Positions 1-64,000 of a stretch of 64,000 nucleotides of DNA are shown in pieces. Below the pieces are notes generated by a model. That model had not been told where the DNA came from. It ran no database searches and was given only the letters and a program-made list of their open reading frames with translations. Every line of letters begins with the position of its first letter. Positions within the stretch are counted from its first letter, which is position 1. The translations under genes and the position numbers were made by a program. Origin of the DNA: a virus; IMG/VR virus record IMGVR_UViG_3300025519_000001, positions 32,001 to 96,000 of that record; one strand, 5' to 3'.

Positions 1-10303: not shown

Positions 10304-11023
10304 TTGAATATGAGAAGAAAGTACAACTATGAGGATTATCATAAATTGATTGGCGGTGTTCTGCTTAAAAAGTGCGCTTATCATAAAGATATATTTGGCG
10401 AAGAAAAATGGCTGCCGTGTACTGAAGAATATTTTTATCCAAACAATAAAAATAAAACCGATGGTTTGTATCCCGAATGTCGAGAGTGTTCTAAAGTCAA
10501 AGCAACAAAATGGAGAAAAGATAATCCTGAAAAATATAAAGCCATTGACATGAAAAGAAACGAAGATGAGCGCAGATACGAATTCCTTAGACAAAATTCA
10601 AGAAGAAGGCGGGAAAATAGACAGAAAAAAGAATGGGATGACAAGAACAAAGATAAGTTATTTAAATATGGAAGATCAAGGAGACAACGAAAAACTCATA
10701 TTATCACCGACTATCAGTGGAATCGTTGTAAAGAGTATTTTAATTTCGAATGTGCTTACTGCGGCTTGCATATAGACGATCATTATCAAAAATATGCTGG
10801 AAAGCTAAGGAAAACTGATTTTCATAAAGAACATGTAGATGATGATGGAAGTAACGGAATTGATAACTGTGTTCCAAGTTGTCTTGTTTGTAATAGCAGT
10901 AAACATACCGCAGATTTTGAACAGTGGTATTCTCCTGAAGGTCGAGGGAAAGAAGTTTATTCTGAGGAAAGAAAATTAAAAATATTAAAATGGATTACTG
11001 AAGATTACAAACGATATATATAG
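10304..11023 (+). CDS. HNH endonuclease with N-terminal Zn-binding region
   Basis: CAYCG...HKEHV...NCVPSCLVCNSSK. Confidence 0.85.
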   Translation: MNMRRKYNYEDYHKLIGGVLLKKCAYHKDIFGEEKWLPCTEEYFYPNNKNKTDGLYPECRECSKVKATKWRKDNPEKYKAIDMKRNEDERRYEFLRQNSRRRRENRQKKEWDDKNKDKLFKYGRSRRQRKTHIITDYQWNRCKEYFNFECAYCGLHIDDHYQKYAGKLRKTDFHKEHVDDDGSNGIDNCVPSCLVCNSSKHTADFEQWYSPEGRGKEVYSEERKLKILKWITEDYKRYI

Positions 11024-11065
11024 AATTACGATCAAATTAAGATTTTGTGAGGAATTCAAAAAGGA

Positions 11066-12499
11066 GTGAATTACATGTGTTTTGAAGATACAAGCACAAG
11101 CAATAATATATATTCAATCATGCAAGAAATTCAGCAAGTTCAAACAGAGATTGGAAGATTGCAATATCGTCTAATGCAATTGCAAATGAAGTTAGATGCT
11201 GAGTATAGCAAGAATGGTTGGAATAAGACTATTTACACAAAGGAAGATTATGCAATTCATAATGGAGGTTTTTAAATGGGAGTAGATTGGTACACATGTC
11301 AAAATTGTGGAAATGCATTTCATGATGCAGGACACTATGGACACTGTTCGAACTGCGAAGAAATGTATTGTGGGAAATGCTATGACAAGTTTGCTAGAAA
11401 GTACGGAGAAATTGATGAAGATCATGAACGTTATAGTTGGTATGGTGAAGCGCTTAAAGAATGCGATTGGTGCAATGGGACGAAGGTCGACGCTGATGAA
11501 CTGTTGGATTTTGCTTTAAAAAAACTTAATCTTACCGAACAGGAACTTAAAGATGAATATGTTTTAATGAAATATGGTAAATGAAAGGTAGATTTGATTG
11601 GAGGATAAGTATGAAAGTTATTTTAAATCGAAGACATTATGGAGTACATTCGCCAATTAAAGAAGCAATTATTGATGGTGAATTTACGGATTATTATTTG
11701 GGCGAAGATCAAATTAATGAAGAATTGTTACTGAAAAATCTTCCCGAAGGATTCCTTCCTGTAAGTCCAAGTAAGGTGCTATTGTCTGTGCAAAATGTAA
11801 GCAGCAAAACAGGAGATGTTATTGGCGCCACAGGACAGAGAGGATTGAAGAAATTCAAGAATTGGGCGAAGTATTTTGATGCATATAATCTTGAACTATG
11901 TAGAAAGTAAAACATGATGAATGTTAGTTTTTATTGGGAAGGGAGTAGTTAAATATGGCAGATAAAAGAGATGATTTTTTAAAGTGGGTTATGACTTTGC
12001 AAAGAATTGCTTCAAATACAGTGTTGGGGTATGAAAGATCACTCAGACAATATTTGACCGAAGAAGAATATAGAAATGCAGAATATTATTTTGATAGTCT
12101 CTATGTTGAAGATTTACCGAATATCCGGTAGTGCTAAATTCCAATCAAATATAGGGTTTGATAGGGAAAAGGGAAGGTGATTGATTGAATATCTGGGATA
12201 AAGAATCATTTGAAGTTGATTACCAAGGTAAAAAATATAGGTTTACAAAATTAGGAATTGATATTTCTGAAATTTGGGGCAAGCCACGCGGAACAGTTGA
12301 AGTTAGTCACAAAATTGAAAGTGATGGACTTCCTATAACTTTTTATATGATTACTGATCTTGAAGAAGGAACATTTGGTTTTGGACATAAGGTTGTCGAA
12401 AATGGGAAGGACAATGGACTATTCGTAACGTTGCAAGATGAAGTATTGTTTGAGCAACTTGCTACACTTGTTGGGTATATTGATGAAACCTACAATTAA
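11066..12499 (+). CDS. small hypothetical genes (11066-11275, 11276-11584 Zn-finger, ~11611-11910, 11955-12131, 12185-12499)
   Basis: Short ORFs with RBS, separated by the palindromic motif. Confidence 0.5.
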
Positions 12500-12549
12500 A
12501 TCACTATATAAGACGGATTTGATCAGGAAAGGAGACAGAGAGTGGACGA

Positions 12550-12914
12550 CTGGGAGTATCATACGATGACCCTCTAAAGAGTGGACACAAAAAATTCAAA
12601 CTGACTAAGAAGCAGCATAACGATCTGTTTCCCAAACGCAAACGACATTGGGCGGCAAGGTATGAATATTACTACAACGAACATCATGTTCTGATTCATC
12701 AGTTTACAAATTGGATTGGATGGGAATTACGATTTCCACAATTCTATTTCCGGTTTATGTTTTCATGTATGGTATCAAAGAAACTATGAGAGAATTCAAA
12801 AGGCTTTATCGAGAAAAGGAAACCGGAAGTTTTGTATCCGATCACGTATCAAGCGGAACAATGAAGTATAAAGAAATTATGAAGATAATCAGGGGAGATC
12901 AATATGAAATCTAA
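12550..12914 (+). pseudogene. membrane-protein gene frameshifted by a 5-bp duplication (TTGGA TTGGA at 12711-12720)
   Basis: Open frame from 12550 (…HQFTNW) joins the 12711-12914 frame (WMGITIS…) if one TTGGA is removed. Confidence 0.5.
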
Positions 12915-13129
12915 TAGAGTATATGTAATTAACTACAATATTCAATTAGAAAAAGTGCAGGAGAACAGAACGCTGTACTACAGTTTTGATGAGCGGCAAC
13001 AATTTATTCAGGAATATGCTCGATTAAGTCAACAATGGTACATAAGCGAACTGAAGGCTTATTACGCCGAATTACAAGAAGTAAATGTTCAACAAATGAT
13101 TGAAGCGATTTGAATGAAAGAGGGCTTTT

Positions 13130-13417
13130 ATGCAAAAAACAAAAGTAGTTAATAAACACCACAAAGTTCCCTATGACATCTATATAGGTCGAGGATCAAA
13201 ATGGGGAAACCCATTCTCACATATGGACGGTACAAAAGCAAAATATAAAGTTGAAACCAGAGAAGAAGCAATTGAAAAATATCGTGAATGGATTATGCAG
13301 CAACCAGAATTATTGAACAGTCTACACGAATTAAAAGGCAAGACACTATGTTGCTTCTGTAAACCAAAACCATGTCACGGAGATATTTTAGCTGAATTGG
13401 CGGATAAGTTGCCATAA
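13130..13417 (+). CDS. DUF4326-family protein
   Basis: YIGRGSKWGNPF...LKGKTLCCFCKPKPCHGDIL. Confidence 0.8.
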   Translation: MQKTKVVNKHHKVPYDIYIGRGSKWGNPFSHMDGTKAKYKVETREEAIEKYREWIMQQPELLNSLHELKGKTLCCFCKPKPCHGDILAELADKLP

Positions 13418-13454
13418 AAGTGTTTATGGTGGATTCCAATAAAAGATTGCATTA

Positions 13455-16172
13455 GTGGAGGTTATATACATGGTAAAACAAAAAGTATTGGGAAAAATTA
13501 CCCATGCAGAATTTGGACAGTATCCAGACAGACCATTTTTGTTTGGTTTACAGCTTTGTTTTGAATTTCCTAGTAGTGGGGTTGGTGATGGAGGAAGATA
13601 CGCGGTTAATATTAGTCCTGAATGCAGATGGGAAAAGTCAGAACGACAACAAGCAATCACTATAATGATTGAGCATGTGAATAAGATATTAACTGATGCT
13701 AAAGTAAATTATGTTTCTCAATTAAAGGGAAAGCCAGTTGAAGTAACGCTAGAAGGTAATATGTTTAAAGATTTTAGGATTTTGACTGAAGTATTGTGAT
13801 TATAGGAGGGGATTAAATATGCACTCATATATAGGTTTTCTTGCAGCAGAATTATATGCTGAAATTTCAGGAATGAATGCTGAAAATATGCAACGACAAG
13901 TATTAAGTCAATCGATGGCTTATACTGAGGAACAATATTTTAATGTACTTCAGGGCTATCGAGAGAAGTTAAAACAATACGAAGAAAATATGATGAGAGC
14001 ATCAAGCCGCTAGATAAAGTTATTCCATTGCGCGGTTCGATTACTAAGCGAAAGGAGAATAAAAATGGATAAATATAAACAATTAAATCTTGCACTTGAT
14101 CTACTCGAAATGATCGTCATTAAGAGTAAAAAATTAAATTTTGCATTCGAAAATAAAATTGATACTTGTGACTATTTTGATGATATTCTTGATAAAGTTT
14201 GGGACTTGGTAGGAGAAATGTCTGGAGTAGATGGCGATTATCGTGATGCAGTTTACGATACGTTATTCCAATTTCAAAATAAGGATATTGACAGGAATCA
14301 GTTTTTCGATGAACTTAGGGAGATTGTTAGCGAGATGGAAAGGGATATGCGAGGTTTAAATGAGTCCATTTAAGAAATTACTTGAATTAGCAAAATCTCA
14401 TGAAGAAAAAGAAGGATTCTCAAAAATGATTCAGATGATGCTTTGTCTAAGAAAACATGAAAGGTTAAGGAGTATAATAAAATGAATAAATATTGTCCGT
14501 GTTGTGGGCAGGAAATTATTCGAGAAATTAATATTGGTGATTATGTTTTGGTTAATAGAAATGTAGATAGTATATACAGTAAATACATTGGTAGACAAGG
14601 AAACATTGTTGATAAAAATGATGATAACTCATATACCGTTAGACTTCCAGAAGAAGATATTTATATTTTTGACCATGAATTTGATTTAATCTAACAATGA
14701 AACGATTATTTCACGAGGGGACGAGAGAAGATGATTATTATTGTATCAATTTATTTATTAACAGTTTTACTATCAATTTTACTTTTTAGGAAAGTCATTC
14801 AGAAAGTAGAGTATGCGCCTGTTGGATTTGCGTTATTTGTAAGCCTAATTCCAATTATAAATTTGCCTAGTGCAATAATTATATTTTTGTCAGAAGTTGG
14901 TGACATTGACGTATGGTTGAAAAGGTATATATTCTTTATTAAAGATTAAAAATTCATTTTTATGAAGGGACGAGATAATCATTATTCCATTAATCGGAGA
15001 ATCTTATGTTTATACAGGGAAAGATAATGAATGTCACAAAAACGGTCATACGTATTATGTCATTGAAACAGGACAGCATTGGAATAAAGAATACGGTTCT
15101 GGTATTTGGATGACGACAGAAGAATATCCGAATACTACAGATATTGATTATGGGTGTTTTTGGGGTATAGGTTCATTCAAAAAGAATTTTCGGAAATATT
15201 AAGATGATTAAACTATTCTTTTAGAAGTTGATAAAAAAGATATGAAAATTGAATATTTATTTTGTATAAAGGAGAAATGCTAATGCCAATTATAACAAAA
15301 GACAATGTAAAATATCTTCAATTCGGCTACGGAGATATTTTTGTAGGAGATGCAAAAGATAAAGAAACTGGAAAAGTATTTGGCGCAGTTTTCATTCAAT
15401 CTGAGCCTAGAGACATTGGAGTCTATATTGAGAATACAGAAGGGCGGCTATTAGACGAATTGGATACTCATGTGATAATGCAATTTGATGATATTAAATC
15501 GTTAGATGTAGTAATTGAAGTATTGCAAGAAATTAGAAATGAAATGCAAATGCAGGGTATTGGATATTAATTACATAAGAAAAAAGTATGTTCAAATCTG
15601 TGTTTTGTGGAGGGAGTAAATGAAAATTATTACACTTAGAACTGTAGACAAGGACGGAAATATTGTTAAAGAATCTAGTTTACATTTGAAAGAAGGGTCG
15701 ATTCTAGTGATGCGTCCTCCCGAAGAGATGGGATCTTCTGATATTGGAAAATTACACGAATGTATGTCAAAAGCATTGGAAGCAGATATGCCATTTATTA
15801 CCGTAAATCCCAGAATTAAATTTCAGATACTAGAAGTTCAATGAAGATTAAAAGTAAAAATTGTGAAGGGAAATTATTAGAAGAGTGTATATGACAAAGT
15901 ATCATACAAAACCACAACGAGTTCGGTTTAAGTCTCAAAGAGAAATTGTCGATGAACAAAGACAAGAGAGAATAGAAATACTCAGTAAACTGTATGAAAA
16001 AGAAAAGTTAAATTTTTTTTCAAACGTCCTAACCTTTGAGTGGAGTGAATTAGATGGTAAGATACTTCAAATTCATGTTGTCGAATCCAAAGACGAATTA
16101 ATTGTTTTTGGAATAAATTCTGATGGGAAGTGCTATGTACTGTATAGCAAAGTCATTCCAGAATGTGATTAA
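13455..16172 (+). CDS. run of about nine small hypothetical genes (incl. 13455-13799, 13819-14013, 14065-14373, 14482-14694, 14731-14949, 14981-15202 ATT start, 15262-15570, 15620-15844, 15885-16172)
   Basis: ORF track, RBS sites; 14981-15202 is a 73-aa frame missed by the track. Confidence 0.55.
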
Positions 16173-16199
16173 TTCATGGGAATTGGGAGCGTGAAATAA

Positions 16200-17033
16200 A
16201 TAGTAAAACTACAACCTGTAATTAAATGGACTGGAAGCAAAAGAAGTCAGGCTGATTATATTGTAAGTAAGTTTCCAAGAGTGATTGAAACTTATTATGA
16301 ACCTTTTGTCGGTGGAGCAAGTGTATTATATAAACTTCTACATACTGATATAAAAGTGAAAAATGATTATATATGTAGTGATATAAATAGTGATTTAATC
16401 TCTCTGTGGAATGCGATTAAAGATTTTCCTAAAGACTTAATAGATGCATATTTTGAAATGTGGAATGAATTAAATCGTGATAATTATATTGAACGAAGAA
16501 AAGAATATTTTTATTCGATTAGGAGGAGATTTAACCAACATCGAGAGCCAAGTGATTTCTTATTTCTAAGCAGAACTTGTACAAATGGTTTAATACGATA
16601 TAACTCTAAAGGCGAATTTAATACATCGTTGCATTTTACTCGTACAGGAATTATGCCAGAATCTCTAGCACAAATAATTATAGATTGGCATAATAAGTTG
16701 AATAAATTTGATGTTCAATTTATTTGTAGAGATTATCAAACAGTTATTACAAAAGAAAATGATTTTATTTATCTAGATCCTCCATATGCAGGAACAAAAG
16801 GGGTGTATTACGGAAGTATTAATTATGAATCAATGTGGGAGTGGTTACGAAAACAAAAAGGAAATTATATTTTGAGTTTCAATGGTACTTGCGGTAATGA
16901 GAACAGAACTTTTGATGTTCCCAAAGATATATATAATGAGCATGATTATTCATATAGTGGATGCAGTAGCTTTAAGAGAATTAAAGAAAAGGGAACACAA
17001 TACGTAAACGAAAGTTTATACATAAAATTATGA
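16200..17033 (+). CDS. Dam-family (D12 class) DNA adenine methyltransferase, probable ATA start
   Basis: Upstream in-frame VIKWTGSKR motif X, EPFVGGAS motif I, YLDPPY motif IV; in-frame TAA at 16197 forces start at ATA 16200 or later. Confidence 0.85.
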   Translation: MVKLQPVIKWTGSKRSQADYIVSKFPRVIETYYEPFVGGASVLYKLLHTDIKVKNDYICSDINSDLISLWNAIKDFPKDLIDAYFEMWNELNRDNYIERRKEYFYSIRRRFNQHREPSDFLFLSRTCTNGLIRYNSKGEFNTSLHFTRTGIMPESLAQIIIDWHNKLNKFDVQFICRDYQTVITKENDFIYLDPPYAGTKGVYYGSINYESMWEWLRKQKGNYILSFNGTCGNENRTFDVPKDIYNEHDYSYSGCSSFKRIKEKGTQYVNESLYIKL

Positions 17034-17064
17034 TGAAATTTCATTTTTAGGGGAGTATCAAAAT

Positions 17065-18676
17065 ATGAATAAAAAAGTTCAAATCATTGAACATAAACCA
17101 ACAGGAACATTTTGGGTCAATGATTCTAATTGGCAAATACGTATCAAAGAAGAAGCATACAATCTAGGAGAGATTGAGTACGATACAGAGGATGTTTTTG
17201 CTGTTAAAGAGTATATGCATAAGATTGGATATGAATTATGTAGAAGAAAAGAACTACCTATGTCCATTTTAGGTTTAAGTAAATTAACCCCAGAAGAACT
17301 AAAAGAAATGATTGATAAAGCGAAAAACAACGAGGAAAAAGTATTGATCAGTTTAGAATAAAAATAAAATTATTCTTTCATGGAGGAGTGGGGTGAAGTA
17401 TTTGAAAGATATATTGATTAAAATTGATCAAAATTGCGAAATGCTTGAAATCTACGAAGGTGAAAAACGTTTGTTCGTCGGTAATTATTGGGATTTTAAT
17501 CGACCAAATGATATTGTAAAACTGTTAGGCAAACTGGGACATAATGTGGTAGTACAAGAATATAAATTCGAATGAAATCTGTATTTCATGGGGGTTAGCA
17601 TAGAAATGAAAGAACATAGTAGACGAAAATCACTAAATACGCATGAGGCAAGATTGCGTAGCGAATTGCTTGAGTATGTGGAGATCATTAAGACGATCCT
17701 TGATAGGAGTTATGGGAAAGAAGTTGTCTTTTACGAAGATGGAAGGTGGTATTCCAGAGATCATTGTAGGTATATCAGCATAGATGAACTAGCGGAGTAC
17801 ATATATGATGTAACTAAGCGTAGTAGTGCATATTAAAGTTGGTAATCACCCTTTAAAATGGAATTTGGCAAAGAAATACTGTTTGTTAATAATAAGATTG
17901 TGCTCGTAAAATGACAATAAAAACTATCCATTTTATTAAGAAGGGGCGAGTTAGGTGAAAGAAGATTTAGTTGATTATATCAAACAAAAGATTTCACAAG
18001 CAGAGAAGAAGGTCACTTTTTACGAAGAGGGACATGGCGATAATCCAACAGAAACGTATGGCTATTATGGTGGATGGAGATTAGGTTATTGGGAAGGTAG
18101 AATTGCTGCCTTCGAAGATATTTTGTTTAAAATCGAAGCTGGTAAATAAAAGTTTATATCTTATAAGGAGAAAGATAAATGAAAGTTTATATTGTAACTT
18201 CTGGTTGTTACTCAGAATATCGTATTGAGAAAGTGTTCACGAATAGAGAAAAAGCAGAGAAATACGTTTTATTCCATTCGGGCGGATATGATGAACCAAA
18301 AATTGAGGAATATGAAACAGAAGGAGATTTTGATTTTTATCAAATCAAATACTTTTATGCGCGGTATGAAGTGGATGAAGGAGAAGAAAAATTTCATATG
18401 AATTTTAATTTCACAACATCACTAGACACATCAGAAGAAGAAGCATCAGACACATATTATTTCGAATATTCGAGAGATCATAAGTGCTTAATTATCAAGC
18501 GTGTCATACGAAGTGAATCATATGACGAATCCGCTCTTGAAAATAAATACAAGCAAGTGTGTCGGGATTTGTATTCAAAAATTAAATCTCTAAGGGAAAT
18601 CGAAGGGTGGGACGAAAAGATGGTTCAAAAGTGGCTGAATGAAAACGCTAAAAAATATGTTCCTGAATTTGAATGA
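17065..18676 (+). CDS. five hypothetical genes (17065-17361, 17393-17575, 17588-17836, 17955-18149, 18179-18676)
   Basis: ORF track; junctions marked by palindromic motif. Confidence 0.55.
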
Positions 18677-18709
18677 AAACGTGATTTTATTTTAAAAGGA
18701 GAATGATAA

Positions 18710-19225
18710 ATGGCAAGTCTATATACATTAGCAAGTCAATACGCTGAACTTGAGAACCTAGCAAATGATACGTTAGAAAATGATGAAGGGGTAGATGAAG
18801 ACACTCTTCAGATGTTCATCGATACGCTCGATGCTATTCAAGATAGTATGGAGAGCAAAATTGAGAACATCGGAAAATTCATTAAGAATTTGGAAGGCGA
18901 TATTGCGGCGTTTAAGGCCGAAGAAAAGCGTCTTTCCGCTCGTCGTAAAGCAATGGAAAATAAAGTGGAGCGACTTAAGACGTACACAAAAGAAATGCTT
19001 GAGTTGGCTGGAAAAGAAAAAATTCAGGCAGGTATTTTTAATGTAAGATTGCAAAAGAACAATCCATCTGTTGTAATTTTAGACGAATCTAAGATTCCTG
19101 AACAGTATCGTATTAAGCAACCTGATAAAATCGCCAATGCCGAGATTCTAAAGGCTCTGAAAGAAGGACGAACGGTTGCAGGTGCAACACTTGCACCAGA
19201 ATCAAAACATATTCGTTTCAGTTAA
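18710..19225 (+). CDS. Siphovirus Gp157-family protein
   Basis: LYTLASQY...KIENIGKFIKNLEGD..AFKAEEKRL..RRK, PSVVILDESKIP. Confidence 0.85.
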   Translation: MASLYTLASQYAELENLANDTLENDEGVDEDTLQMFIDTLDAIQDSMESKIENIGKFIKNLEGDIAAFKAEEKRLSARRKAMENKVERLKTYTKEMLELAGKEKIQAGIFNVRLQKNNPSVVILDESKIPEQYRIKQPDKIANAEILKALKEGRTVAGATLAPESKHIRFS

Positions 19226-19245
19226 AGTAAAAATTGCAAGAGTTA

Positions 19246-19275
19246 TTGACTTTTAAAAGTAAAAAATGATATATT
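19246..19275 (+). promoter_or_regulatory. sigmaA-type promoter upstream of replication operon
   Basis: TTGACT-N18-TATATT with TG. Confidence 0.65.
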
Positions 19276-19350
19276 TAAATAGAACCTTTATGGCGTCATC
19301 TAAAGTGTTTTGGATGACGCTCATTATAAATTAATAAGGGGGTATCAACT

Positions 19351-19773
19351 ATTTTTGCTTACATAAAGGGAGAAGATGAGCATTTTGTATTCGAGCGCTT
19401 TTCAAATCGAAAAGACGCAAATGCATGGTTACAAGAAGAATTAAAATTATATTGTATTTGTTATGATAAATCAAATGTTGAATATGACGTTCTGACAGAT
19501 AGAGAATTTAAAAAGAAGTTTTCTGACGGTGATTATTTAAAGTATCTATCTTGGAGAAGGCTTGGAAATCAATTAAGATGGAGAATTAAAGAATCACATA
19601 ATTCGGAAACAGAGCCACAATTGATTTCGGATCAGGATGTTTTAATGGACTCACGCGGAAGCATAATGAACCACCAGAAACTAAGACAACTATATTTGGA
19701 CAGACGCGGGAAAAACACGCCCGAAATGTCGCACAGTGAACTTATTAATGACGTGACTGGAGATGAATATTAA
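19351..19773 (+). CDS. hypothetical protein (140 aa), ATT start
   Basis: Stop-free frame after RBS AAGGGGGT; not in ORF track. Confidence 0.6.
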   Translation: MFAYIKGEDEHFVFERFSNRKDANAWLQEELKLYCICYDKSNVEYDVLTDREFKKKFSDGDYLKYLSWRRLGNQLRWRIKESHNSETEPQLISDQDVLMDSRGSIMNHQKLRQLYLDRRGKNTPEMSHSELINDVTGDEY

Positions 19774-19798
19774 GAATGACTGCGGGTGGTGATTAAAA

Positions 19799-20404
19799 AT
19801 CGCACGTCCAGTTAAATGTAGGTCATGTTTGCAGTTTGATGATAAAACCAAAATGATCAAAACAGAAAAAGATGGATATTTTCACGAAGGAGAATGTTAT
19901 CAAAAATATCTCGATCATAAAGAATTTACAAAAAAAGAAAACGAGGAATGGGACGAATTATATCAATATATAAAGAAATTACATAATGTAGTGGTTGTAC
20001 CACCAGCAAATGTTGTACGACTACAAGCTCTTAGGAACGGAAATGACCTTAAGAAAGGAAAACCATACAAGCGTTATAAGATGGGTGCAGAATATTCATT
20101 AATGTTAGAAGCGTATTTGCTTGCGGAAGATGAGATAAAAAAAAGTATAGCTACAAAATTAAAAGATAGTAATGATGTTAGTGCAATTAATTATTGTATT
20201 TCTATTATGACTAATAAACTAAACCAGGCATGGAAAAATAGACAAAAAGCAAAAGAAGCGAAAGAAGAAAATAAAAAATTAGAAAGGAAAATAGAAGAAA
20301 TGTCAGATGTAGTAAAAAAAATGAGAGAGGTTCAGCAAAATTTGATTTCCGTTTCTAAAAACAATGACGAAAATGAAATAGATATTACGACGCTACTTGA
20401 TTAA
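19799..20404 (+). CDS. YorH-like replication protein (possible helicase loader), probable ATC start
   Basis: In-frame ARPVKCRSC Zn motif upstream of annotated TTG, later HEGEC; located before helicase and primase. Confidence 0.6.
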   Translation: MARPVKCRSCLQFDDKTKMIKTEKDGYFHEGECYQKYLDHKEFTKKENEEWDELYQYIKKLHNVVVVPPANVVRLQALRNGNDLKKGKPYKRYKMGAEYSLMLEAYLLAEDEIKKSIATKLKDSNDVSAINYCISIMTNKLNQAWKNRQKAKEAKEENKKLERKIEEMSDVVKKMREVQQNLISVSKNNDENEIDITTLLD

Positions 20405-21956
20405 TATAGAAGGGGGGGGGATTTTTATTCAAGACGTTACAGAGTCTAAAATTAAAGATATAGCAACTGAATTACTTGTATTGGGCAGTTTGTATACCAA
20501 TCATGATTTACTTTTGGAATATGGTGAATTACTAAAAGAACAATATGATTTTTCAGAACCAACTACAAAATTTTTGTTTAACTCTATAAGCGAGTTACAT
20601 TATCAATATCCTGACACAGAAATTACAGAAACCAAAGTAAACATATACATGAATCAAGATCCAGAGCGAAAAAAGAAATATGATGCCTTAAAGGGATATT
20701 CCTACATAGAACGTATCAAAAAGCTTGTTGATTTAAATGATTTTCCTACATACTACGAAAAATTAAAAAAGTTTTCATTGTTACGTGAATATGAACGCAA
20801 AGGATTTCCTGCACAAAAAATTTACGAAAAGAATAATTTCGAAAAATTAACTTGTGAAGATATTGTTCGGGCAATGGAATACCAAGCTTCAAAAATAGGA
20901 ACTATAATTGGTGGTTTAAAAGAAAGTATTATCTTAGGTAAGAATATGGTTTCAAAAGTTGCCCAATGGAAGCAAAAACCCGATGTTGGACTATCAATAC
21001 CTTTTGAAATCATTAACATGCTTATGCGTGGTTTAAGAAACAAAAAGCTTACAATGTTCGGAATGCATTCGGGGTGTGGTAAATCAAGGACTACATCAAA
21101 GATTGCTTGTTACTTAGGCATTCTTCATCAAATTCCTGTTTGGGTAGGGGCAAACGAACAAGATGAAGATGAATGGGATGCAATGGTTATTAGTTGTGTT
21201 ATTAATAATCCCGAATTTGGATTTCAAAATGAGTTATATCGTCGAGGGTTAAATGGAATTGATGAAACTAAAATTGTAACTGGTGCTTACAATGAACTTG
21301 AAGAAGAAGTAATTTTAATGGCTGCTGAATTTATTGAGAAAAATAGCAAGATATATTTCTCTGAACTTGAATCGTTCAGCGAGAATGATATTAGACGTGA
21401 AATTAAGATTCATCAACTAAAGGGCTGTCAGCTTGCAATATACGATACAATGAAAGCCCCTGATCATGATTGGATGTCTTTTGTAAAAACAGCAGATATG
21501 TTAAAGGAAATCGCAAAGAAACTTAATATCCCTATCTGGACTACATTTCAATTAACCGATGATAGTTTGTTTAACGAATTACTTACAAGTCAAGCCATTG
21601 CAAATGGCAAACACATTAAACACGTAGCAGATCATCTTTTAATGGCACGACCGTTATTTGGAGATGAATATGATAAATATAAAATATTAAATCCAAATGG
21701 TTTTTCTGGAACTGAGCAATTAAATTTAAGACGTGATGAAACTTATTATGTTGTATTTGTTGATAAGAATCGTGGAGGAAAAGACAAGGATCGAATTTGT
21801 TTAAGAGTTGATAAAGGAAAAAATATGTGGATTGAAGAAGGTTATTTAATTCTCTCCGAGGACGAAAAGGAATTAAAAAGGATTAAACGTGAACACAAAA
21901 AATTAAAACAAGAAAAAGAGGTACGTAAACTCAAAGCGGAACTTGGGAAGGAATAG
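20397..21956 (+). CDS. DnaB-like replicative helicase
   Basis: Walker A GMHSGCGKS, IYDTMK, TFQL, DKNRGG. Confidence 0.85.
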   Translation: MINIEGGGIFIQDVTESKIKDIATELLVLGSLYTNHDLLLEYGELLKEQYDFSEPTTKFLFNSISELHYQYPDTEITETKVNIYMNQDPERKKKYDALKGYSYIERIKKLVDLNDFPTYYEKLKKFSLLREYERKGFPAQKIYEKNNFEKLTCEDIVRAMEYQASKIGTIIGGLKESIILGKNMVSKVAQWKQKPDVGLSIPFEIINMLMRGLRNKKLTMFGMHSGCGKSRTTSKIACYLGILHQIPVWVGANEQDEDEWDAMVISCVINNPEFGFQNELYRRGLNGIDETKIVTGAYNELEEEVILMAAEFIEKNSKIYFSELESFSENDIRREIKIHQLKGCQLAIYDTMKAPDHDWMSFVKTADMLKEIAKKLNIPIWTTFQLTDDSLFNELLTSQAIANGKHIKHVADHLLMARPLFGDEYDKYKILNPNGFSGTEQLNLRRDETYYVVFVDKNRGGKDKDRICLRVDKGKNMWIEEGYLILSEDEKELKRIKREHKKLKQEKEVRKLKAELGKE

Positions 21957-21970
21957 GGAAGTGATTCGAA

Positions 21971-22984
21971 ATTGATGCTCAAGTCCTGAAGGAAAAAATT
22001 AAAGAAGACGATAAGGTAGAACTTATTTTAGAAGCATTAGGTTGCCATCACATTAAGCGAAGCAAAAATTGTTTTACTGCTGCTAATCCAGACGGAGATA
22101 ATAAAACGGCAATTAATGTTTTTTATGATACATTAGTTACACTTAACCACACAAGATCCGATTTTCCAGAGAGAGCAAGCATTATCGATCTTGTGTGCTA
22201 TATAAAAAAAATATATTTTACTCATGCTATTAATTGGATTTGCGAGGTTTGTGGATATGATTTTTATGATTCTACATATAAAGAAGAAGAGCTAGATCCA
22301 TGCTTGCTAATACTTGATCAAATAGAAGCATCAAGTTATAAACAACAAGAGTTTCCGTTATTAAAACATAACAATAAGATCCTTCTTGAATATATAGATT
22401 ATCCTAATAGTTGGTTTATCGAAGAAGGTATTTCTTATGATGTTCAAAAAATGTTTGAAGTCGGTTTTTCTAAAAGAGACGATTGTATAACGCTTCCTAT
22501 ACGGGATGAACTAGGAAACCTTGTGGGAGTAAAAGGGAGGACAATTCTTCATGATGATGGTGGAAGAAAGTATTGGTATATATATCCTGTTCCCAAAAGT
22601 AAAATATTATACGGACTTGATAAGTCGTTAAAATTTATCAAAGAACAAGGTGAAGTTATTGTTTATGAGTCAGAAAAAAGTGTGTTAAAGTCATGGTCAA
22701 TGGGTTTTTGTCATTGTGTGAGTATTGGCGGTCATGAAATTAGCGACACTCAAGTTCTAAAACTTGAGAAATTAGGTGTTGATATTATTCTGGCATTTGA
22801 TAAAGATATTTCTCCAAAGGAAGTAAAAAAACAAGCAGATAAATTTATTTTAAAAGATTCTCTTTATGCGATTATTCCCAATAAGCACAAAGCTTTATTG
22901 GGCGAAAAAGATGCTCCAGTTGATCGAGGAATAGATGTTTTTATTAAGCTCTATACAGAAGATAAATATAAAATACCGAAATGA
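21971..22984 (+). CDS. DNA primase (TOPRIM), probable ATT start
   Basis: GVKGR, LYGL, VYESEKSV, LAFDKD motifs; frame open 74 codons upstream of annotated start, back to ATT after stop at 21962. Confidence 0.85.
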   Translation: MDAQVLKEKIKEDDKVELILEALGCHHIKRSKNCFTAANPDGDNKTAINVFYDTLVTLNHTRSDFPERASIIDLVCYIKKIYFTHAINWICEVCGYDFYDSTYKEEELDPCLLILDQIEASSYKQQEFPLLKHNNKILLEYIDYPNSWFIEEGISYDVQKMFEVGFSKRDDCITLPIRDELGNLVGVKGRTILHDDGGRKYWYIYPVPKSKILYGLDKSLKFIKEQGEVIVYESEKSVLKSWSMGFCHCVSIGGHEISDTQVLKLEKLGVDIILAFDKDISPKEVKKQADKFILKDSLYAIIPNKHKALLGEKDAPVDRGIDVFIKLYTEDKYKIPK

Positions 22985-23003
22985 AGGATGGTTAAATTAA
23001 ATT

Positions 23004-23156
23004 ATGGCAACAGGACATTGGGAATGTTTGTATTGTGAAAGTGTTTCAAAGCCTCGCAAAGTTAAAGGCGAATTAGTATGCAGAAATTGTAACGCTCCGT
23101 GGGAAGAAGCAATTTGGGTAGAAGATGTTGAAGATGAAAGTGAAAATGAAGAATAA
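23004..23156 (+). CDS. small Zn-ribbon protein (50 aa)
   Basis: WECLYC...CRNCNAP. Confidence 0.5.
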   Translation: MATGHWECLYCESVSKPRKVKGELVCRNCNAPWEEAIWVEDVEDESENEE

Positions 23157-23308
23157 AGAAAAGTAGAAATAAAAGTAAATTAGAACACTACATATTGATT
23201 GTTTAGTGTTAAATGAATCTATATATTGATACAAAAAGTGCATGAAACTGTGGTTTCATAAGATTGTATGGGGTGGCCTTATGCTACCCCAAAAAGGAGA
23301 GTGATTAA

Positions 23309-24235
23309 TTGGGACTAAATGTTTTAAGTTTGTTTGATGGAATGTCATGCGGACAAATTGCTTTAGAGCGTGCAGGGATCGGAGTTAGTACATATTACGC
23401 AAGTGAAATTGAAAAATCAAGTATAAAAATTACCCAAAAGAATTATCCAAATACAATTCAACTTGGAGATGTGACCAAACTTAATAAAGAAAAACTATTA
23501 TCGTTAGGAAAAATTGACTTACTTATTGGTGGTAGTCCATGTCAAAATTTAACGATAACCACCATTGATCGTCCCGAACACAACCAAGGATTAGATGGAA
23601 AAAAGTCAAGGCTGTTTTGGGAATATGTAAGAATTCTTCAAATTGTTAATCCAACATATTTTCTATTGGAAAACGTTGAAAGCATGTCGAAGGAAGATAG
23701 AGATATTATTACCGAAGAGCTTGGAGTTGAACCAATAATGATTGATAGTGCATTAGTTTCAGCCCAAGAGCGTAAAAGGTATTACTGGACAAATATCAAA
23801 AGAATCCAACAACCCAAAGATAAAGAAATTGTAATTAAGGATATTTTGGAATCAAGTGTTAATGAAAAGTATTACTACAATCAATCATATGATTTCTATG
23901 GTTTAGATAAAAAAGTTGTGGCAAAACTTCATTTAAATACTCACGATCTTCTTAAACGAGTTTACAATATTGAGGGTAAATGTGCTACATTGACAGCTTG
24001 CAGGGGAGGATATAAACAAAAGAAAATCTATCTTCCAGACGAAAAACGTATTCGAAGATTAACGCCACTTGAATATGAACGCCTTCAAACTGTTCCTGAT
24101 GGATATACAGAAGGAGTAGCAGAAGGACATCGTTACAATATGCTTGGTGATGGATGGACTGTTGATGTAATTGTACATATTTTCAATGCATTAAAATGTG
24201 AATTATTAAAAAATAAAAATGAAATGAAAGTATAA
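23309..24235 (+). CDS. C5 cytosine DNA methyltransferase
   Basis: SLFDG, GGSPCQ, LLENV, QERKRYYW, LGDGW. Confidence 0.92.
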   Translation: MGLNVLSLFDGMSCGQIALERAGIGVSTYYASEIEKSSIKITQKNYPNTIQLGDVTKLNKEKLLSLGKIDLLIGGSPCQNLTITTIDRPEHNQGLDGKKSRLFWEYVRILQIVNPTYFLLENVESMSKEDRDIITEELGVEPIMIDSALVSAQERKRYYWTNIKRIQQPKDKEIVIKDILESSVNEKYYYNQSYDFYGLDKKVVAKLHLNTHDLLKRVYNIEGKCATLTACRGGYKQKKIYLPDEKRIRRLTPLEYERLQTVPDGYTEGVAEGHRYNMLGDGWTVDVIVHIFNALKCELLKNKNEMKV

Positions 24236-24260
24236 TTTTATGAGAAAAGAGGAACATTAA

Positions 24261-25449
24261 ATGAAAAAATACGCTGATTGGTATTATGTTCGTGAAGCAG
24301 AAAAAGAAGGTCGAGTAGCATCCATGACTAATGTTGTAGAGCGTAACAGAACGGAATTAAATGATCAACTGAGTTCTTACTTTAGAAGTAAGATACCTAA
24401 TTATAAATCTATTTTCGACGAACATGAATGCGATGATATTCTTTTTAATTTAAATGATTACATAGAAGAAAACAATATTGATAAACGAGAAATTGATTTT
24501 CCTATTACTGAGGGGACTGATATTCACTTATTAAAAATCACTGACAACCTTCATTTAAAGATTCTTGTGGTTGATGAATACTATGGAGGGGGAGATTATG
24601 AAAAATATATTGAGATTGGATATTTTGTGATTAACGAAAATACGACAGAGCGAGATGTTGATAAACTAGTTGATTTTGTGAAGCAATATTTGCAATAAAA
24701 GAGAAGTTTCATGAGGAGGCAAAAGAGAAATAAATGTTGATAATTGAATGTAATGGAGAATATGCTTTCGGAGGCAGAACTGAAGATATATTCGTAGTTG
24801 AAAATCATAATAGTATTGACGATCTACAACAATATATTCAGAACAAACAGCCAATAAAATGCAAAGAACCAACAAAGTATGTAAAGAGGTTTATTATCGA
24901 AAAAGAATCATTAAGGGATAGGTTAGTATATTTAAATAATTATTTGAAAATAAAAAAAGCGGATTTTGTTATTATGACACAAGAAGAGATTGATAGTCTT
25001 TATCGGCGTTCATGTTACAAATGCGCTAGTCATAACGGCTCCCTTTCTGATTTTCTTAGATGCTGTTATATTCCAGATGGTGAAGGGGGATGCGCTCGAC
25101 AATGGGAACATTTTTCATGGTTTAAGAATTTATTTAGAAAGAAAGGCCAATAAGAATAAAGAAATTTGAAGTAAAATTTTTATTAGTTAAGGAAATAAGG
25201 GTATGAAACATATCTTTCATTAGCGATTGGTGATTAATCGTGACTAAAAAAGATAAAGATATTTTGTTGTTTGGTTTGTTTTTGGCTCAACTTAAAGATA
25301 AATATGACATTAGGCCGACTGATTTAATTCAAGATTATAATCAAGAAAAAATTAATGAGATATTTGACAAGGCTCTCTCAAAACTATCAACAAAGGAATC
25401 GTTAATTAAAGCAGTCACAGATTTGTACTATGATTTAAAAATAAAATAG
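24261..25449 (+). CDS. three hypothetical genes (24261-24698, 24734-25153, 25240-25449)
   Basis: ORF track and RBS. Confidence 0.55.
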
Positions 25450-25514
25450 TAAAAGTATTGACTTTTTAAATGTGATTTTGATATTATGTCTATGCAACAG
25501 AAAGGAGTGGTTAC

Positions 25515-27200
25515 TTGCAGAGAAAGTGGAAACAAAAGAAACCTAAATTATCCTACAGTGACAACGCAAGCATTATTGAAAAGTTAGCAGCTATCAATGG
25601 AATTAAAGAAATTGGACGATTTATTAATCCTACTAGGGACGAACTTCATGATCCATATTTACTTAAGAATATCGAAGAAGCAGCTAATCGAATTATCAAG
25701 GCCGTCAAGACTGGCGAAAATATTGCAATACATGCAGACATTGACGCAGATGGCGTTTGTAGTGCAGCAGTTATGTACCGTTTTTTAAAAAAGTTTACGG
25801 ATAATATTACATACTTCCACGCACAGCGTTCGCGTGGTCATGGTATTCATCAGTCAATCAGTGATATTCCATATGGAACAGACTTACTTATAATTCTTGA
25901 TAGTTCATCTAATGAAGAAGAATCATGCAAGAAAATATTTGAACGTGGAATTGATATTGTAATTCTTGACCATCATGAGATCGAAAATAAAAATGAATAT
26001 TGTATTTTAGTAAATCCACAACAAGAAGGATGCCAATATCCAAACAAACAAGCTTCCGGTGTACTTATCACATGGAAAGTATGTCAAGTAATTGAAGATA
26101 CACTTGGAGGAAATTTCACTGATTCTTTAATTGATCTTGTTGGCCTTGGTCTTTATAGCGATCAAATGAGCATGTTAGAGTATGAAAATCGCTATATTCT
26201 AAAACACACAATCGAAAACATCAACAACAAGGGTATTAAAGCAATTTTAAATCTTTTACGCAAAGACATTGGAAAACTTAATGCAAATGATTTTGGATAC
26301 TCAGTAATGCCATTTGTTAATGCAGCTACAAGGCTTGATAAAATTGAATACGTTCTTGATTTGTTGATTAGCGACGATGATTCTTTAATTGAACAACGAG
26401 TTAAAGAAATAAAAAAGTTAAACGAACAAAGAAAACAAAAGCAAAAAGAAACAATTGAAACTATCGTTGAATACATAGACGAGAACGACAAATGTATCGT
26501 GCTAGTGGAACCAGAACTCGGCAAGGGCTTCAACGGCCTTGTTGCTGGAGATATTGCTAATGCATATCAACGACCAACTATCATATTAGGAAATGCACTA
26601 AAAGAAAAAGACGAATATCATGGAAGTTTCCGTTCAGTTGGATTTTTTAAATTCCTTGATTTTGTTCGTGAAATTCCAGAAGTGATTTTTGCGGGAGGCC
26701 ACCAATACGCGGGTGGTTTAGGAATCAAGAAAGTTAATTTAGAAAAATTTAAACAAGAATTAAATGAAAGATTAAAAGATGTTGACTTTGAAAATGTAGT
26801 AAGCTATGAGCTTAATTTACATCATCAAGAAATTGATGAGCCTTTTATTGAATTAATCAATAGTTTTTATAAAGTTACGGGAAAAGGTTTTAGTGAGGGT
26901 AAATTTCTTATCGAAGATATGTATGTATTAACCAAAGATATAATTGGTTCTGGTGATACATTAAAACTAGGTTTATGTCCTGTTTCAAACACATGGTTTG
27001 ATGATATTGAAAACATTAAGCCAACACTAATAGGAATGAAATTTAGAGCAGATCAAGAAACAATAAATAAAATAAAGACGGGAGATGTAATTGATTTAAT
27101 TGGTTCATTAAATATCAATGAATTTGTTAGATGGAGGCCACAAAAAGAAATTATAAAAACATTACAAGTATTCATTGAAGATTTTAGGCATTCAAAATAA
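25515..27200 (+). CDS. recJ: RecJ-like ssDNA exonuclease (DHH)
   Basis: HADIDADG, ILDHH, GSFRS, GGHQYAGG. Confidence 0.9.
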   Translation: MQRKWKQKKPKLSYSDNASIIEKLAAINGIKEIGRFINPTRDELHDPYLLKNIEEAANRIIKAVKTGENIAIHADIDADGVCSAAVMYRFLKKFTDNITYFHAQRSRGHGIHQSISDIPYGTDLLIILDSSSNEEESCKKIFERGIDIVILDHHEIENKNEYCILVNPQQEGCQYPNKQASGVLITWKVCQVIEDTLGGNFTDSLIDLVGLGLYSDQMSMLEYENRYILKHTIENINNKGIKAILNLLRKDIGKLNANDFGYSVMPFVNAATRLDKIEYVLDLLISDDDSLIEQRVKEIKKLNEQRKQKQKETIETIVEYIDENDKCIVLVEPELGKGFNGLVAGDIANAYQRPTIILGNALKEKDEYHGSFRSVGFFKFLDFVREIPEVIFAGGHQYAGGLGIKKVNLEKFKQELNERLKDVDFENVVSYELNLHHQEIDEPFIELINSFYKVTGKGFSEGKFLIEDMYVLTKDIIGSGDTLKLGLCPVSNTWFDDIENIKPTLIGMKFRADQETINKIKTGDVIDLIGSLNINEFVRWRPQKEIIKTLQVFIEDFRHSK

Positions 27201-27772
27201 AACTTTAAAGGGGATAATACATATGCTATTTTACGCAACTGGAACTGACGAAAAAGGTGCTCATTATATTATCTATCATAACGAAATTTTTAAAGATCGT
27301 TTTACTGCTGTTCAACAAGCAGAACGAATTGCAAAGGTAAAAGGTTTAACGCTTGAAGGTGTACGAGTTGTAGGAGAAAGTAAAGTTGAAGGTCGCACAA
27401 TGACCAAATTTTTCAAACATAGAAAACAACACAATGGAATTAATCCAAATGAGTATTTTAGTGTACTTTGAGGTTCATTAAAACTGAATCCGCTAGTCTG
27501 GTCGGCTGGCGGATTCACCATAGGAGGAAAATGTATTGAACGAATTATTTTCGGTTTTAGAATGGACGCAAGAGAATGATTCGGAAGCCAATATTATTGC
27601 TAGGCATTTAACCAAATCTCAGGAAGATATTTTTGTTTCAATTGCACCGGAACATCTGCACAGGGAAGTTATTAGTATGAATGAACTTAACAAATTGCAA
27701 GGTGTTCAACAATAAAAAATCTATCTTTCATAGAGGAGAAATGAAGATGAGCGAGGTAACTGTAACTATTAC

Positions 27773-29088
27773 AAATCCACCACAAGAAAGCCCCTGTCTT
27801 TAGGCATGGGGATGAATTGTGGTAGGATAAGTTGGTAAAAACTTGATTTTCATAACTAAAATATGATATATTTATTATAAGAAAAAAGAACGGAGGTGAC
27901 ATTTGTGCAATCCATCACTGTAAAAATCAGATTTTTTCCTGATAACCCAAAGGTCATTAAAGAAGCATCACAAGAATATATCAATATTGTCAATAAATTA
28001 TCTCAACAAGCAGTAGAAAATAAAACTTTCCCTAAAATCACAACAAAAGATATTTCAACTTTTCTTCCATCTGCTGTTTGCAATCAAGCGATCAGAGACG
28101 CAAAATCTGTATATACCAAGTATAAAAAAACCAAAAAATTATCTGTTCTTAAGAAGCCAGTATATTATATTAATAATCAAAATTATACCATTCTTGATAA
28201 TGCAATTGCCTTTCCTATATCTATTAACGGAAAAACGAAAAAGACATATTTTAAAGCCATTGCAACAGATAGAGATATAGAATTAATCAAAAAATCCAAA
28301 CTTGGTCTTATGCGTATTGTAGAGAAATCAGGTAAATGGTATGCTCAAGTGTCCATTCAAATTCCAGAAGAAAAATTTAGTGGCGAAAATATCATGGGCA
28401 TTGATCTTGGCTTAAAAGTTCCTGCTGTTGCTGTAACATCAACAGGCAAGACAAGATTTTTTGGTAATGGTAGGCAAATGAAATATGTCAGGCGCAAATA
28501 TCAGTCTCGCAGAAGAAAATTGGGTAAACTTAAAAAACTTTCGGCCATCAAAAAATTAGGCGATAAAGAAAGCAGATGGATAAAAGACCAAAATCATAAA
28601 ATCAGTAGACAGATTGTGAATTATGCTATACAAGAAAATGCAAGTATGATAAAACTAGAAAAATTAGAAAATATTCGCAAGACGACAAGAACAAGTCGTA
28701 AAAACGCAAGGAATCTGCACAACTGGTCATTCTATCAACTGCAACAGTTTATCACATATAAGGCTAACTTGGCAGGAATTAAAGTTATAGAAGTTAATCC
28801 TGCATATACAAGTCAAACATGTCCTCGTTGTGGTAAACGAAATAAAGCAGATGATAGACGATATGAATGCTCATGTGGATTCAAGACACATAGAGATCGG
28901 GTTGGTGCAATAAACATCATGAACCAACCTGTGGCAGATGGTAACAGTCTGCCAGCCTAAGAACCTATATGGTCTGTCTTAGGATGGGCTGATGGCACAG
29001 CCCTTAACTTGGAGATTGCACGAAGTAGAAATGCATGAGTGCGCGAATCATCCAAGAATCCCTCGGATTTATCCGTGGGGAGTGTCAA
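27773..29088 (+). mobile_element. non-autonomous IS200/IS605 (tnpB-only) element inserted after TTAC
   Basis: Left-end hairpin CCCCTGTCTTTAGGCATGGGG, right end ...GGGAGTGTCAA; removal restores an ORF in frame. Confidence 0.85.
27896..28960 (+). CDS. tnpB: TnpB RNA-guided endonuclease (likely start GTG 27905)
   Basis: RuvC D (GIDLG), E (IKLEKL), D (HRDRVGAIN), Zn finger CPRCG/CSCG. Confidence 0.92.
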   Translation: MTFVQSITVKIRFFPDNPKVIKEASQEYINIVNKLSQQAVENKTFPKITTKDISTFLPSAVCNQAIRDAKSVYTKYKKTKKLSVLKKPVYYINNQNYTILDNAIAFPISINGKTKKTYFKAIATDRDIELIKKSKLGLMRIVEKSGKWYAQVSIQIPEEKFSGENIMGIDLGLKVPAVAVTSTGKTRFFGNGRQMKYVRRKYQSRRRKLGKLKKLSAIKKLGDKESRWIKDQNHKISRQIVNYAIQENASMIKLEKLENIRKTTRTSRKNARNLHNWSFYQLQQFITYKANLAGIKVIEVNPAYTSQTCPRCGKRNKADDRRYECSCGFKTHRDRVGAINIMNQPVADGNSLPA

Positions 29089-29436
29089 CAAATCTGAGTA
29101 TGAAAGTCTGTTGCGTGACAGCATAAAATTAAGTTGTCTAGAAGCATGTGGTGTTGATAATTGGGAGGGTTGGGATGATGCAATGAAGATGTATCATGAA
29201 GAAATGGAAGGGGAAAATGCTAAAGAAAGAGAACTATCTATAAGTGGGAGAGGGCCAACACAAGAAGCATTTTCTCGGATTGAGTGATAATGTTAGTTAT
29301 TTTGTAGAGCAAACAGACGCGACTTACGGCGTCCCCTATCATTATCGAGTGCTTTTTCGTCCTGAAACCATTGTTCCTGATATTGATTTGCAAACATCTA
29401 TTGAAAAATAAAAATTTCATAGGGAGAGATTTATAA

Positions 29437-29914
29437 ATGAAGATTAAATTTGAAGAAGATATCAAAAAAAAGAAGGTTGAGATTGGAGATCTTATTCTGG
29501 ATAATGGAGATTTATATTTGATTGTTCATGGTCTTAATGAAGAGTATCCATTTGAAATTGTTGAACTTGATAAATGTACTGTTGTAGAAGCATATTCCTC
29601 AGAAGAAGATTTGATAGATTTTTTTGAAAATCCTATAGTGTATAAGCATGATAAAGTCGAATTAGTTATTAAAAATTGCTAATGGAAGAATAATTTTTTG
29701 AAAAAATGATGATGAATAAAGGAATGTTTAAATGATTATTGTTGCTTGGATACTAATGATTGTTTTTGGTTGGTTTGCTTTACTTGGTTGGATTAAATAT
29801 TGGTTTGGATCGGTAAAGCTAAGTCAATTAATTCTTATTATGTTTTGGTCTGTTATTGCTGCATTATGTGCTGGCGTAATCTTTGGTGGATTATTTAGCA
29901 ATTATATTAATTAA
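29437..29914 (+). CDS. two small hypothetical genes (29437-29682; 29732-29914 membrane)
   Basis: ORF track. Confidence 0.5.
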
Positions 29915-30137
29915 TGATGAAGTCGGATTTCATGAGGATGAATAAAATATATCAATACCATATATTTTTAATTTTGTAGTTGATGATCAGAAGGGATACG
30001 CTGAAAAAAGAGATAGTAGAAATTATTTTGTCTATTGGGATAACGAAGATGTCCCTGATATTTACGACACTAAAGATGTTCAAAGACTTCTAAATAATAG
30101 TATATGGATTTTACAAGAGCATTTTTATGAAAAGGGT

Positions 30138-30650
30138 GTGATTAATAACTTGACAAAAAGAAAAAATGGAATGGGTAGTCATGAATCAGCACGTATGAAA
30201 ACTGATGAGTGGTTGACTCCTCCTGAGATTTTAAAGGAATTAGGTGAATTTGATTTAGATCCATGTTCACCAATACATAGACCTTGGGATACGGCAAAAG
30301 TACACTACACTATTGAGGATGACGGTTTGTCAAAGGAATGGTTTGGTAGAGTGTGGCTTAATCCACCATATGGTAATATGGTAGCAAAATGGCTAGATAA
30401 ATTAGCTATACACGGAAATGGTATTGCGCTTATTTTTGCAAGAACAGAGACAAAGATGTTCTTCGATCATGTATGGGATAAAGCAAATGCATTGTTATTT
30501 TTTAGAGGAAGGCTTTTCTTTCATCATGTGACAGGAGAAAAAGCAAATCAAAACGCTGGCGCTCCGTCTGTTCTTATTGCTTATGGTGAAGAAAATATGA
30601 AGACTCTAGAAAGTGTTTCTGATTGGGGTAAGTTAATTAAATTAAAGTGA
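30138..30650 (+). CDS. phage N6-adenine DNA methyltransferase
   Basis: DEWLTP, FDLDPC, WLNPPY, ARTET. Confidence 0.88.
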   Translation: MINNLTKRKNGMGSHESARMKTDEWLTPPEILKELGEFDLDPCSPIHRPWDTAKVHYTIEDDGLSKEWFGRVWLNPPYGNMVAKWLDKLAIHGNGIALIFARTETKMFFDHVWDKANALLFFRGRLFFHHVTGEKANQNAGAPSVLIAYGEENMKTLESVSDWGKLIKLK

Positions 30651-30690
30651 AAGTTTCATTTGATTTGAAAACAAAAAAAAGGAGATACAT

Positions 30691-31116
30691 ATGAAAATCA
30701 ACAAATTTGGAGCATGGCCTAAAACTGAAGAAGAATTAATTTTTTATCTGCATGAACAAGAGAATAAACATCATGATTATAATTCGATTGCCGAAGCTTT
30801 GACAAATGTTACTGTAGCGATGTTTAACTATTTTGCTTGCAAACATGGTATGACAGGTTTTCAATGCAGTTGGTCTGGAATGCAATTTCTAAGACAAACA
30901 CGAGGGATGGAAGGGCCATTTGGGATTGTTGATGGATCTAAAATGCTCTATCCACAATATGATATTGTTGCCGAAGTTAAAAAATGGTTAGAAGAATGGA
31001 AGCCAGAACTAGGTCGAATGGCAAAAGAAAAACTCAAACAAGAACGCAATGAAAGTTTTCTTCCACATCCAGATGTAATTGCTCGTTGGAAGGAACTTGC
31101 TAAATATGTTGAATAA
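30691..31116 (+). CDS. hypothetical protein
   Basis: 141-aa ORF with RBS. Confidence 0.6.
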   Translation: MKINKFGAWPKTEEELIFYLHEQENKHHDYNSIAEALTNVTVAMFNYFACKHGMTGFQCSWSGMQFLRQTRGMEGPFGIVDGSKMLYPQYDIVAEVKKWLEEWKPELGRMAKEKLKQERNESFLPHPDVIARWKELAKYVE

Positions 31117-31503
31117 TTATGATAAAAGAAGAATTATAAAGGAAGTGAAAAAATGAAAACAGTTGATGTAACTTTAGTCGTTAAAGATGGTGGGTACGAA
31201 CAAGTTAGAATTCCTTCTACAATGCTTGGAGACTTGGCTTATGCAATTCAAGAAAAAGGTTCTGAAGTAGTACAGCTTGCAAGCAAAAAATTTAACCTAC
31301 TGCGACCAGAATTCCCCCGCCTCTATAGGCGGCGGGATGAATGGATGCTAAAATATCTTCTCCAAAAATTGACTTTTCACTAACTATAATGATATACTAT
31401 TCTATTTGGATATATGCCAAACAAATTTGTCTTAGGATGTTCCTTGTTAATTTGTGCCATTTCCTTTTTTGGTTCTGCAATTAGAAATGACGAAGGAAAA
31501 TGA

Positions 31504-31902
31504 ATGGGGGAATATGTATTGGTAAAAGATGTAGATAAAGATGTTAAAGATGCAAAAATTATCGATGTAGAATTTGTAGCAAGTCTTTGTCATGAAGTAA
31601 ATCGCGCTTATTGCCAAAGCCTCGGTGATCATTCTCAACCTTCTTGGGACGAAGCACCGGATTGGCAAAAACAAAGTGCAATTAATGGGGTAAAGTTTCA
31701 TTTTGAGAATGAAACAACTCCAGAAGAAAGTCATGTTAATTGGATGAAAGAAAAAATTGCTGACGGATGGGTTTATGGAGAAGTTAAAGATCCCGAAAAG
31801 AAAACTCATCCATGTTTAGTAGAGTACAATCAATTGCCACAGGAGCAACGTAGTAAAGACTATATTTTTAAAGCTATTTGTGATTTTTATAAGTATAGAT
31901 AA
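31504..31902 (+). CDS. RyR-domain protein
   Basis: HVNWMKEKIADGWVYGEVKDPEKKTHPCLVEYNQLP.EQRSKD. Confidence 0.85.
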   Translation: MGEYVLVKDVDKDVKDAKIIDVEFVASLCHEVNRAYCQSLGDHSQPSWDEAPDWQKQSAINGVKFHFENETTPEESHVNWMKEKIADGWVYGEVKDPEKKTHPCLVEYNQLPQEQRSKDYIFKAICDFYKYR

Positions 31903-32271
31903 ATATGAAAATATAATTTTATCATCTGTGAGAGAGGAGAAAGATTATTCTACAATTTCTTTTTTGGTTTGGAGTTTATTTGTTAATCGGATATATTTGG
32001 GGAGTCTCAATAGTAAAATCACAGCGCAAAGCAATGCAAGATAAGCCTTTAACCAAAGAAGATTATGATATGCAATCCGAAATAAGATTCACCATGAATT
32101 TAGTTGGAAAAGAAAAAATGGAAGTTACAACAGTTTACTTAGTAATGTTTCTATGGCCCATTTTCTTATTTGTGTATTTATTCAAAAAATTATAGTTTAA
32201 TGATTTTGGGTGGGTTGGTGGGAATATTGAAAAAAGGAGGATAGAAAATAAAAAAATAAAAATAAAAGGGG

Positions 32272-32640
32272 TTGATAGTAGTCTTAATAGTATATGATTC
32301 AATGACCGGAAACGTAGAACGATTTGTTAAAAAGCTAAATATGGAGTCTTTAAAAATACATAAAGAGTTGCGGATTGCGGAACCATATGTACTTATAACT
32401 TATACTACCCGTATGGGCGAAGTATCTAACAAAACAAGGGATTTTCTTTTTGATAATTACCCATTCCTAAAAGGCGTTGCTTCAAGTGGAAATCGAAATT
32501 GGGGTACAAATTTTGCTAAAGCGGCAGATATAATTTCAGAACAATATAAGGTTCCTATTATTTTAAAATTTGAACTTTCTGGTACAGAACAGGATCTAAA
32601 TACATTTAAAGAGAGGTTGCGAGAGCTTGAAGTACATTGA
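32272..32640 (+). CDS. nrdI: class Ib RNR flavodoxin NrdI
   Basis: YDSMTGNVERF, SSGNRNWG, KFELSG. Confidence 0.93.
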   Translation: MIVVLIVYDSMTGNVERFVKKLNMESLKIHKELRIAEPYVLITYTTRMGEVSNKTRDFLFDNYPFLKGVASSGNRNWGTNFAKAADIISEQYKVPIILKFELSGTEQDLNTFKERLRELEVH

Positions 32641-34717
32641 ACTAAACAACCAAATCATGCAAAAGAAAGATGGTTTTTTTGATCTTGAAAAAGATAAAGA
32701 AGCCGTTAAAGAGTTTATGAAAGAAGTTAAAAAGAAATATGTTTATTTTGATTCAGTAGAACAACGCATTAAATATTTGATTGAAAATAACTTTTATTAT
32801 AATGTACTTGAACAATATACAATTGAACAAATCGAAGAAATTGACAGAATCGTTAAGGGATATAATTTTGAATTTGCATCATACATGGCAGCTTCAAAAT
32901 TCTATAGAGACTATGCCCTAAAAACAAATGATAAAGAAAAATACTTAGAACTGTATGAAGATAGAATTGTGATTTGTGCTCTTTATCTCGGTGGGGGAAA
33001 TTTTGAAAGAGCAAAAAGATTGGCTATTGCCATGATCGAACAACGTCTACAACCAGCAACACCCACGTTTTTAAATGCTGGAAAAGCCCGTCGCGGAGAA
33101 ATGGTTTCTTGTTTCTTGCTTGATATGGATGATTCGTTGAATTCTATTAACCATGTGTTAAACATGTGTATGCAGCTATCAAAAATCGGCGGCGGCGTGG
33201 CGGTCAATTTGTCCAAATTGCGCAGTAGAGGAGAACCAATCAAAGGTGTTGAGGGTGCCGCGAAGGGCATTATGCCAGTGTTGAAGCTAATGGAAGATGC
33301 ATTCTCTTACGCCGACCAGATGGGACAGAGAAAAGGTTCCGGGGCAGGATACTACAATATTTTTGGTTGGGATGTTATTGAATTCCTTGATAGTAAAAAG
33401 ATCAATGCTGACGAAAAGATTCGTCTAAAAACACTTTCGATTGGCCTAATTATTCCAAACAAATTTTACGAGTTGGCAGCACAAGATAAACCGCATGTTG
33501 TCTTTGCTCCATATTCGGTTTATAAAGCTTATGGTGTGCATTTGGATGACATGAATATGGATGAAATGTATGATAAGCTACTCGCTGATGATCGAGTTAA
33601 AAAACGCACAGTTATGAGTGCGCGTGATATGCTAGTTAAAATTGCTACGACACAATTAGAATCTGGTTATCCTTATATTATGAATAAGGATAATGCAAAT
33701 AAAGTTCATGCACTTAAAGATATTGGTACAATTAAAATGTCAAACTTATGTACCGAGATTTTCCAGTTACAGGAAACATCGGAAATTAATGACTTTGGTG
33801 AAGAACATGTAATTCGAAGAGATATTAGCTGTAATTTGGCAAGCTTAAATATTGTAAATGTATTTAATCCAAATGCTCCCGAAAAGTTCAGAGATTCAGT
33901 ACATATTGGAATGGATGCTTTAACTCAAGTTAGTGACATGACATCGATTAAAAATGCTCCATCTGTCAAAAAAGCTAATGAAGAACTACATTCAGTAGGG
34001 TTAGGATTGATGAATCTACATGGCTTCTTTGTGAAAAATCGTATTCCTTATGAAAGCGAAGAAGCAAAAGATTTCGTTCGTACATTTTGTATGATGATGA
34101 ATTATTACTCAATTGAGCGCTCAATGGAAATCGCAAAAGAGCGCGGTGTAACATTTAAGGACTTTGATAAGTCGGAATATGCAAAAGGCACTTATTTTGA
34201 AATGTACCTTAAGGAAGACTTTTCGCCACGTACGGAAAAAATAAGAAAGTTGTTTGAGAATTTCAAAATTCCAACTAAAAAAGATTGGGCAAAATTGGCC
34301 GAAGAAGTAAAACGATATGGTCTGTATCACGCATATCGGTTAGCAATTGCTCCTACACAAAGTATTTCTTACATTCAAAATTCTACTTCAAGCGTAATGC
34401 CAATTGTAGAGCAAATTGAGACAAGGACGTATGGTAATTCAACTACTTATTACCCTATGCCTTTCCTAGATCAATCAAATATTTTCTTCTATAAGTCGGC
34501 TTATAACATGGACATGATGAAAGTTATTGATTTGATTGCGGAAGCTCAACGTCATATCGATCAAGGGATCAGCACTATCCTATATGTAAATAGTGATGTA
34601 AGCACAAGAGACTTAGGTAGATATTATGTATATGCTGCTCACAAAGGACTTAAATCCTTATATTACACAAGAACACGTTTGATCAGCGTAGAAGAATGCA
34701 CTTCATGCGCTGTGTAA
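32627..34717 (+). CDS. nrdE: class Ib ribonucleotide reductase alpha subunit
   Basis: PATPTFLNAG, VSCF, SNLCTEI, C-terminal ECTSCAV. Confidence 0.96.
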   Translation: MKYIELNNQIMQKKDGFFDLEKDKEAVKEFMKEVKKKYVYFDSVEQRIKYLIENNFYYNVLEQYTIEQIEEIDRIVKGYNFEFASYMAASKFYRDYALKTNDKEKYLELYEDRIVICALYLGGGNFERAKRLAIAMIEQRLQPATPTFLNAGKARRGEMVSCFLLDMDDSLNSINHVLNMCMQLSKIGGGVAVNLSKLRSRGEPIKGVEGAAKGIMPVLKLMEDAFSYADQMGQRKGSGAGYYNIFGWDVIEFLDSKKINADEKIRLKTLSIGLIIPNKFYELAAQDKPHVVFAPYSVYKAYGVHLDDMNMDEMYDKLLADDRVKKRTVMSARDMLVKIATTQLESGYPYIMNKDNANKVHALKDIGTIKMSNLCTEIFQLQETSEINDFGEEHVIRRDISCNLASLNIVNVFNPNAPEKFRDSVHIGMDALTQVSDMTSIKNAPSVKKANEELHSVGLGLMNLHGFFVKNRIPYESEEAKDFVRTFCMMMNYYSIERSMEIAKERGVTFKDFDKSEYAKGTYFEMYLKEDFSPRTEKIRKLFENFKIPTKKDWAKLAEEVKRYGLYHAYRLAIAPTQSISYIQNSTSSVMPIVEQIETRTYGNSTTYYPMPFLDQSNIFFYKSAYNMDMMKVIDLIAEAQRHIDQGISTILYVNSDVSTRDLGRYYVYAAHKGLKSLYYTRTRLISVEECTSCAV

Positions 34718-34740
34718 ATAAATAGAAAGAGGGATATAGT

Positions 34741-35703
34741 TTGACAACATTTTCAGCAGTAAATTGGAATACACCAGATGATGATTTTACACAAATGTTT
34801 TGGCAACAAAATATTATGCAGTTTTGGACTGATGAAGAAATTCCACTATCTGATGACAAGATGACGTGGATCGATCTTACTAAAGCTGAACAAGAGGTAT
34901 ATAAGCGAGTATTGGGAGGACTTACGCTTCTTGATACAATTCAAGGCGGAGTGGGTATGCCCAAAATCCTTGAGCATATTGATGGCCTCCAGCGCAAAGC
35001 AGTTTTAGGCTTTATGGGGATGATGGAGCAGATTCACGCCAAATCATATAGTAGTATTTTCACTACATTGGCAACCAAAGAAGAGATCGACGAGATTTTT
35101 GATTGGGTTCATCAAAATAAATATTTGCAAAACAAAGCTAAAATTATTGCGGACTACTATACGAACATTCGCACAAAAAGAGATGTCTATATGGCATTAT
35201 GTGCGTCAGTTCTTTTGGAGAGTTACTTGTTTTATAGTGGATTTTTCTATCCTCTATATCTTTCTGGACAAGGTAAAATGACAAATAGTGGCGAAATAAT
35301 TGATCTAATCTTACGTGATGAAAGCATTCATGGTGTGTATGTTGGTTTACTAGCACAAGAAATTTTTCAATCATTCAACAAACGCACCCAAGAAAGATTA
35401 AAAGTAGAATTATTTGAATTAGTTGATGAATTATATAGCAACGAAATTTTATATACAGATGAATTATACGAGCCTATTGGACTTCAAGAAGAAGTAAAAA
35501 AATATGTAAGATATAATGCTAACAAGGCATTACAAAATCTTGGGTTTGAAAGTTACTTTCCAGAAGAAACAATTAATCCAATTGTTCTAAATGGAATCAA
35601 TACAAACACAAAAAACCATGACTTCTTCTCGAAGAAAGGGAATGGATATGTCCGTAGCACAAACGTAGAAAAAATGCGTGACGAGGATTTCATTTTTGAT
35701 TGA
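34741..35703 (+). CDS. nrdF: class Ib ribonucleotide reductase beta subunit
   Basis: LTLLDT, EQIHAKSYS, RDESIHG, HDFFS. Confidence 0.96.
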   Translation: MTTFSAVNWNTPDDDFTQMFWQQNIMQFWTDEEIPLSDDKMTWIDLTKAEQEVYKRVLGGLTLLDTIQGGVGMPKILEHIDGLQRKAVLGFMGMMEQIHAKSYSSIFTTLATKEEIDEIFDWVHQNKYLQNKAKIIADYYTNIRTKRDVYMALCASVLLESYLFYSGFFYPLYLSGQGKMTNSGEIIDLILRDESIHGVYVGLLAQEIFQSFNKRTQERLKVELFELVDELYSNEILYTDELYEPIGLQEEVKKYVRYNANKALQNLGFESYFPEETINPIVLNGINTNTKNHDFFSKKGNGYVRSTNVEKMRDEDFIFD

Positions 35704-35774
35704 ACATCGAAAAAGATTAAAAATGTAATTGCCAAAACTTTTAACTAAAAAATAAAAAAGGGAGAATGTAGTAT

Positions 35775-36470
35775 ATGAAATTTAAAATCAATCAAAAAGT
35801 ATTCTATACATCTGTAAAAGTGCCAGCAGTAATTAAAGGATTCGAAAAGAACAAGGTATTTATTACATATTTCCCAAAAGGCGAAACAAAACGCACGAAT
35901 AAACTCGTGGAACCTTCGAAATTGAAACCATATCGTAAAATTAAAAATAATTCAAATCGTTATTATTATGCAGTACGTAAATTTCATACCGCATTTAAAC
36001 ATCCAAAATCAAACAAGCCGACGCCAATGGATGCTAATATGGCGATTAAACGAATGTCTTGGACACTTGAAGAAATTGTTGAATTTATCCACGCTTCTTC
36101 CGAATCTAAAGAACAATTTTCAACTTTATTTGAACAATTAATTGTTAATGGACAAAAAACTTATGAAAAATTGCTAAACACACCTTTGCCTGAAAGCGCA
36201 GAGGATAGGCTATTAGCACAAGTAGATGCAGTAGGAGATATTTTGTATTTCAATCAAGGTGACTTTAACATCCTTGGAGTAAAGCCAGATAGAATTTTTG
36301 AAGCGATTCAAGCGGCAAACATGAGAAAGCTTCATGAAGATGGTAAACCAAGATTCCGAGAAGGGGACGGAAAGATCATTAAGCCGGAAGAATGGTATGG
36401 CCCCGAAAAAGATATTCAAAAAGAAATTGAAAGACAAGCTAATGCAGTAAACAAAACTAAAAAGTCTTAA
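35775..36470 (+). CDS. MazG/PRA-PH-like nucleotide pyrophosphohydrolase with N-terminal extension
   Basis: EEIVEF, DAVGDILYF, ANMRKL...GKIIKPEEW. Confidence 0.75.
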   Translation: MKFKINQKVFYTSVKVPAVIKGFEKNKVFITYFPKGETKRTNKLVEPSKLKPYRKIKNNSNRYYYAVRKFHTAFKHPKSNKPTPMDANMAIKRMSWTLEEIVEFIHASSESKEQFSTLFEQLIVNGQKTYEKLLNTPLPESAEDRLLAQVDAVGDILYFNQGDFNILGVKPDRIFEAIQAANMRKLHEDGKPRFREGDGKIIKPEEWYGPEKDIQKEIERQANAVNKTKKS

Positions 36471-36480
36471 AAACAAAAAG

Positions 36481-36508
36481 AGGAGCGTAGTTTAATTCTA
36501 CGCTCCTT
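36481..36508. terminator. bidirectional terminator between convergent genes
   Basis: AGGAGCGTAG-N7-CTACGCTCCT. Confidence 0.7.
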
Positions 36509-36512
36509 GAAA

Positions 36513-36791
36513 TTACGATTCGGCAGTAGCAGCAGCTTCTTGTTGAACTTCAGATTTAGGCTTTCTACCGGGTTTCTTGGTATAATTTCTCTTTTGTGGT
36601 ATGTTAGTAAAGTGTTCTTCAAACATCTTAAGAACGTTTCGATAAACGGCTACGCTAATAGTACGAACGACTGGAGTGGATTCTGGGTTGATAGATTTCT
36701 CAAATTCAATACCTTGTTCTTCGTGCGCTATTAAAGCGTTAAGTTTATCTTGAAAGTCTTTGATTATTTTTTCATCAAAAATTTTTGCCAT
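36513..36791 (-). CDS. hypothetical protein with AT-hook-like KPGRKPK
   Basis: 92-aa ORF with RBS AAGGAAGTG, counter-oriented. Confidence 0.6.
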   Translation of the reverse strand: MAKIFDEKIIKDFQDKLNALIAHEEQGIEFEKSINPESTPVVRTISVAVYRNVLKMFEEHFTNIPQKRNYTKKPGRKPKSEVQQEAAATAES

Positions 36792-36856
36792 TTAATTCAC
36801 TTCCTTGTCTTTATAAGAATTTAAATTCATTATATCATAAAATTTAGGAGAAAAAA

Positions 36857-37642
36857 ATGAATCAAGCAGATAAACAATATTTAGATATTGTAAAAGATAT
36901 TCTTGAGAATGGATATTACGACAATAATCGCACAGGAATTCCGACAAAAAAATTGTTTGGAAAACTATTTCGTTTTGATTTACAAAAAGAATTTCCGATT
37001 CTAACTACGAAATTTGTACCATTTAAAACGCTCGTAAAAGAATTGTTCTGGATTTATGTAATGCAAAGCAATGATGTCCGTGAACTACAAAAAATGGGTG
37101 TTACAGTATGGGATGAATGGATGCAAAATGATGGAACAATCGGAAAAGCTTATGGTTATCAAATAGCAAAATATAAGCAAATAGACAAGTTGATTGAAGG
37201 TTTAAAAAATGATCCTCAATCACGAAGGCACATCATGACTCTTTGGAATTTAGATGACCTTGAAGATATGGCCTTACAACCATGTGCTTTTCAAACCATG
37301 TGGGATGTATCCAATGGTTATCTCAATTGCACTTTAATTCAAAGATCGGGTGATATGGGCTTGGGCGTGCCATTTAATACAGCACAGTATGCTGTACTTG
37401 TACATATGATTGCACAAGTAACCGGATTAAAAGTAGGAGTGTTCAATCACTATATTAATAACGCACATCTTTACGAAAATCATTGGGAGCAAATTAAAAA
37501 ACAATTAGAAAGAGAGCCATTTCCCTCTCCTAAATTGTGGATTAATCCTGAAATTAAAAACTTTTATGATTTTACTATTGATGACATTAAGCTTATCGAT
37601 TATCAGCACCATCCTAAAATTGAGATGGAGGTAGCTGTTTGA
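36857..37642 (+). CDS. thyA: thymidylate synthase
   Basis: [31 protein letters not shown]. Confidence 0.95.
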
Positions 37643-38145
37643 TTTCTATTATTGTAGCGATGGATCGAAATAAATTAATTGGAAACAATGGGCAACTTCC
37701 ATGGCACATTCCAGCCGACTTAAAGTATTTTAAAGAGAAAACTAAAAATAAAATAATTGTTATGGGAAGAAAAACTTATGAGTCAATTAGAAGACCATTG
37801 CCTAATAGAGTCAATGTGGTTATCTCAAAAAATATCGAATTCATAATTAAAAATAAGGATAAGGGGTTATTCGTTTATGATTCAATTGACCAATTTCTAA
37901 AAAGCAATATACATAAAGATCGAGAAGTATATGTGATTGGTGGAGCAAGAATCTACGCTCAATTCTTACAAATAGCTGATAAGCTATTGATTACTCATAT
38001 TGATTACGAGTTTAAGGGGAATACTTACTTCCCTAATTATGATGAGAATGACTTCTCTATTACTTCGTCCATAAAAATAGGCGCAAGCGAAAATGATTCA
38101 AAATACAATCTTACTTTCGCGGAGTACAGCAGAATAAAAAAATAA
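37639..38145 (+). CDS. folA: dihydrofolate reductase
   Basis: [28 protein letters not shown]. Confidence 0.95.
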
Positions 38146-38255
38146 AATATAAAAAACACTTGCACAAAAAATAGATTCATGCTAAAATCAATCCTGTCAA
38201 GAACGATACCAAATTGTTCCGACAGGATTTTCTTGTAGTAAGGAGGGAGAATAAT

Positions 38256-38801
38256 ATGTATCAAGCATATGTGGACGCTTCTTTCACACCTCGAAGTTCG
38301 GGATTTGGTTATGCGGTTTTTAAAGACGATATTCTTTTACATATACATAGAGAAAATAGAGTGTCAGTGGATTGCAATTCATTAGAGTACATAGCGGTTT
38401 TGGAACTCATGAAATATATTAATAGAATAAAAATAAATAATGTAACTGTGTTCACAGATAGTTTAAATTTAGTGAGCGAACTAAGAGCTAAAAGAAGAAT
38501 TAGAAATCCAATAATAAATGAAATTTTGTATGAACTCTCGCTTAATCCTACTGTTAAAGTTAAATGGATAGACCGGAGATTGAATGTATTTGCGCATAGT
38601 CTTAGTCAAAATGCTCGAACCATGAATTATAATTTTAGTGATAATATTAAAAAACAACGAAGGCTGCTGAAAACCTGTAAAATATGTAAAGAAAGAAAAC
38701 CAGTCACCCAATTTCCTTCAAATCAACGAAAATGCATTGATTGCTTATCCAAAGTAACTGCGATTAATAGCTCATACTTAAAAACAAAATTACATAAATG
38801 A
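38256..38801 (+). CDS. RNase H-like protein with C-terminal CxxC pair
   Basis: YVDAS, NSLEY, FTDS, WIDRRLN; CKIC/CIDC. Confidence 0.7.
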   Translation: MYQAYVDASFTPRSSGFGYAVFKDDILLHIHRENRVSVDCNSLEYIAVLELMKYINRIKINNVTVFTDSLNLVSELRAKRRIRNPIINEILYELSLNPTVKVKWIDRRLNVFAHSLSQNARTMNYNFSDNIKKQRRLLKTCKICKERKPVTQFPSNQRKCIDCLSKVTAINSSYLKTKLHK

Positions 38802-38802
38802 G

Positions 38803-40310
38803 GTGAAAAATTTTATGAGAAAAAAAGATGAGCGGCTTAGTTATTTAGAAATTAATCATTTTTATTTCAATCGCGTCTTAGAGCCAAACGACAACTATTA
38901 CAATAAAAGAGTCGAGAAAGTATTGTTTCCCTATGACTTAGAAATGGCGCAACTTAAATGGGAATTAAAAAATAAAAAAAAGGAGATACACTAAATGAAT
39001 TATTCTAAAGAAACACTTAAGCTAATAAGTCTTTGCTGGAGTGGTGACGAACCAAGGAACACTAATGTAATCATTGGAACAACGTATTTCGATTTAGAAG
39101 GCAATAAATATAAAATAACGGAAGATACATATAAAGAATTGGTTCGGTATCAAAGCGAATCTTCAAGAAAATTCAAGATTATTCGAAATGGAAACGTCTT
39201 GTGGCTTCAAGGAATGGGTGCATGAAACCATGATTTTGTGAGGTGTTAAAAACTAATGGCAAAGAAAAAATATAGAATACAAAAGGCTCGAATTAAGGAA
39301 GCAGGGAAACTTCTTTCTATTATAACTGGAATTAATTTTGGAATCAGTGGTAGTAGTTATAAAAATGGCATATGGTATTGTAATTTTTATGCTGAACTAG
39401 ATGTTCCACATTGGTTTGATACAACTATTCGTGATACAGCAGAAGAAGAAATAAGGCCATATATTGAAAGGCAATACAAGAAAATTATTGATGCACTCAA
39501 AAGTAAATTTGGAGAAATCGAACATTCTCCATCAGAACATTGGTACAATTTCACTTATTATCTTCCTCCAGAAGGTGTTGCTCAACCTGAAATTTGGGAT
39601 CATGTTAATGGGGTTTTTCAAAAAATAAAAGATGCAAGACTACTAACAGAAAAAGAAATAGAAGAAAATTTGAAGCGATGGGAAGAAATTTGTCAAGATG
39701 AACCAAACAATAGATATTCTTTATTCCATTTAGAACATTTAAGATGGAGTAAAGATAACTGGAAAAAATATTTTAAGTTTGTTGGTGGTTCACCATTTAC
39801 AGATGAATTATTTGTTCAAATTCGTTATGGCGACATGATTAGAATGCGAGGAGAATTTTCGTTTAAAGCTTTTGGTGAATTTGATCTGTTGAAAGAAGAA
39901 TATATGTATTATATTTAAAAATAAAAAAGGGGATTGTATTTCAATTAATAAAAGGAGTAATATTTAAGATGTATTTCTACGAAAAGGAATTAGCGCGAAT
40001 TAAAAATGATTGGGAGAAAACACACCCTGAACGAGTAAAAATATTCTCTCAACAATATTTAGAAAATGGCTTTTCAGATGAAGACACGTGGAATTTAGAT
40101 ATTCATCTTGCAAAACTAATTTACCCTAGACTCGTTCGATTTAAAGAAATAGCTTGTGTTGTTATAGACTGGCCTTTGAATGAGATTATAGAAGCATTTA
40201 GATTAATTGTTGATGAAAATGTAGATTTCTTTAACGAACCCGAAAATTACGAAAAAATAAAGAAAGGACTTAAATTATTTGCAGAGTATTATTTTAAATT
40301 GTGGTGGTGA
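38803..40310 (+). CDS. four hypothetical genes (38803-38994, 38995-39225, 39256-39918, 39969-40310)
   Basis: ORF track and RBS. Confidence 0.55.
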
Positions 40311-40400
40311 TATAAAAAAGTATAGCTAAAAAGGGATGTAATTTAAAATTAAAATTCACCATAAAAGACACGTTTCATATGCTAATATTCAAACTTTAAA

Positions 40401-40443
40401 GTGCGAATCCCAAGCGAACATAAAAACTCTAGGAGATTCGCAC
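40401..40443 (+). promoter_or_regulatory. CRISPR leader inverted repeat (copy 1)
   Basis: GTGCGAATC-N25-GATTCGCAC; near-identical copy at 42500-42542. Confidence 0.7.
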
Positions 40444-40452
40444 CAAATTTAC

Positions 40453-40622
40453 AGGGCGACTCGGCGTCCAAAATCGAGAAAGCATGTGAATTTACATATG
40501 ATTTACCTATTTCACATGCACTCGATAACGTATCTATATTTTAAAATGTGCTTATAGATACGACCATTCTCGTTTTTATAGGAGAATGCACTTTGTGCGA
40601 ATAAATATGCACACTTTTTGCT
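40453..40622 (+). ncRNA. putative Cas12f tracrRNA 1
   Basis: Stem ATCGAG/CTCGAT, two further hairpins, anti-repeat CACTTTGTGCGAAT at 40589-40602; parallels 42560-42745. Confidence 0.7.
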
Positions 40623-40835
40623 GTTGCAATTCGCACATGCACATAAAGTGTGAGAAGGGAGACTAAGGCTAAAGTCTTTGCTAGGCTAGTTGCAATTCGC
40701 ACATGCACATAAAGTGTGAGAATGGGAGAATGTAGATCGTGACTCTGCCTTATAGTTGCAATTCGCACATGCACATAAAGTGTGAGCTAGATCGACTATA
40801 TATGCGGAGCTTAAAAATTATTGCAATTCGCACAT
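40623..40835 (+). CRISPR. CRISPR array: three identical 32-bp repeats GTTGCAATTCGCACATGCACATAAAGTGTGAG plus a partial fourth; spacers of 34, 34, 33 bp
   Basis: Repeats 40623-40654, 40689-40720, 40755-40786, partial 40820-40835. Confidence 0.95.
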
Positions 40836-40867
40836 ATATAATGTTAAAATAATGAGGGGTTTTATAT

Positions 40868-42478
40868 ATGCCTAAAAAAGAAAAAGATGATAATAAGATT
40901 GTGAAAATTGTAAAAGTAGAGATTGATAGGATTGTTGGAATAAAAGAAGATCATTTTAATGTTATAGCAAAAAAACTTCAAAGCGAATCTCTTGATATGC
41001 GAAATCAATTTATCGCAGAGTTATGGAAGTGGAATAATTTTGAAGATGACTATAAAACAAGATACTACTCTAATCCAGATACAAAGGAATATTTATTTAA
41101 TAAAAAGAAAGGGAGTCCATATGGATCAATAAGGGGGTATGCTGAGGACGTAGTGAAAGAAAATAAAATATCGTATTCTGGTATAATTAGTGCAAACACA
41201 AATAAAGCTCTTAGTAGATGGAATAAATTCTTAAAAGATCGCGAAAACTATAGAGAAGGAAAATATCCAGCAATACCATGTTTTACAAGACCAGAAATTC
41301 TATTTCGTGCTTCTGATACAGAGATAATTAAGAAAGATGCAAAATATGAATGCAAATTACCTTTACTTGGTAGAGATGGAGTTAAAATTGCTGATCTTCT
41401 AGTTAAAAAATATGAAGAAGAAAAACGCACTGAAAAACTAAGAAGAGAAGAATTAAAAAAAGAATATAAGAATCTTGAAGAAAAAGGCGTAGAAATAACC
41501 AAAGAAATTAAAGATAAACTGTGGATTAAAGTTAAAAATAAAATTAAAGAAAAGAGTGAAGAAGAACTTAAAAATGATGAACCGATTATCACCTCTAGTA
41601 GCTATCAAGCTATTTTGAAACTATCTGATACATATGATAATACAACAATCATAAACAGAATTATTAATGGCGAATATAAAATGGGTGAAAGCAGTTTACG
41701 AAAATTAAAAAACAAATGGATACTATTTATCACATACAGTTTTGAAAAGCAGTCAAAGGGGCTTGATCCAAATATAATTTTGGGTGTAGATATAGGAGTT
41801 AATGATCCAGCACATATGATAGTTTATGATTCCAATAATAAAAAATGGGGGAAAAAGAAATGGATTGATGGTAAAGAAATCGAAGCGTTTCGTAAGAAAC
41901 GTGATGTTATGAAGAGATCAATACAAAAACAAGCTGCTTATTGTGGAGAAGGAAGAAGAGGACATGGGAGGAAAACAAGAATGAATGCGGTTGAAAAGAT
42001 TGATGGAATGATTAAGAGATTTAAAAATACATGCAACCATAAATATTCTAGATTTATTGTTGATTTTGCTTTAAAAAACAATTGTGGAGTAATTCAGATG
42101 GAAAACTTATCAGGAATTGCTGATGGAGAAAAGAAAGCAACATTCTTGGGTGATTGGACTTTTTATGATTTGCAACAAAAAATAAAATATAAAGCTGATG
42201 AAGTTGGAATTAAAGTTATATTTATTAAACCAAATCACACGTCTGCAAGGTGTAGTAATTGTGGTTTCATTCATGATAATAAATTAAAAGATATTTGGAG
42301 ACCAGAAACAAAACAATTCAAATGTATGAAGTGTGACTATGGACATAGGCGATTTGTCCACGCAGATGATAATGCAGCTAGGAATATTTCGCTTCCAGAT
42401 ATCGAAAATATTATCGAAGAACAACTAGACCTCCAAAACAAAGAAGCAAAACATGCATTAAAGTATATTGCAGAATAA
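40868..42478 (+). CDS. cas12f: Cas12f1 (type V-F) RNA-guided nuclease, 536 aa
   Basis: Colinear with AsCas12f1 as recalled (GHGRK, NHKYSRFIVD, WTFYDLQQKI.YKA); RuvC D (GVDIG), E (QMENL), D (HADDNAARNI); Zn finger CSNC/CMKC; adjacent CRISPR array. Confidence 0.9.
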   Translation: MPKKEKDDNKIVKIVKVEIDRIVGIKEDHFNVIAKKLQSESLDMRNQFIAELWKWNNFEDDYKTRYYSNPDTKEYLFNKKKGSPYGSIRGYAEDVVKENKISYSGIISANTNKALSRWNKFLKDRENYREGKYPAIPCFTRPEILFRASDTEIIKKDAKYECKLPLLGRDGVKIADLLVKKYEEEKRTEKLRREELKKEYKNLEEKGVEITKEIKDKLWIKVKNKIKEKSEEELKNDEPIITSSSYQAILKLSDTYDNTTIINRIINGEYKMGESSLRKLKNKWILFITYSFEKQSKGLDPNIILGVDIGVNDPAHMIVYDSNNKKWGKKKWIDGKEIEAFRKKRDVMKRSIQKQAAYCGEGRRGHGRKTRMNAVEKIDGMIKRFKNTCNHKYSRFIVDFALKNNCGVIQMENLSGIADGEKKATFLGDWTFYDLQQKIKYKADEVGIKVIFIKPNHTSARCSNCGFIHDNKLKDIWRPETKQFKCMKCDYGHRRFVHADDNAARNISLPDIENIIEEQLDLQNKEAKHALKYIAE

Positions 42479-42499
42479 ACTTTTTATACATTCTCTCTG

Positions 42500-42542
42500 G
42501 TGCGAATCCCAAGTTCACATAAAATCCCTAGAAGATTCGCAC
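42500..42542 (+). promoter_or_regulatory. CRISPR leader inverted repeat (copy 2)
   Basis: GTGCGAATC-N25-GATTCGCAC. Confidence 0.7.
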
Positions 42543-42559
42543 TTCTAATAAACATTAAG

Positions 42560-42745
42560 GGGCGACTCGGTAGAATGGAACATCTTAGTCAGTCATCCGT
42601 CCTAAATCGAGATAGTGCGGTTATACATATTTAACTTAACCGTTCACACTCGATAAGGTATCCCGAAAGGGTGAAACCCTACTCACAAAATCCGAGTAGG
42701 CACTTCATACAGAATATTTATGTATATTTATTCACACTTTCCGCA
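42560..42745 (+). ncRNA. putative Cas12f tracrRNA 2
   Basis: CTCGATAAGGTATCCCGAAAGGGTGAAACCCTACTCACAAAATCCGAGTAGGCACTTCATAC resembles the AsCas12f1 tracrRNA core; anti-repeat at 42701-42710. Confidence 0.75.
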
Positions 42746-42777
42746 GTTGCAATTTATATGTACGTATGAAGTGTGAG
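42746..42777 (+). CRISPR. single variant repeat GTTGCAATTTATATGTACGTATGAAGTGTGAG followed by a putative guide
   Basis: 32 bp, same first 9 and last 9 nt as array repeat, divergent centre. Confidence 0.8.
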
Positions 42778-43250
42778 AAAATACTAGATTAAGTCTTGTT
42801 ATGAAATTAGCTAAAGATATTACTTCGGCTCTGATTGAGCGATTCCCCCTAGAGTATGAAAAAGAAAATATTAAAATAAAAAATATTAAAGATAAAGATT
42901 TGGTTAAACGAATTAAAAAGAAAGGGTTAAGCGTAGAGTTGATCACAAAATAAAACATGAAAGATGCATTTCATTAAATGATGTGATGAAGCTTGAGAAT
43001 AAAAGTTATTGTTACAATTGAACTATTAAAATAAAAAATATCAAGATAATTCGAGAGGAGTATAAACAAAATGGATAAATACTCTCACTTAGACAAGGAA
43101 TATCTCGAATACTTAAAGGAGGGCTACTCTCAAAGATACATAGATCCAGACGATCCTTGGTTTACGGACTATGAACTTGAAGATAAGTACCTAGACGGAT
43201 ATGGCTTTGAAAATAAAAATAAAATAATACATAAAGGAGAGTAAAATAAA

Positions 43251-43645
43251 ATGGATTTGGGGTTAAAAAAGGCGGAAGACACGAACGCTGGATTTCGTTT
43301 GCCCTAAAAAAAGCAAAATACAGTAAAGTTCCACACTACAAACACTGTGCTGTTGTAATCAAGGGTGGAAGGCCAATTAGTATAGGAATTAATAAAACAA
43401 AAGCGGGATGTCTGGGAGATCCAATTTATTCTTTCCGCCAATGGCACAGTGAATTTGATGCCCTTTGTAACCTTGATGAGTCTCAAATTAAAAATGCTAT
43501 CTTGTATGTCGCAGGATGGACAAAGGGAGGTAATATTGCAAAATCCAAGCCATGCCCTCATTGTCAGGAGTATTTAAAAAAATTACCGTTAAAATCTATC
43601 GTATATTCAATGCCAGATGGAAGCTATGAAGAAATGGTTATATAA
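43251..43645 (+). CDS. cytidine/dCMP deaminase-family protein requiring a -1 frameshift (or frameshifted pseudogene)
   Basis: HSE (WHSEFDA) and PCxxC (KPCPHC) in the -1 frame relative to ATG 43251; A AAA AAG at 43265-43271. Confidence 0.7.
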
Positions 43646-44369
43646 ATATTTTGGGGTGAAATTCATGAACGACAAAAAAAGACTAGAGTCAATTATTAAA
43701 GCAATAGACGCAATTGGTAAAGATACACTTATTCCAAGACAACATGAACAATTATTTGGAATCCTATTAGCGCAACATATGATTTCCAATGGCTTTCCCG
43801 AAGAAGTTGTTGATCCTGACTTGCTAATGTTATCTATTCGTGATGCTTATCATGAATATAATTGGATAAAAGAAAAGATTAAAAACCCAACAATTGAGAA
43901 TGTATTTACTCCAAAATACATTGAAGAATTAAAGAAAAAAGGTTGGATTTATGAACCAAATAAAGATTGAGTGGATTATTCCTACGAAATTGCGATTTTA
44001 TTGGAGGTGTTTAAAGTGAATTTGTGGTTTACAGCAAATGATTATTATGGTCAAGAAGTCAATTTTACATTTGATGATATTAATTGTGTATATAAAAACG
44101 ACGGAATTATGTATGTTGGAAATCCAATTCCTATTCCAATTTTGATGAATACAATAAAATTAAAAAATTATGAAGCAAATAAATTAAATGAATTCACTTT
44201 TCGTTTTTATGATGGAGTCAACTATAAACAAGGAGTATGCAAAAATATAGTTGCAGTTGATTTACTACAGGCTAAAGACTTTGCATATCAAATTGTTGAA
44301 TTATTAGGTTCGTTGAATAGTAGTGATTGGGACAAAGATACAATTCGATATGAATATATAAGCCAATGA
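43617..44369 (+). CDS. two hypothetical genes (~43665-43970; 43971-44369)
   Basis: ORF track. Confidence 0.5.
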
Positions 44370-44406
44370 AATCATCATTTCATAAGAAAGAGAGGAAGCA
44401 TTTTAT

Positions 44407-46593
44407 ATGAGGTTGCTTGTTGTAACAAGAGGGGCAATGGGAGCAGGAAAATCTACTTGGATTAAAAATGCTGGTCTTGAACAATATACAATATCTCCAG
44501 ACCAAATTAGACTAATGATTCAAACTCCCGTAATGAATGAGACTGGTGGATTTTCAATTAGTGTAAAAAATGAAAAACGTGTATGGAATCTCTTATTTGA
44601 AGTATTAGAAGATCGTATGAAACGTGGAGAGTTTACTGTTATCGATGCAACCCACTCAAAAACTGAAGACTTTAAGAAATATAAAAAATTACTTGAGAAA
44701 TATCGTTACAGAATGATATGCGTTGATTTTACTGATGTTCCAATTGAAAAAGCAAAAGAACAAAATAGAAATAGAGAAAGTTATAAATTTGTTCCCGAAG
44801 ATCGTATTGATAATTTGTATGAAAGATTTAAAACACAAGAAGTACCTAATTGGGTCAAAGTTATCAAACCAAGCGAGTATGAAGAAGCAGTAAAATATAC
44901 CCCAAGAGATTTATCTTCATATAAAAAAATACATCACATCGGAGATATTCATGGTTGCTACGAGCCACTTCTTGAATATTTTAAAAGTGGACTTAAAGAT
45001 GATGAATTTTACATTTTCACAGGAGATTACATTGATAGAGGCATCCAAAACGCAGAAGTATTGAATTGGTTATTCTCTATTAAAGATAGGGATAATGTAA
45101 TTCTACTTGAAGGCAATCATGAAAAATGGTTATGGTATTGGGCCAACGAAGAACAAGAAAATATTCGAAGCCGAGAATTTAAAAATATTACACAAAAAGA
45201 ACTTGAACAAAAAGGAGTTGATAAAAAAGAAACTAGACAACTATATAGAAAACTACATCAAATTGTTTACTATACATACGGAAATAAGCAAGTTATTGTA
45301 ACTCATGGTGGCATTACAACAATGCCTGAAAACTTACTTTATATTGCGACCAACCAATTTATTGATGGTGTAGGAAGTTATGAATTAGATGTTGACAGAG
45401 TTTTCTTTGACAATACAGGCGATAATATTTTTCAAATTCATGGTCATAGAAACATTCAAAGGTTTCCAGTTCAAGTTAATGAAAGATGTTTTAACCTTGA
45501 AGGACAGATTGAACATGGAGAATATCTTAGAATTGTTACCCTAGATGAAGATGGATTTAAAACAAATGAGATTAAAAACAATGTATTCTCTAATCGCTTT
45601 ACAGCCGTTAATGAAAGTAATTCAACAAACGAAGCTATTTTAAAATTAAAAAATGATAAAACAATTATCGAGAAAAATCTTGGAGATGGAATTGTTTCAT
45701 TTAATTTTTCTTCCAATACTTTCAAGAAAGGAAAATGGAACAAAAACAACTTACAAGCTCGTGGCTTATTCGTAAATCTTGATACAGAAGAAATCGTGGC
45801 AAGAAGTTATAATAAATTTTTTAATGTTAATGAACGATATGAAACTAAAATAGATACACTAGGAAGAAATCTAAAATACCCTGTTGACATTTATCTAAAA
45901 GAAAATGGTTTTCTTGGTTTGGTAGGATATAACTCAGTAAATGATGAAGTTGTATTTTGTTCTAAATCTACAACAAAAAGCGATTTTGCGGGCTGGTTAA
46001 AAGAAATCTTCATTGATTCAATCACATTCAACAATATTGATCTTGATACAATTAAAACATATTTAAAAGATAATAATTGTACTTTGGTTTTTGAAGTAAT
46101 TGACCCTCAAAACGATCCTCATATTATTGAGTATCAGAATAGAGAAATTGTTCTACTTGATATTGTGAAAAGGACATTTGATTTTCAAAAAGAACCATAT
46201 GAAACTGTTCAGAATATAGCACAACAATTTGGCTTTAAATGCAAAGAAAAAGTTACTTCTTTTACTAACTGGAATGAATTTTACAACTGGTACACAAATA
46301 TTAAAGAAAATAAAAAATTGAAAATTGAGGGGTATGTTCTAGAAGATGCTTCTGGATTTATGACAAAAATTAAACTCCCCTATTATGGTTTTTGGAAACA
46401 TATGAGAAAGATCAAAGAAATTCTATCAAAGAAAAATCCAGTGTTCGACAAAAAAATTCTTTTTAGTAAATCAATGAATGAAGTGTATAATTGGATGATT
46501 ACTAAAGATAAAGATTATCTTCAAAAATCAAGTATTATTCAATTAAGAAATGATTTTTACAAAGAAGTTAAAAATCCTGATTTTGAATATTGA
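44407..46593 (+). CDS. trifunctional RNA repair enzyme: polynucleotide kinase + metallophosphoesterase + Rnl1-type RNA ligase
   Basis: GAMGAGKST; GDIHG/GDYIDRG/GNHE; ligase motif I KENG, YNKFFN, EGYV, KIK. Confidence 0.85.
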   Translation: MRLLVVTRGAMGAGKSTWIKNAGLEQYTISPDQIRLMIQTPVMNETGGFSISVKNEKRVWNLLFEVLEDRMKRGEFTVIDATHSKTEDFKKYKKLLEKYRYRMICVDFTDVPIEKAKEQNRNRESYKFVPEDRIDNLYERFKTQEVPNWVKVIKPSEYEEAVKYTPRDLSSYKKIHHIGDIHGCYEPLLEYFKSGLKDDEFYIFTGDYIDRGIQNAEVLNWLFSIKDRDNVILLEGNHEKWLWYWANEEQENIRSREFKNITQKELEQKGVDKKETRQLYRKLHQIVYYTYGNKQVIVTHGGITTMPENLLYIATNQFIDGVGSYELDVDRVFFDNTGDNIFQIHGHRNIQRFPVQVNERCFNLEGQIEHGEYLRIVTLDEDGFKTNEIKNNVFSNRFTAVNESNSTNEAILKLKNDKTIIEKNLGDGIVSFNFSSNTFKKGKWNKNNLQARGLFVNLDTEEIVARSYNKFFNVNERYETKIDTLGRNLKYPVDIYLKENGFLGLVGYNSVNDEVVFCSKSTTKSDFAGWLKEIFIDSITFNNIDLDTIKTYLKDNNCTLVFEVIDPQNDPHIIEYQNREIVLLDIVKRTFDFQKEPYETVQNIAQQFGFKCKEKVTSFTNWNEFYNWYTNIKENKKLKIEGYVLEDASGFMTKIKLPYYGFWKHMRKIKEILSKKNPVFDKKILFSKSMNEVYNWMITKDKDYLQKSSIIQLRNDFYKEVKNPDFEY

Positions 46594-46725
46594 TATCATA
46601 ATGAAGTTGAAAGGATAAAAAAATAAAATATATGGATATTATTATGGAATTATGTGCTTAAAAATATTGTTTACTGCGAAAAAGTAGATACAGGCAGACT
46701 TTTAATGGAGGTGTAAAGATCTACA

Positions 46726-47112
46726 TTGAATCACAAAACAAAGGGAACGCATATTATTGCGGATTTGTATGGTATTAAAAAAGAACTTCTCGACGATATA
46801 TCGCTTCTTTCGTTATTAGGGAGAACAGCAATTGCAATCTCAGGAGCAAAATTAGTTGATTGGACATTTAAAAAATTTCAGCCTAGCGGGGTTACGCTTC
46901 TCTTTCTTTTAGAAGAATCGCATTTATCATTTCATACATATCCAGATAGCGAACCAGAAAATTCTACAGGTTTTCTTGCCTTAGATATATATTGCTGTGG
47001 TGATGCCGATCCCAATGTTGCTGTTGATTTTATTATTGACAACCTTAAACCAGACCCAAGTAGAGTATATCGGCAGATGTTTATTAGGGGCGTTGAACAA
47101 GTAAGGAGGTAA
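46726..47112 (+). CDS. speD: S-adenosylmethionine decarboxylase proenzyme
   Basis: GVT...LEESHLSFHTYP self-cleavage motif, DIYCCG. Confidence 0.88.
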   Translation: MNHKTKGTHIIADLYGIKKELLDDISLLSLLGRTAIAISGAKLVDWTFKKFQPSGVTLLFLLEESHLSFHTYPDSEPENSTGFLALDIYCCGDADPNVAVDFIIDNLKPDPSRVYRQMFIRGVEQVRR

Positions 47113-47117
47113 TAAAA

Positions 47118-50100
47118 ATAGGACGCTTTTCAAGTTTGCATAATCACAGCTATTATTCACTTCTCGATGCCGTAATGTCACCAGAAGAATTAGTTAAACA
47201 AGCTTATGATCTAGGCTTTAATGCTATCGCCTTGACGGAACATGGAAACATGCATAGCTTCATCGAAGGCTATAAAGCAGCACAAAAATTAGGAATAAAA
47301 TTTATTCCCGGTTGCGAAGTATACGAAACAACCGATATGGACTACAAAGAGAAGGATGCTGACCGCTACCATCTTATTCTTCTTGCAAAATCAGAAAAAG
47401 GTTTAAAAAATCTTTTTCAAATTGTTACCGCAGGAGCAACAAGGGGATTCTATGGAAAACCACGAGTAGACTTAAATTTGATGAGTCAGTATTCAGAAGA
47501 TATTATTTGTATGACGGCCTGCCTCGGGAGCAGAATTGACCGTTTACTTTATGGTGGACGATGCTCATGTTGTAATGACAATCACGATAAAGAATGTAAG
47601 AATTTTGAGCCAAAATGGGACTTAGCAAAAGAGTGGGTAAAAAAATACAAAGATGTTTTTGGAGGCAACTTTTATATTGAACTTCAATCACATGATACCG
47701 AAGCATCATATATTGCCAACCAGCGATTATTAAAATTAGCACAAGAAACAAATACAAAATATACGATCACATTTGATACGCATTTACGAGATGGATCTGA
47801 ATTACAAAAAGATATTCATCGTAAATTCATCCAAATCTCGCAAGATAGAGAAGTTGGAGAAACATATGAAGGATGTTGGCAAACAGACATTGAAACAATA
47901 CATAAAGTAATGGATAAACAAATTGGATATGATGCAGTTGAGCTTGGAATCGAGTATACAGATGAAGTTGCTGCTCAATGTAATGTTGAAATTAAATTAA
48001 AACAAGACTTGATGCCAAAAATCAAAATTCCTAAAGGGTTTAAAACTGAACAAGATTATCTTAAACATCTAATTCTTCAAGGTTGGAAAAAACGTGGAAT
48101 TGATAAATTCCCTCCAGAAAAGAAAAAAATTTATAAAGAGCGTATAGAGCGAGAATTTGAAGTTCTTGATTATTTGGGATATTGTAGTTATTTTATTATG
48201 CTTTATCAACTTATTAATAAAATGCGTGAGCGAAAAATTCCACTAGGATATAGTCGTGGTAGTGGAGGTAACTGTTTAACCTTATATGTTTTAGGTGTAA
48301 CGGAAGTTGATAGTATTAGATGGGGACTCGACTTTTCTCGTTTTGCCAACAAAGGACGCCGCGGTTCACCAGCCGACTACGACATAGATATCAGTCAGCT
48401 TCGCAGACAAGAAGCGTTAGAAATTGCAGCAGAACTCTTTGAGCAAGAAAGTATTGCTCAAGTGGCTACATTTAACTCAATGTCACCAAAAGTTTGCATT
48501 CGTGATTTGGGTAAAATTTTTGACGAAGAGGGGATTTATAAAATTCCATATGAGTTAAGAGATAAGATTGCAAAATTAATTCCAGATGACGCACAAGAGA
48601 AAATGACCATCGAAAGAGCCTTGGAAAAATCTGAAGAACTGCAATCTTATCAAAAAAAATTTCCATTACTATTCGAATATACAAAATACCTACAGAACTT
48701 GCCTAAGTCAGTAGGATGCCATGCTTCAGCAGTAATTATTGCACCAAGCCCTATCATTGAATTTGCACCTTTAATGCTAAATAAAAATGGAAACTTAATG
48801 ATGCAAATTGAAATGCATAATGCAATGGATGACATTGGGCTTGTTAAAATGGACTTTCTAGGACTTGTAACGGTTGACGTTGTAGATCAGGCATTAAAAC
48901 TTGCTGGCCTTGACTGGGACGATATTAGCTTATCGAAAATTAATCTTGATGACAAAAATGTGTTTGCAGAAATATATGCAAAAGGGAATACGCTTGGTGT
49001 TTTCCAAATGGAAGCTTATGTGGCACAAGAAATGTTCAAAAAAATGAATGCAGATACGATAGAAGATGTATTTGCTGTTAATGCAATGAATCGTCCTGCT
49101 ATTCTTTCTGTAGGAATGGATAAAGTATATATTCACAACAAGAAAAACCCTCAAGATGCAAAGTATATCCACGAAGATTTAAGGAATATTTTTGAACCAA
49201 CAAATGGAATTATGCTTTATCAAGAACAAGCCTTAAAAGTTTTCGCATTGGCTGGCTTTGACGAGAGTGAACAGGATAATGCGAGACGTGCTATTGGTAA
49301 AAAAATAAAAGAAGTAATGTTATCACTTTATGATAAATTTGAAAATGGTTTACTGAAAAGAAACTGGACAAAAGAACAAATTAAAGAATTGTGGGATTTG
49401 GTTGAAGCGCAAAGTACCTATTCTTTTAATTCGGGGCATAGTACAGCTTATGGTCTTCTATCATATGTTACTGCTTGGCTTAAATACTATTATCCTGTTG
49501 AATTTATGACAGCACTTTTAACTTCCGAAATCGGTAATTATCAACAAACATCAAAATACATTGCTGAATGTAAAAGAATGGGCATTAATGTTGTTGCACC
49601 TGATATTAATAAATCTGGTCGTTTATACACCATTCACGATGGAAAAATTATATTTGGATTAGAGTCACTTAAAGGTGTTGGAGAAAAAGCAGTTGAAGAA
49701 ATTCTTACAGAGAGAGAAAAGGGTAAGTTTACTTCATTAGAAAATTTTCTAGATCGTTGTAAGCTAGATTCTTCGACAGTAATTGCACTTATTAAATCTG
49801 GCTGCTTTGGCCCAAATAAAGATGAATTATTATTAGAATATGCCAAGAAAAATTTTTCATCAAGTGTATATAAGCCAGTAAGTTCTTTGCCATCAAAGAA
49901 AGTTTTGTATGAATTGAAAATTATTTCTTCTGATGAAGAATTTAAAAACAAAGAAGAATGTCTATCTAAATATAATCAATATAGGCAAAACAAATTCTTA
50001 GAAGAACAAAAACAAAAAGAAGAAAGATATTTGAATGAATTTAAAGAAAAGTATATGGATGCTCCAGAAATGTACGAATATGAAACTTTGTCCATCTTTA

Positions 50101-50426
50101 TCAATGGAAATCCATTTGAAAACGTAAAACATTATTTTAAACCATTTGATGATTATGAAGACGGAAAAGACTGTTATCCTATTGGAACAATTACGTCAGT
50201 TAAAAGAAAGAAGCAAAAGAATGGATTAACAATGGCTTATATCGAACTATTAACTCCTGACAAAATGATCGAAGGAATGGTATTTGCCAAACAATACGCA
50301 GAATATCAAGACATTCTTAAAAAAGGCTCTAATATCGTCGTAAAAGCAAAAAAGAGTGGAGAACAATTTATTGTAGACAAAATTAAAACACTAGAATACT
50401 GGAAAAATGAAAGAGGGATTAAGTGA
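47118..50426 (+). CDS. dnaE: DNA polymerase III alpha subunit (DnaE), probable ATA start
   Basis: PHP HNHSYYSLLD, SRGSGG, ADYDID, KMDFLGL, OB fold; AAGGAGGT 7 nt before ATA 47118. Confidence 0.95.
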   Translation: MGRFSSLHNHSYYSLLDAVMSPEELVKQAYDLGFNAIALTEHGNMHSFIEGYKAAQKLGIKFIPGCEVYETTDMDYKEKDADRYHLILLAKSEKGLKNLFQIVTAGATRGFYGKPRVDLNLMSQYSEDIICMTACLGSRIDRLLYGGRCSCCNDNHDKECKNFEPKWDLAKEWVKKYKDVFGGNFYIELQSHDTEASYIANQRLLKLAQETNTKYTITFDTHLRDGSELQKDIHRKFIQISQDREVGETYEGCWQTDIETIHKVMDKQIGYDAVELGIEYTDEVAAQCNVEIKLKQDLMPKIKIPKGFKTEQDYLKHLILQGWKKRGIDKFPPEKKKIYKERIEREFEVLDYLGYCSYFIMLYQLINKMRERKIPLGYSRGSGGNCLTLYVLGVTEVDSIRWGLDFSRFANKGRRGSPADYDIDISQLRRQEALEIAAELFEQESIAQVATFNSMSPKVCIRDLGKIFDEEGIYKIPYELRDKIAKLIPDDAQEKMTIERALEKSEELQSYQKKFPLLFEYTKYLQNLPKSVGCHASAVIIAPSPIIEFAPLMLNKNGNLMMQIEMHNAMDDIGLVKMDFLGLVTVDVVDQALKLAGLDWDDISLSKINLDDKNVFAEIYAKGNTLGVFQMEAYVAQEMFKKMNADTIEDVFAVNAMNRPAILSVGMDKVYIHNKKNPQDAKYIHEDLRNIFEPTNGIMLYQEQALKVFALAGFDESEQDNARRAIGKKIKEVMLSLYDKFENGLLKRNWTKEQIKELWDLVEAQSTYSFNSGHSTAYGLLSYVTAWLKYYYPVEFMTALLTSEIGNYQQTSKYIAECKRMGINVVAPDINKSGRLYTIHDGKIIFGLESLKGVGEKAVEEILTEREKGKFTSLENFLDRCKLDSSTVIALIKSGCFGPNKDELLLEYAKKNFSSSVYKPVSSLPSKKVLYELKIISSDEEFKNKEECLSKYNQYRQNKFLEEQKQKEERYLNEFKEKYMDAPEMYEYETLSIFINGNPFENVKHYFKPFDDYEDGKDCYPIGTITSVKRKKQKNGLTMAYIELLTPDKMIEGMVFAKQYAEYQDILKKGSNIVVKAKKSGEQFIVDKIKTLEYWKNERGIK

Positions 50427-50685
50427 ATGAACAAAAAACCATTGAAAAATAAGCGTATCTATCTCACCATCATGGACGAAAATGGCGATGAAATCACTCT
50501 TTCATTCAGATCAAAAAAATCCTTAAACGAGTATATCAATCAAAGTAATTATCCTGTAATAAAAATTGATAATAAACGCCCCAAACCTGATTTAGCACAT
50601 ATTTCAAAAAAGGAAATAGAAGGATTGGAAAAGTTAGTGGCTACTTTAAATCCTAATTATGATAAATAAAAAAAGGAGGATATAC

Positions 50686-51225
50686 TTGGCGAGTAAAGAC
50701 GGAAAGATATTTCAAGAAGATTTTCAAAACAGTTGTATAAAAGATGGATTATTTGAAGATCGAATAAAAGATGTTTACATACCACCAGAATTTAGAACAA
50801 AGATTCCGGTGGTGAAAAACAAGTATGATTTTTATATTTACTTAAAACCTAATCTTTTTCCTCTTGAATTAAAATCCGTTCAAGAAAATAGAATTAGCTT
50901 TTCAGAAAGTATAATTAAAAAACATCAAATCGAAGCACTAGAAGAAGCATCAAAGTATGATGGAGTAATTGCGGGATTCATCTTTAACTTTAGGTCATTT
51001 AATAATAAGACATACTTTGTACACATTAAAGATTTTCTTGAATATAAGCATGTAGCTGAGAATCAAATAAAAGAACATAAATATAAATCAAAGGTCAATA
51101 AAAGCAGTATTCCAATTGGCATCTGTGAAGAAATAGGTCTTGAAATTAAAAATAAGATACTAAAAACAAGATATCGATACGAAGTTAAAAATTTTGTATT
51201 GGAGGCTGCTAAGAGATATGGATGA
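50686..51225 (+). CDS. RecU-like Holliday junction resolvase
   Basis: GKIFQEDF, YDF, LELKS, IKKHQI. Confidence 0.75.
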   Translation: MASKDGKIFQEDFQNSCIKDGLFEDRIKDVYIPPEFRTKIPVVKNKYDFYIYLKPNLFPLELKSVQENRISFSESIIKKHQIEALEEASKYDGVIAGFIFNFRSFNNKTYFVHIKDFLEYKHVAENQIKEHKYKSKVNKSSIPIGICEEIGLEIKNKILKTRYRYEVKNFVLEAAKRYG

Positions 51226-51429
51226 GAAAGATTCTTCTAAAAATTATAAAAAGATAAAAATACATAACATAGAATATTTAAGAGAAATCGATCTAAAGTC
51301 ATTTTTATTTACATACATAATGAATGAACTAGATAAAATTAAAAATAAAAATTATTGATGAAAATAAAAATTAGCTATGGTATAATTATCCATAGCTTTT
51401 CCTTTTATTTCATGGAGGACTGATAAAAT

Positions 51430-53022
51430 TTGAAAACTTGTATTTATGCTAGAAAATCCACACATAAACTTGGTCAAAAAGAAACAATAGAGAACCAAAT
51501 AAAAATATGTCGTTCTAAAGGTAAAGAATTAGGATTAGAAATAGTTGACATAAAACAAGATGTTGGCACAGGAAGAGATGATTTAAATCGACCAGAAATA
51601 AAAGAATTGATTAGTGATGCACTTGAAGGAAAATATCAATGCGTAATAATGAAAGGAATAAGTCGTCTTTTTAGAGACACTGAAAAGGGACTTGGGCTAA
51701 TTAAACTTTTAGATCGGAATAATATTCGTGTAATTACTGTTGAAGAAATGTTTGACTCTGGGAATCCTGAGAGTAGAACAGGAACAGGCAAATTAGATTT
51801 ATCTAAAATTACAATGTACTTAATGTTTTCCGAAATGGAATCAAAAAAGCTAGGCGATAGGGTAAAATATACACAAATAGAAAAAGCAAAAAATGGAGAA
51901 TGGAATCAACCCAATAATACTCCTTTTGGATATTCTTATAATCCAGAGACAAAAAAATTAATTGTCAATCCAGAAGAAGCAAAAATAGTAAAATTGATTT
52001 TTGATCTTTATAGAAATGGACTTGGAATACGATCAATAATGAATTATCTTAATGGTGAAAATCAAGAAAAAATAAAATATCCTACTCCCAATAAAGGTAA
52101 ACTATGGAATCAGTATACTATTAACTTTATTTTAAAAAATGAAGCATATACAGGTGATGTTATTTACAATAAGAGAACCAAAAAAGAAAGAACTTATAAA
52201 AATCCTGAACTTTACGGAAAAGACAAAAGTGATATTTGGATAGGAGCAGATTATAATCCAGAAGAAGAATGGATTATTGCTAGAAATGCTCATGAACCTA
52301 TAATATCAAGAGATATGTTTGCTGATGTACAAAGAATTATGAATAATAAAGCAACCAGAAAAGGGATTAGGAGTAATGTTGGATTGTTAGCTGGAATAGC
52401 TAAATGCGGATTATGTGGAGCAAGTATGACTTTTAAGAGAGGAAATCGAGATAAAAATGGTAGAATTAAAACACGAAATAATTATTATTGCATGAATTAT
52501 ATAAAATATGGAAATAAAGTATGCACTTCACATCATGTTAAGGCTGAAGATTTAGAAAATACAATTATTGATGAAATTGAAGCATTGGCAAAGGACGAGA
52601 AAATGTTGAACGATTTAATAATTGAAATTTGTCAAATAAGAAAAAACGACAAAGAAATTCAAAGATTAAAAAATGAACAAAATTACTACGAGAATGAAAT
52701 CGAAAAAACATTGAATAAAATGAATAAACTACTTGAACGAAATATTGAAGGTATTATTTCGGACGTTCAGTTTAAAGAGATGAATAAACGATTTTCTGAA
52801 GAATTGCAGAAATATCAAGAGCAATTACTTGAAATTAAAGAAAAAATACCTAAACTTAAAGAAGAAGAATTTAGAATCGATGAATTTAAAAAATTAATAT
52901 CAAGATGTATAAATTTAAAAGAAAAGACAAAAGAAGAAATTCGACATTTGTTGTTAGGGCTAATAAATAAAGTGATAATCAATGAAAAAGGGGAGATCGA
53001 AAAATTGACATATAAATTTTAA
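51430..53022 (+). CDS. large serine recombinase (phage integrase)
   Basis: YARKS catalytic Ser, SRLFR, PFGY, Zn ribbon CGLCG...YYC, coiled coil. Confidence 0.93.
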   Translation: MKTCIYARKSTHKLGQKETIENQIKICRSKGKELGLEIVDIKQDVGTGRDDLNRPEIKELISDALEGKYQCVIMKGISRLFRDTEKGLGLIKLLDRNNIRVITVEEMFDSGNPESRTGTGKLDLSKITMYLMFSEMESKKLGDRVKYTQIEKAKNGEWNQPNNTPFGYSYNPETKKLIVNPEEAKIVKLIFDLYRNGLGIRSIMNYLNGENQEKIKYPTPNKGKLWNQYTINFILKNEAYTGDVIYNKRTKKERTYKNPELYGKDKSDIWIGADYNPEEEWIIARNAHEPIISRDMFADVQRIMNNKATRKGIRSNVGLLAGIAKCGLCGASMTFKRGNRDKNGRIKTRNNYYCMNYIKYGNKVCTSHHVKAEDLENTIIDEIEALAKDEKMLNDLIIEICQIRKNDKEIQRLKNEQNYYENEIEKTLNKMNKLLERNIEGIISDVQFKEMNKRFSEELQKYQEQLLEIKEKIPKLKEEEFRIDEFKKLISRCINLKEKTKEEIRHLLLGLINKVIINEKGEIEKLTYKF

Positions 53023-53032
53023 TTTTTTAGTG

Positions 53033-53074
53033 TCTACAGTGATAGGAAGGGCGTGCCGGTATAAACAGTGTAGA
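53033..53074. other. candidate attP
   Basis: Imperfect inverted repeat TCTACAGTG...CAGTGTAGA around a GC-rich core, directly after the integrase. Confidence 0.45.
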
Positions 53075-53269
53075 AAATACAGTACACACAACATGTAGAT
53101 CGCTTAACGAAAACATCAACTATATATTGGCCTGAAAAATTCGTGTTTAACCTTATTCTTTAAAGACATTGACATTCTTATGGTGCTTATTATTTTTTAT
53201 TCCACATTTGCCCATTTTGTGATAGAATGGTTCTTTGGTAAGGGTCACACAAGCAAAATTAGGAGGAAA

Positions 53270-53764
53270 ATGGTCGAAATGAAATGGTTTTTGCCAATTT
53301 GTGTTGCAGCTATTTGTTTGGTCGGTTGCGCAGAAACTAACGAAACCAGTTCTTCAATTGAAAGTTCGGTAAATGTTTCTGCTAGTACGAGCAGTAATTC
53401 TCCTAGTCCCCAGACTAGTTCAACACCTAAACCTGTCATTGAGTCAACACCTAAACCTTCAAAAGCGGAAACTGAAACGGCAAGTCAACGTAATGCAATT
53501 CGTAAAGCGAAGGACTATTTGAGCATTATGTCCTTTTCCAAAAAAGGATTAATTGAACAACTGGAATTTGATGGGTATCCTAGTGCTGATGCACAATATG
53601 CAGCAGATCACATTGACGTGAATTGGGACGAACAAGCCGAAAAAAAGGCAAAAGAATATCTTGAAGTTATGTCGTTCTCAAAACAGGAACTTAAAGAACA
53701 ATTAGAGTTTGATGGGTTCACAAGCGAGCAAGCCGCATATGGTGTTAACAAAGCATATCAATAA
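53270..53764 (+). CDS. Ltp-family superinfection-exclusion lipoprotein
   Basis: Lipobox LVGC, S/T/P-rich linker, two AKxYL..MSFSK..L.EQLEFDG repeats. Confidence 0.85.
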   Translation: MVEMKWFLPICVAAICLVGCAETNETSSSIESSVNVSASTSSNSPSPQTSSTPKPVIESTPKPSKAETETASQRNAIRKAKDYLSIMSFSKKGLIEQLEFDGYPSADAQYAADHIDVNWDEQAEKKAKEYLEVMSFSKQELKEQLEFDGFTSEQAAYGVNKAYQ

Positions 53765-53775
53765 ACCATAAAGCA

Positions 53776-53805
53776 GACTCCCGTATAGCGGGAGTTTTCT
53801 TTTTT
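53776..53805 (+). terminator. intrinsic terminator
   Basis: ACTCCCG-tatag-CGGGAGT then T-run. Confidence 0.75.
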
Positions 53806-53884
53806 GAAAATGGCAAATATGATAAATTAGGTGGTGGAAATTCTGCGTAAACGCATTTAGCATATTTGCAAAAGGAGATTTGTC

Positions 53885-54271
53885 ATGCGTTATTTGTTTG
53901 CCAAGAAGATTAAGTGTACAAAATGCCAAGGAAACTTTCGCGGAATAACCGAAAGAGGAAAGCGTAAGTATTACTGTTCAACATATCATAATTATCGAAC
54001 TTGTATTCGCTACAAGATCAATGAAGATGATCTAATTTATTTTGTTTGCAATCACATGGAAATACAGCAATTGAAAAACGGATATGGATTAGGGGGAAGT
54101 CGGGGGAGAGGTAGACCTAAAAAGAATGTTGAAGAAAAGAAAGTTGTTAATCTAAAAACAATAGAAGAGTACGTTGAAAAAATAGAAGTTGACCCGGAAA
54201 ATCATAGAATAGAATTATTTTATACAGACGGATCGAACACTTTATTATCTCCGGCTCATGATTCATATTAA
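53885..54271 (+). CDS. stand-alone recombinase Zn-ribbon protein
   Basis: LFAKKIKCTKC...KYYCSTY...C, then VEKIEV as in LSR C-termini. Confidence 0.65.
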   Translation: MRYLFAKKIKCTKCQGNFRGITERGKRKYYCSTYHNYRTCIRYKINEDDLIYFVCNHMEIQQLKNGYGLGGSRGRGRPKKNVEEKKVVNLKTIEEYVEKIEVDPENHRIELFYTDGSNTLLSPAHDSY

Positions 54272-54449
54272 AAAAATAGCCTCCCTCAAATAAAATTTCA
54301 ATTTAGGACGACAGTCCATTTTTTGAAATAAAAGGGTTGAGGGAGGCTGAGGGCACATTGTTATCAAAAATGTTTATTTTTCAAAAAAAATTTTTAGGAT
54401 GACACAATGCGCGACTAAACTTAATTTCTAAAGTCTTTTGGTGGAGGCT

Positions 54450-54845
54450 TCACTTCTTTACGTTTTCCCAAAACTTCAAGCTTTCTTCAATTATAATTTT
54501 AATCAAATTCTTGTCATTGTCGGATGGGGTAATACCGAGTGTTTCAAGGATTTCATTTACAACGTCATTAGCCAATTTTTCTTTATCTTCAATAGTCGTA
54601 ACCTGACTTAAATAATATACGTAATCGGCAACTGCATCAGCAATATCGAGAACTTCTGTTGCTGTTTTTTCGATATTTTCTTTTAGTCCTAAATCACTAA
54701 TAATGTTTTTTGCAATATTAATGACATTAATAGCTATGCCCATATTATCACGAGATATAATATGTTTCTTTTCTAAATATTTAAAAACAATAGCAACAAT
54801 CAATATCCCAATGACTACAGATGCAACTGTCATCAAAGTTTCCAT
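54450..54845 (-). CDS. putative holin-like membrane protein
   Basis: Single N-terminal TM helix, follows endolysin. Confidence 0.45.
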   Translation of the reverse strand: METLMTVASVVIGILIVAIVFKYLEKKHIISRDNMGIAINVINIAKNIISDLGLKENIEKTATEVLDIADAVADYVYYLSQVTTIEDKEKLANDVVNEILETLGITPSDNDKNLIKIIIEESLKFWENVKK

Positions 54846-54858
54846 TGCATTTCACTCC

Positions 54859-55767
54859 TTATTTATAGTAAATATAGACTTTCTTGTTTACATTGTCCCA
54901 AGATACTTTGGCACTCAGCAAAGTTCCAACATCTGCAACTTGCACAAAAGTAATACCTTCAACAACTTGGAAATTTTTAATCTCTTTGCCGTTTATATAA
55001 GGAATCTTGCTTGTGTTATCCCAAGCAACTGTTTTATTTAGCGCTTCTCCTATTGTCCTCAAAGGCAAATAAATATGACCATCGATATTTCTGCCATATG
55101 CAACTAACTTGTCATTAACTACAACCTTTATGTTATCAAGAATATTCCCACAAATTTGATCGAAATAGGATTTTTCCATAACGTCAAGATCTACATTACC
55201 TTTAATGCCCGGTACTGAACCTGTGCTACTGTATTGGAAAATTGTCCATGTAGACCAAGTGTTATTGTCAAGTGGTTTAGTGACACCGTAATGAGCAATC
55301 CAAAGAGGATACTTGCCCAATGTTTTATTGAGTTCGTCACGAGCAAAATATGCGCCAGTATATATCATTACATCCCCTAGGGTGCCTCTTACCGTTTCAA
55401 GCCATAGCACCGCTAATTTTGACAAAGCATCTGTACTCAATGTTTTACACTTTGCATCTTCCAAGTCTAAAACATAAGGAAGATCAGACTTTAAACTTTT
55501 AACAATTTGAATAAAATGTTGTGCTTCTGCCTTTGCCTCAGATTCATTTGTAAAAGTACCATAATGATAAAAACCCAACTTAATATTGTTTGCTTTCGCA
55601 CCGTTGTAATTGTTTTGAAGTTCACTGTCAACCATCATCAAACCTTGGGTTGCTTTCAATAGAGCAAATTTATAACCTGCCCTCGCAACCTTATTCCAAT
55701 CAATTTTTCCCTGATGGTGAGATACGTCCAGTCCCGGAACATTCGTGTTACTGTTCATACTTTGCAT
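54859..55767 (-). CDS. GH25 muramidase endolysin with C-terminal cell-wall-binding domain
   Basis: GLDVSHHQG, LKATQG, VLDLED, LWIAHY, FQYS. Confidence 0.9.
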   Translation of the reverse strand: MQSMNSNTNVPGLDVSHHQGKIDWNKVARAGYKFALLKATQGLMMVDSELQNNYNGAKANNIKLGFYHYGTFTNESEAKAEAQHFIQIVKSLKSDLPYVLDLEDAKCKTLSTDALSKLAVLWLETVRGTLGDVMIYTGAYFARDELNKTLGKYPLWIAHYGVTKPLDNNTWSTWTIFQYSSTGSVPGIKGNVDLDVMEKSYFDQICGNILDNIKVVVNDKLVAYGRNIDGHIYLPLRTIGEALNKTVAWDNTSKIPYINGKEIKNFQVVEGITFVQVADVGTLLSAKVSWDNVNKKVYIYYK

Positions 55768-55853
55768 TATATCCCCTCCAAATTTCTTATTATATGCCCA
55801 ATTCCATGGTAAAATTTTATTGGACAACATTCCTTCACAATGCTCAAGCAAGG

Positions 55854-56312
55854 CTATTGGTTTATGTCGTCTTTGTTATTTTTGTCGTCCTCAGACTTTT
55901 CTTGGAGTATCGCTATAACCTTTCTAAAAATTGTAGGTGTCTTCAAACCACACCTTCCGTAGTTTTCGATAATTGAAATTAATTCATTTGCAAGCCAAAA
56001 GTAGATGACTCCATTCATTACGACATTAAAATCTAAAGCTAAATCAATTCGATGTCCCAAAAATACCATAAGAAGCATAAGTCCCTTTTTAAACAGACCC
56101 CAAAAACCAACTGCACTCCTAAGTCCTTTTCCTTCCTTTATGCTTGCAGCACAACCAGTTATATAATCAATAGCAAAAACCCAAAGTAGAAGTTCCAAAG
56201 TTCCAGACCATCCCCCAAAAGCATAAGTAAGACTTGAACCCAAAATTCCAGATATAAAATACATATGGGATAGGTCTTTATTTGCAAGTAATTTAAAAGT
56301 AATATTCTCCAA
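55854..56312 (-). CDS. phage holin (holin family 4), likely TTG start 56312
   Basis: IDYITG...GL.SAVGF.GL.KK...NELISIIEN. Confidence 0.85.
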   Translation of the reverse strand: MENITFKLLANKDLSHMYFISGILGSSLTYAFGGWSGTLELLLWVFAIDYITGCAASIKEGKGLRSAVGFWGLFKKGLMLLMVFLGHRIDLALDFNVVMNGVIYFWLANELISIIENYGRCGLKTPTIFRKVIAILQEKSEDDKNNKDDINQ

Positions 56313-56367
56313 AAATTTCACCCCAAAATAGAAAGGGACACCTTTAGCAGATGTCCCTTTTTTATTG

Positions 56368-58086
56368 TTATAGAATATATACATAGCCACCAAGGATATT
56401 GTCACTGTCAATATAAATACGTCCACGAATTTCTTTAATATCTTTTACCCTTACTCTAATTTTACCGATCTTAACAGATTCCCCATGAGCAGGAACAACT
56501 ATTCTTGCCCTCAAATAACCAGAAAGTACTTGTATCCTAGCGGGCATATGTGAAGCATAAATTACGTTAATTCGACCTTTCAAATCTTTTCGATAAGGAA
56601 TGATAATCTTAGAACGTAATTGTTTATACTGTCTAACATTGATTCTACCGCTAATTTGCTTATAATAAGTTACTGTTATTCTACTCAAAAGATTCGGTTT
56701 ATTAATGATGACAGTTGAGGGTAATGATTTTTTATATCTAACACGAATATGCCCCTGCAAATCTTTAGAGCTATGTTGTTTTACTTTGATTTTAGCTTTT
56801 AAAATATGTTTATTAATTACAATTTTCCCCGATAAATCTCTTTTGTCTTGTTGGTATCTTCTTACTCGTATTGTGGCATTTAAATTTCTTGCATAAGGAA
56901 TTACTATACGTCCAATTTTATAAGCAGTATTTACTACTATCTTTCCGTTCAATTGTTCTTCTGGCAAATAGCCGCCTTTAACTCTAACCCTTAAAGTGCC
57001 AGCCAACTCTTTATAATCATGTCTTCGAACTCTAATCTTAGAAGGCATATTCGGTTTATTTACTGCAATAGTGCTCTCCATCCAGTAATTAAAGTTTCTT
57101 ACATGGATTCTGGAGCGCATATTTCTCGAATCATCATATTGTGGAATGTTAATTCTAGCTTTAACACTAGAATTTCCAACCGCCATAACGAACATTCGAG
57201 AATTTATTTCTGCTCTACCAAAGCTATAAATAATATTTAACTTATATTGAACTTCTAATACAGGCTTATTATTATAGCTTTCTCTTGTTGAAAATTGCTC
57301 CGTTTGAGAAAAGTTTTCGTTTATTGCCTTCAAAATGAATCCAAAATTTTCTTCTGTGCCATTATACCAAGAACGAACAATGTCTGTGACATCAATTCTT
57401 GAATATCCATATTCGCCTATATCAGAAATAGCGACTATACCCTTAACCGCCGGTTGGTTTGCCCAAGTGACTCCGTATTCATCCCATGTTGATGCAGAAG
57501 TATATACACCCATTTGACGGGTATTGTTGTTAATTCGGTTGTTGAATAATTTTAAATAAACCTTTTCTATTTTTGCATTTTCAGGTATTTGACTAACATC
57601 AAATTGTAACAATGATCTATATGCTTCATTTTTTGATCTATCATACCCAACGACCATTGATTGTTCTTTTCCATAATTTAATGTAGGAATACCACTTCTA
57701 ACAAAAGCATCTTTTATTGGATTCAACTCTAAGGTATAAATCGGTGGTTCAACAATTTCGACTTTACCAGTCATCTTATTTCTTGGTGTAATTATTATTT
57801 TACCGATTACGTTACTTCTTTCTGGTATAGTCAATTTTGCTTTTCTTTGATTTCCAACAAGCGGTGGATATGATGGTTTAATTATAACTTCTTCGTTAAA
57901 TATGTTAACTTTAGAGATTAAATTATTATATTTAGTTACTCTGATAGATGCAATTAAAGTATTACTACCATGTCCAATTACAGTTGTCTTTGTCTGCATC
58001 TGATTTCGTGCAGGTATTGATATTCGTCCATTTAAGCTACTTAAATCATCCAATAAATCACTTCCTATCTCATTGTATTGAGACAT
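56368..58086 (-). CDS. DNRLRE/CBM96-domain virion-associated protein with beta-repeats
   Basis: KDAFVRS...NYG, RSLLQFD, VTWANQP, IDVTDIV..W, N.GFILK, KPVLEV. Confidence 0.7.
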   Translation of the reverse strand: MSQYNEIGSDLLDDLSSLNGRISIPARNQMQTKTTVIGHGSNTLIASIRVTKYNNLISKVNIFNEEVIIKPSYPPLVGNQRKAKLTIPERSNVIGKIIITPRNKMTGKVEIVEPPIYTLELNPIKDAFVRSGIPTLNYGKEQSMVVGYDRSKNEAYRSLLQFDVSQIPENAKIEKVYLKLFNNRINNNTRQMGVYTSASTWDEYGVTWANQPAVKGIVAISDIGEYGYSRIDVTDIVRSWYNGTEENFGFILKAINENFSQTEQFSTRESYNNKPVLEVQYKLNIIYSFGRAEINSRMFVMAVGNSSVKARINIPQYDDSRNMRSRIHVRNFNYWMESTIAVNKPNMPSKIRVRRHDYKELAGTLRVRVKGGYLPEEQLNGKIVVNTAYKIGRIVIPYARNLNATIRVRRYQQDKRDLSGKIVINKHILKAKIKVKQHSSKDLQGHIRVRYKKSLPSTVIINKPNLLSRITVTYYKQISGRINVRQYKQLRSKIIIPYRKDLKGRINVIYASHMPARIQVLSGYLRARIVVPAHGESVKIGKIRVRVKDIKEIRGRIYIDSDNILGGYVYIL

Positions 58087-58094
58087 TTGATTTT

Positions 58095-60821
58095 TTAAAC
58101 AGGAAATGCTTCTAAATTAATTGTATTTATAATATTTCCATAATCATTTGCTCCCGCTACAACTTTTACATAGAAATCTACATATTGACTATATTCTAAT
58201 TGTTCATCAAATAAAAGTTCTGTAGCTGCCTCAAATGGAGAATCGGTTTTACTTAATAATAAATAAGTGTTAGAAGCATTTGAATCCACAAATACTCTTA
58301 TATTGCCTAGTTTATTTGGATTTTTATTTACAATTCTTACTTTTTGAATATTTGACGTATCTCCACTATTAACGTTACCAAAACTCAAATAATTTAAAAC
58401 GTTCCCTCGATCATCAGAATAAGCTATGTTCGATGTAGGATCAACAAAAATTAAATTACTATAATCTCCGATAAAATTTATTGTTTGAGAACTACTTTCT
58501 CCAAATTCATCTTGAGCAATAATTAAAACTTGATTATTTTGACCAATGTTAATTTCATTGCTTTTAAATATTTTAAAGTATTCAACAGAACCAGTTTGCA
58601 ATTCTGTAAAATCCTGAACACCTTCAGGGAAAATCTTATTTCCATTTAAAACAATTTTATACTGGAATGCATCATCTTCGCTATCAGATATACTTGCAGT
58701 AAGTTTCATGCCCACCATTGACGAATTAATTAATGGAGGGTTGTTTATTTTATTTACTTGAAAATTATAATCAGAACTAATTCCATTCTCGTTTTCTATG
58801 GTAAGAGTAATAATATTTTGTCCAATAACTAATTTATTATTTAAAATTGTATATTCAACTGTTATAGGAGAAGGTTCCAAGTTAGTAAAACCTGAATCTG
58901 GATATTCTTGAATTCCGTTAACTATAATTTTATATCTAATATTTAAACCACTCGGTTCTGTAATAATCCCACTTAAAATAACATCTTCACGATTAACGCT
59001 TGAGTGGTCAAGTAAACCATCAAATATCGGAGATAGATATTCAATTATTAATACTGGACGAAAACCATACCCAGTTCCAACAGTGGAAGATACTACACTA
59101 TAAAATCCTGTAACAGAACTATTTCCTCTTATACTTCTATTTGCTGACGTTCCACTAACAGTAGAAGATGACCATGAAGCTATTCCACTCCAATTCCATA
59201 CATTATTATCTCCAGGGGTAATGATTCCGTTTAAATCAGAATTTACAATATACTGATTCCATTCGTTGTCCACATCGGAGCTATTAATACCACCAGTTAA
59301 CAAGCGTACAGTTACTTTGTCTGTAAACCTGAATGTGTAGACTCCCCAATCGAAAAATCCACCGTACACACCTATATCTGCAACAGTACCATCGGGGTCG
59401 CTACCATATCCTGCGTTCTGCCACGTTGCACCAATGATATTCCAATTGGAATCAAAGGTTACATTAAATAGACAACCTAGGTTTACGGATATATTTAAAC
59501 TACTGTACACCCCACCAAAGGCACAGTTTACGTACCTATAGTTAGTAGAACTTGGAGTGTTTTCAACCAAACCCGGAACAGATGCAAAGGAGCAGTTCTC
59601 AAACTTTACGTTAGGGTCATCAGGAGAGTTGTTAGTCCAATAAAACCACCTGTCTGTCGGGTACGTTCCATTAGGACTCTTGGCGAAAGCCACATTCCTG
59701 AACCACAACTTAAAGTTGGTGGCGGTAGAAAAGGAATTATACCAGATAACCCTACTATCTCCAGTAAAAGAATTTGAGGGTCTAATAACCATATTGAAGA
59801 AATTTGCACTACTTCCTGTAGGTTGACTGTAGGATATAGGGCAAGAACCTACTTCAAGTATAGTGCTTTCCCCTTCACCAACGAAGGTTATTCCTTTAGT
59901 GGTACATAATTCGTGTAGATACTTGTTTGCTGTGTTAATAGGGTAAACTCCTGCCAACAGCTTTATCGCCCAACCTGTACCTGCCAAAGATAAGGCTTTA
60001 GAAATAGTCCGAACGGGATAGCTCTCTGTACCTATGTTTGTGTCAAGACCATTGATTGCATCAACGTAAACAATCCCACTAAATAGACCTGCCCCTTCAA
60101 CACTGAGTAGTGGCAATCCGCTTCCAGATGCAACGCCGTTCCCATTCAACGTATCCCAACTAATCGAGTGTTGTACGTTTCTATCTGCAACAAGTACAGG
60201 TCTATCTAACCTATCCATGTCTACACAAATAGCGTAGAAGTCTCCGTCAGGGTTAGCTACGGAAAAAGAAGGAATGAAGTCAGATGTTTCATTACCTACC
60301 CCACTAAAAAAACCTACCTTGTTATTATATGTAAAGTAGTGCATCCTAATCCGCTTGCCTATAGTAAGGTATTTTAGATCTGTTACTTCATCTGGATGAA
60401 AGAGACGACCTGTATCATCTATGTCGATAGCATCTATACCAAAATAGGCTGTGCCAGAATTTCTTCTCATTGATACAGTATGTCGTCCCTGTGTTAATCC
60501 AGTAAGTTCAAACACAAGAGCCTGAGTCACATTTGAAGGACTATATTCACTAAAAGCATAGGAAATACCGTCAATAGTAATTACGCAGTCATTAGAGAAT
60601 GAACTCCAATAATAAGATATAATTCTTATTTTCGTGCCGATGAAATCAAATGAGATAGTATCTTCTGCAGCACTGGTATAACTATCTGTTGAGTTATACG
60701 CTGCTGGCGAAAATCCTGTTCTGTGCGTCCAAGTACCCACATACTTCAAGGATGGACTCGTATCATCATACCGCTTCCATCCCGATTCCGGTGCGATAAG
60801 TTGTTGTCCAATCGAGGCCAT
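58095..60821 (-). CDS. multidomain tail/receptor-binding protein
   Basis: Carbohydrate-binding-like N-terminus, VYVDAINGLDTNIGT..YP..TIS.A beta-helix start, GFRPV motif. Confidence 0.6.
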   Translation of the reverse strand: MASIGQQLIAPESGWKRYDDTSPSLKYVGTWTHRTGFSPAAYNSTDSYTSAAEDTISFDFIGTKIRIISYYWSSFSNDCVITIDGISYAFSEYSPSNVTQALVFELTGLTQGRHTVSMRRNSGTAYFGIDAIDIDDTGRLFHPDEVTDLKYLTIGKRIRMHYFTYNNKVGFFSGVGNETSDFIPSFSVANPDGDFYAICVDMDRLDRPVLVADRNVQHSISWDTLNGNGVASGSGLPLLSVEGAGLFSGIVYVDAINGLDTNIGTESYPVRTISKALSLAGTGWAIKLLAGVYPINTANKYLHELCTTKGITFVGEGESTILEVGSCPISYSQPTGSSANFFNMVIRPSNSFTGDSRVIWYNSFSTATNFKLWFRNVAFAKSPNGTYPTDRWFYWTNNSPDDPNVKFENCSFASVPGLVENTPSSTNYRYVNCAFGGVYSSLNISVNLGCLFNVTFDSNWNIIGATWQNAGYGSDPDGTVADIGVYGGFFDWGVYTFRFTDKVTVRLLTGGINSSDVDNEWNQYIVNSDLNGIITPGDNNVWNWSGIASWSSSTVSGTSANRSIRGNSSVTGFYSVVSSTVGTGYGFRPVLIIEYLSPIFDGLLDHSSVNREDVILSGIITEPSGLNIRYKIIVNGIQEYPDSGFTNLEPSPITVEYTILNNKLVIGQNIITLTIENENGISSDYNFQVNKINNPPLINSSMVGMKLTASISDSEDDAFQYKIVLNGNKIFPEGVQDFTELQTGSVEYFKIFKSNEINIGQNNQVLIIAQDEFGESSSQTINFIGDYSNLIFVDPTSNIAYSDDRGNVLNYLSFGNVNSGDTSNIQKVRIVNKNPNKLGNIRVFVDSNASNTYLLLSKTDSPFEAATELLFDEQLEYSQYVDFYVKVVAGANDYGNIINTINLEAFPV

Positions 60822-60824
60822 TTA

Positions 60825-62183
60825 TCACGCCTCCTTATATTCAAAAACTGGACGAAATCCTTGTGAAACACCATTCCAAACCGTATTCCAATTTGATTGT
60901 GCCCAAGCTAGATCGGTGGTATTCGTTGTATTAGTTGGTCTTGCCATACCCCTGTGAATTCTTCCGGTATTTGACGATGGGTTTGGAGATCCGCCTAGCG
61001 GATGAGTCATTCCGTTTATTGGAGTATCTTGACACCACGTTACTACATTTTGATCATGGTGCCACACATTTGGATCATTGGGAATTGCTTTACCTCCAAG
61101 AGCACTTCTAACAATATATTTATCCCATTCGTTATTCGTAGGCCACCCTCCATATCCTTGATCTGTTGTTGAACTGTTTCCATTAGCATCTGCAAAAGCC
61201 ACTCCACCCGCAAGGGATCTGACTATGCCTATCGGGATATTATCTAAATCAACATCATAAGGAGCACTAGGCGGTTCAAAGTTGCTTTCCCACCTAGCAA
61301 TACCTTTTACAAAACAAAATTCATCAATATAACTATTGCTTTGCGCTTCAGGTGCATTTAATGCTATACCACCAATAAATAAAGTTTTATCAGAAACATT
61401 AATATCAACTGTATGCGTTATGCTGGCATCTAATTTTCCGTTTATATACAAAGATAATGTTGTTCCGCGTTTTACTACTGCTAAATGATACCAAGTATTA
61501 TCTTGAGCAATAGTTGTTCCAATTAATTGAGGTCCACCATAAGTTTGAACACTAAAAACAGATGGGTAAGAATTATGTCTATCTAATAAAGCCAGTACGC
61601 CCTGTTTCCAACCCGTTCCTACTTGCCAAACTCTCGGATATGGGTTTATTTTTGACTTGGAATAATACCAGCAATCAATAGTCCAATCAATACCATTTGG
61701 TAACGAATAATCATTAGAAACACCACAGTCTATCCAACTATTCGCACTACCATCGAAAGAAGCACTACCAATTCCAAATTTCTTATTATCCAAAGAGAAA
61801 TATACATTTGTTAAATGACTTATAGTATGCCCAAGCTCATCTTTGAATGTAGTATCATCCATGTGCATCAAAACTTTTTGAGGTTTTAATGCATTTCTCA
61901 TTCCTTCTACAAATTTTCCTGAATTCAAAGTATCCCATGAGATATTGTATTGGACTACTCTATCAGCAATCAACAATCCCCTATCAACTTTAACAAAATA
62001 GAAATAGCCATTTGGAGTTGCTGACCCGTTTACAGGAATTTCTGTTCCTGCTGTACCTCCAAGGTTACTAAATGTCCCCGCCGCCCCACTTGATGCTTGG
62101 TAATTACAAACAATATAATCTCCAATCTGCATATCTTCAATTCTTGTACGCAAAGACCCCGTTGTTGCAGGTACAGGACTCAT
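60825..62183 (-). CDS. LamG/concanavalin-domain tail or receptor-binding protein
   Basis: WTIDCW, WYHLAVVK, LYING, IDEF; C-terminal GFRPVF. Confidence 0.7.
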   Translation of the reverse strand: MSPVPATTGSLRTRIEDMQIGDYIVCNYQASSGAAGTFSNLGGTAGTEIPVNGSATPNGYFYFVKVDRGLLIADRVVQYNISWDTLNSGKFVEGMRNALKPQKVLMHMDDTTFKDELGHTISHLTNVYFSLDNKKFGIGSASFDGSANSWIDCGVSNDYSLPNGIDWTIDCWYYSKSKINPYPRVWQVGTGWKQGVLALLDRHNSYPSVFSVQTYGGPQLIGTTIAQDNTWYHLAVVKRGTTLSLYINGKLDASITHTVDINVSDKTLFIGGIALNAPEAQSNSYIDEFCFVKGIARWESNFEPPSAPYDVDLDNIPIGIVRSLAGGVAFADANGNSSTTDQGYGGWPTNNEWDKYIVRSALGGKAIPNDPNVWHHDQNVVTWCQDTPINGMTHPLGGSPNPSSNTGRIHRGMARPTNTTNTTDLAWAQSNWNTVWNGVSQGFRPVFEYKEA

Positions 62184-62197
62184 ATTAACTAGCCTCC

Positions 62198-62938
62198 TTA
62201 TTGTTTTTTTAGATATATCTCGACTTCTTTAATATATTTTCCAACAGTTTGTCTATTAAGTCCGTACATTTCTGCTATCTGAATTCGAGTTAATTTATCT
62301 TTCTTGTTTAACTCATACATTTTAAGTTTTTCATCGAAAGTGAAATACTTTCCAGGGAAGCGAGCTTTTATCATATTTTCCACATGCTCTTTACTTTGCT
62401 TTCTTCCAGTTAATGCTCTTCTCATATTCTCAATATGTTGCGGCGACAATCCACCATAATTTACATTATTTTTACCCTTGCGCAATTCACTTAATTTCTT
62501 TCTTGTCTCTTCACTATGTTTAAATCCTTTTAATTTTTTCCTGATTTTTTCACGATGTTCTAAAGTTATAACCTTACCTTTGTTTGACTCGCTAATTTTT
62601 CTTCTAACTTCTTCTGGCCATTCAAAATTATCATATCCACCGTGTCGATTATTGAAACCATGCTGCAATGAATCATAGTAGTCAATATAGTATTTTTCTT
62701 TTTCATCAAGTTCTTCTATTGAACAGTATTCTAACACTTCAAATTTAAAGTAATTTTCACCATGTTTATTATAAGAATTCTGAAGATGTTTATTTGGATG
62801 ACAATTGTATTTTAACCATCTTTTATGAGTTTCTAATCTCATGTTTACATTCTTACTTACACCGATATAACACTTTCCATTTGCTGTATTTGTTATCTTA
62901 TATACACCACTGACAATAAGAGTCGCCGGAACTGGCAT
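62198..62938 (-). CDS. GIY-YIG homing endonuclease with NUMOD3 repeats and HTH
   Basis: GVYKITN...YIGVS, R...H, E..YI; HSEETRKKLSE. Confidence 0.9.
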   Translation of the reverse strand: MPVPATLIVSGVYKITNTANGKCYIGVSKNVNMRLETHKRWLKYNCHPNKHLQNSYNKHGENYFKFEVLEYCSIEELDEKEKYYIDYYDSLQHGFNNRHGGYDNFEWPEEVRRKISESNKGKVITLEHREKIRKKLKGFKHSEETRKKLSELRKGKNNVNYGGLSPQHIENMRRALTGRKQSKEHVENMIKARFPGKYFTFDEKLKMYELNKKDKLTRIQIAEMYGLNRQTVGKYIKEVEIYLKKQ

Positions 62939-62952
62939 TAAAACCACCTCAA

Positions 62953-63984
62953 TTAAACAGCATCAGCCTCTACTTTAATATCAAAAGTGCCACTACCAAC
63001 TGCCGTATCACTAGTGCTTAATCTTACATAAAATTCAATTGTTTCATCAAAATTTAATTGTTGATCATATATCAAATAACTTTCCGCAACAAATGGATTA
63101 TTAGATTTGCTCAATTCTATCGTTAATCCCTCAACATCTGTTTCTGTAGTTAGTCTAATATTTTTTACATTAAAAGGATATGTGTTTGTCAAAATAACCT
63201 TTACATCTAATGAGGTTTGACCAGAAATCATAGTATTAAAATCAAGATATTGAAGAATCTCTCCAAATGATGTTGAATAGTATTGTTGGGATGTATCCAT
63301 GAACATTAGACCTGAATATTTCTTATCAAGCTCGCTATAATTAATTGTTATTGATGATACAGTTGGTGTAATAGTAGTGATTTTAGAATTTGCAGATAAT
63401 GAGTTTACTTCTAAAACTTCATTTGAATTGTTTTGCTCTAAATAATAAGCAAAGCGAATGTTATTACTGTATAAACCAAGTTCTTCCCATTGAGATTGAG
63501 TTATTGCATTAAATTCTGCACTTGTCATCCCATTTTCTTTTATATCTAATAAATTAGTAACATCTACAAAAATCCAATTATTACTTTTAAAAGATTTCCA
63601 CGAGTTTCCATTATCATTACTAGTAATAATTTTAAAAATTGGCCCTGATTCTTCAATATCTTCTAATTGGATGTTTTGTAATTCTCCATTAAAACTAACA
63701 TCTTTAATCTGTTTAACAATCTGTGGCTTAGGTATGGCATTTATTGTAATTGCATTTAAATCATTACTAGCCTCATTCCAAATCAAAATTTCAAAATTAG
63801 AAAGTTCTAAGACTGTATTAGAAGCATATGATAATTCATATTCGCTCAATCCATAATTCACAAACAAATCTTTATTTAATGAATTGCTTGTGCTTATAAT
63901 TTCCCAAGAAGCATTAGAAGAATTATAAGTTAAAATATTATTTTCTTTTTCAACTAGTATAAGAGGATTGTTACCATATGGCAA
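62953..63984 (-). CDS. putative structural protein (5' end may extend beyond window)
   Basis: C-terminal domain (YLDF..ISG.TS..VK...LSKSNNPF...FYVR) paralogous to C-terminus of 58095-60821. Confidence 0.55.
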   Translation of the reverse strand: MPYGNNPLILVEKENNILTYNSSNASWEIISTSNSLNKDLFVNYGLSEYELSYASNTVLELSNFEILIWNEASNDLNAITINAIPKPQIVKQIKDVSFNGELQNIQLEDIEESGPIFKIITSNDNGNSWKSFKSNNWIFVDVTNLLDIKENGMTSAEFNAITQSQWEELGLYSNNIRFAYYLEQNNSNEVLEVNSLSANSKITTITPTVSSITINYSELDKKYSGLMFMDTSQQYYSTSFGEILQYLDFNTMISGQTSLDVKVILTNTYPFNVKNIRLTTETDVEGLTIELSKSNNPFVAESYLIYDQQLNFDETIEFYVRLSTSDTAVGSGTFDIKVEADAV

Positions 63985-64000
63985 AAAACCAACTGGAGGC

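Follow-up and report, generated by a model that had tools for sequence, protein, structure and literature searches.

Among described systems, the one closest to the locus analysed here is AsCas12f1, a type V-F1 nuclease of 422 aa from Sulfoacidibacillus thermotolerans Y002 (formerly Acidibacillus sulfuroxidans; PDB 8J12, 8J3R, 7WJU, 8DZJ). In its source locus (L093), the tracrRNA lies 3′ of the gene, right after the stop codon, and its scaffold consists of stem 1, a CGAGAA...CTCGNTAAGGT stem, SL3, SL4, and a two-part anti-repeat; that locus has a single unit, no leader hairpin, a gap of ~130 nt between tracrRNA and array, and no Cas1 or Cas2 within 5.5 kb. In TnpB-omega RNA systems and the TranC intermediates, the guide scaffold immediately follows the gene for a small RuvC nuclease on its 3′ side, and a natural single-guide fold is possible. 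Phage-encoded miniature type V systems combine a small Cas12 and short arrays with an absence of adaptation genes and a presumed role in conflict between mobile elements; they include Cas12j/CasPhi and Cas-lambda, and Cas12 'hacker' is another such system (bioRxiv 10.1101/2025.01.20.633832). Type IV-A3 plasmid systems have no acquisition module and are reported to acquire spacers in trans (bioRxiv 10.1101/2023.06.23.546257). Finally, type I-C arrays of Bacillota, whose effector is Cascade-Cas3, have a 43-nt GTGCGAA...TTCGCAC hairpin, a leader that ends TTTTGC(T/A) before GT(C/T)GC, 32-nt repeats, spacers of 33–35 nt, and a period of 65–69 nt.

Here we describe an AsCas12f-like gene and two guide-RNA units carried by a large SPbeta-like phage with a 155-kb genome. 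The locus shares the nuclease fold, catalytic residues, scaffold elements, and 3′ tracrRNA position of AsCas12f1, but it is phage-borne, has two tracrRNA-array units rather than one, has tracrRNAs that abut their arrays with a hairpin before each, and encodes a longer nuclease (536 aa). It resembles the other phage miniature type V systems in the traits listed above, whereas those systems belong to other Cas12 clades and have other guide architectures. Unlike TnpB-omega RNA and TranC, it has true repeats, exchangeable spacers, and a separate anti-repeat, and no transposase or transposon ends were found. The use of acquisition proteins in trans, reported for the class 1 type IV-A3 systems of plasmids, would here join a class 2 V-F system to type I-C machinery. 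A literature search, with most subscription journals outside its scope, found no description of two tracrRNAs, a phage Cas12f, duplicated units, or the I-C leader motif.

One Cas12f gene and two guide-RNA units in a phage cassette

We analysed 64 kb of the phage genome (the window), in which the Cas12f region has the following features.

40361..40378, + strand: ATAAAA-N6-TTTCAT palindrome, left edge of the accessory cassette that encloses the entire Cas12f module
40380..40388, + strand: putative extended −10 element of the upstream unit, TGcTAATAT
40401..40443, + strand: 43-nt inverted-repeat hairpin, a type I-C-style leader motif, heading the upstream unit
40447..40617, + strand: upstream tracrRNA, with stem 1, the long ATCGAG/CTCGAT stem, SL3, SL4, the anti-repeat (40589-40602), and then CACACTTTTT
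40454, + strand: upstream copy of GGGCGACTCGG
40589-40597, + strand: anti-repeat CACTTTGTG of the upstream unit
40610-40617, + strand: upstream copy of CACACTTT, before the first repeat
40623..40851, + strand: upstream CRISPR array, with 32-nt repeats at 40623, 40689, and 40755, a degenerate fourth at 40820-40851, and three spacers of 33–34 nt
40868..42478, + strand: cas12f, encoding P0001 (536 aa), of the AsCas12f clade, with a REC region ~70 aa longer than that of AsCas12f
42485..42490, + strand: putative weak −10 element of the downstream unit, TATACA
42500..42542, + strand: second 43-nt type I-C-style leader hairpin, heading the downstream unit
42553..42740, + strand: downstream tracrRNA, nearer the family consensus, from covariance match and fold prediction
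42560, + strand: downstream copy of GGGCGACTCGG
42701-42710, + strand: anti-repeat CACTTCATAC of the downstream unit
42733-42740, + strand: downstream copy of CACACTTT, before the variant repeat
42746..42777, + strand: single variant 32-nt repeat, the one-repeat state of a variable mini-array
42778..42811, + strand: trailer readable as a pseudo-guide, overlapping the start codon (ATG) of a questionable 50-aa ORF (42801-42953)
42957..42974, + strand: ATGAAA-N6-TTTCAT palindrome, right edge of the Cas12f cassette

The nuclease gene and both units lie on one strand within a cassette of ~2.6 kb, and every element named in the original prediction, including the three upstream spacers, was found there at coordinates ~1 nt off. 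Nineteen copies of the palindrome occur in the window compared to 0.43 expected, and those at 40361 and 42957 bracket the module. For strain comparisons we used assembled contigs, some at 2–3.5x depth, from metagenome runs of four separate studies (X1–X4); contigs from X2, X3, and X4 part from the window immediately after position 42974, where the right palindrome ends. Both −10 elements were assigned by reading the sequence. A simple promoter scan did not call the element at 40380..40388; hairpin-led units of other phages have TGnTATAAT at a similar place. No match to Cas1, Cas2, or Cas4 was found in the phage.

The best PDB matches of P0001 were AsCas12f structures (8J3R, 8J12, and 7WJU; E 4e-66 to 1e-63), with E 6e-28 for Un1Cas12f (7L48) and weak matches to LaTranC entries. 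The protein matches Pfam PF07282 (E 5.6e-17), and its C-terminal RuvC domain is split by a zinc-finger TNB domain. In an alignment with 23 relatives, D308, E412, and C462/C465/C486/C489 were invariant and D500 was nearly so; the D-E-D triad is intact, and the CxxC...CxxC zinc finger is conserved. These matches and retained residues bear out the earlier assignment of the gene as a phage Cas12f and identify the enzyme as one of AsCas12f type. The NCBIfam Cas12f2 model scored 97 bits against a cut-off of 450, and only generic TnpB subfamily and superfamily models passed. Other features of the type V-F1 class are also present: an adjacent array (40623-40851), the downstream repeat (42746-42777), and predicted tracrRNAs that combine the family scaffold with an anti-repeat complementary to the repeat. 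Scanning viral contigs with this protein alone returned no close relatives. The one match to the pattern GGGCGACTCGG...AAATCGAGA, in locus L003, falls inside a coding region and was dismissed as chance. Overall, the SPbeta-like phage probably carries, as a single accessory cassette, an AsCas12f-like CRISPR-Cas module of type V-F1 that lacks adaptation genes and comprises one RuvC-intact Cas12f and two homologous leader-tracrRNA-array units.

Both units retain the family scaffold and paired repeats

A covariance model (R1), built from 13 bacterial AsCas12f-clade units with the window excluded from training, matched at 42553-42714 (67.2 bits, E 3.5e-17) and 40447-40579 (49.4 bits, E 3.6e-12), and the next-best match in the window had an E value of 0.96. 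A covariance model against the AsCas12f1 tracrRNA had been proposed as a check; R1 identified both units and no other site in the window. The sequence GGGCGACTCGG occurs in the 64 kb only at the two unit sites (0.03 expected); Rfam returned no family at either unit. The upstream tracrRNA has a fold z-score of −5.7, an atypical SL3, and a weak terminator-like site with a T-run at 40594-40613. Among eight phage-clade units, 95% of cells pair, with changes on both sides in 14 of 19 pairs; this covariation was reached in none of 500 shuffles, and slid controls paired at 27–41%.

The CACTTTGTG:CATAAAGTG helix of the upstream unit has nine pairs, one of them G·U, and the CACTTCATAC:GTATGAAGTG helix of the downstream unit has ten Watson-Crick pairs. 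When the sequences are read side by side, two positions differ between the units on both the anti-repeat and the repeat sides, and the anti-repeat:repeat helices are predicted to span 9–12 pairs. Between the units, the stems and the repeat:anti-repeat pairs have changed in a compensatory way, so neither copy appears to be decaying, and the earlier claim of co-varying pairs holds for both R1-matched units. By predicted energies, the upstream anti-repeat binds the repeat of the downstream unit (−19.6 kcal/mol, three G·U) much as it binds its own (−20.0 kcal/mol), whereas the downstream tracrRNA pairs with the upstream repeats at −13.2/−16.5 kcal/mol versus −18.6/−19.9 kcal/mol with its own; a second computation for the downstream tracrRNA gave −9.4 versus −16.6. 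Computed over 27 and 14 units, the energies of cognate and non-cognate duplexes scattered too much for use as a measure of covariation: the ends of different repeats are alike, and some loci have the anti-repeat at a more upstream position. Only individual helices were used. These modelled helices suggest that pairing is orthogonal in one direction at most: the proposal of two orthogonal scaffolds would hold for the discriminating downstream tracrRNA but not for the upstream anti-repeat.

Array variation, recurrence, and the role of the second unit

Both arrays change spacers in natural populations. In place of the single downstream repeat, two repeats enclose a spacer of 34 nt in X2 and a different spacer of 33 nt in X4; X1 has a minor variant at this repeat, and X3 has other spacers at upstream array positions. 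Recombination between strains, instead of new acquisition, could be the source of this polymorphism. Downstream of the gene, L004 carries a spacer and a terminal repeat, and L009, a relative 98% identical, has one substitution in the flank on a contig that stops exactly at 42777. Searches for protospacers with 13 spacers or flanks (blastn-short; own genome and all loci) gave chance-sized matches only, and the upstream array had no match among INPHARED phages or PLSDB plasmids. The system would likely serve to cut competing phages or other mobile DNA.

Among related loci of bacteria and viruses, ~12% have two to four tracrRNA units, with or without arrays, for a single nuclease, flanking pairs included. 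Units flank the gene in L037, L050, L067, L120, L140, and L186-188, and they stand in tandem in L034, L061, L066, L069, L107, and L124; L016 has four units, L005 (45% identical) has the dual-unit layout, and L035 (Aneurinibacillus) has two arrays with distinct repeats. Flanking pairs persist at protein identities of only 45–47%. Because the multi-unit layout is common in the family, block duplication of the leader-tracrRNA-array module fits better than two specialised roles.

Such a division of labour, in which the upstream unit provides immunity and the downstream unit is a fixed omega-like guide that regulates or targets one site, for example the following gene, is unlikely. It would account for the compensatory changes between the two repeat/anti-repeat pairs, the poor pairing of the downstream tracrRNA with upstream repeats, the lone downstream repeat whose trailer overlaps an ATG, and the location of this unit 3′ of the gene, the ancestral position of the omega RNA or tracrRNA in the family. 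However, the upstream tracrRNA is predicted to pair about equally with either repeat, and the downstream unit, described earlier as a natural single guide or omegaRNA, does have a single repeat here but is not fixed, as the repeat-spacer-repeat arrangements with differing 33–34-nt spacers in other strains and the spacer and terminal repeat of L004 attest. The trailer has no second match in the phage genome, related loci, or phage records (its sole similarity, 20 nt at E 0.3, is chance), and where it stands in the phage, the end of the repeat, not a T-rich PAM, comes before it. For the 50-aa ORF there is neither a ribosome-binding site nor a homologue, and it has no Pfam or PHROG match. Two further candidates were rejected as chance: a resemblance of upstream spacer 1 to the downstream trailer in a MAFFT alignment, at the level expected in AT-rich sequence, and the sequence GTTACAATT at 43011, which could be a degenerate repeat ~four periods past the downstream repeat with no repeats between.

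Decay of one unit as a non-functional duplicate, leaving a single tracrRNA-array pair in use, is quite improbable. The reduction of the downstream array to one repeat in this phage and the lower R1 score (49 versus 67 bits) and atypical SL3 of the upstream tracrRNA would fit, but two-sided changes have kept the stems of both units, both scores stand far above the noise, both arrays vary among strains, and flanking pairs have been kept in lineages as divergent as those cited above.

A TnpB/TranC-like transposon, whose downstream right-end RNA would direct cleavage at the empty site and thereby let the cassette persist or home, is very improbable, even though the scaffold follows the nuclease gene directly as in TnpB, the module sits between dispersed palindromes with strains parting right after the right-hand one, and metagenome contigs contain a natural joint (40574->42753) that removes the nuclease gene. 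No TnpA/Y1 transposase was found among the neighbouring ORFs tested, ~180 nt separate the guide from the cassette boundary, and the unit holds true exchangeable spacers in other strains; NCBIfam does assign the protein to the generic TnpB superfamily, but its best structural relatives are CRISPR Cas12f enzymes. The earlier suggestion that the second scaffold serves another Cas12f in trans is scarcely credible, as the only candidate, the second RuvC/TNB protein of this genome, is a distant relative of usual TnpB size (354 aa; 27896-28960) 12 kb away that aligns to P0001 over the RuvC part only (33–40% identity) with no R1 match near it, and the loci of the dual-unit relatives L035 and L005 show no comparable second gene.

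Type I-C-like leaders and a possible route of spacer acquisition

The preferred reading, one Cas12f with duplicated homologous units, gains a possible source of spacers from the leader hairpins. The hairpin pattern occurs exactly twice in the 155-kb genome, and in a consensus of 63 copies the arms keep their sequence and covary little. A scan of 401 Clostridia genomes gave 17 exact matches to the 43-nt hairpin, in 11 genomes. An array begins ~113–136 nt past the hairpin in 15 of these 17 cases, with typical I-C repeats (GTCGC...GATTGAAAT) in 14 of the 15, and these hairpin-headed leaders end TTTTGC. All five hairpin-bearing genomes tested have the I-C marker Cas8c, which adjoins the hairpin in two. 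Cas8c is also more frequent in Cas12f-bearing genomes (18/40) than in background genomes (28/201), with an odds ratio of 5.1 and a Fisher p of 3e-5 in a comparison that ignores phylogeny and the mix of Bacilli and Clostridia.

Set against type I-C arrays, the phage units match in hairpin, leader-repeat junction, repeat length, spacer length, and period, but their repeats start GTTGC rather than GTCGC, have AAGTGTGAG as their 3′ half where I-C repeats have GATTGAAAT, and, with this ending, lack the I-C repeat handle ...GATTGAAA(C/T). Their leaders contain the tracrRNA, and their effector is Cas12f rather than Cascade-Cas3. Median hairpin-to-repeat distances are 124 nt (I-C arrays) and 133 nt (Cas12f units), compared to 179 and 203 nt in the two units of this phage; at some loci, the hairpin lies within the tracrRNA and the distance is still ~122–126 nt.

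Each unit would read, in order, as a probable promoter, an I-C-type hairpin, a leader-embedded tracrRNA, a TTTGCT|GTTGC junction, and 32-nt repeats with 33–34-nt spacers. Only ~20–35 nt separate the anti-repeat from the first repeat, so the primary transcript may fold back into a natural single guide carrying the first spacer, and later repeats would be served in trans by that tracrRNA. Duplication and transcription of tracrRNA and array as one block would let each unit's repeat evolve together with its anti-repeat, giving rise to the compensatory differences. As the phage has no Cas1, Cas2, or Cas4, the most likely source of new spacers would be the type I-C Cas1-Cas2-Cas4 of the host, acting on the I-C-like leaders; we give insertion at the phage leaders by these proteins somewhat less than even confidence. 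More tentatively, AsCas12f-clade arrays of Bacillota and their phages may in general be I-C leaders into which a tracrRNA was inserted between hairpin and leader-repeat junction, with acquisition by host I-C Cas1-Cas2-Cas4, duplication of the block, and a leader-proximal spacer that acts as a natural single guide.

Implications

An SPbeta-like phage can now be counted among viral carriers of type V systems. No CRISPR nuclease in wide genome-editing use is smaller than Cas12f, and a single nuclease with two divergent, naturally occurring tracrRNA/repeat pairs is useful for gauging scaffold tolerance and, possibly, for multiplexing. A type I-C leader on each unit may explain how spacers continue to be gained without acquisition genes. 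With a 2.6-kb cassette, a modular and often duplicated unit, an I-C leader, and arrays that vary among strains, the gain of spacers by V-F1 systems without Cas1 or Cas2 becomes testable.

A Cas12f gene between two tracrRNA-array units

The element series described in the original prediction was found at both flanks of cas12f, in identical order on the + strand:

40401, +, 43-nt leader hairpin heading the upstream unit
40454, +, upstream GGGCGACTCGG site
40623, 40689, and 40755, +, repeats of the upstream array
40820-40851, +, degenerate repeat of the upstream array
40868-42478, +, cas12f (536-aa ORF, protein P0001)
42500, +, 43-nt leader hairpin heading the downstream unit
42560, +, downstream GGGCGACTCGG site
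42746-42777, +, downstream repeat, single copy in the present genome

The GGGCGACTCGG sites occur nowhere else in the window (0.03 expected), and the hairpin pattern matches 40401 and 42500 alone across the whole phage genome. As predicted, the upstream anti-repeat CACTTTGTG pairs with the repeat CATAAAGTG, one of the pairs being G.U, and the downstream anti-repeat CACTTCATAC pairs perfectly with GTATGAAGTG; between the two helices, both strands are altered at two positions. A second upstream helix, read from the sequence, joins GTGCGAAT to ATTCGCAC, and a weaker downstream equivalent with wobble pairs is possible.

The closest solved structures to P0001 were AsCas12f chains (8J3R, 8J12, 7WJU, and 8DZJ; E 4e-66 to 1e-63), followed by remoter Cas12f proteins; matches to LaTranC were weak. 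Pfam found a Cas12f1-like TNB domain, and the generic TnpB subfamily alone passed in NCBIfam. In an alignment with 23 relatives, Asp308, Glu412, and four zinc-finger cysteines were invariant and Asp500 nearly so. Residues 125-258 stand where AsCas12f has ~65 residues, making the REC region ~70 residues longer. Isolated phages encode homologues (H1-H3; Bacillus phage Mgbh1, 39982-40749; Alicyclobacillus phage MMB025, 81753-82487) that share 45-47% identity with P0001 over its C-terminal half; these proteins are annotated solely as 'transposase' and may be Cas12f systems as yet unrecognised. The window also encodes a typical 354-aa TnpB (27896-28960, +; PF07282 plus OrfB_IS605), which resembles P0001 over the RuvC part alone (33-40% identity) and adjoins no tracrRNA unit detectable with the covariance model described below.

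The window covers bases 32001-96000 of the IMG/VR virus record, which is 154,759 bp long and rated 96% complete. The polynucleotide kinase/RNA-ligase gene at 44407-46593 shares 49% identity with counterparts in SPbeta-type Bacillus phages, and the label "phage" therefore stands. The product, encoded downstream of the Cas12f module, is a Pnkp-like kinase-phosphatase-RNA ligase fusion (AAA_33 + Metallophos + RNA_lig_T4_1); a dCMP/cytidine deaminase-like protein is also encoded there (43253-43645). Copies of the palindrome ATRAAA-N6-TTTYAT, which is dispersed in the window (19 copies versus 0.43 expected), enclose the entire module at 40361-40378 and 42957-42974, and contigs of three other runs part from the window right after 42974. 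The CRISPR module thus looks like one exchangeable accessory cassette.

Neither unit is a decaying copy

Three results argue that neither unit is decaying. First, a covariance model (R1) built from 13 bacterial AsCas12f-clade units, including the AsCas12f source locus (L093) and none from the present phage, with compensatory changes in 11 of 19 pairs of its training alignment, matched the 64-kb window at 42553-42714 (67.2 bits, E 3.5e-17) and 40447-40579 (49.4 bits, E 3.6e-12) alone; the runner-up had an E value of 0.96. Second, in an alignment of eight phage-type-clade units, 95.3% of cells were paired and 14 of 19 pairs carried both-sided changes, a result matched by 0 of 500 shuffles, and pairing fell to 27-41% when the partner was slid; a caveat is that the alignment had been fitted to the model. 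Third, folding gave the two units an identical series of stems despite their differing sequences. Of the two, the downstream one is closer to the canonical form and lies in the position usual for the family; at L093, the scaffold begins immediately 3' of the stop codon.

The downstream unit is a variable array

The downstream unit had been likened to a natural single guide, perhaps with a fixed target. Logan contigs from four metagenome runs (X1-X4), aligned to the locus, contradict a fixed guide, as other strains carry repeat-spacer-repeat there with differing spacers. In X2, the downstream repeat end is followed by 34 new letters and a return to the start of that repeat; X4 shows this arrangement too, with 33 letters unlike those of X2. 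X1, probably the source sample, contains a minor variant with different sequence beyond 42777, the contig of a 98%-identical relative (L009) ends exactly at 42777, and a 52%-identical relative (L004) has a repeat, spacer, and degenerate repeat 3' of its nuclease gene. The upstream array of X3 likewise holds other spacers. Both arrays are thus variable in nature, and the present genome is a one-repeat state of the downstream array. The 34 nt after its repeat have no second match within the phage genome and overlap the ATG of a 50-aa ORF that lacks both a ribosome-binding site and a homologue.

A natural contig joint links 40574, in stem-loop SL4 of the upstream tracrRNA, to 42753, in the downstream repeat, and skips 2178 bp at a 6-nt microhomology between the units; it would remove cas12f and may be a common deletion variant. 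Its depth is 74 in X3, resembling that of cas12f contigs, and 2 in X2. In X3, a different sequence ending ...CCGCAG plus 24 nt precedes the trailer.

Scaffold discrimination is one-way at best

Predicted duplex energies (kcal/mol) were as follows:

upstream anti-repeat with upstream repeat, -20.0
upstream anti-repeat with downstream repeat, -19.6 (three G.U pairs)
downstream anti-repeat with downstream repeat, -18.6 / -19.9
downstream anti-repeat with upstream repeat, -13.2 / -16.5

The proposal of two orthogonal scaffolds is therefore borne out in one direction at best: by these predictions the downstream anti-repeat disfavours the upstream repeat, but the upstream anti-repeat pairs with both repeats near-equally. 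A separate energy computation agreed.

Multiple units recur in relatives

With R1, 11 of the 80 bacterial loci showed two or three units, and 8 of the 80 viral loci showed at least two. Flanking pairs are present at L037, L050, L067, L120, L140, and L186-188, and tandem pairs at L034, L061, L066, L069, L107, and L124. In Aneurinibacillus danicus (L035; nuclease 47% identical), a tracrRNA and an array stand at either side of the nuclease gene, with two distinct repeats, matching anti-repeats, and compensatory changes in SL4. L005 (45% identical) has a complete upstream unit and the beginning of a downstream unit at the contig end. One phage (L016/G001, IMGVR_UViG_3300045988_183761) carries four Cas12f-type hairpin-tracrRNA-array units in 11 kb; this 136-kb genome also has extra hairpin copies elsewhere and a lone 439-aa nuclease gene ~25 kb from the first-found unit. 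Copies are more alike within one genome than between genomes, which suggests repeated block duplication or homogenisation.

Type I-C-like leaders and spacer acquisition

The hairpin pattern (GTGCG-N6-AAG-N3-ACAT-N2-AA-N13-CGCAC) is not confined to Cas12f, as it heads many IMG/VR arrays with ...GATTGAAAT repeats. In 401 Clostridia genomes, there were 17 exact matches in 11 genomes and none for a reversed control; 15 of the 17 had an array 113-136 nt further on, 14 of these with classic type I-C repeats, and the leaders end in TTTTGC. Cas8c, a type I-C marker, was present in all five hairpin-bearing genomes tested and adjoined the hairpin in two; R1 had no match at the I-C-type units. Bacterial Cas12f loci have the hairpin immediately 3' of the stop codon, ahead of the tracrRNA; in some (L037, L076, L122, L125, L130, L131) it lies within the tracrRNA, replacing stem-loop SL3. 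Its distance to the first repeat then remains close to that in I-C arrays (median 124 nt for I-C versus 133 nt for Cas12f units); in the present phage the distances are 179 and 203 nt. Cas12f arrays share with type I-C the junction TTTTGC(T/A)|GTTGC, a repeat length of 32 nt, and a period of 65-67 nt. These tests confirm the likeness to type I-C. Among 63 copies, the 7-nt arms and inner AAG...ACATAAAA are sequence-conserved with slight covariation, which is more suggestive of a recognition site than of a simple RNA helix. The hairpin is absent from Rfam, and no description was found in the literature searched.

Phage records G002, G003, and G005 (behind L019 and L021-L024) each contain 4-6 scattered mini-arrays with I-C-like repeats, all of them bearing TGnTATAAT as well as the 43-nt hairpin; three of four such records have a 382-aa TnpB-like gene elsewhere, and G003 has none. 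In L011 (IMGVR_UViG_3300018427_000033, 8968-11100), two hairpin-led arrays with zero R1 matches enclose a Cas12f-like gene whose product is 29.5% identical over residues 254-509. The arrays have repeats of an I-C-like form (...GGATTGAAAC) or of an intermediate form that shares its first 14 nt with the present upstream repeat and ends in GATTGAAG; L011 may link I-C and Cas12f repeats.

No Cas1, Cas2, or Cas4 was found in the phage, though its arrays vary among strains. Of 40 genomes that encode a Cas12f belonging to this clade, 18 have Cas8c, the AsCas12f source genome among them, versus 28 of 201 sampled background Clostridia (odds ratio 5.1, Fisher p 3e-5, a statistic that ignores phylogeny and mixed taxonomy). 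We infer that host type I-C Cas1-Cas2-Cas4 feeds the arrays. Plasmid type IV-A3 systems, described in a preprint as acquiring spacers in trans (bioRxiv 10.1101/2023.06.23.546257), offer a precedent.

Proposed mechanism

The observation behind the original prediction was confirmed, and its interpretation is supported in part. The mechanism we propose starts from what is shown: a single intact nuclease, a pair of structured tracrRNA genes, a pair of variable arrays, and I-C-type leader features. A promoter just 5' of each hairpin would drive each unit, whose transcript could serve as a natural single guide by folding back onto its first repeat and would also supply later repeats with tracrRNA in trans. 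Copied and expressed together as a single block, repeat and anti-repeat would co-evolve; spacers would come from host I-C adaptation and probably target rival mobile elements. The locus belongs to the AsCas12f type; its tracrRNA-array modules are leader-embedded, duplicated, and built on type I-C-style leaders. It is a single case of a pattern that recurs across Bacillota and their phages.

Follow-up and report, generated by a model that had tools for sequence, protein, structure and literature searches.

Type I-C-style leader ends around a predicted Cas12f tracrRNA in a phage-borne CRISPR array

The V-U3 loci are stated to be without adaptation proteins (PMC7229846; Karvelis et al., 2020), and in the papers searched no explanation was found of how V-U3/Cas12f1 arrays, including that of the AsCas12f used for genome editing, acquire their spacers. 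The same question is raised by a phage in which a short CRISPR array lies beside a gene for a Cas12f-like nuclease. The window, that is the whole stretch of 64,000 nucleotides analysed here, comprises bases 32001-96000 of a 154,759-bp IMG/VR virus record with a completeness estimate of 96%. The phage has a G+C content of 33.6%, and the genes of the window are of the large tailed phage type, with a DnaB-like helicase, a RecJ-like exonuclease, a ribonucleotide reductase, an RNA ligase, a DNA polymerase, a serine integrase and baseplate proteins. It is probably a temperate phage of Bacillales. The temperate lifestyle is made probable by the serine integrase, whose closest named homologues are found in Bacillus, Paenibacillus and Peribacillus.

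The Pfam models for Cas1, Cas2 and Cas4 gave no matches in the window or in the entire 154,759-bp record (96% complete). The earlier note on this DNA saw no adaptation genes in the window, and held that cas1 or cas2 elsewhere in the phage would speak against an array updated by its host. The absence holds, and it extends to the full phage record, where neither gene was found across the 154,759 bp. Since V-U3 loci are described as having this property (PMC7229846), the missing adaptation genes are not unusual in themselves.

The features of the locus are collected in Table 1. The array is the sole one in the phage, while the hairpin that precedes it exists in two copies only, giving two hairpin-scaffold-repeat units, here called A and B. 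The repeats of unit A are 32 bp long, begin with GTTGCA at 40623, 40689 and 40755, and so recur exactly every 66 bp; the three spacers measure 34 bp each. The array, made up of three full repeats and one degenerate repeat, ends 32 nt before the cas12f start codon. The hairpin, the leader end TTTTTGCT and the 32-bp repeats starting with GTTGCA had all been described by the earlier note, and were recovered at the positions it gave. It had further described spacers of 33-34 bp; 34 bp is correct, and none of the three is 33 bp. A 282-nt stretch of the locus folds with z = -5.65 compared to shuffled sequences. The candidate promoter was not listed by a scan for consensus promoters because it has no -35 element; in the relative L061 a full consensus promoter is found at the matching position ahead of the hairpin.

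Table 1. Coordinates of the two hairpin-scaffold-repeat units and of the cas12f-like gene, numbered from the first base of the window.
Feature	Position	Strand	Remarks
Candidate extended -10 promoter (TG-n-TAATAT)	40380..40388	+	Read from sequence; inferred start about 6 nt before hairpin A
Hairpin A	40401..40443	+	43-nt two-helix stem-loop with 9-bp outer stem; 5' boundary element of a type I-C-style leader
tracrRNA scaffold A (predicted)	40454..40602	+	Stems 40454-40469, 40473-40526, 40529-40562 and 40565-40588; anti-repeat 40588-40602
Leader-repeat junction motif	40603..40622	+	From end-anchored alignment to I-C leader ends; ends TTTTTGCT at 40615-40622
Terminator-like hairpin and T-run	40603-40622 with 40594-40613	+	Hairpin of the anti-repeat region with the T-run of the junction; predicted terminator-like site
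CRISPR array	40623..40836	+	R1 40623-40654, S1 40655-40688, R2 40689-40720, S2 40721-40754, R3 40755-40786, S3 40787-40820, degenerate R4 40821-40836
cas12f-like gene	40868..42478	+	536 aa (P0001); type V-F1 / former V-U3
Hairpin B	42500..42542	+	Second copy; starts 21 nt after the cas12f stop codon
tracrRNA scaffold B (predicted)	42559..42745	+	Anti-repeat 42701-42710; junction motif 42733-42745 without T-run
Single variant repeat	42746..42777	+	Followed by flanking DNA, no second repeat

The best solved relative of P0001 is AsCas12f (8j12, 7wju, 8dzj; E 1e-63 to 4e-66), and LaTranC (PDB 9jfo) is a marginal match with E about 0.002. Among the family models, NCBIfam guided_TnpB scores 134 bits (cut-off 100) and Pfam Cas12f1-like_TNB is above its cut-off. 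NCBIfam CRISPR_Cas12f2 reaches 97 bits and does not pass its cut-off of 450, being a model built for Cas12f2 and not for Cas12f1. Residues D308 and E412 and the zinc-finger cysteines C462, C465, C486 and C489 are invariant across nine homologues. D500 lies within the RuvC-III motif as judged from the sequence and the AsCas12f alignment, and it is not invariant across the nine. Between the two parts that align with AsCas12f there are about 130 extra residues (about 125-258), partly rich in Lys and Glu. By its effector, its predicted tracrRNA and the missing adaptation module, ORF 40868-42478 is on sequence grounds assigned as a Cas12f1, a member of V-F1/V-U3.

When it comes to the scaffold, an alignment of nine related sequences gave 18 consensus pairs, 13 of which display compensatory double changes. 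Close to the scaffold 3' end lies an anti-repeat that is complementary to its cognate repeat over the 3' half of the latter; in units A and B, L005 and L006 changes in the one are matched by changes in the other. The repeats are too similar to each other for a cross-matrix of scaffold-repeat duplex energies to come out diagonal, and only register-specific compensatory changes were therefore counted. The conserved, co-varying scaffold and the anti-repeat together lead to the prediction that 40454-40602 is a tracrRNA gene; Rfam gave no match over 39900-43300. The homology between units A and B extends from end to end, with the same series of stems and with compensatory changes.

The origin of the hairpin was approached from two directions. 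A BLAST search of 40380-40654 against plasmids matched two Paenibacillus plasmids and pRUMAL01 from Ruminococcus albus. In the Paenibacillus plasmids the matching hairpin is found about 150 nt ahead of arrays with classic I-C repeats, and in plasmid pART37 of Paenibacillus sp. 37 (NZ_CP043762.1) the hairpin and array adjoin a complete cas3-cas5c-cas8c-cas7c-cas4-cas1c-cas2 operon. In pRUMAL01 a scaffold of the Cas12f type comes after the hairpin, and then five repeats of 32 nt that are related to the window repeat. A cas12f homologue is encoded 12 kb from this hairpin-scaffold-array, and no Cas1 was found on the plasmid. The motif scan used a 42-nt pattern with 20 specified bases, which is one base shorter than the 43-nt hairpins of the window, so that its matches are a subset of the hairpin family. 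They lie in five contigs from viruses and at least 120 from metagenomes; these at least 125 matches compare with about one expected by chance, a rough estimate of our own for which the collection sizes are not given. Hairpins in the 43-nt form are found at type I-C loci of Paenibacillus, one of the genera closest by integrase.

Most of the loci found by the scan are type I-C. The first repeat is I-C-type in 102 of the 125 fetched loci (100 by a stricter repeat definition), and in the I-C loci the hairpin is mostly found 112-128 nt upstream of the first repeat, with an array period of 64-71. In 98 of the 125, cas2 is located just upstream of the hairpin, with a typical gap of 3-10 nt; cas1c is present in 94, cas4 in 68 and cas8c in 41. 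The operon preceding the hairpin in I-C loci is cas3-cas5-cas8c-cas7-cas4-cas1-cas2. Given its position after cas2 and the array downstream, the hairpin marks a boundary in these loci: it comes after the final cas gene and begins the leader. Among 47 distinct copies the inner helix co-varies, and in the one variable pair of the outer helix (pair 6) G-T is seen and A-C never. This suggests that the hairpin might act single-stranded, most likely as RNA. It further suggests that a role in setting a transcript boundary or in stability would fit an RNA-like hairpin at least as well as a role as DNA signal for integration.

The second resemblance to type I-C lies at the other end of the leader. The I-C leaders end in GTGCATTTTTGCT or GCACTTTTCCGCT directly before a repeat starting with GTCGC, while unit A ends in GCACACTTTTTGCT and unit B in CACACTTTCCGCA, both abutting GTTGCA. 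The last 20 nt were aligned, anchored at the end, to 23 distinct I-C leader ends, with 3,998 phage 20-mers preceding GT as background; this gave p = 0.0005 for unit A (score 11) and p = 0.026 for unit B. A weight matrix with a fixed register put the junction within the top 1% of scores, a weak result since the motif shifts by 1-2 nt, and for this reason the end-anchored alignment was used. The junction is also complementary to the repeat 3' end and overlaps the terminator-like site.

These comparisons bear on three points of the earlier note. Its proposal to align the leader to those of type I-C led to similarity with Bacillota I-C leaders both at the hairpin and at the leader end (p = 0.0005). 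Its claim that the hairpin and lengths match Bacillota type I-C stands for the hairpin and for the 32/34 geometry, and the leader end matches as well; the repeat sequence and the distance from hairpin to repeat do not. The tracrRNA that it predicted between the hairpin and the first repeat is in agreement with the 13 of 18 compensatory pairs and the co-varying anti-repeat, and remains a prediction. As this tracrRNA sits between the hairpin and repeat 1, one stretch combines I-C-type leader ends and an RNA scaffold. It is thus very probable that 40401-40622 is a composite leader, with I-C-type ends and a nested predicted Cas12f tracrRNA. The inserted tracrRNA also accounts for the spacing between hairpin and repeat, which in units A and B amounts to 179 and 203 nt, respectively, against about 112-128 nt in I-C. 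The array as such was also tried as a type I-C array, a reading that fails on repeat sequence, spacing and cas genes.

The preferred explanation, held with moderate confidence, joins the composite leader to spacer insertion in trans by a host type I-C Cas4-Cas1-Cas2. Taken alone, acquisition of spacers by this array through a host I-C module is given about an even chance, or slightly better. Insertion in trans by the host I-C machinery is regarded as the most likely route because the phage is without cas1, cas2 and cas4 and is probably temperate. Transcription would start just before the hairpin and run through the tracrRNA into the array. The terminator-like hairpin and T-run before repeat 1 might then release free tracrRNA, while read-through would give a natural single-guide RNA with the anti-repeat paired in cis with repeat 1; this cis pairing is present in the minimum-energy fold. 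Cas12f would use the three guides against targets, presumably competing mobile elements, and new spacers would be inserted at the junction between leader and repeat 1 by the host I-C Cas4-Cas1-Cas2 during phage residence. In type I as in type V the PAM is read on the side of the upstream repeat, so spacers acquired by I-C would be correctly oriented for Cas12f. The points for acquisition in trans are the I-C leader ends, the I-C repeat and spacer lengths, the clade of the integrase, the varied spacers of the relatives and the spacer replacement between L022 and L026 described below. What the window repeat has in common with the I-C repeat is the first bases (GTYGC) and the length of 32 nt; the I-C palindrome and the ...ATTGAAA(T/C) 3' handle are absent. 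Since this handle is absent, the I-C integrase may not accept the window repeat.

Related loci indicate how the spacers change. A locus search with the P0001 protein found no viral relative, and a scan of IMG/VR for the repeat pattern found none either. Protein homologues at 44-52% identity (L004, L005 and L006-L008), all in phage-like contexts, have such a hairpin-scaffold-repeat unit on one side of the gene or the other, and scans added further units of this kind in L018, L033, L061, L110 and L136. No adaptation genes were found within 8 kb of the homologues in L009, L011 and L012. Related phages carry from one to eight unrelated spacers with a uniform length of 33-35 nt. L004, L005 and L006 have one spacer each, and the one-spacer array of L006 is identical in three samples (L006, L007 and L008), so turnover is not rapid. 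Two phage contigs from IMG/VR, L022 and L026, have an identity of 98.7% across 2.67 kb, a stretch that takes in the hairpin leader, and contain six and two spacers, respectively, none of them in common. Their repeats are I-C-type, unlike the window repeat, and no match to Cas1 was found in the two contigs, which are 74% and 63% complete. The earlier note had held that a spacer content fixed across relatives would count against its proposal; content and number do differ among relatives, and the identical array in L006-L008 points the other way. For the array of this phage the support is indirect, as it stems from other phage arrays behind such a leader.

Searches for the spacers themselves gave no matches for S1-S3 in the phage itself, GenBank phages or IMG/VR, and no protospacers were found for the array spacers of L009 and L136. 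Among 185,579 species-representative genomes, no array with the window repeat family was found, and the three single matches are by our own estimate at about chance level. These negative results, like the longer distance from hairpin to repeat and the repeat sequence itself, count against updating of the array by I-C.

Other explanations have been considered for the same leader. V-U3-type Cas12f arrays could descend from I-C arrays and have kept the leader ends for expression, in which case the array would be static and change only by recombination. The hairpin would then be an RNA boundary element or stabiliser after the upstream gene, and the junction a terminator or an anti-repeat-like motif. 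Indeed, the hairpin always comes after the end of a gene, which is cas2 in I-C, cas12f in unit B and ORF 39969-40310 in unit A, and its helices co-vary, with G-T and without A-C, as those of an RNA should. A static array would likewise agree with a junction that coincides in part with a terminator-like site and can pair with the 3' end of the repeat, with the tiny arrays (three spacers here, one in each of L004, L005 and L006), with the identical array in three samples and with a window repeat that is not I-C-like. It is more difficult to account in this manner for relatives whose spacers are fully different and number from one to eight, or for a spacer length kept strictly at 33-35 nt, as by an integrase. 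The junction motif is moreover kept at the exact boundary between leader and repeat in both systems, and in L022 and L026 the spacers have been replaced behind a hairpin leader, with Cas1 not detected. Descent from I-C arrays without acquisition is thus considered possible rather than probable.

The hairpin might also simply be stem 1 of the Cas12f tracrRNA, the likeness to I-C being a coincidence. It is found at the scaffold 5' end in units A and B, L004, L005, L006, L136 and L061, probably in the same transcript as the scaffold. The same hairpin is nevertheless found with I-C cas genes and without Cas12f or scaffold in about 100 loci; in L009 and L068 it comes 3' of the scaffold and is spaced from the array much as in I-C loci, and the Alicyclobacillus phage MMB025 has scaffolds and arrays without any hairpin. 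Its stem sequence is also far more conserved than the co-varying tracrRNA stems. This reading was dropped after the I-C matches from plasmids and the motif scan. The hairpin is judged not to be an integral stem of the tracrRNA proper, and a mere tracrRNA stem is an extremely improbable explanation of it. Only a little less improbable, and still very unlikely, is that the units are omega-RNA-like guides of a TnpB-derived element, which would take its guides from flanking DNA for homing without any CRISPR-type acquisition. Unit B, in which one repeat is followed by flanking phage DNA, would fit such an element, as would the guided_TnpB score of P0001 and a homologue in a Lysinibacillus prophage with three tandem units of scaffold and single guide. 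The regular array of unit A, with its 66-bp period and three unrelated spacers, would not, TnpA and transposon ends are absent, and the closest solved relative is a CRISPR Cas12f.

Acquisition in trans through a host I-C module, the preferred reading, has counterparts in other CRISPR types. A plasmid type IV-A3 system is reported to acquire spacers in trans using host I-E (bioRxiv 10.1101/2023.06.23.546257) and type VI-B to do so using II-C (bioRxiv 10.1101/2020.02.20.957498). Both resemble the phage in that a locus without an adaptation module has an array whose leader signals are those of a different type of system present in the same cell. They differ in that the phage pair would be V-F and I-C, with the acceptor on a phage and with repeats not common with the donor, and the phage case is drawn from sequence alone. 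Virus-borne mini-CRISPR arrays are short, without adaptation genes and proposed to serve inter-virus conflict with reliance on host machinery (Medvedeva et al., 2019; PMC6858448). In these archaeal mini-arrays the repeats are copies of those of the host and the effectors are the host's (PMC6858448), whereas the phage described here encodes its effector and tracrRNA itself and copies nothing but the ends of the leader. For other pairs of types adaptation in trans is thus already known, as are virus arrays that lean on the host. What is new is that a V-F array has an I-C leader in which a tracrRNA is nested, for which no describing paper was found in the literature searched. CasPhi and other Cas12 systems of huge phages are also phage-borne and without Cas1-Cas2.

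Compared with the type I-C leader of pART37, the phage leader has the hairpin after a gene, the ...TTTT(T/C)(G/C)GC(T/C) end, 32-nt repeats starting with GTYGC and spacers of about 34 nt in common, with the hairpin of pART37 following the last cas gene. The phage is without the cas genes of I-C, its repeat is unrelated in the body and at the 3' end, and where the I-C leader has its middle part the phage has about 150 nt of tracrRNA. To V-F1 Cas12f1, represented by AsCas12f1 (PMC7229846), the system is alike as a miniature TnpB-like nuclease with an intact RuvC triad and a zinc finger, with a tracrRNA by a short array and with no cas1, cas2 or cas4. Unlike the V-F1 Cas12f1 of Clostridia and Bacilli, the effector of 536 aa is phage-borne and has the extra residues, the tracrRNA is nested in an I-C leader, and a second unit follows the gene.

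The leader signature in common with I-C offers a concrete and testable answer to the question of where V-U3 spacers come from, as it points to a specific donor machinery and to two short DNA/RNA elements open to mutation. It would also mean that a phage can join its own effector and tracrRNA to the insertion signals of a host system belonging to another class. A wider suggestion, tentative and rather doubtful in its full extent, is that all Bacillota V-U3-type Cas12f arrays, whether on chromosome, plasmid or phage, are satellites of I-C adaptation, with the hairpin and junction being read by I-C Cas4-Cas1-Cas2 or a host factor. Were this the case, each new spacer would land beside the anti-repeat and give a ready-made single-guide RNA, so that the newest guide would be prioritised. 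The papers searched hold no description of the I-C leader hairpin or of a link between V-U3 and I-C, and describe no function for this widespread element, which the present comparison singles out after cas2 in about 100 loci.

Unit B can be read in two ways, either as an empty minimal array consisting of a leader and one repeat, or as an omega-RNA-like fused guide. Like TnpB omega-RNA and TranC, it has a long, structured scaffold RNA that is joined to the guide or lies next to it and is encoded close to where a nuclease gene has its 3' end. The phage differs from these in having a true spacer array and a separate anti-repeat, with no transposase and no transposon ends. The position of hairpin B after cas12f mirrors that of the hairpin after cas2 in the I-C loci.

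The array of unit A, the hairpin-scaffold-array unit upstream of cas12f, ends in a degenerate repeat that contains a -35-like TTGCAA, and a TG-extended -10 is found 18 nt downstream (window 40821-40850). Judging from these two motifs, the last repeat of the array may also serve as the cas12f promoter. At the other border, a junction-like motif occurs twice in tandem within window 40585-40621, once in the anti-repeat and once at the leader end. The 3' end of the repeat is complementary to both of these segments, and the sequence hints that the anti-repeat originated as a duplication of the leader end.

In unit B, the second hairpin-scaffold copy found after cas12f, the sole repeat is followed directly by phage flanking DNA (window 42746-42953). 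A 50-codon ORF (window 42801-42953) starts within the would-be guide and has no obvious ribosome-binding site. Unit B could be an empty array, or it could yield an omega-RNA-like guide drawn from the flank. The only near-identical relative found is L003, a 1,957-bp contig with 98% protein identity. At one end (region 1-47) it begins within R4, the degenerate repeat of unit A; at the other (region 1659-1957) its last base coincides exactly with the final base of the unit B repeat. The assembly may have broken at this point because the sequence beyond the repeat varies in the sample.

The layout of such units differs among the loci of other Cas12f homologues. A Lysinibacillus prophage (L011) carries three tandem units upstream of a 455-aa homologue, and in each of them a short scaffold is accompanied by a single repeat-like segment and a single guide. 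The arrangement resembles a series of natural single guides, not a repeat-spacer array. The cultured Alicyclobacillus phage MMB025 (L016) has two tandem tracrRNA-plus-mini-array units upstream of a 447-aa Cas12f-like gene that is annotated as a transposase, and only one of the two units carries a CRISPR label in the annotation. Among more distant phage homologues, scaffold and array flank the gene on both sides in L012, and L009 holds a pair of Cas12f-like genes, with a separate array of five to eight repeats for each. L009 and the window have flanking genes in common, which places the Cas12f locus in a variable island of related phages.

In two related phage contigs, L022 and L026, mini-arrays whose repeats are of the true I-C type follow a hairpin leader, that is, a leader starting with the 42-43-nt element of type I-C-style leaders. 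Both mini-arrays come just 3' of a TnpB-like gene fragment, and their spacers are completely different. L026 has an additional array with 36-nt repeats adjoining a Cas12f/TnpB-like gene. In several loci from viruses and metagenomes, a short stem that contains GGTTCAAC and resembles a tRNA T-arm is found directly 5' of the hairpin.

Coordinates of array-associated features in the window and in related loci
Feature	Locus	Position	Remark
Junction-like motif, copy 1	window, anti-repeat	about 40585-40598	ATGCAC...TTT..TGC
Junction-like motif, copy 2	window, leader end	40606-40621	ATGCAC...TTT..TGC
Mini-array behind hairpin leader	L022	2470-2990	
Mini-array behind hairpin leader	L026	7299-7900	reverse strand
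GGTTCAAC stem	L022	about 2445-2468	
GGTTCAAC stem	L023	about 1130-1150 and 1690-1712	
GGTTCAAC stem	L088	about 425-446	
Tandem units	L011	7300-7960	
Scaffold and array	L012	7660-8000 and 9268-9560	
Arrays	L009	7070-7960 and 11420-12030	
Tandem tracrRNA-plus-mini-array units	L016	1200-1850	

The Cas12f protein (40868-42478) aligns to AsCas12f, its best solved relative, over residues 10-124 and 259-520. Between these segments it has about 130 extra residues (about 125-258), which include a Lys/Glu-rich stretch. A smaller second TnpB-like ORF of 354 aa is found elsewhere in the phage (window 27896-28960), and is 33% identical to the RuvC half of Cas12f (E 2e-19).

Outside the window, positions 14302-14374 of the phage genome are 98.6% identical to positions 4102-4174 of L021, a locus of the Paenibacillus plasmid pART37. 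This common stretch of 73 nt is tRNA-sized, and is a weak hint of the host clade.
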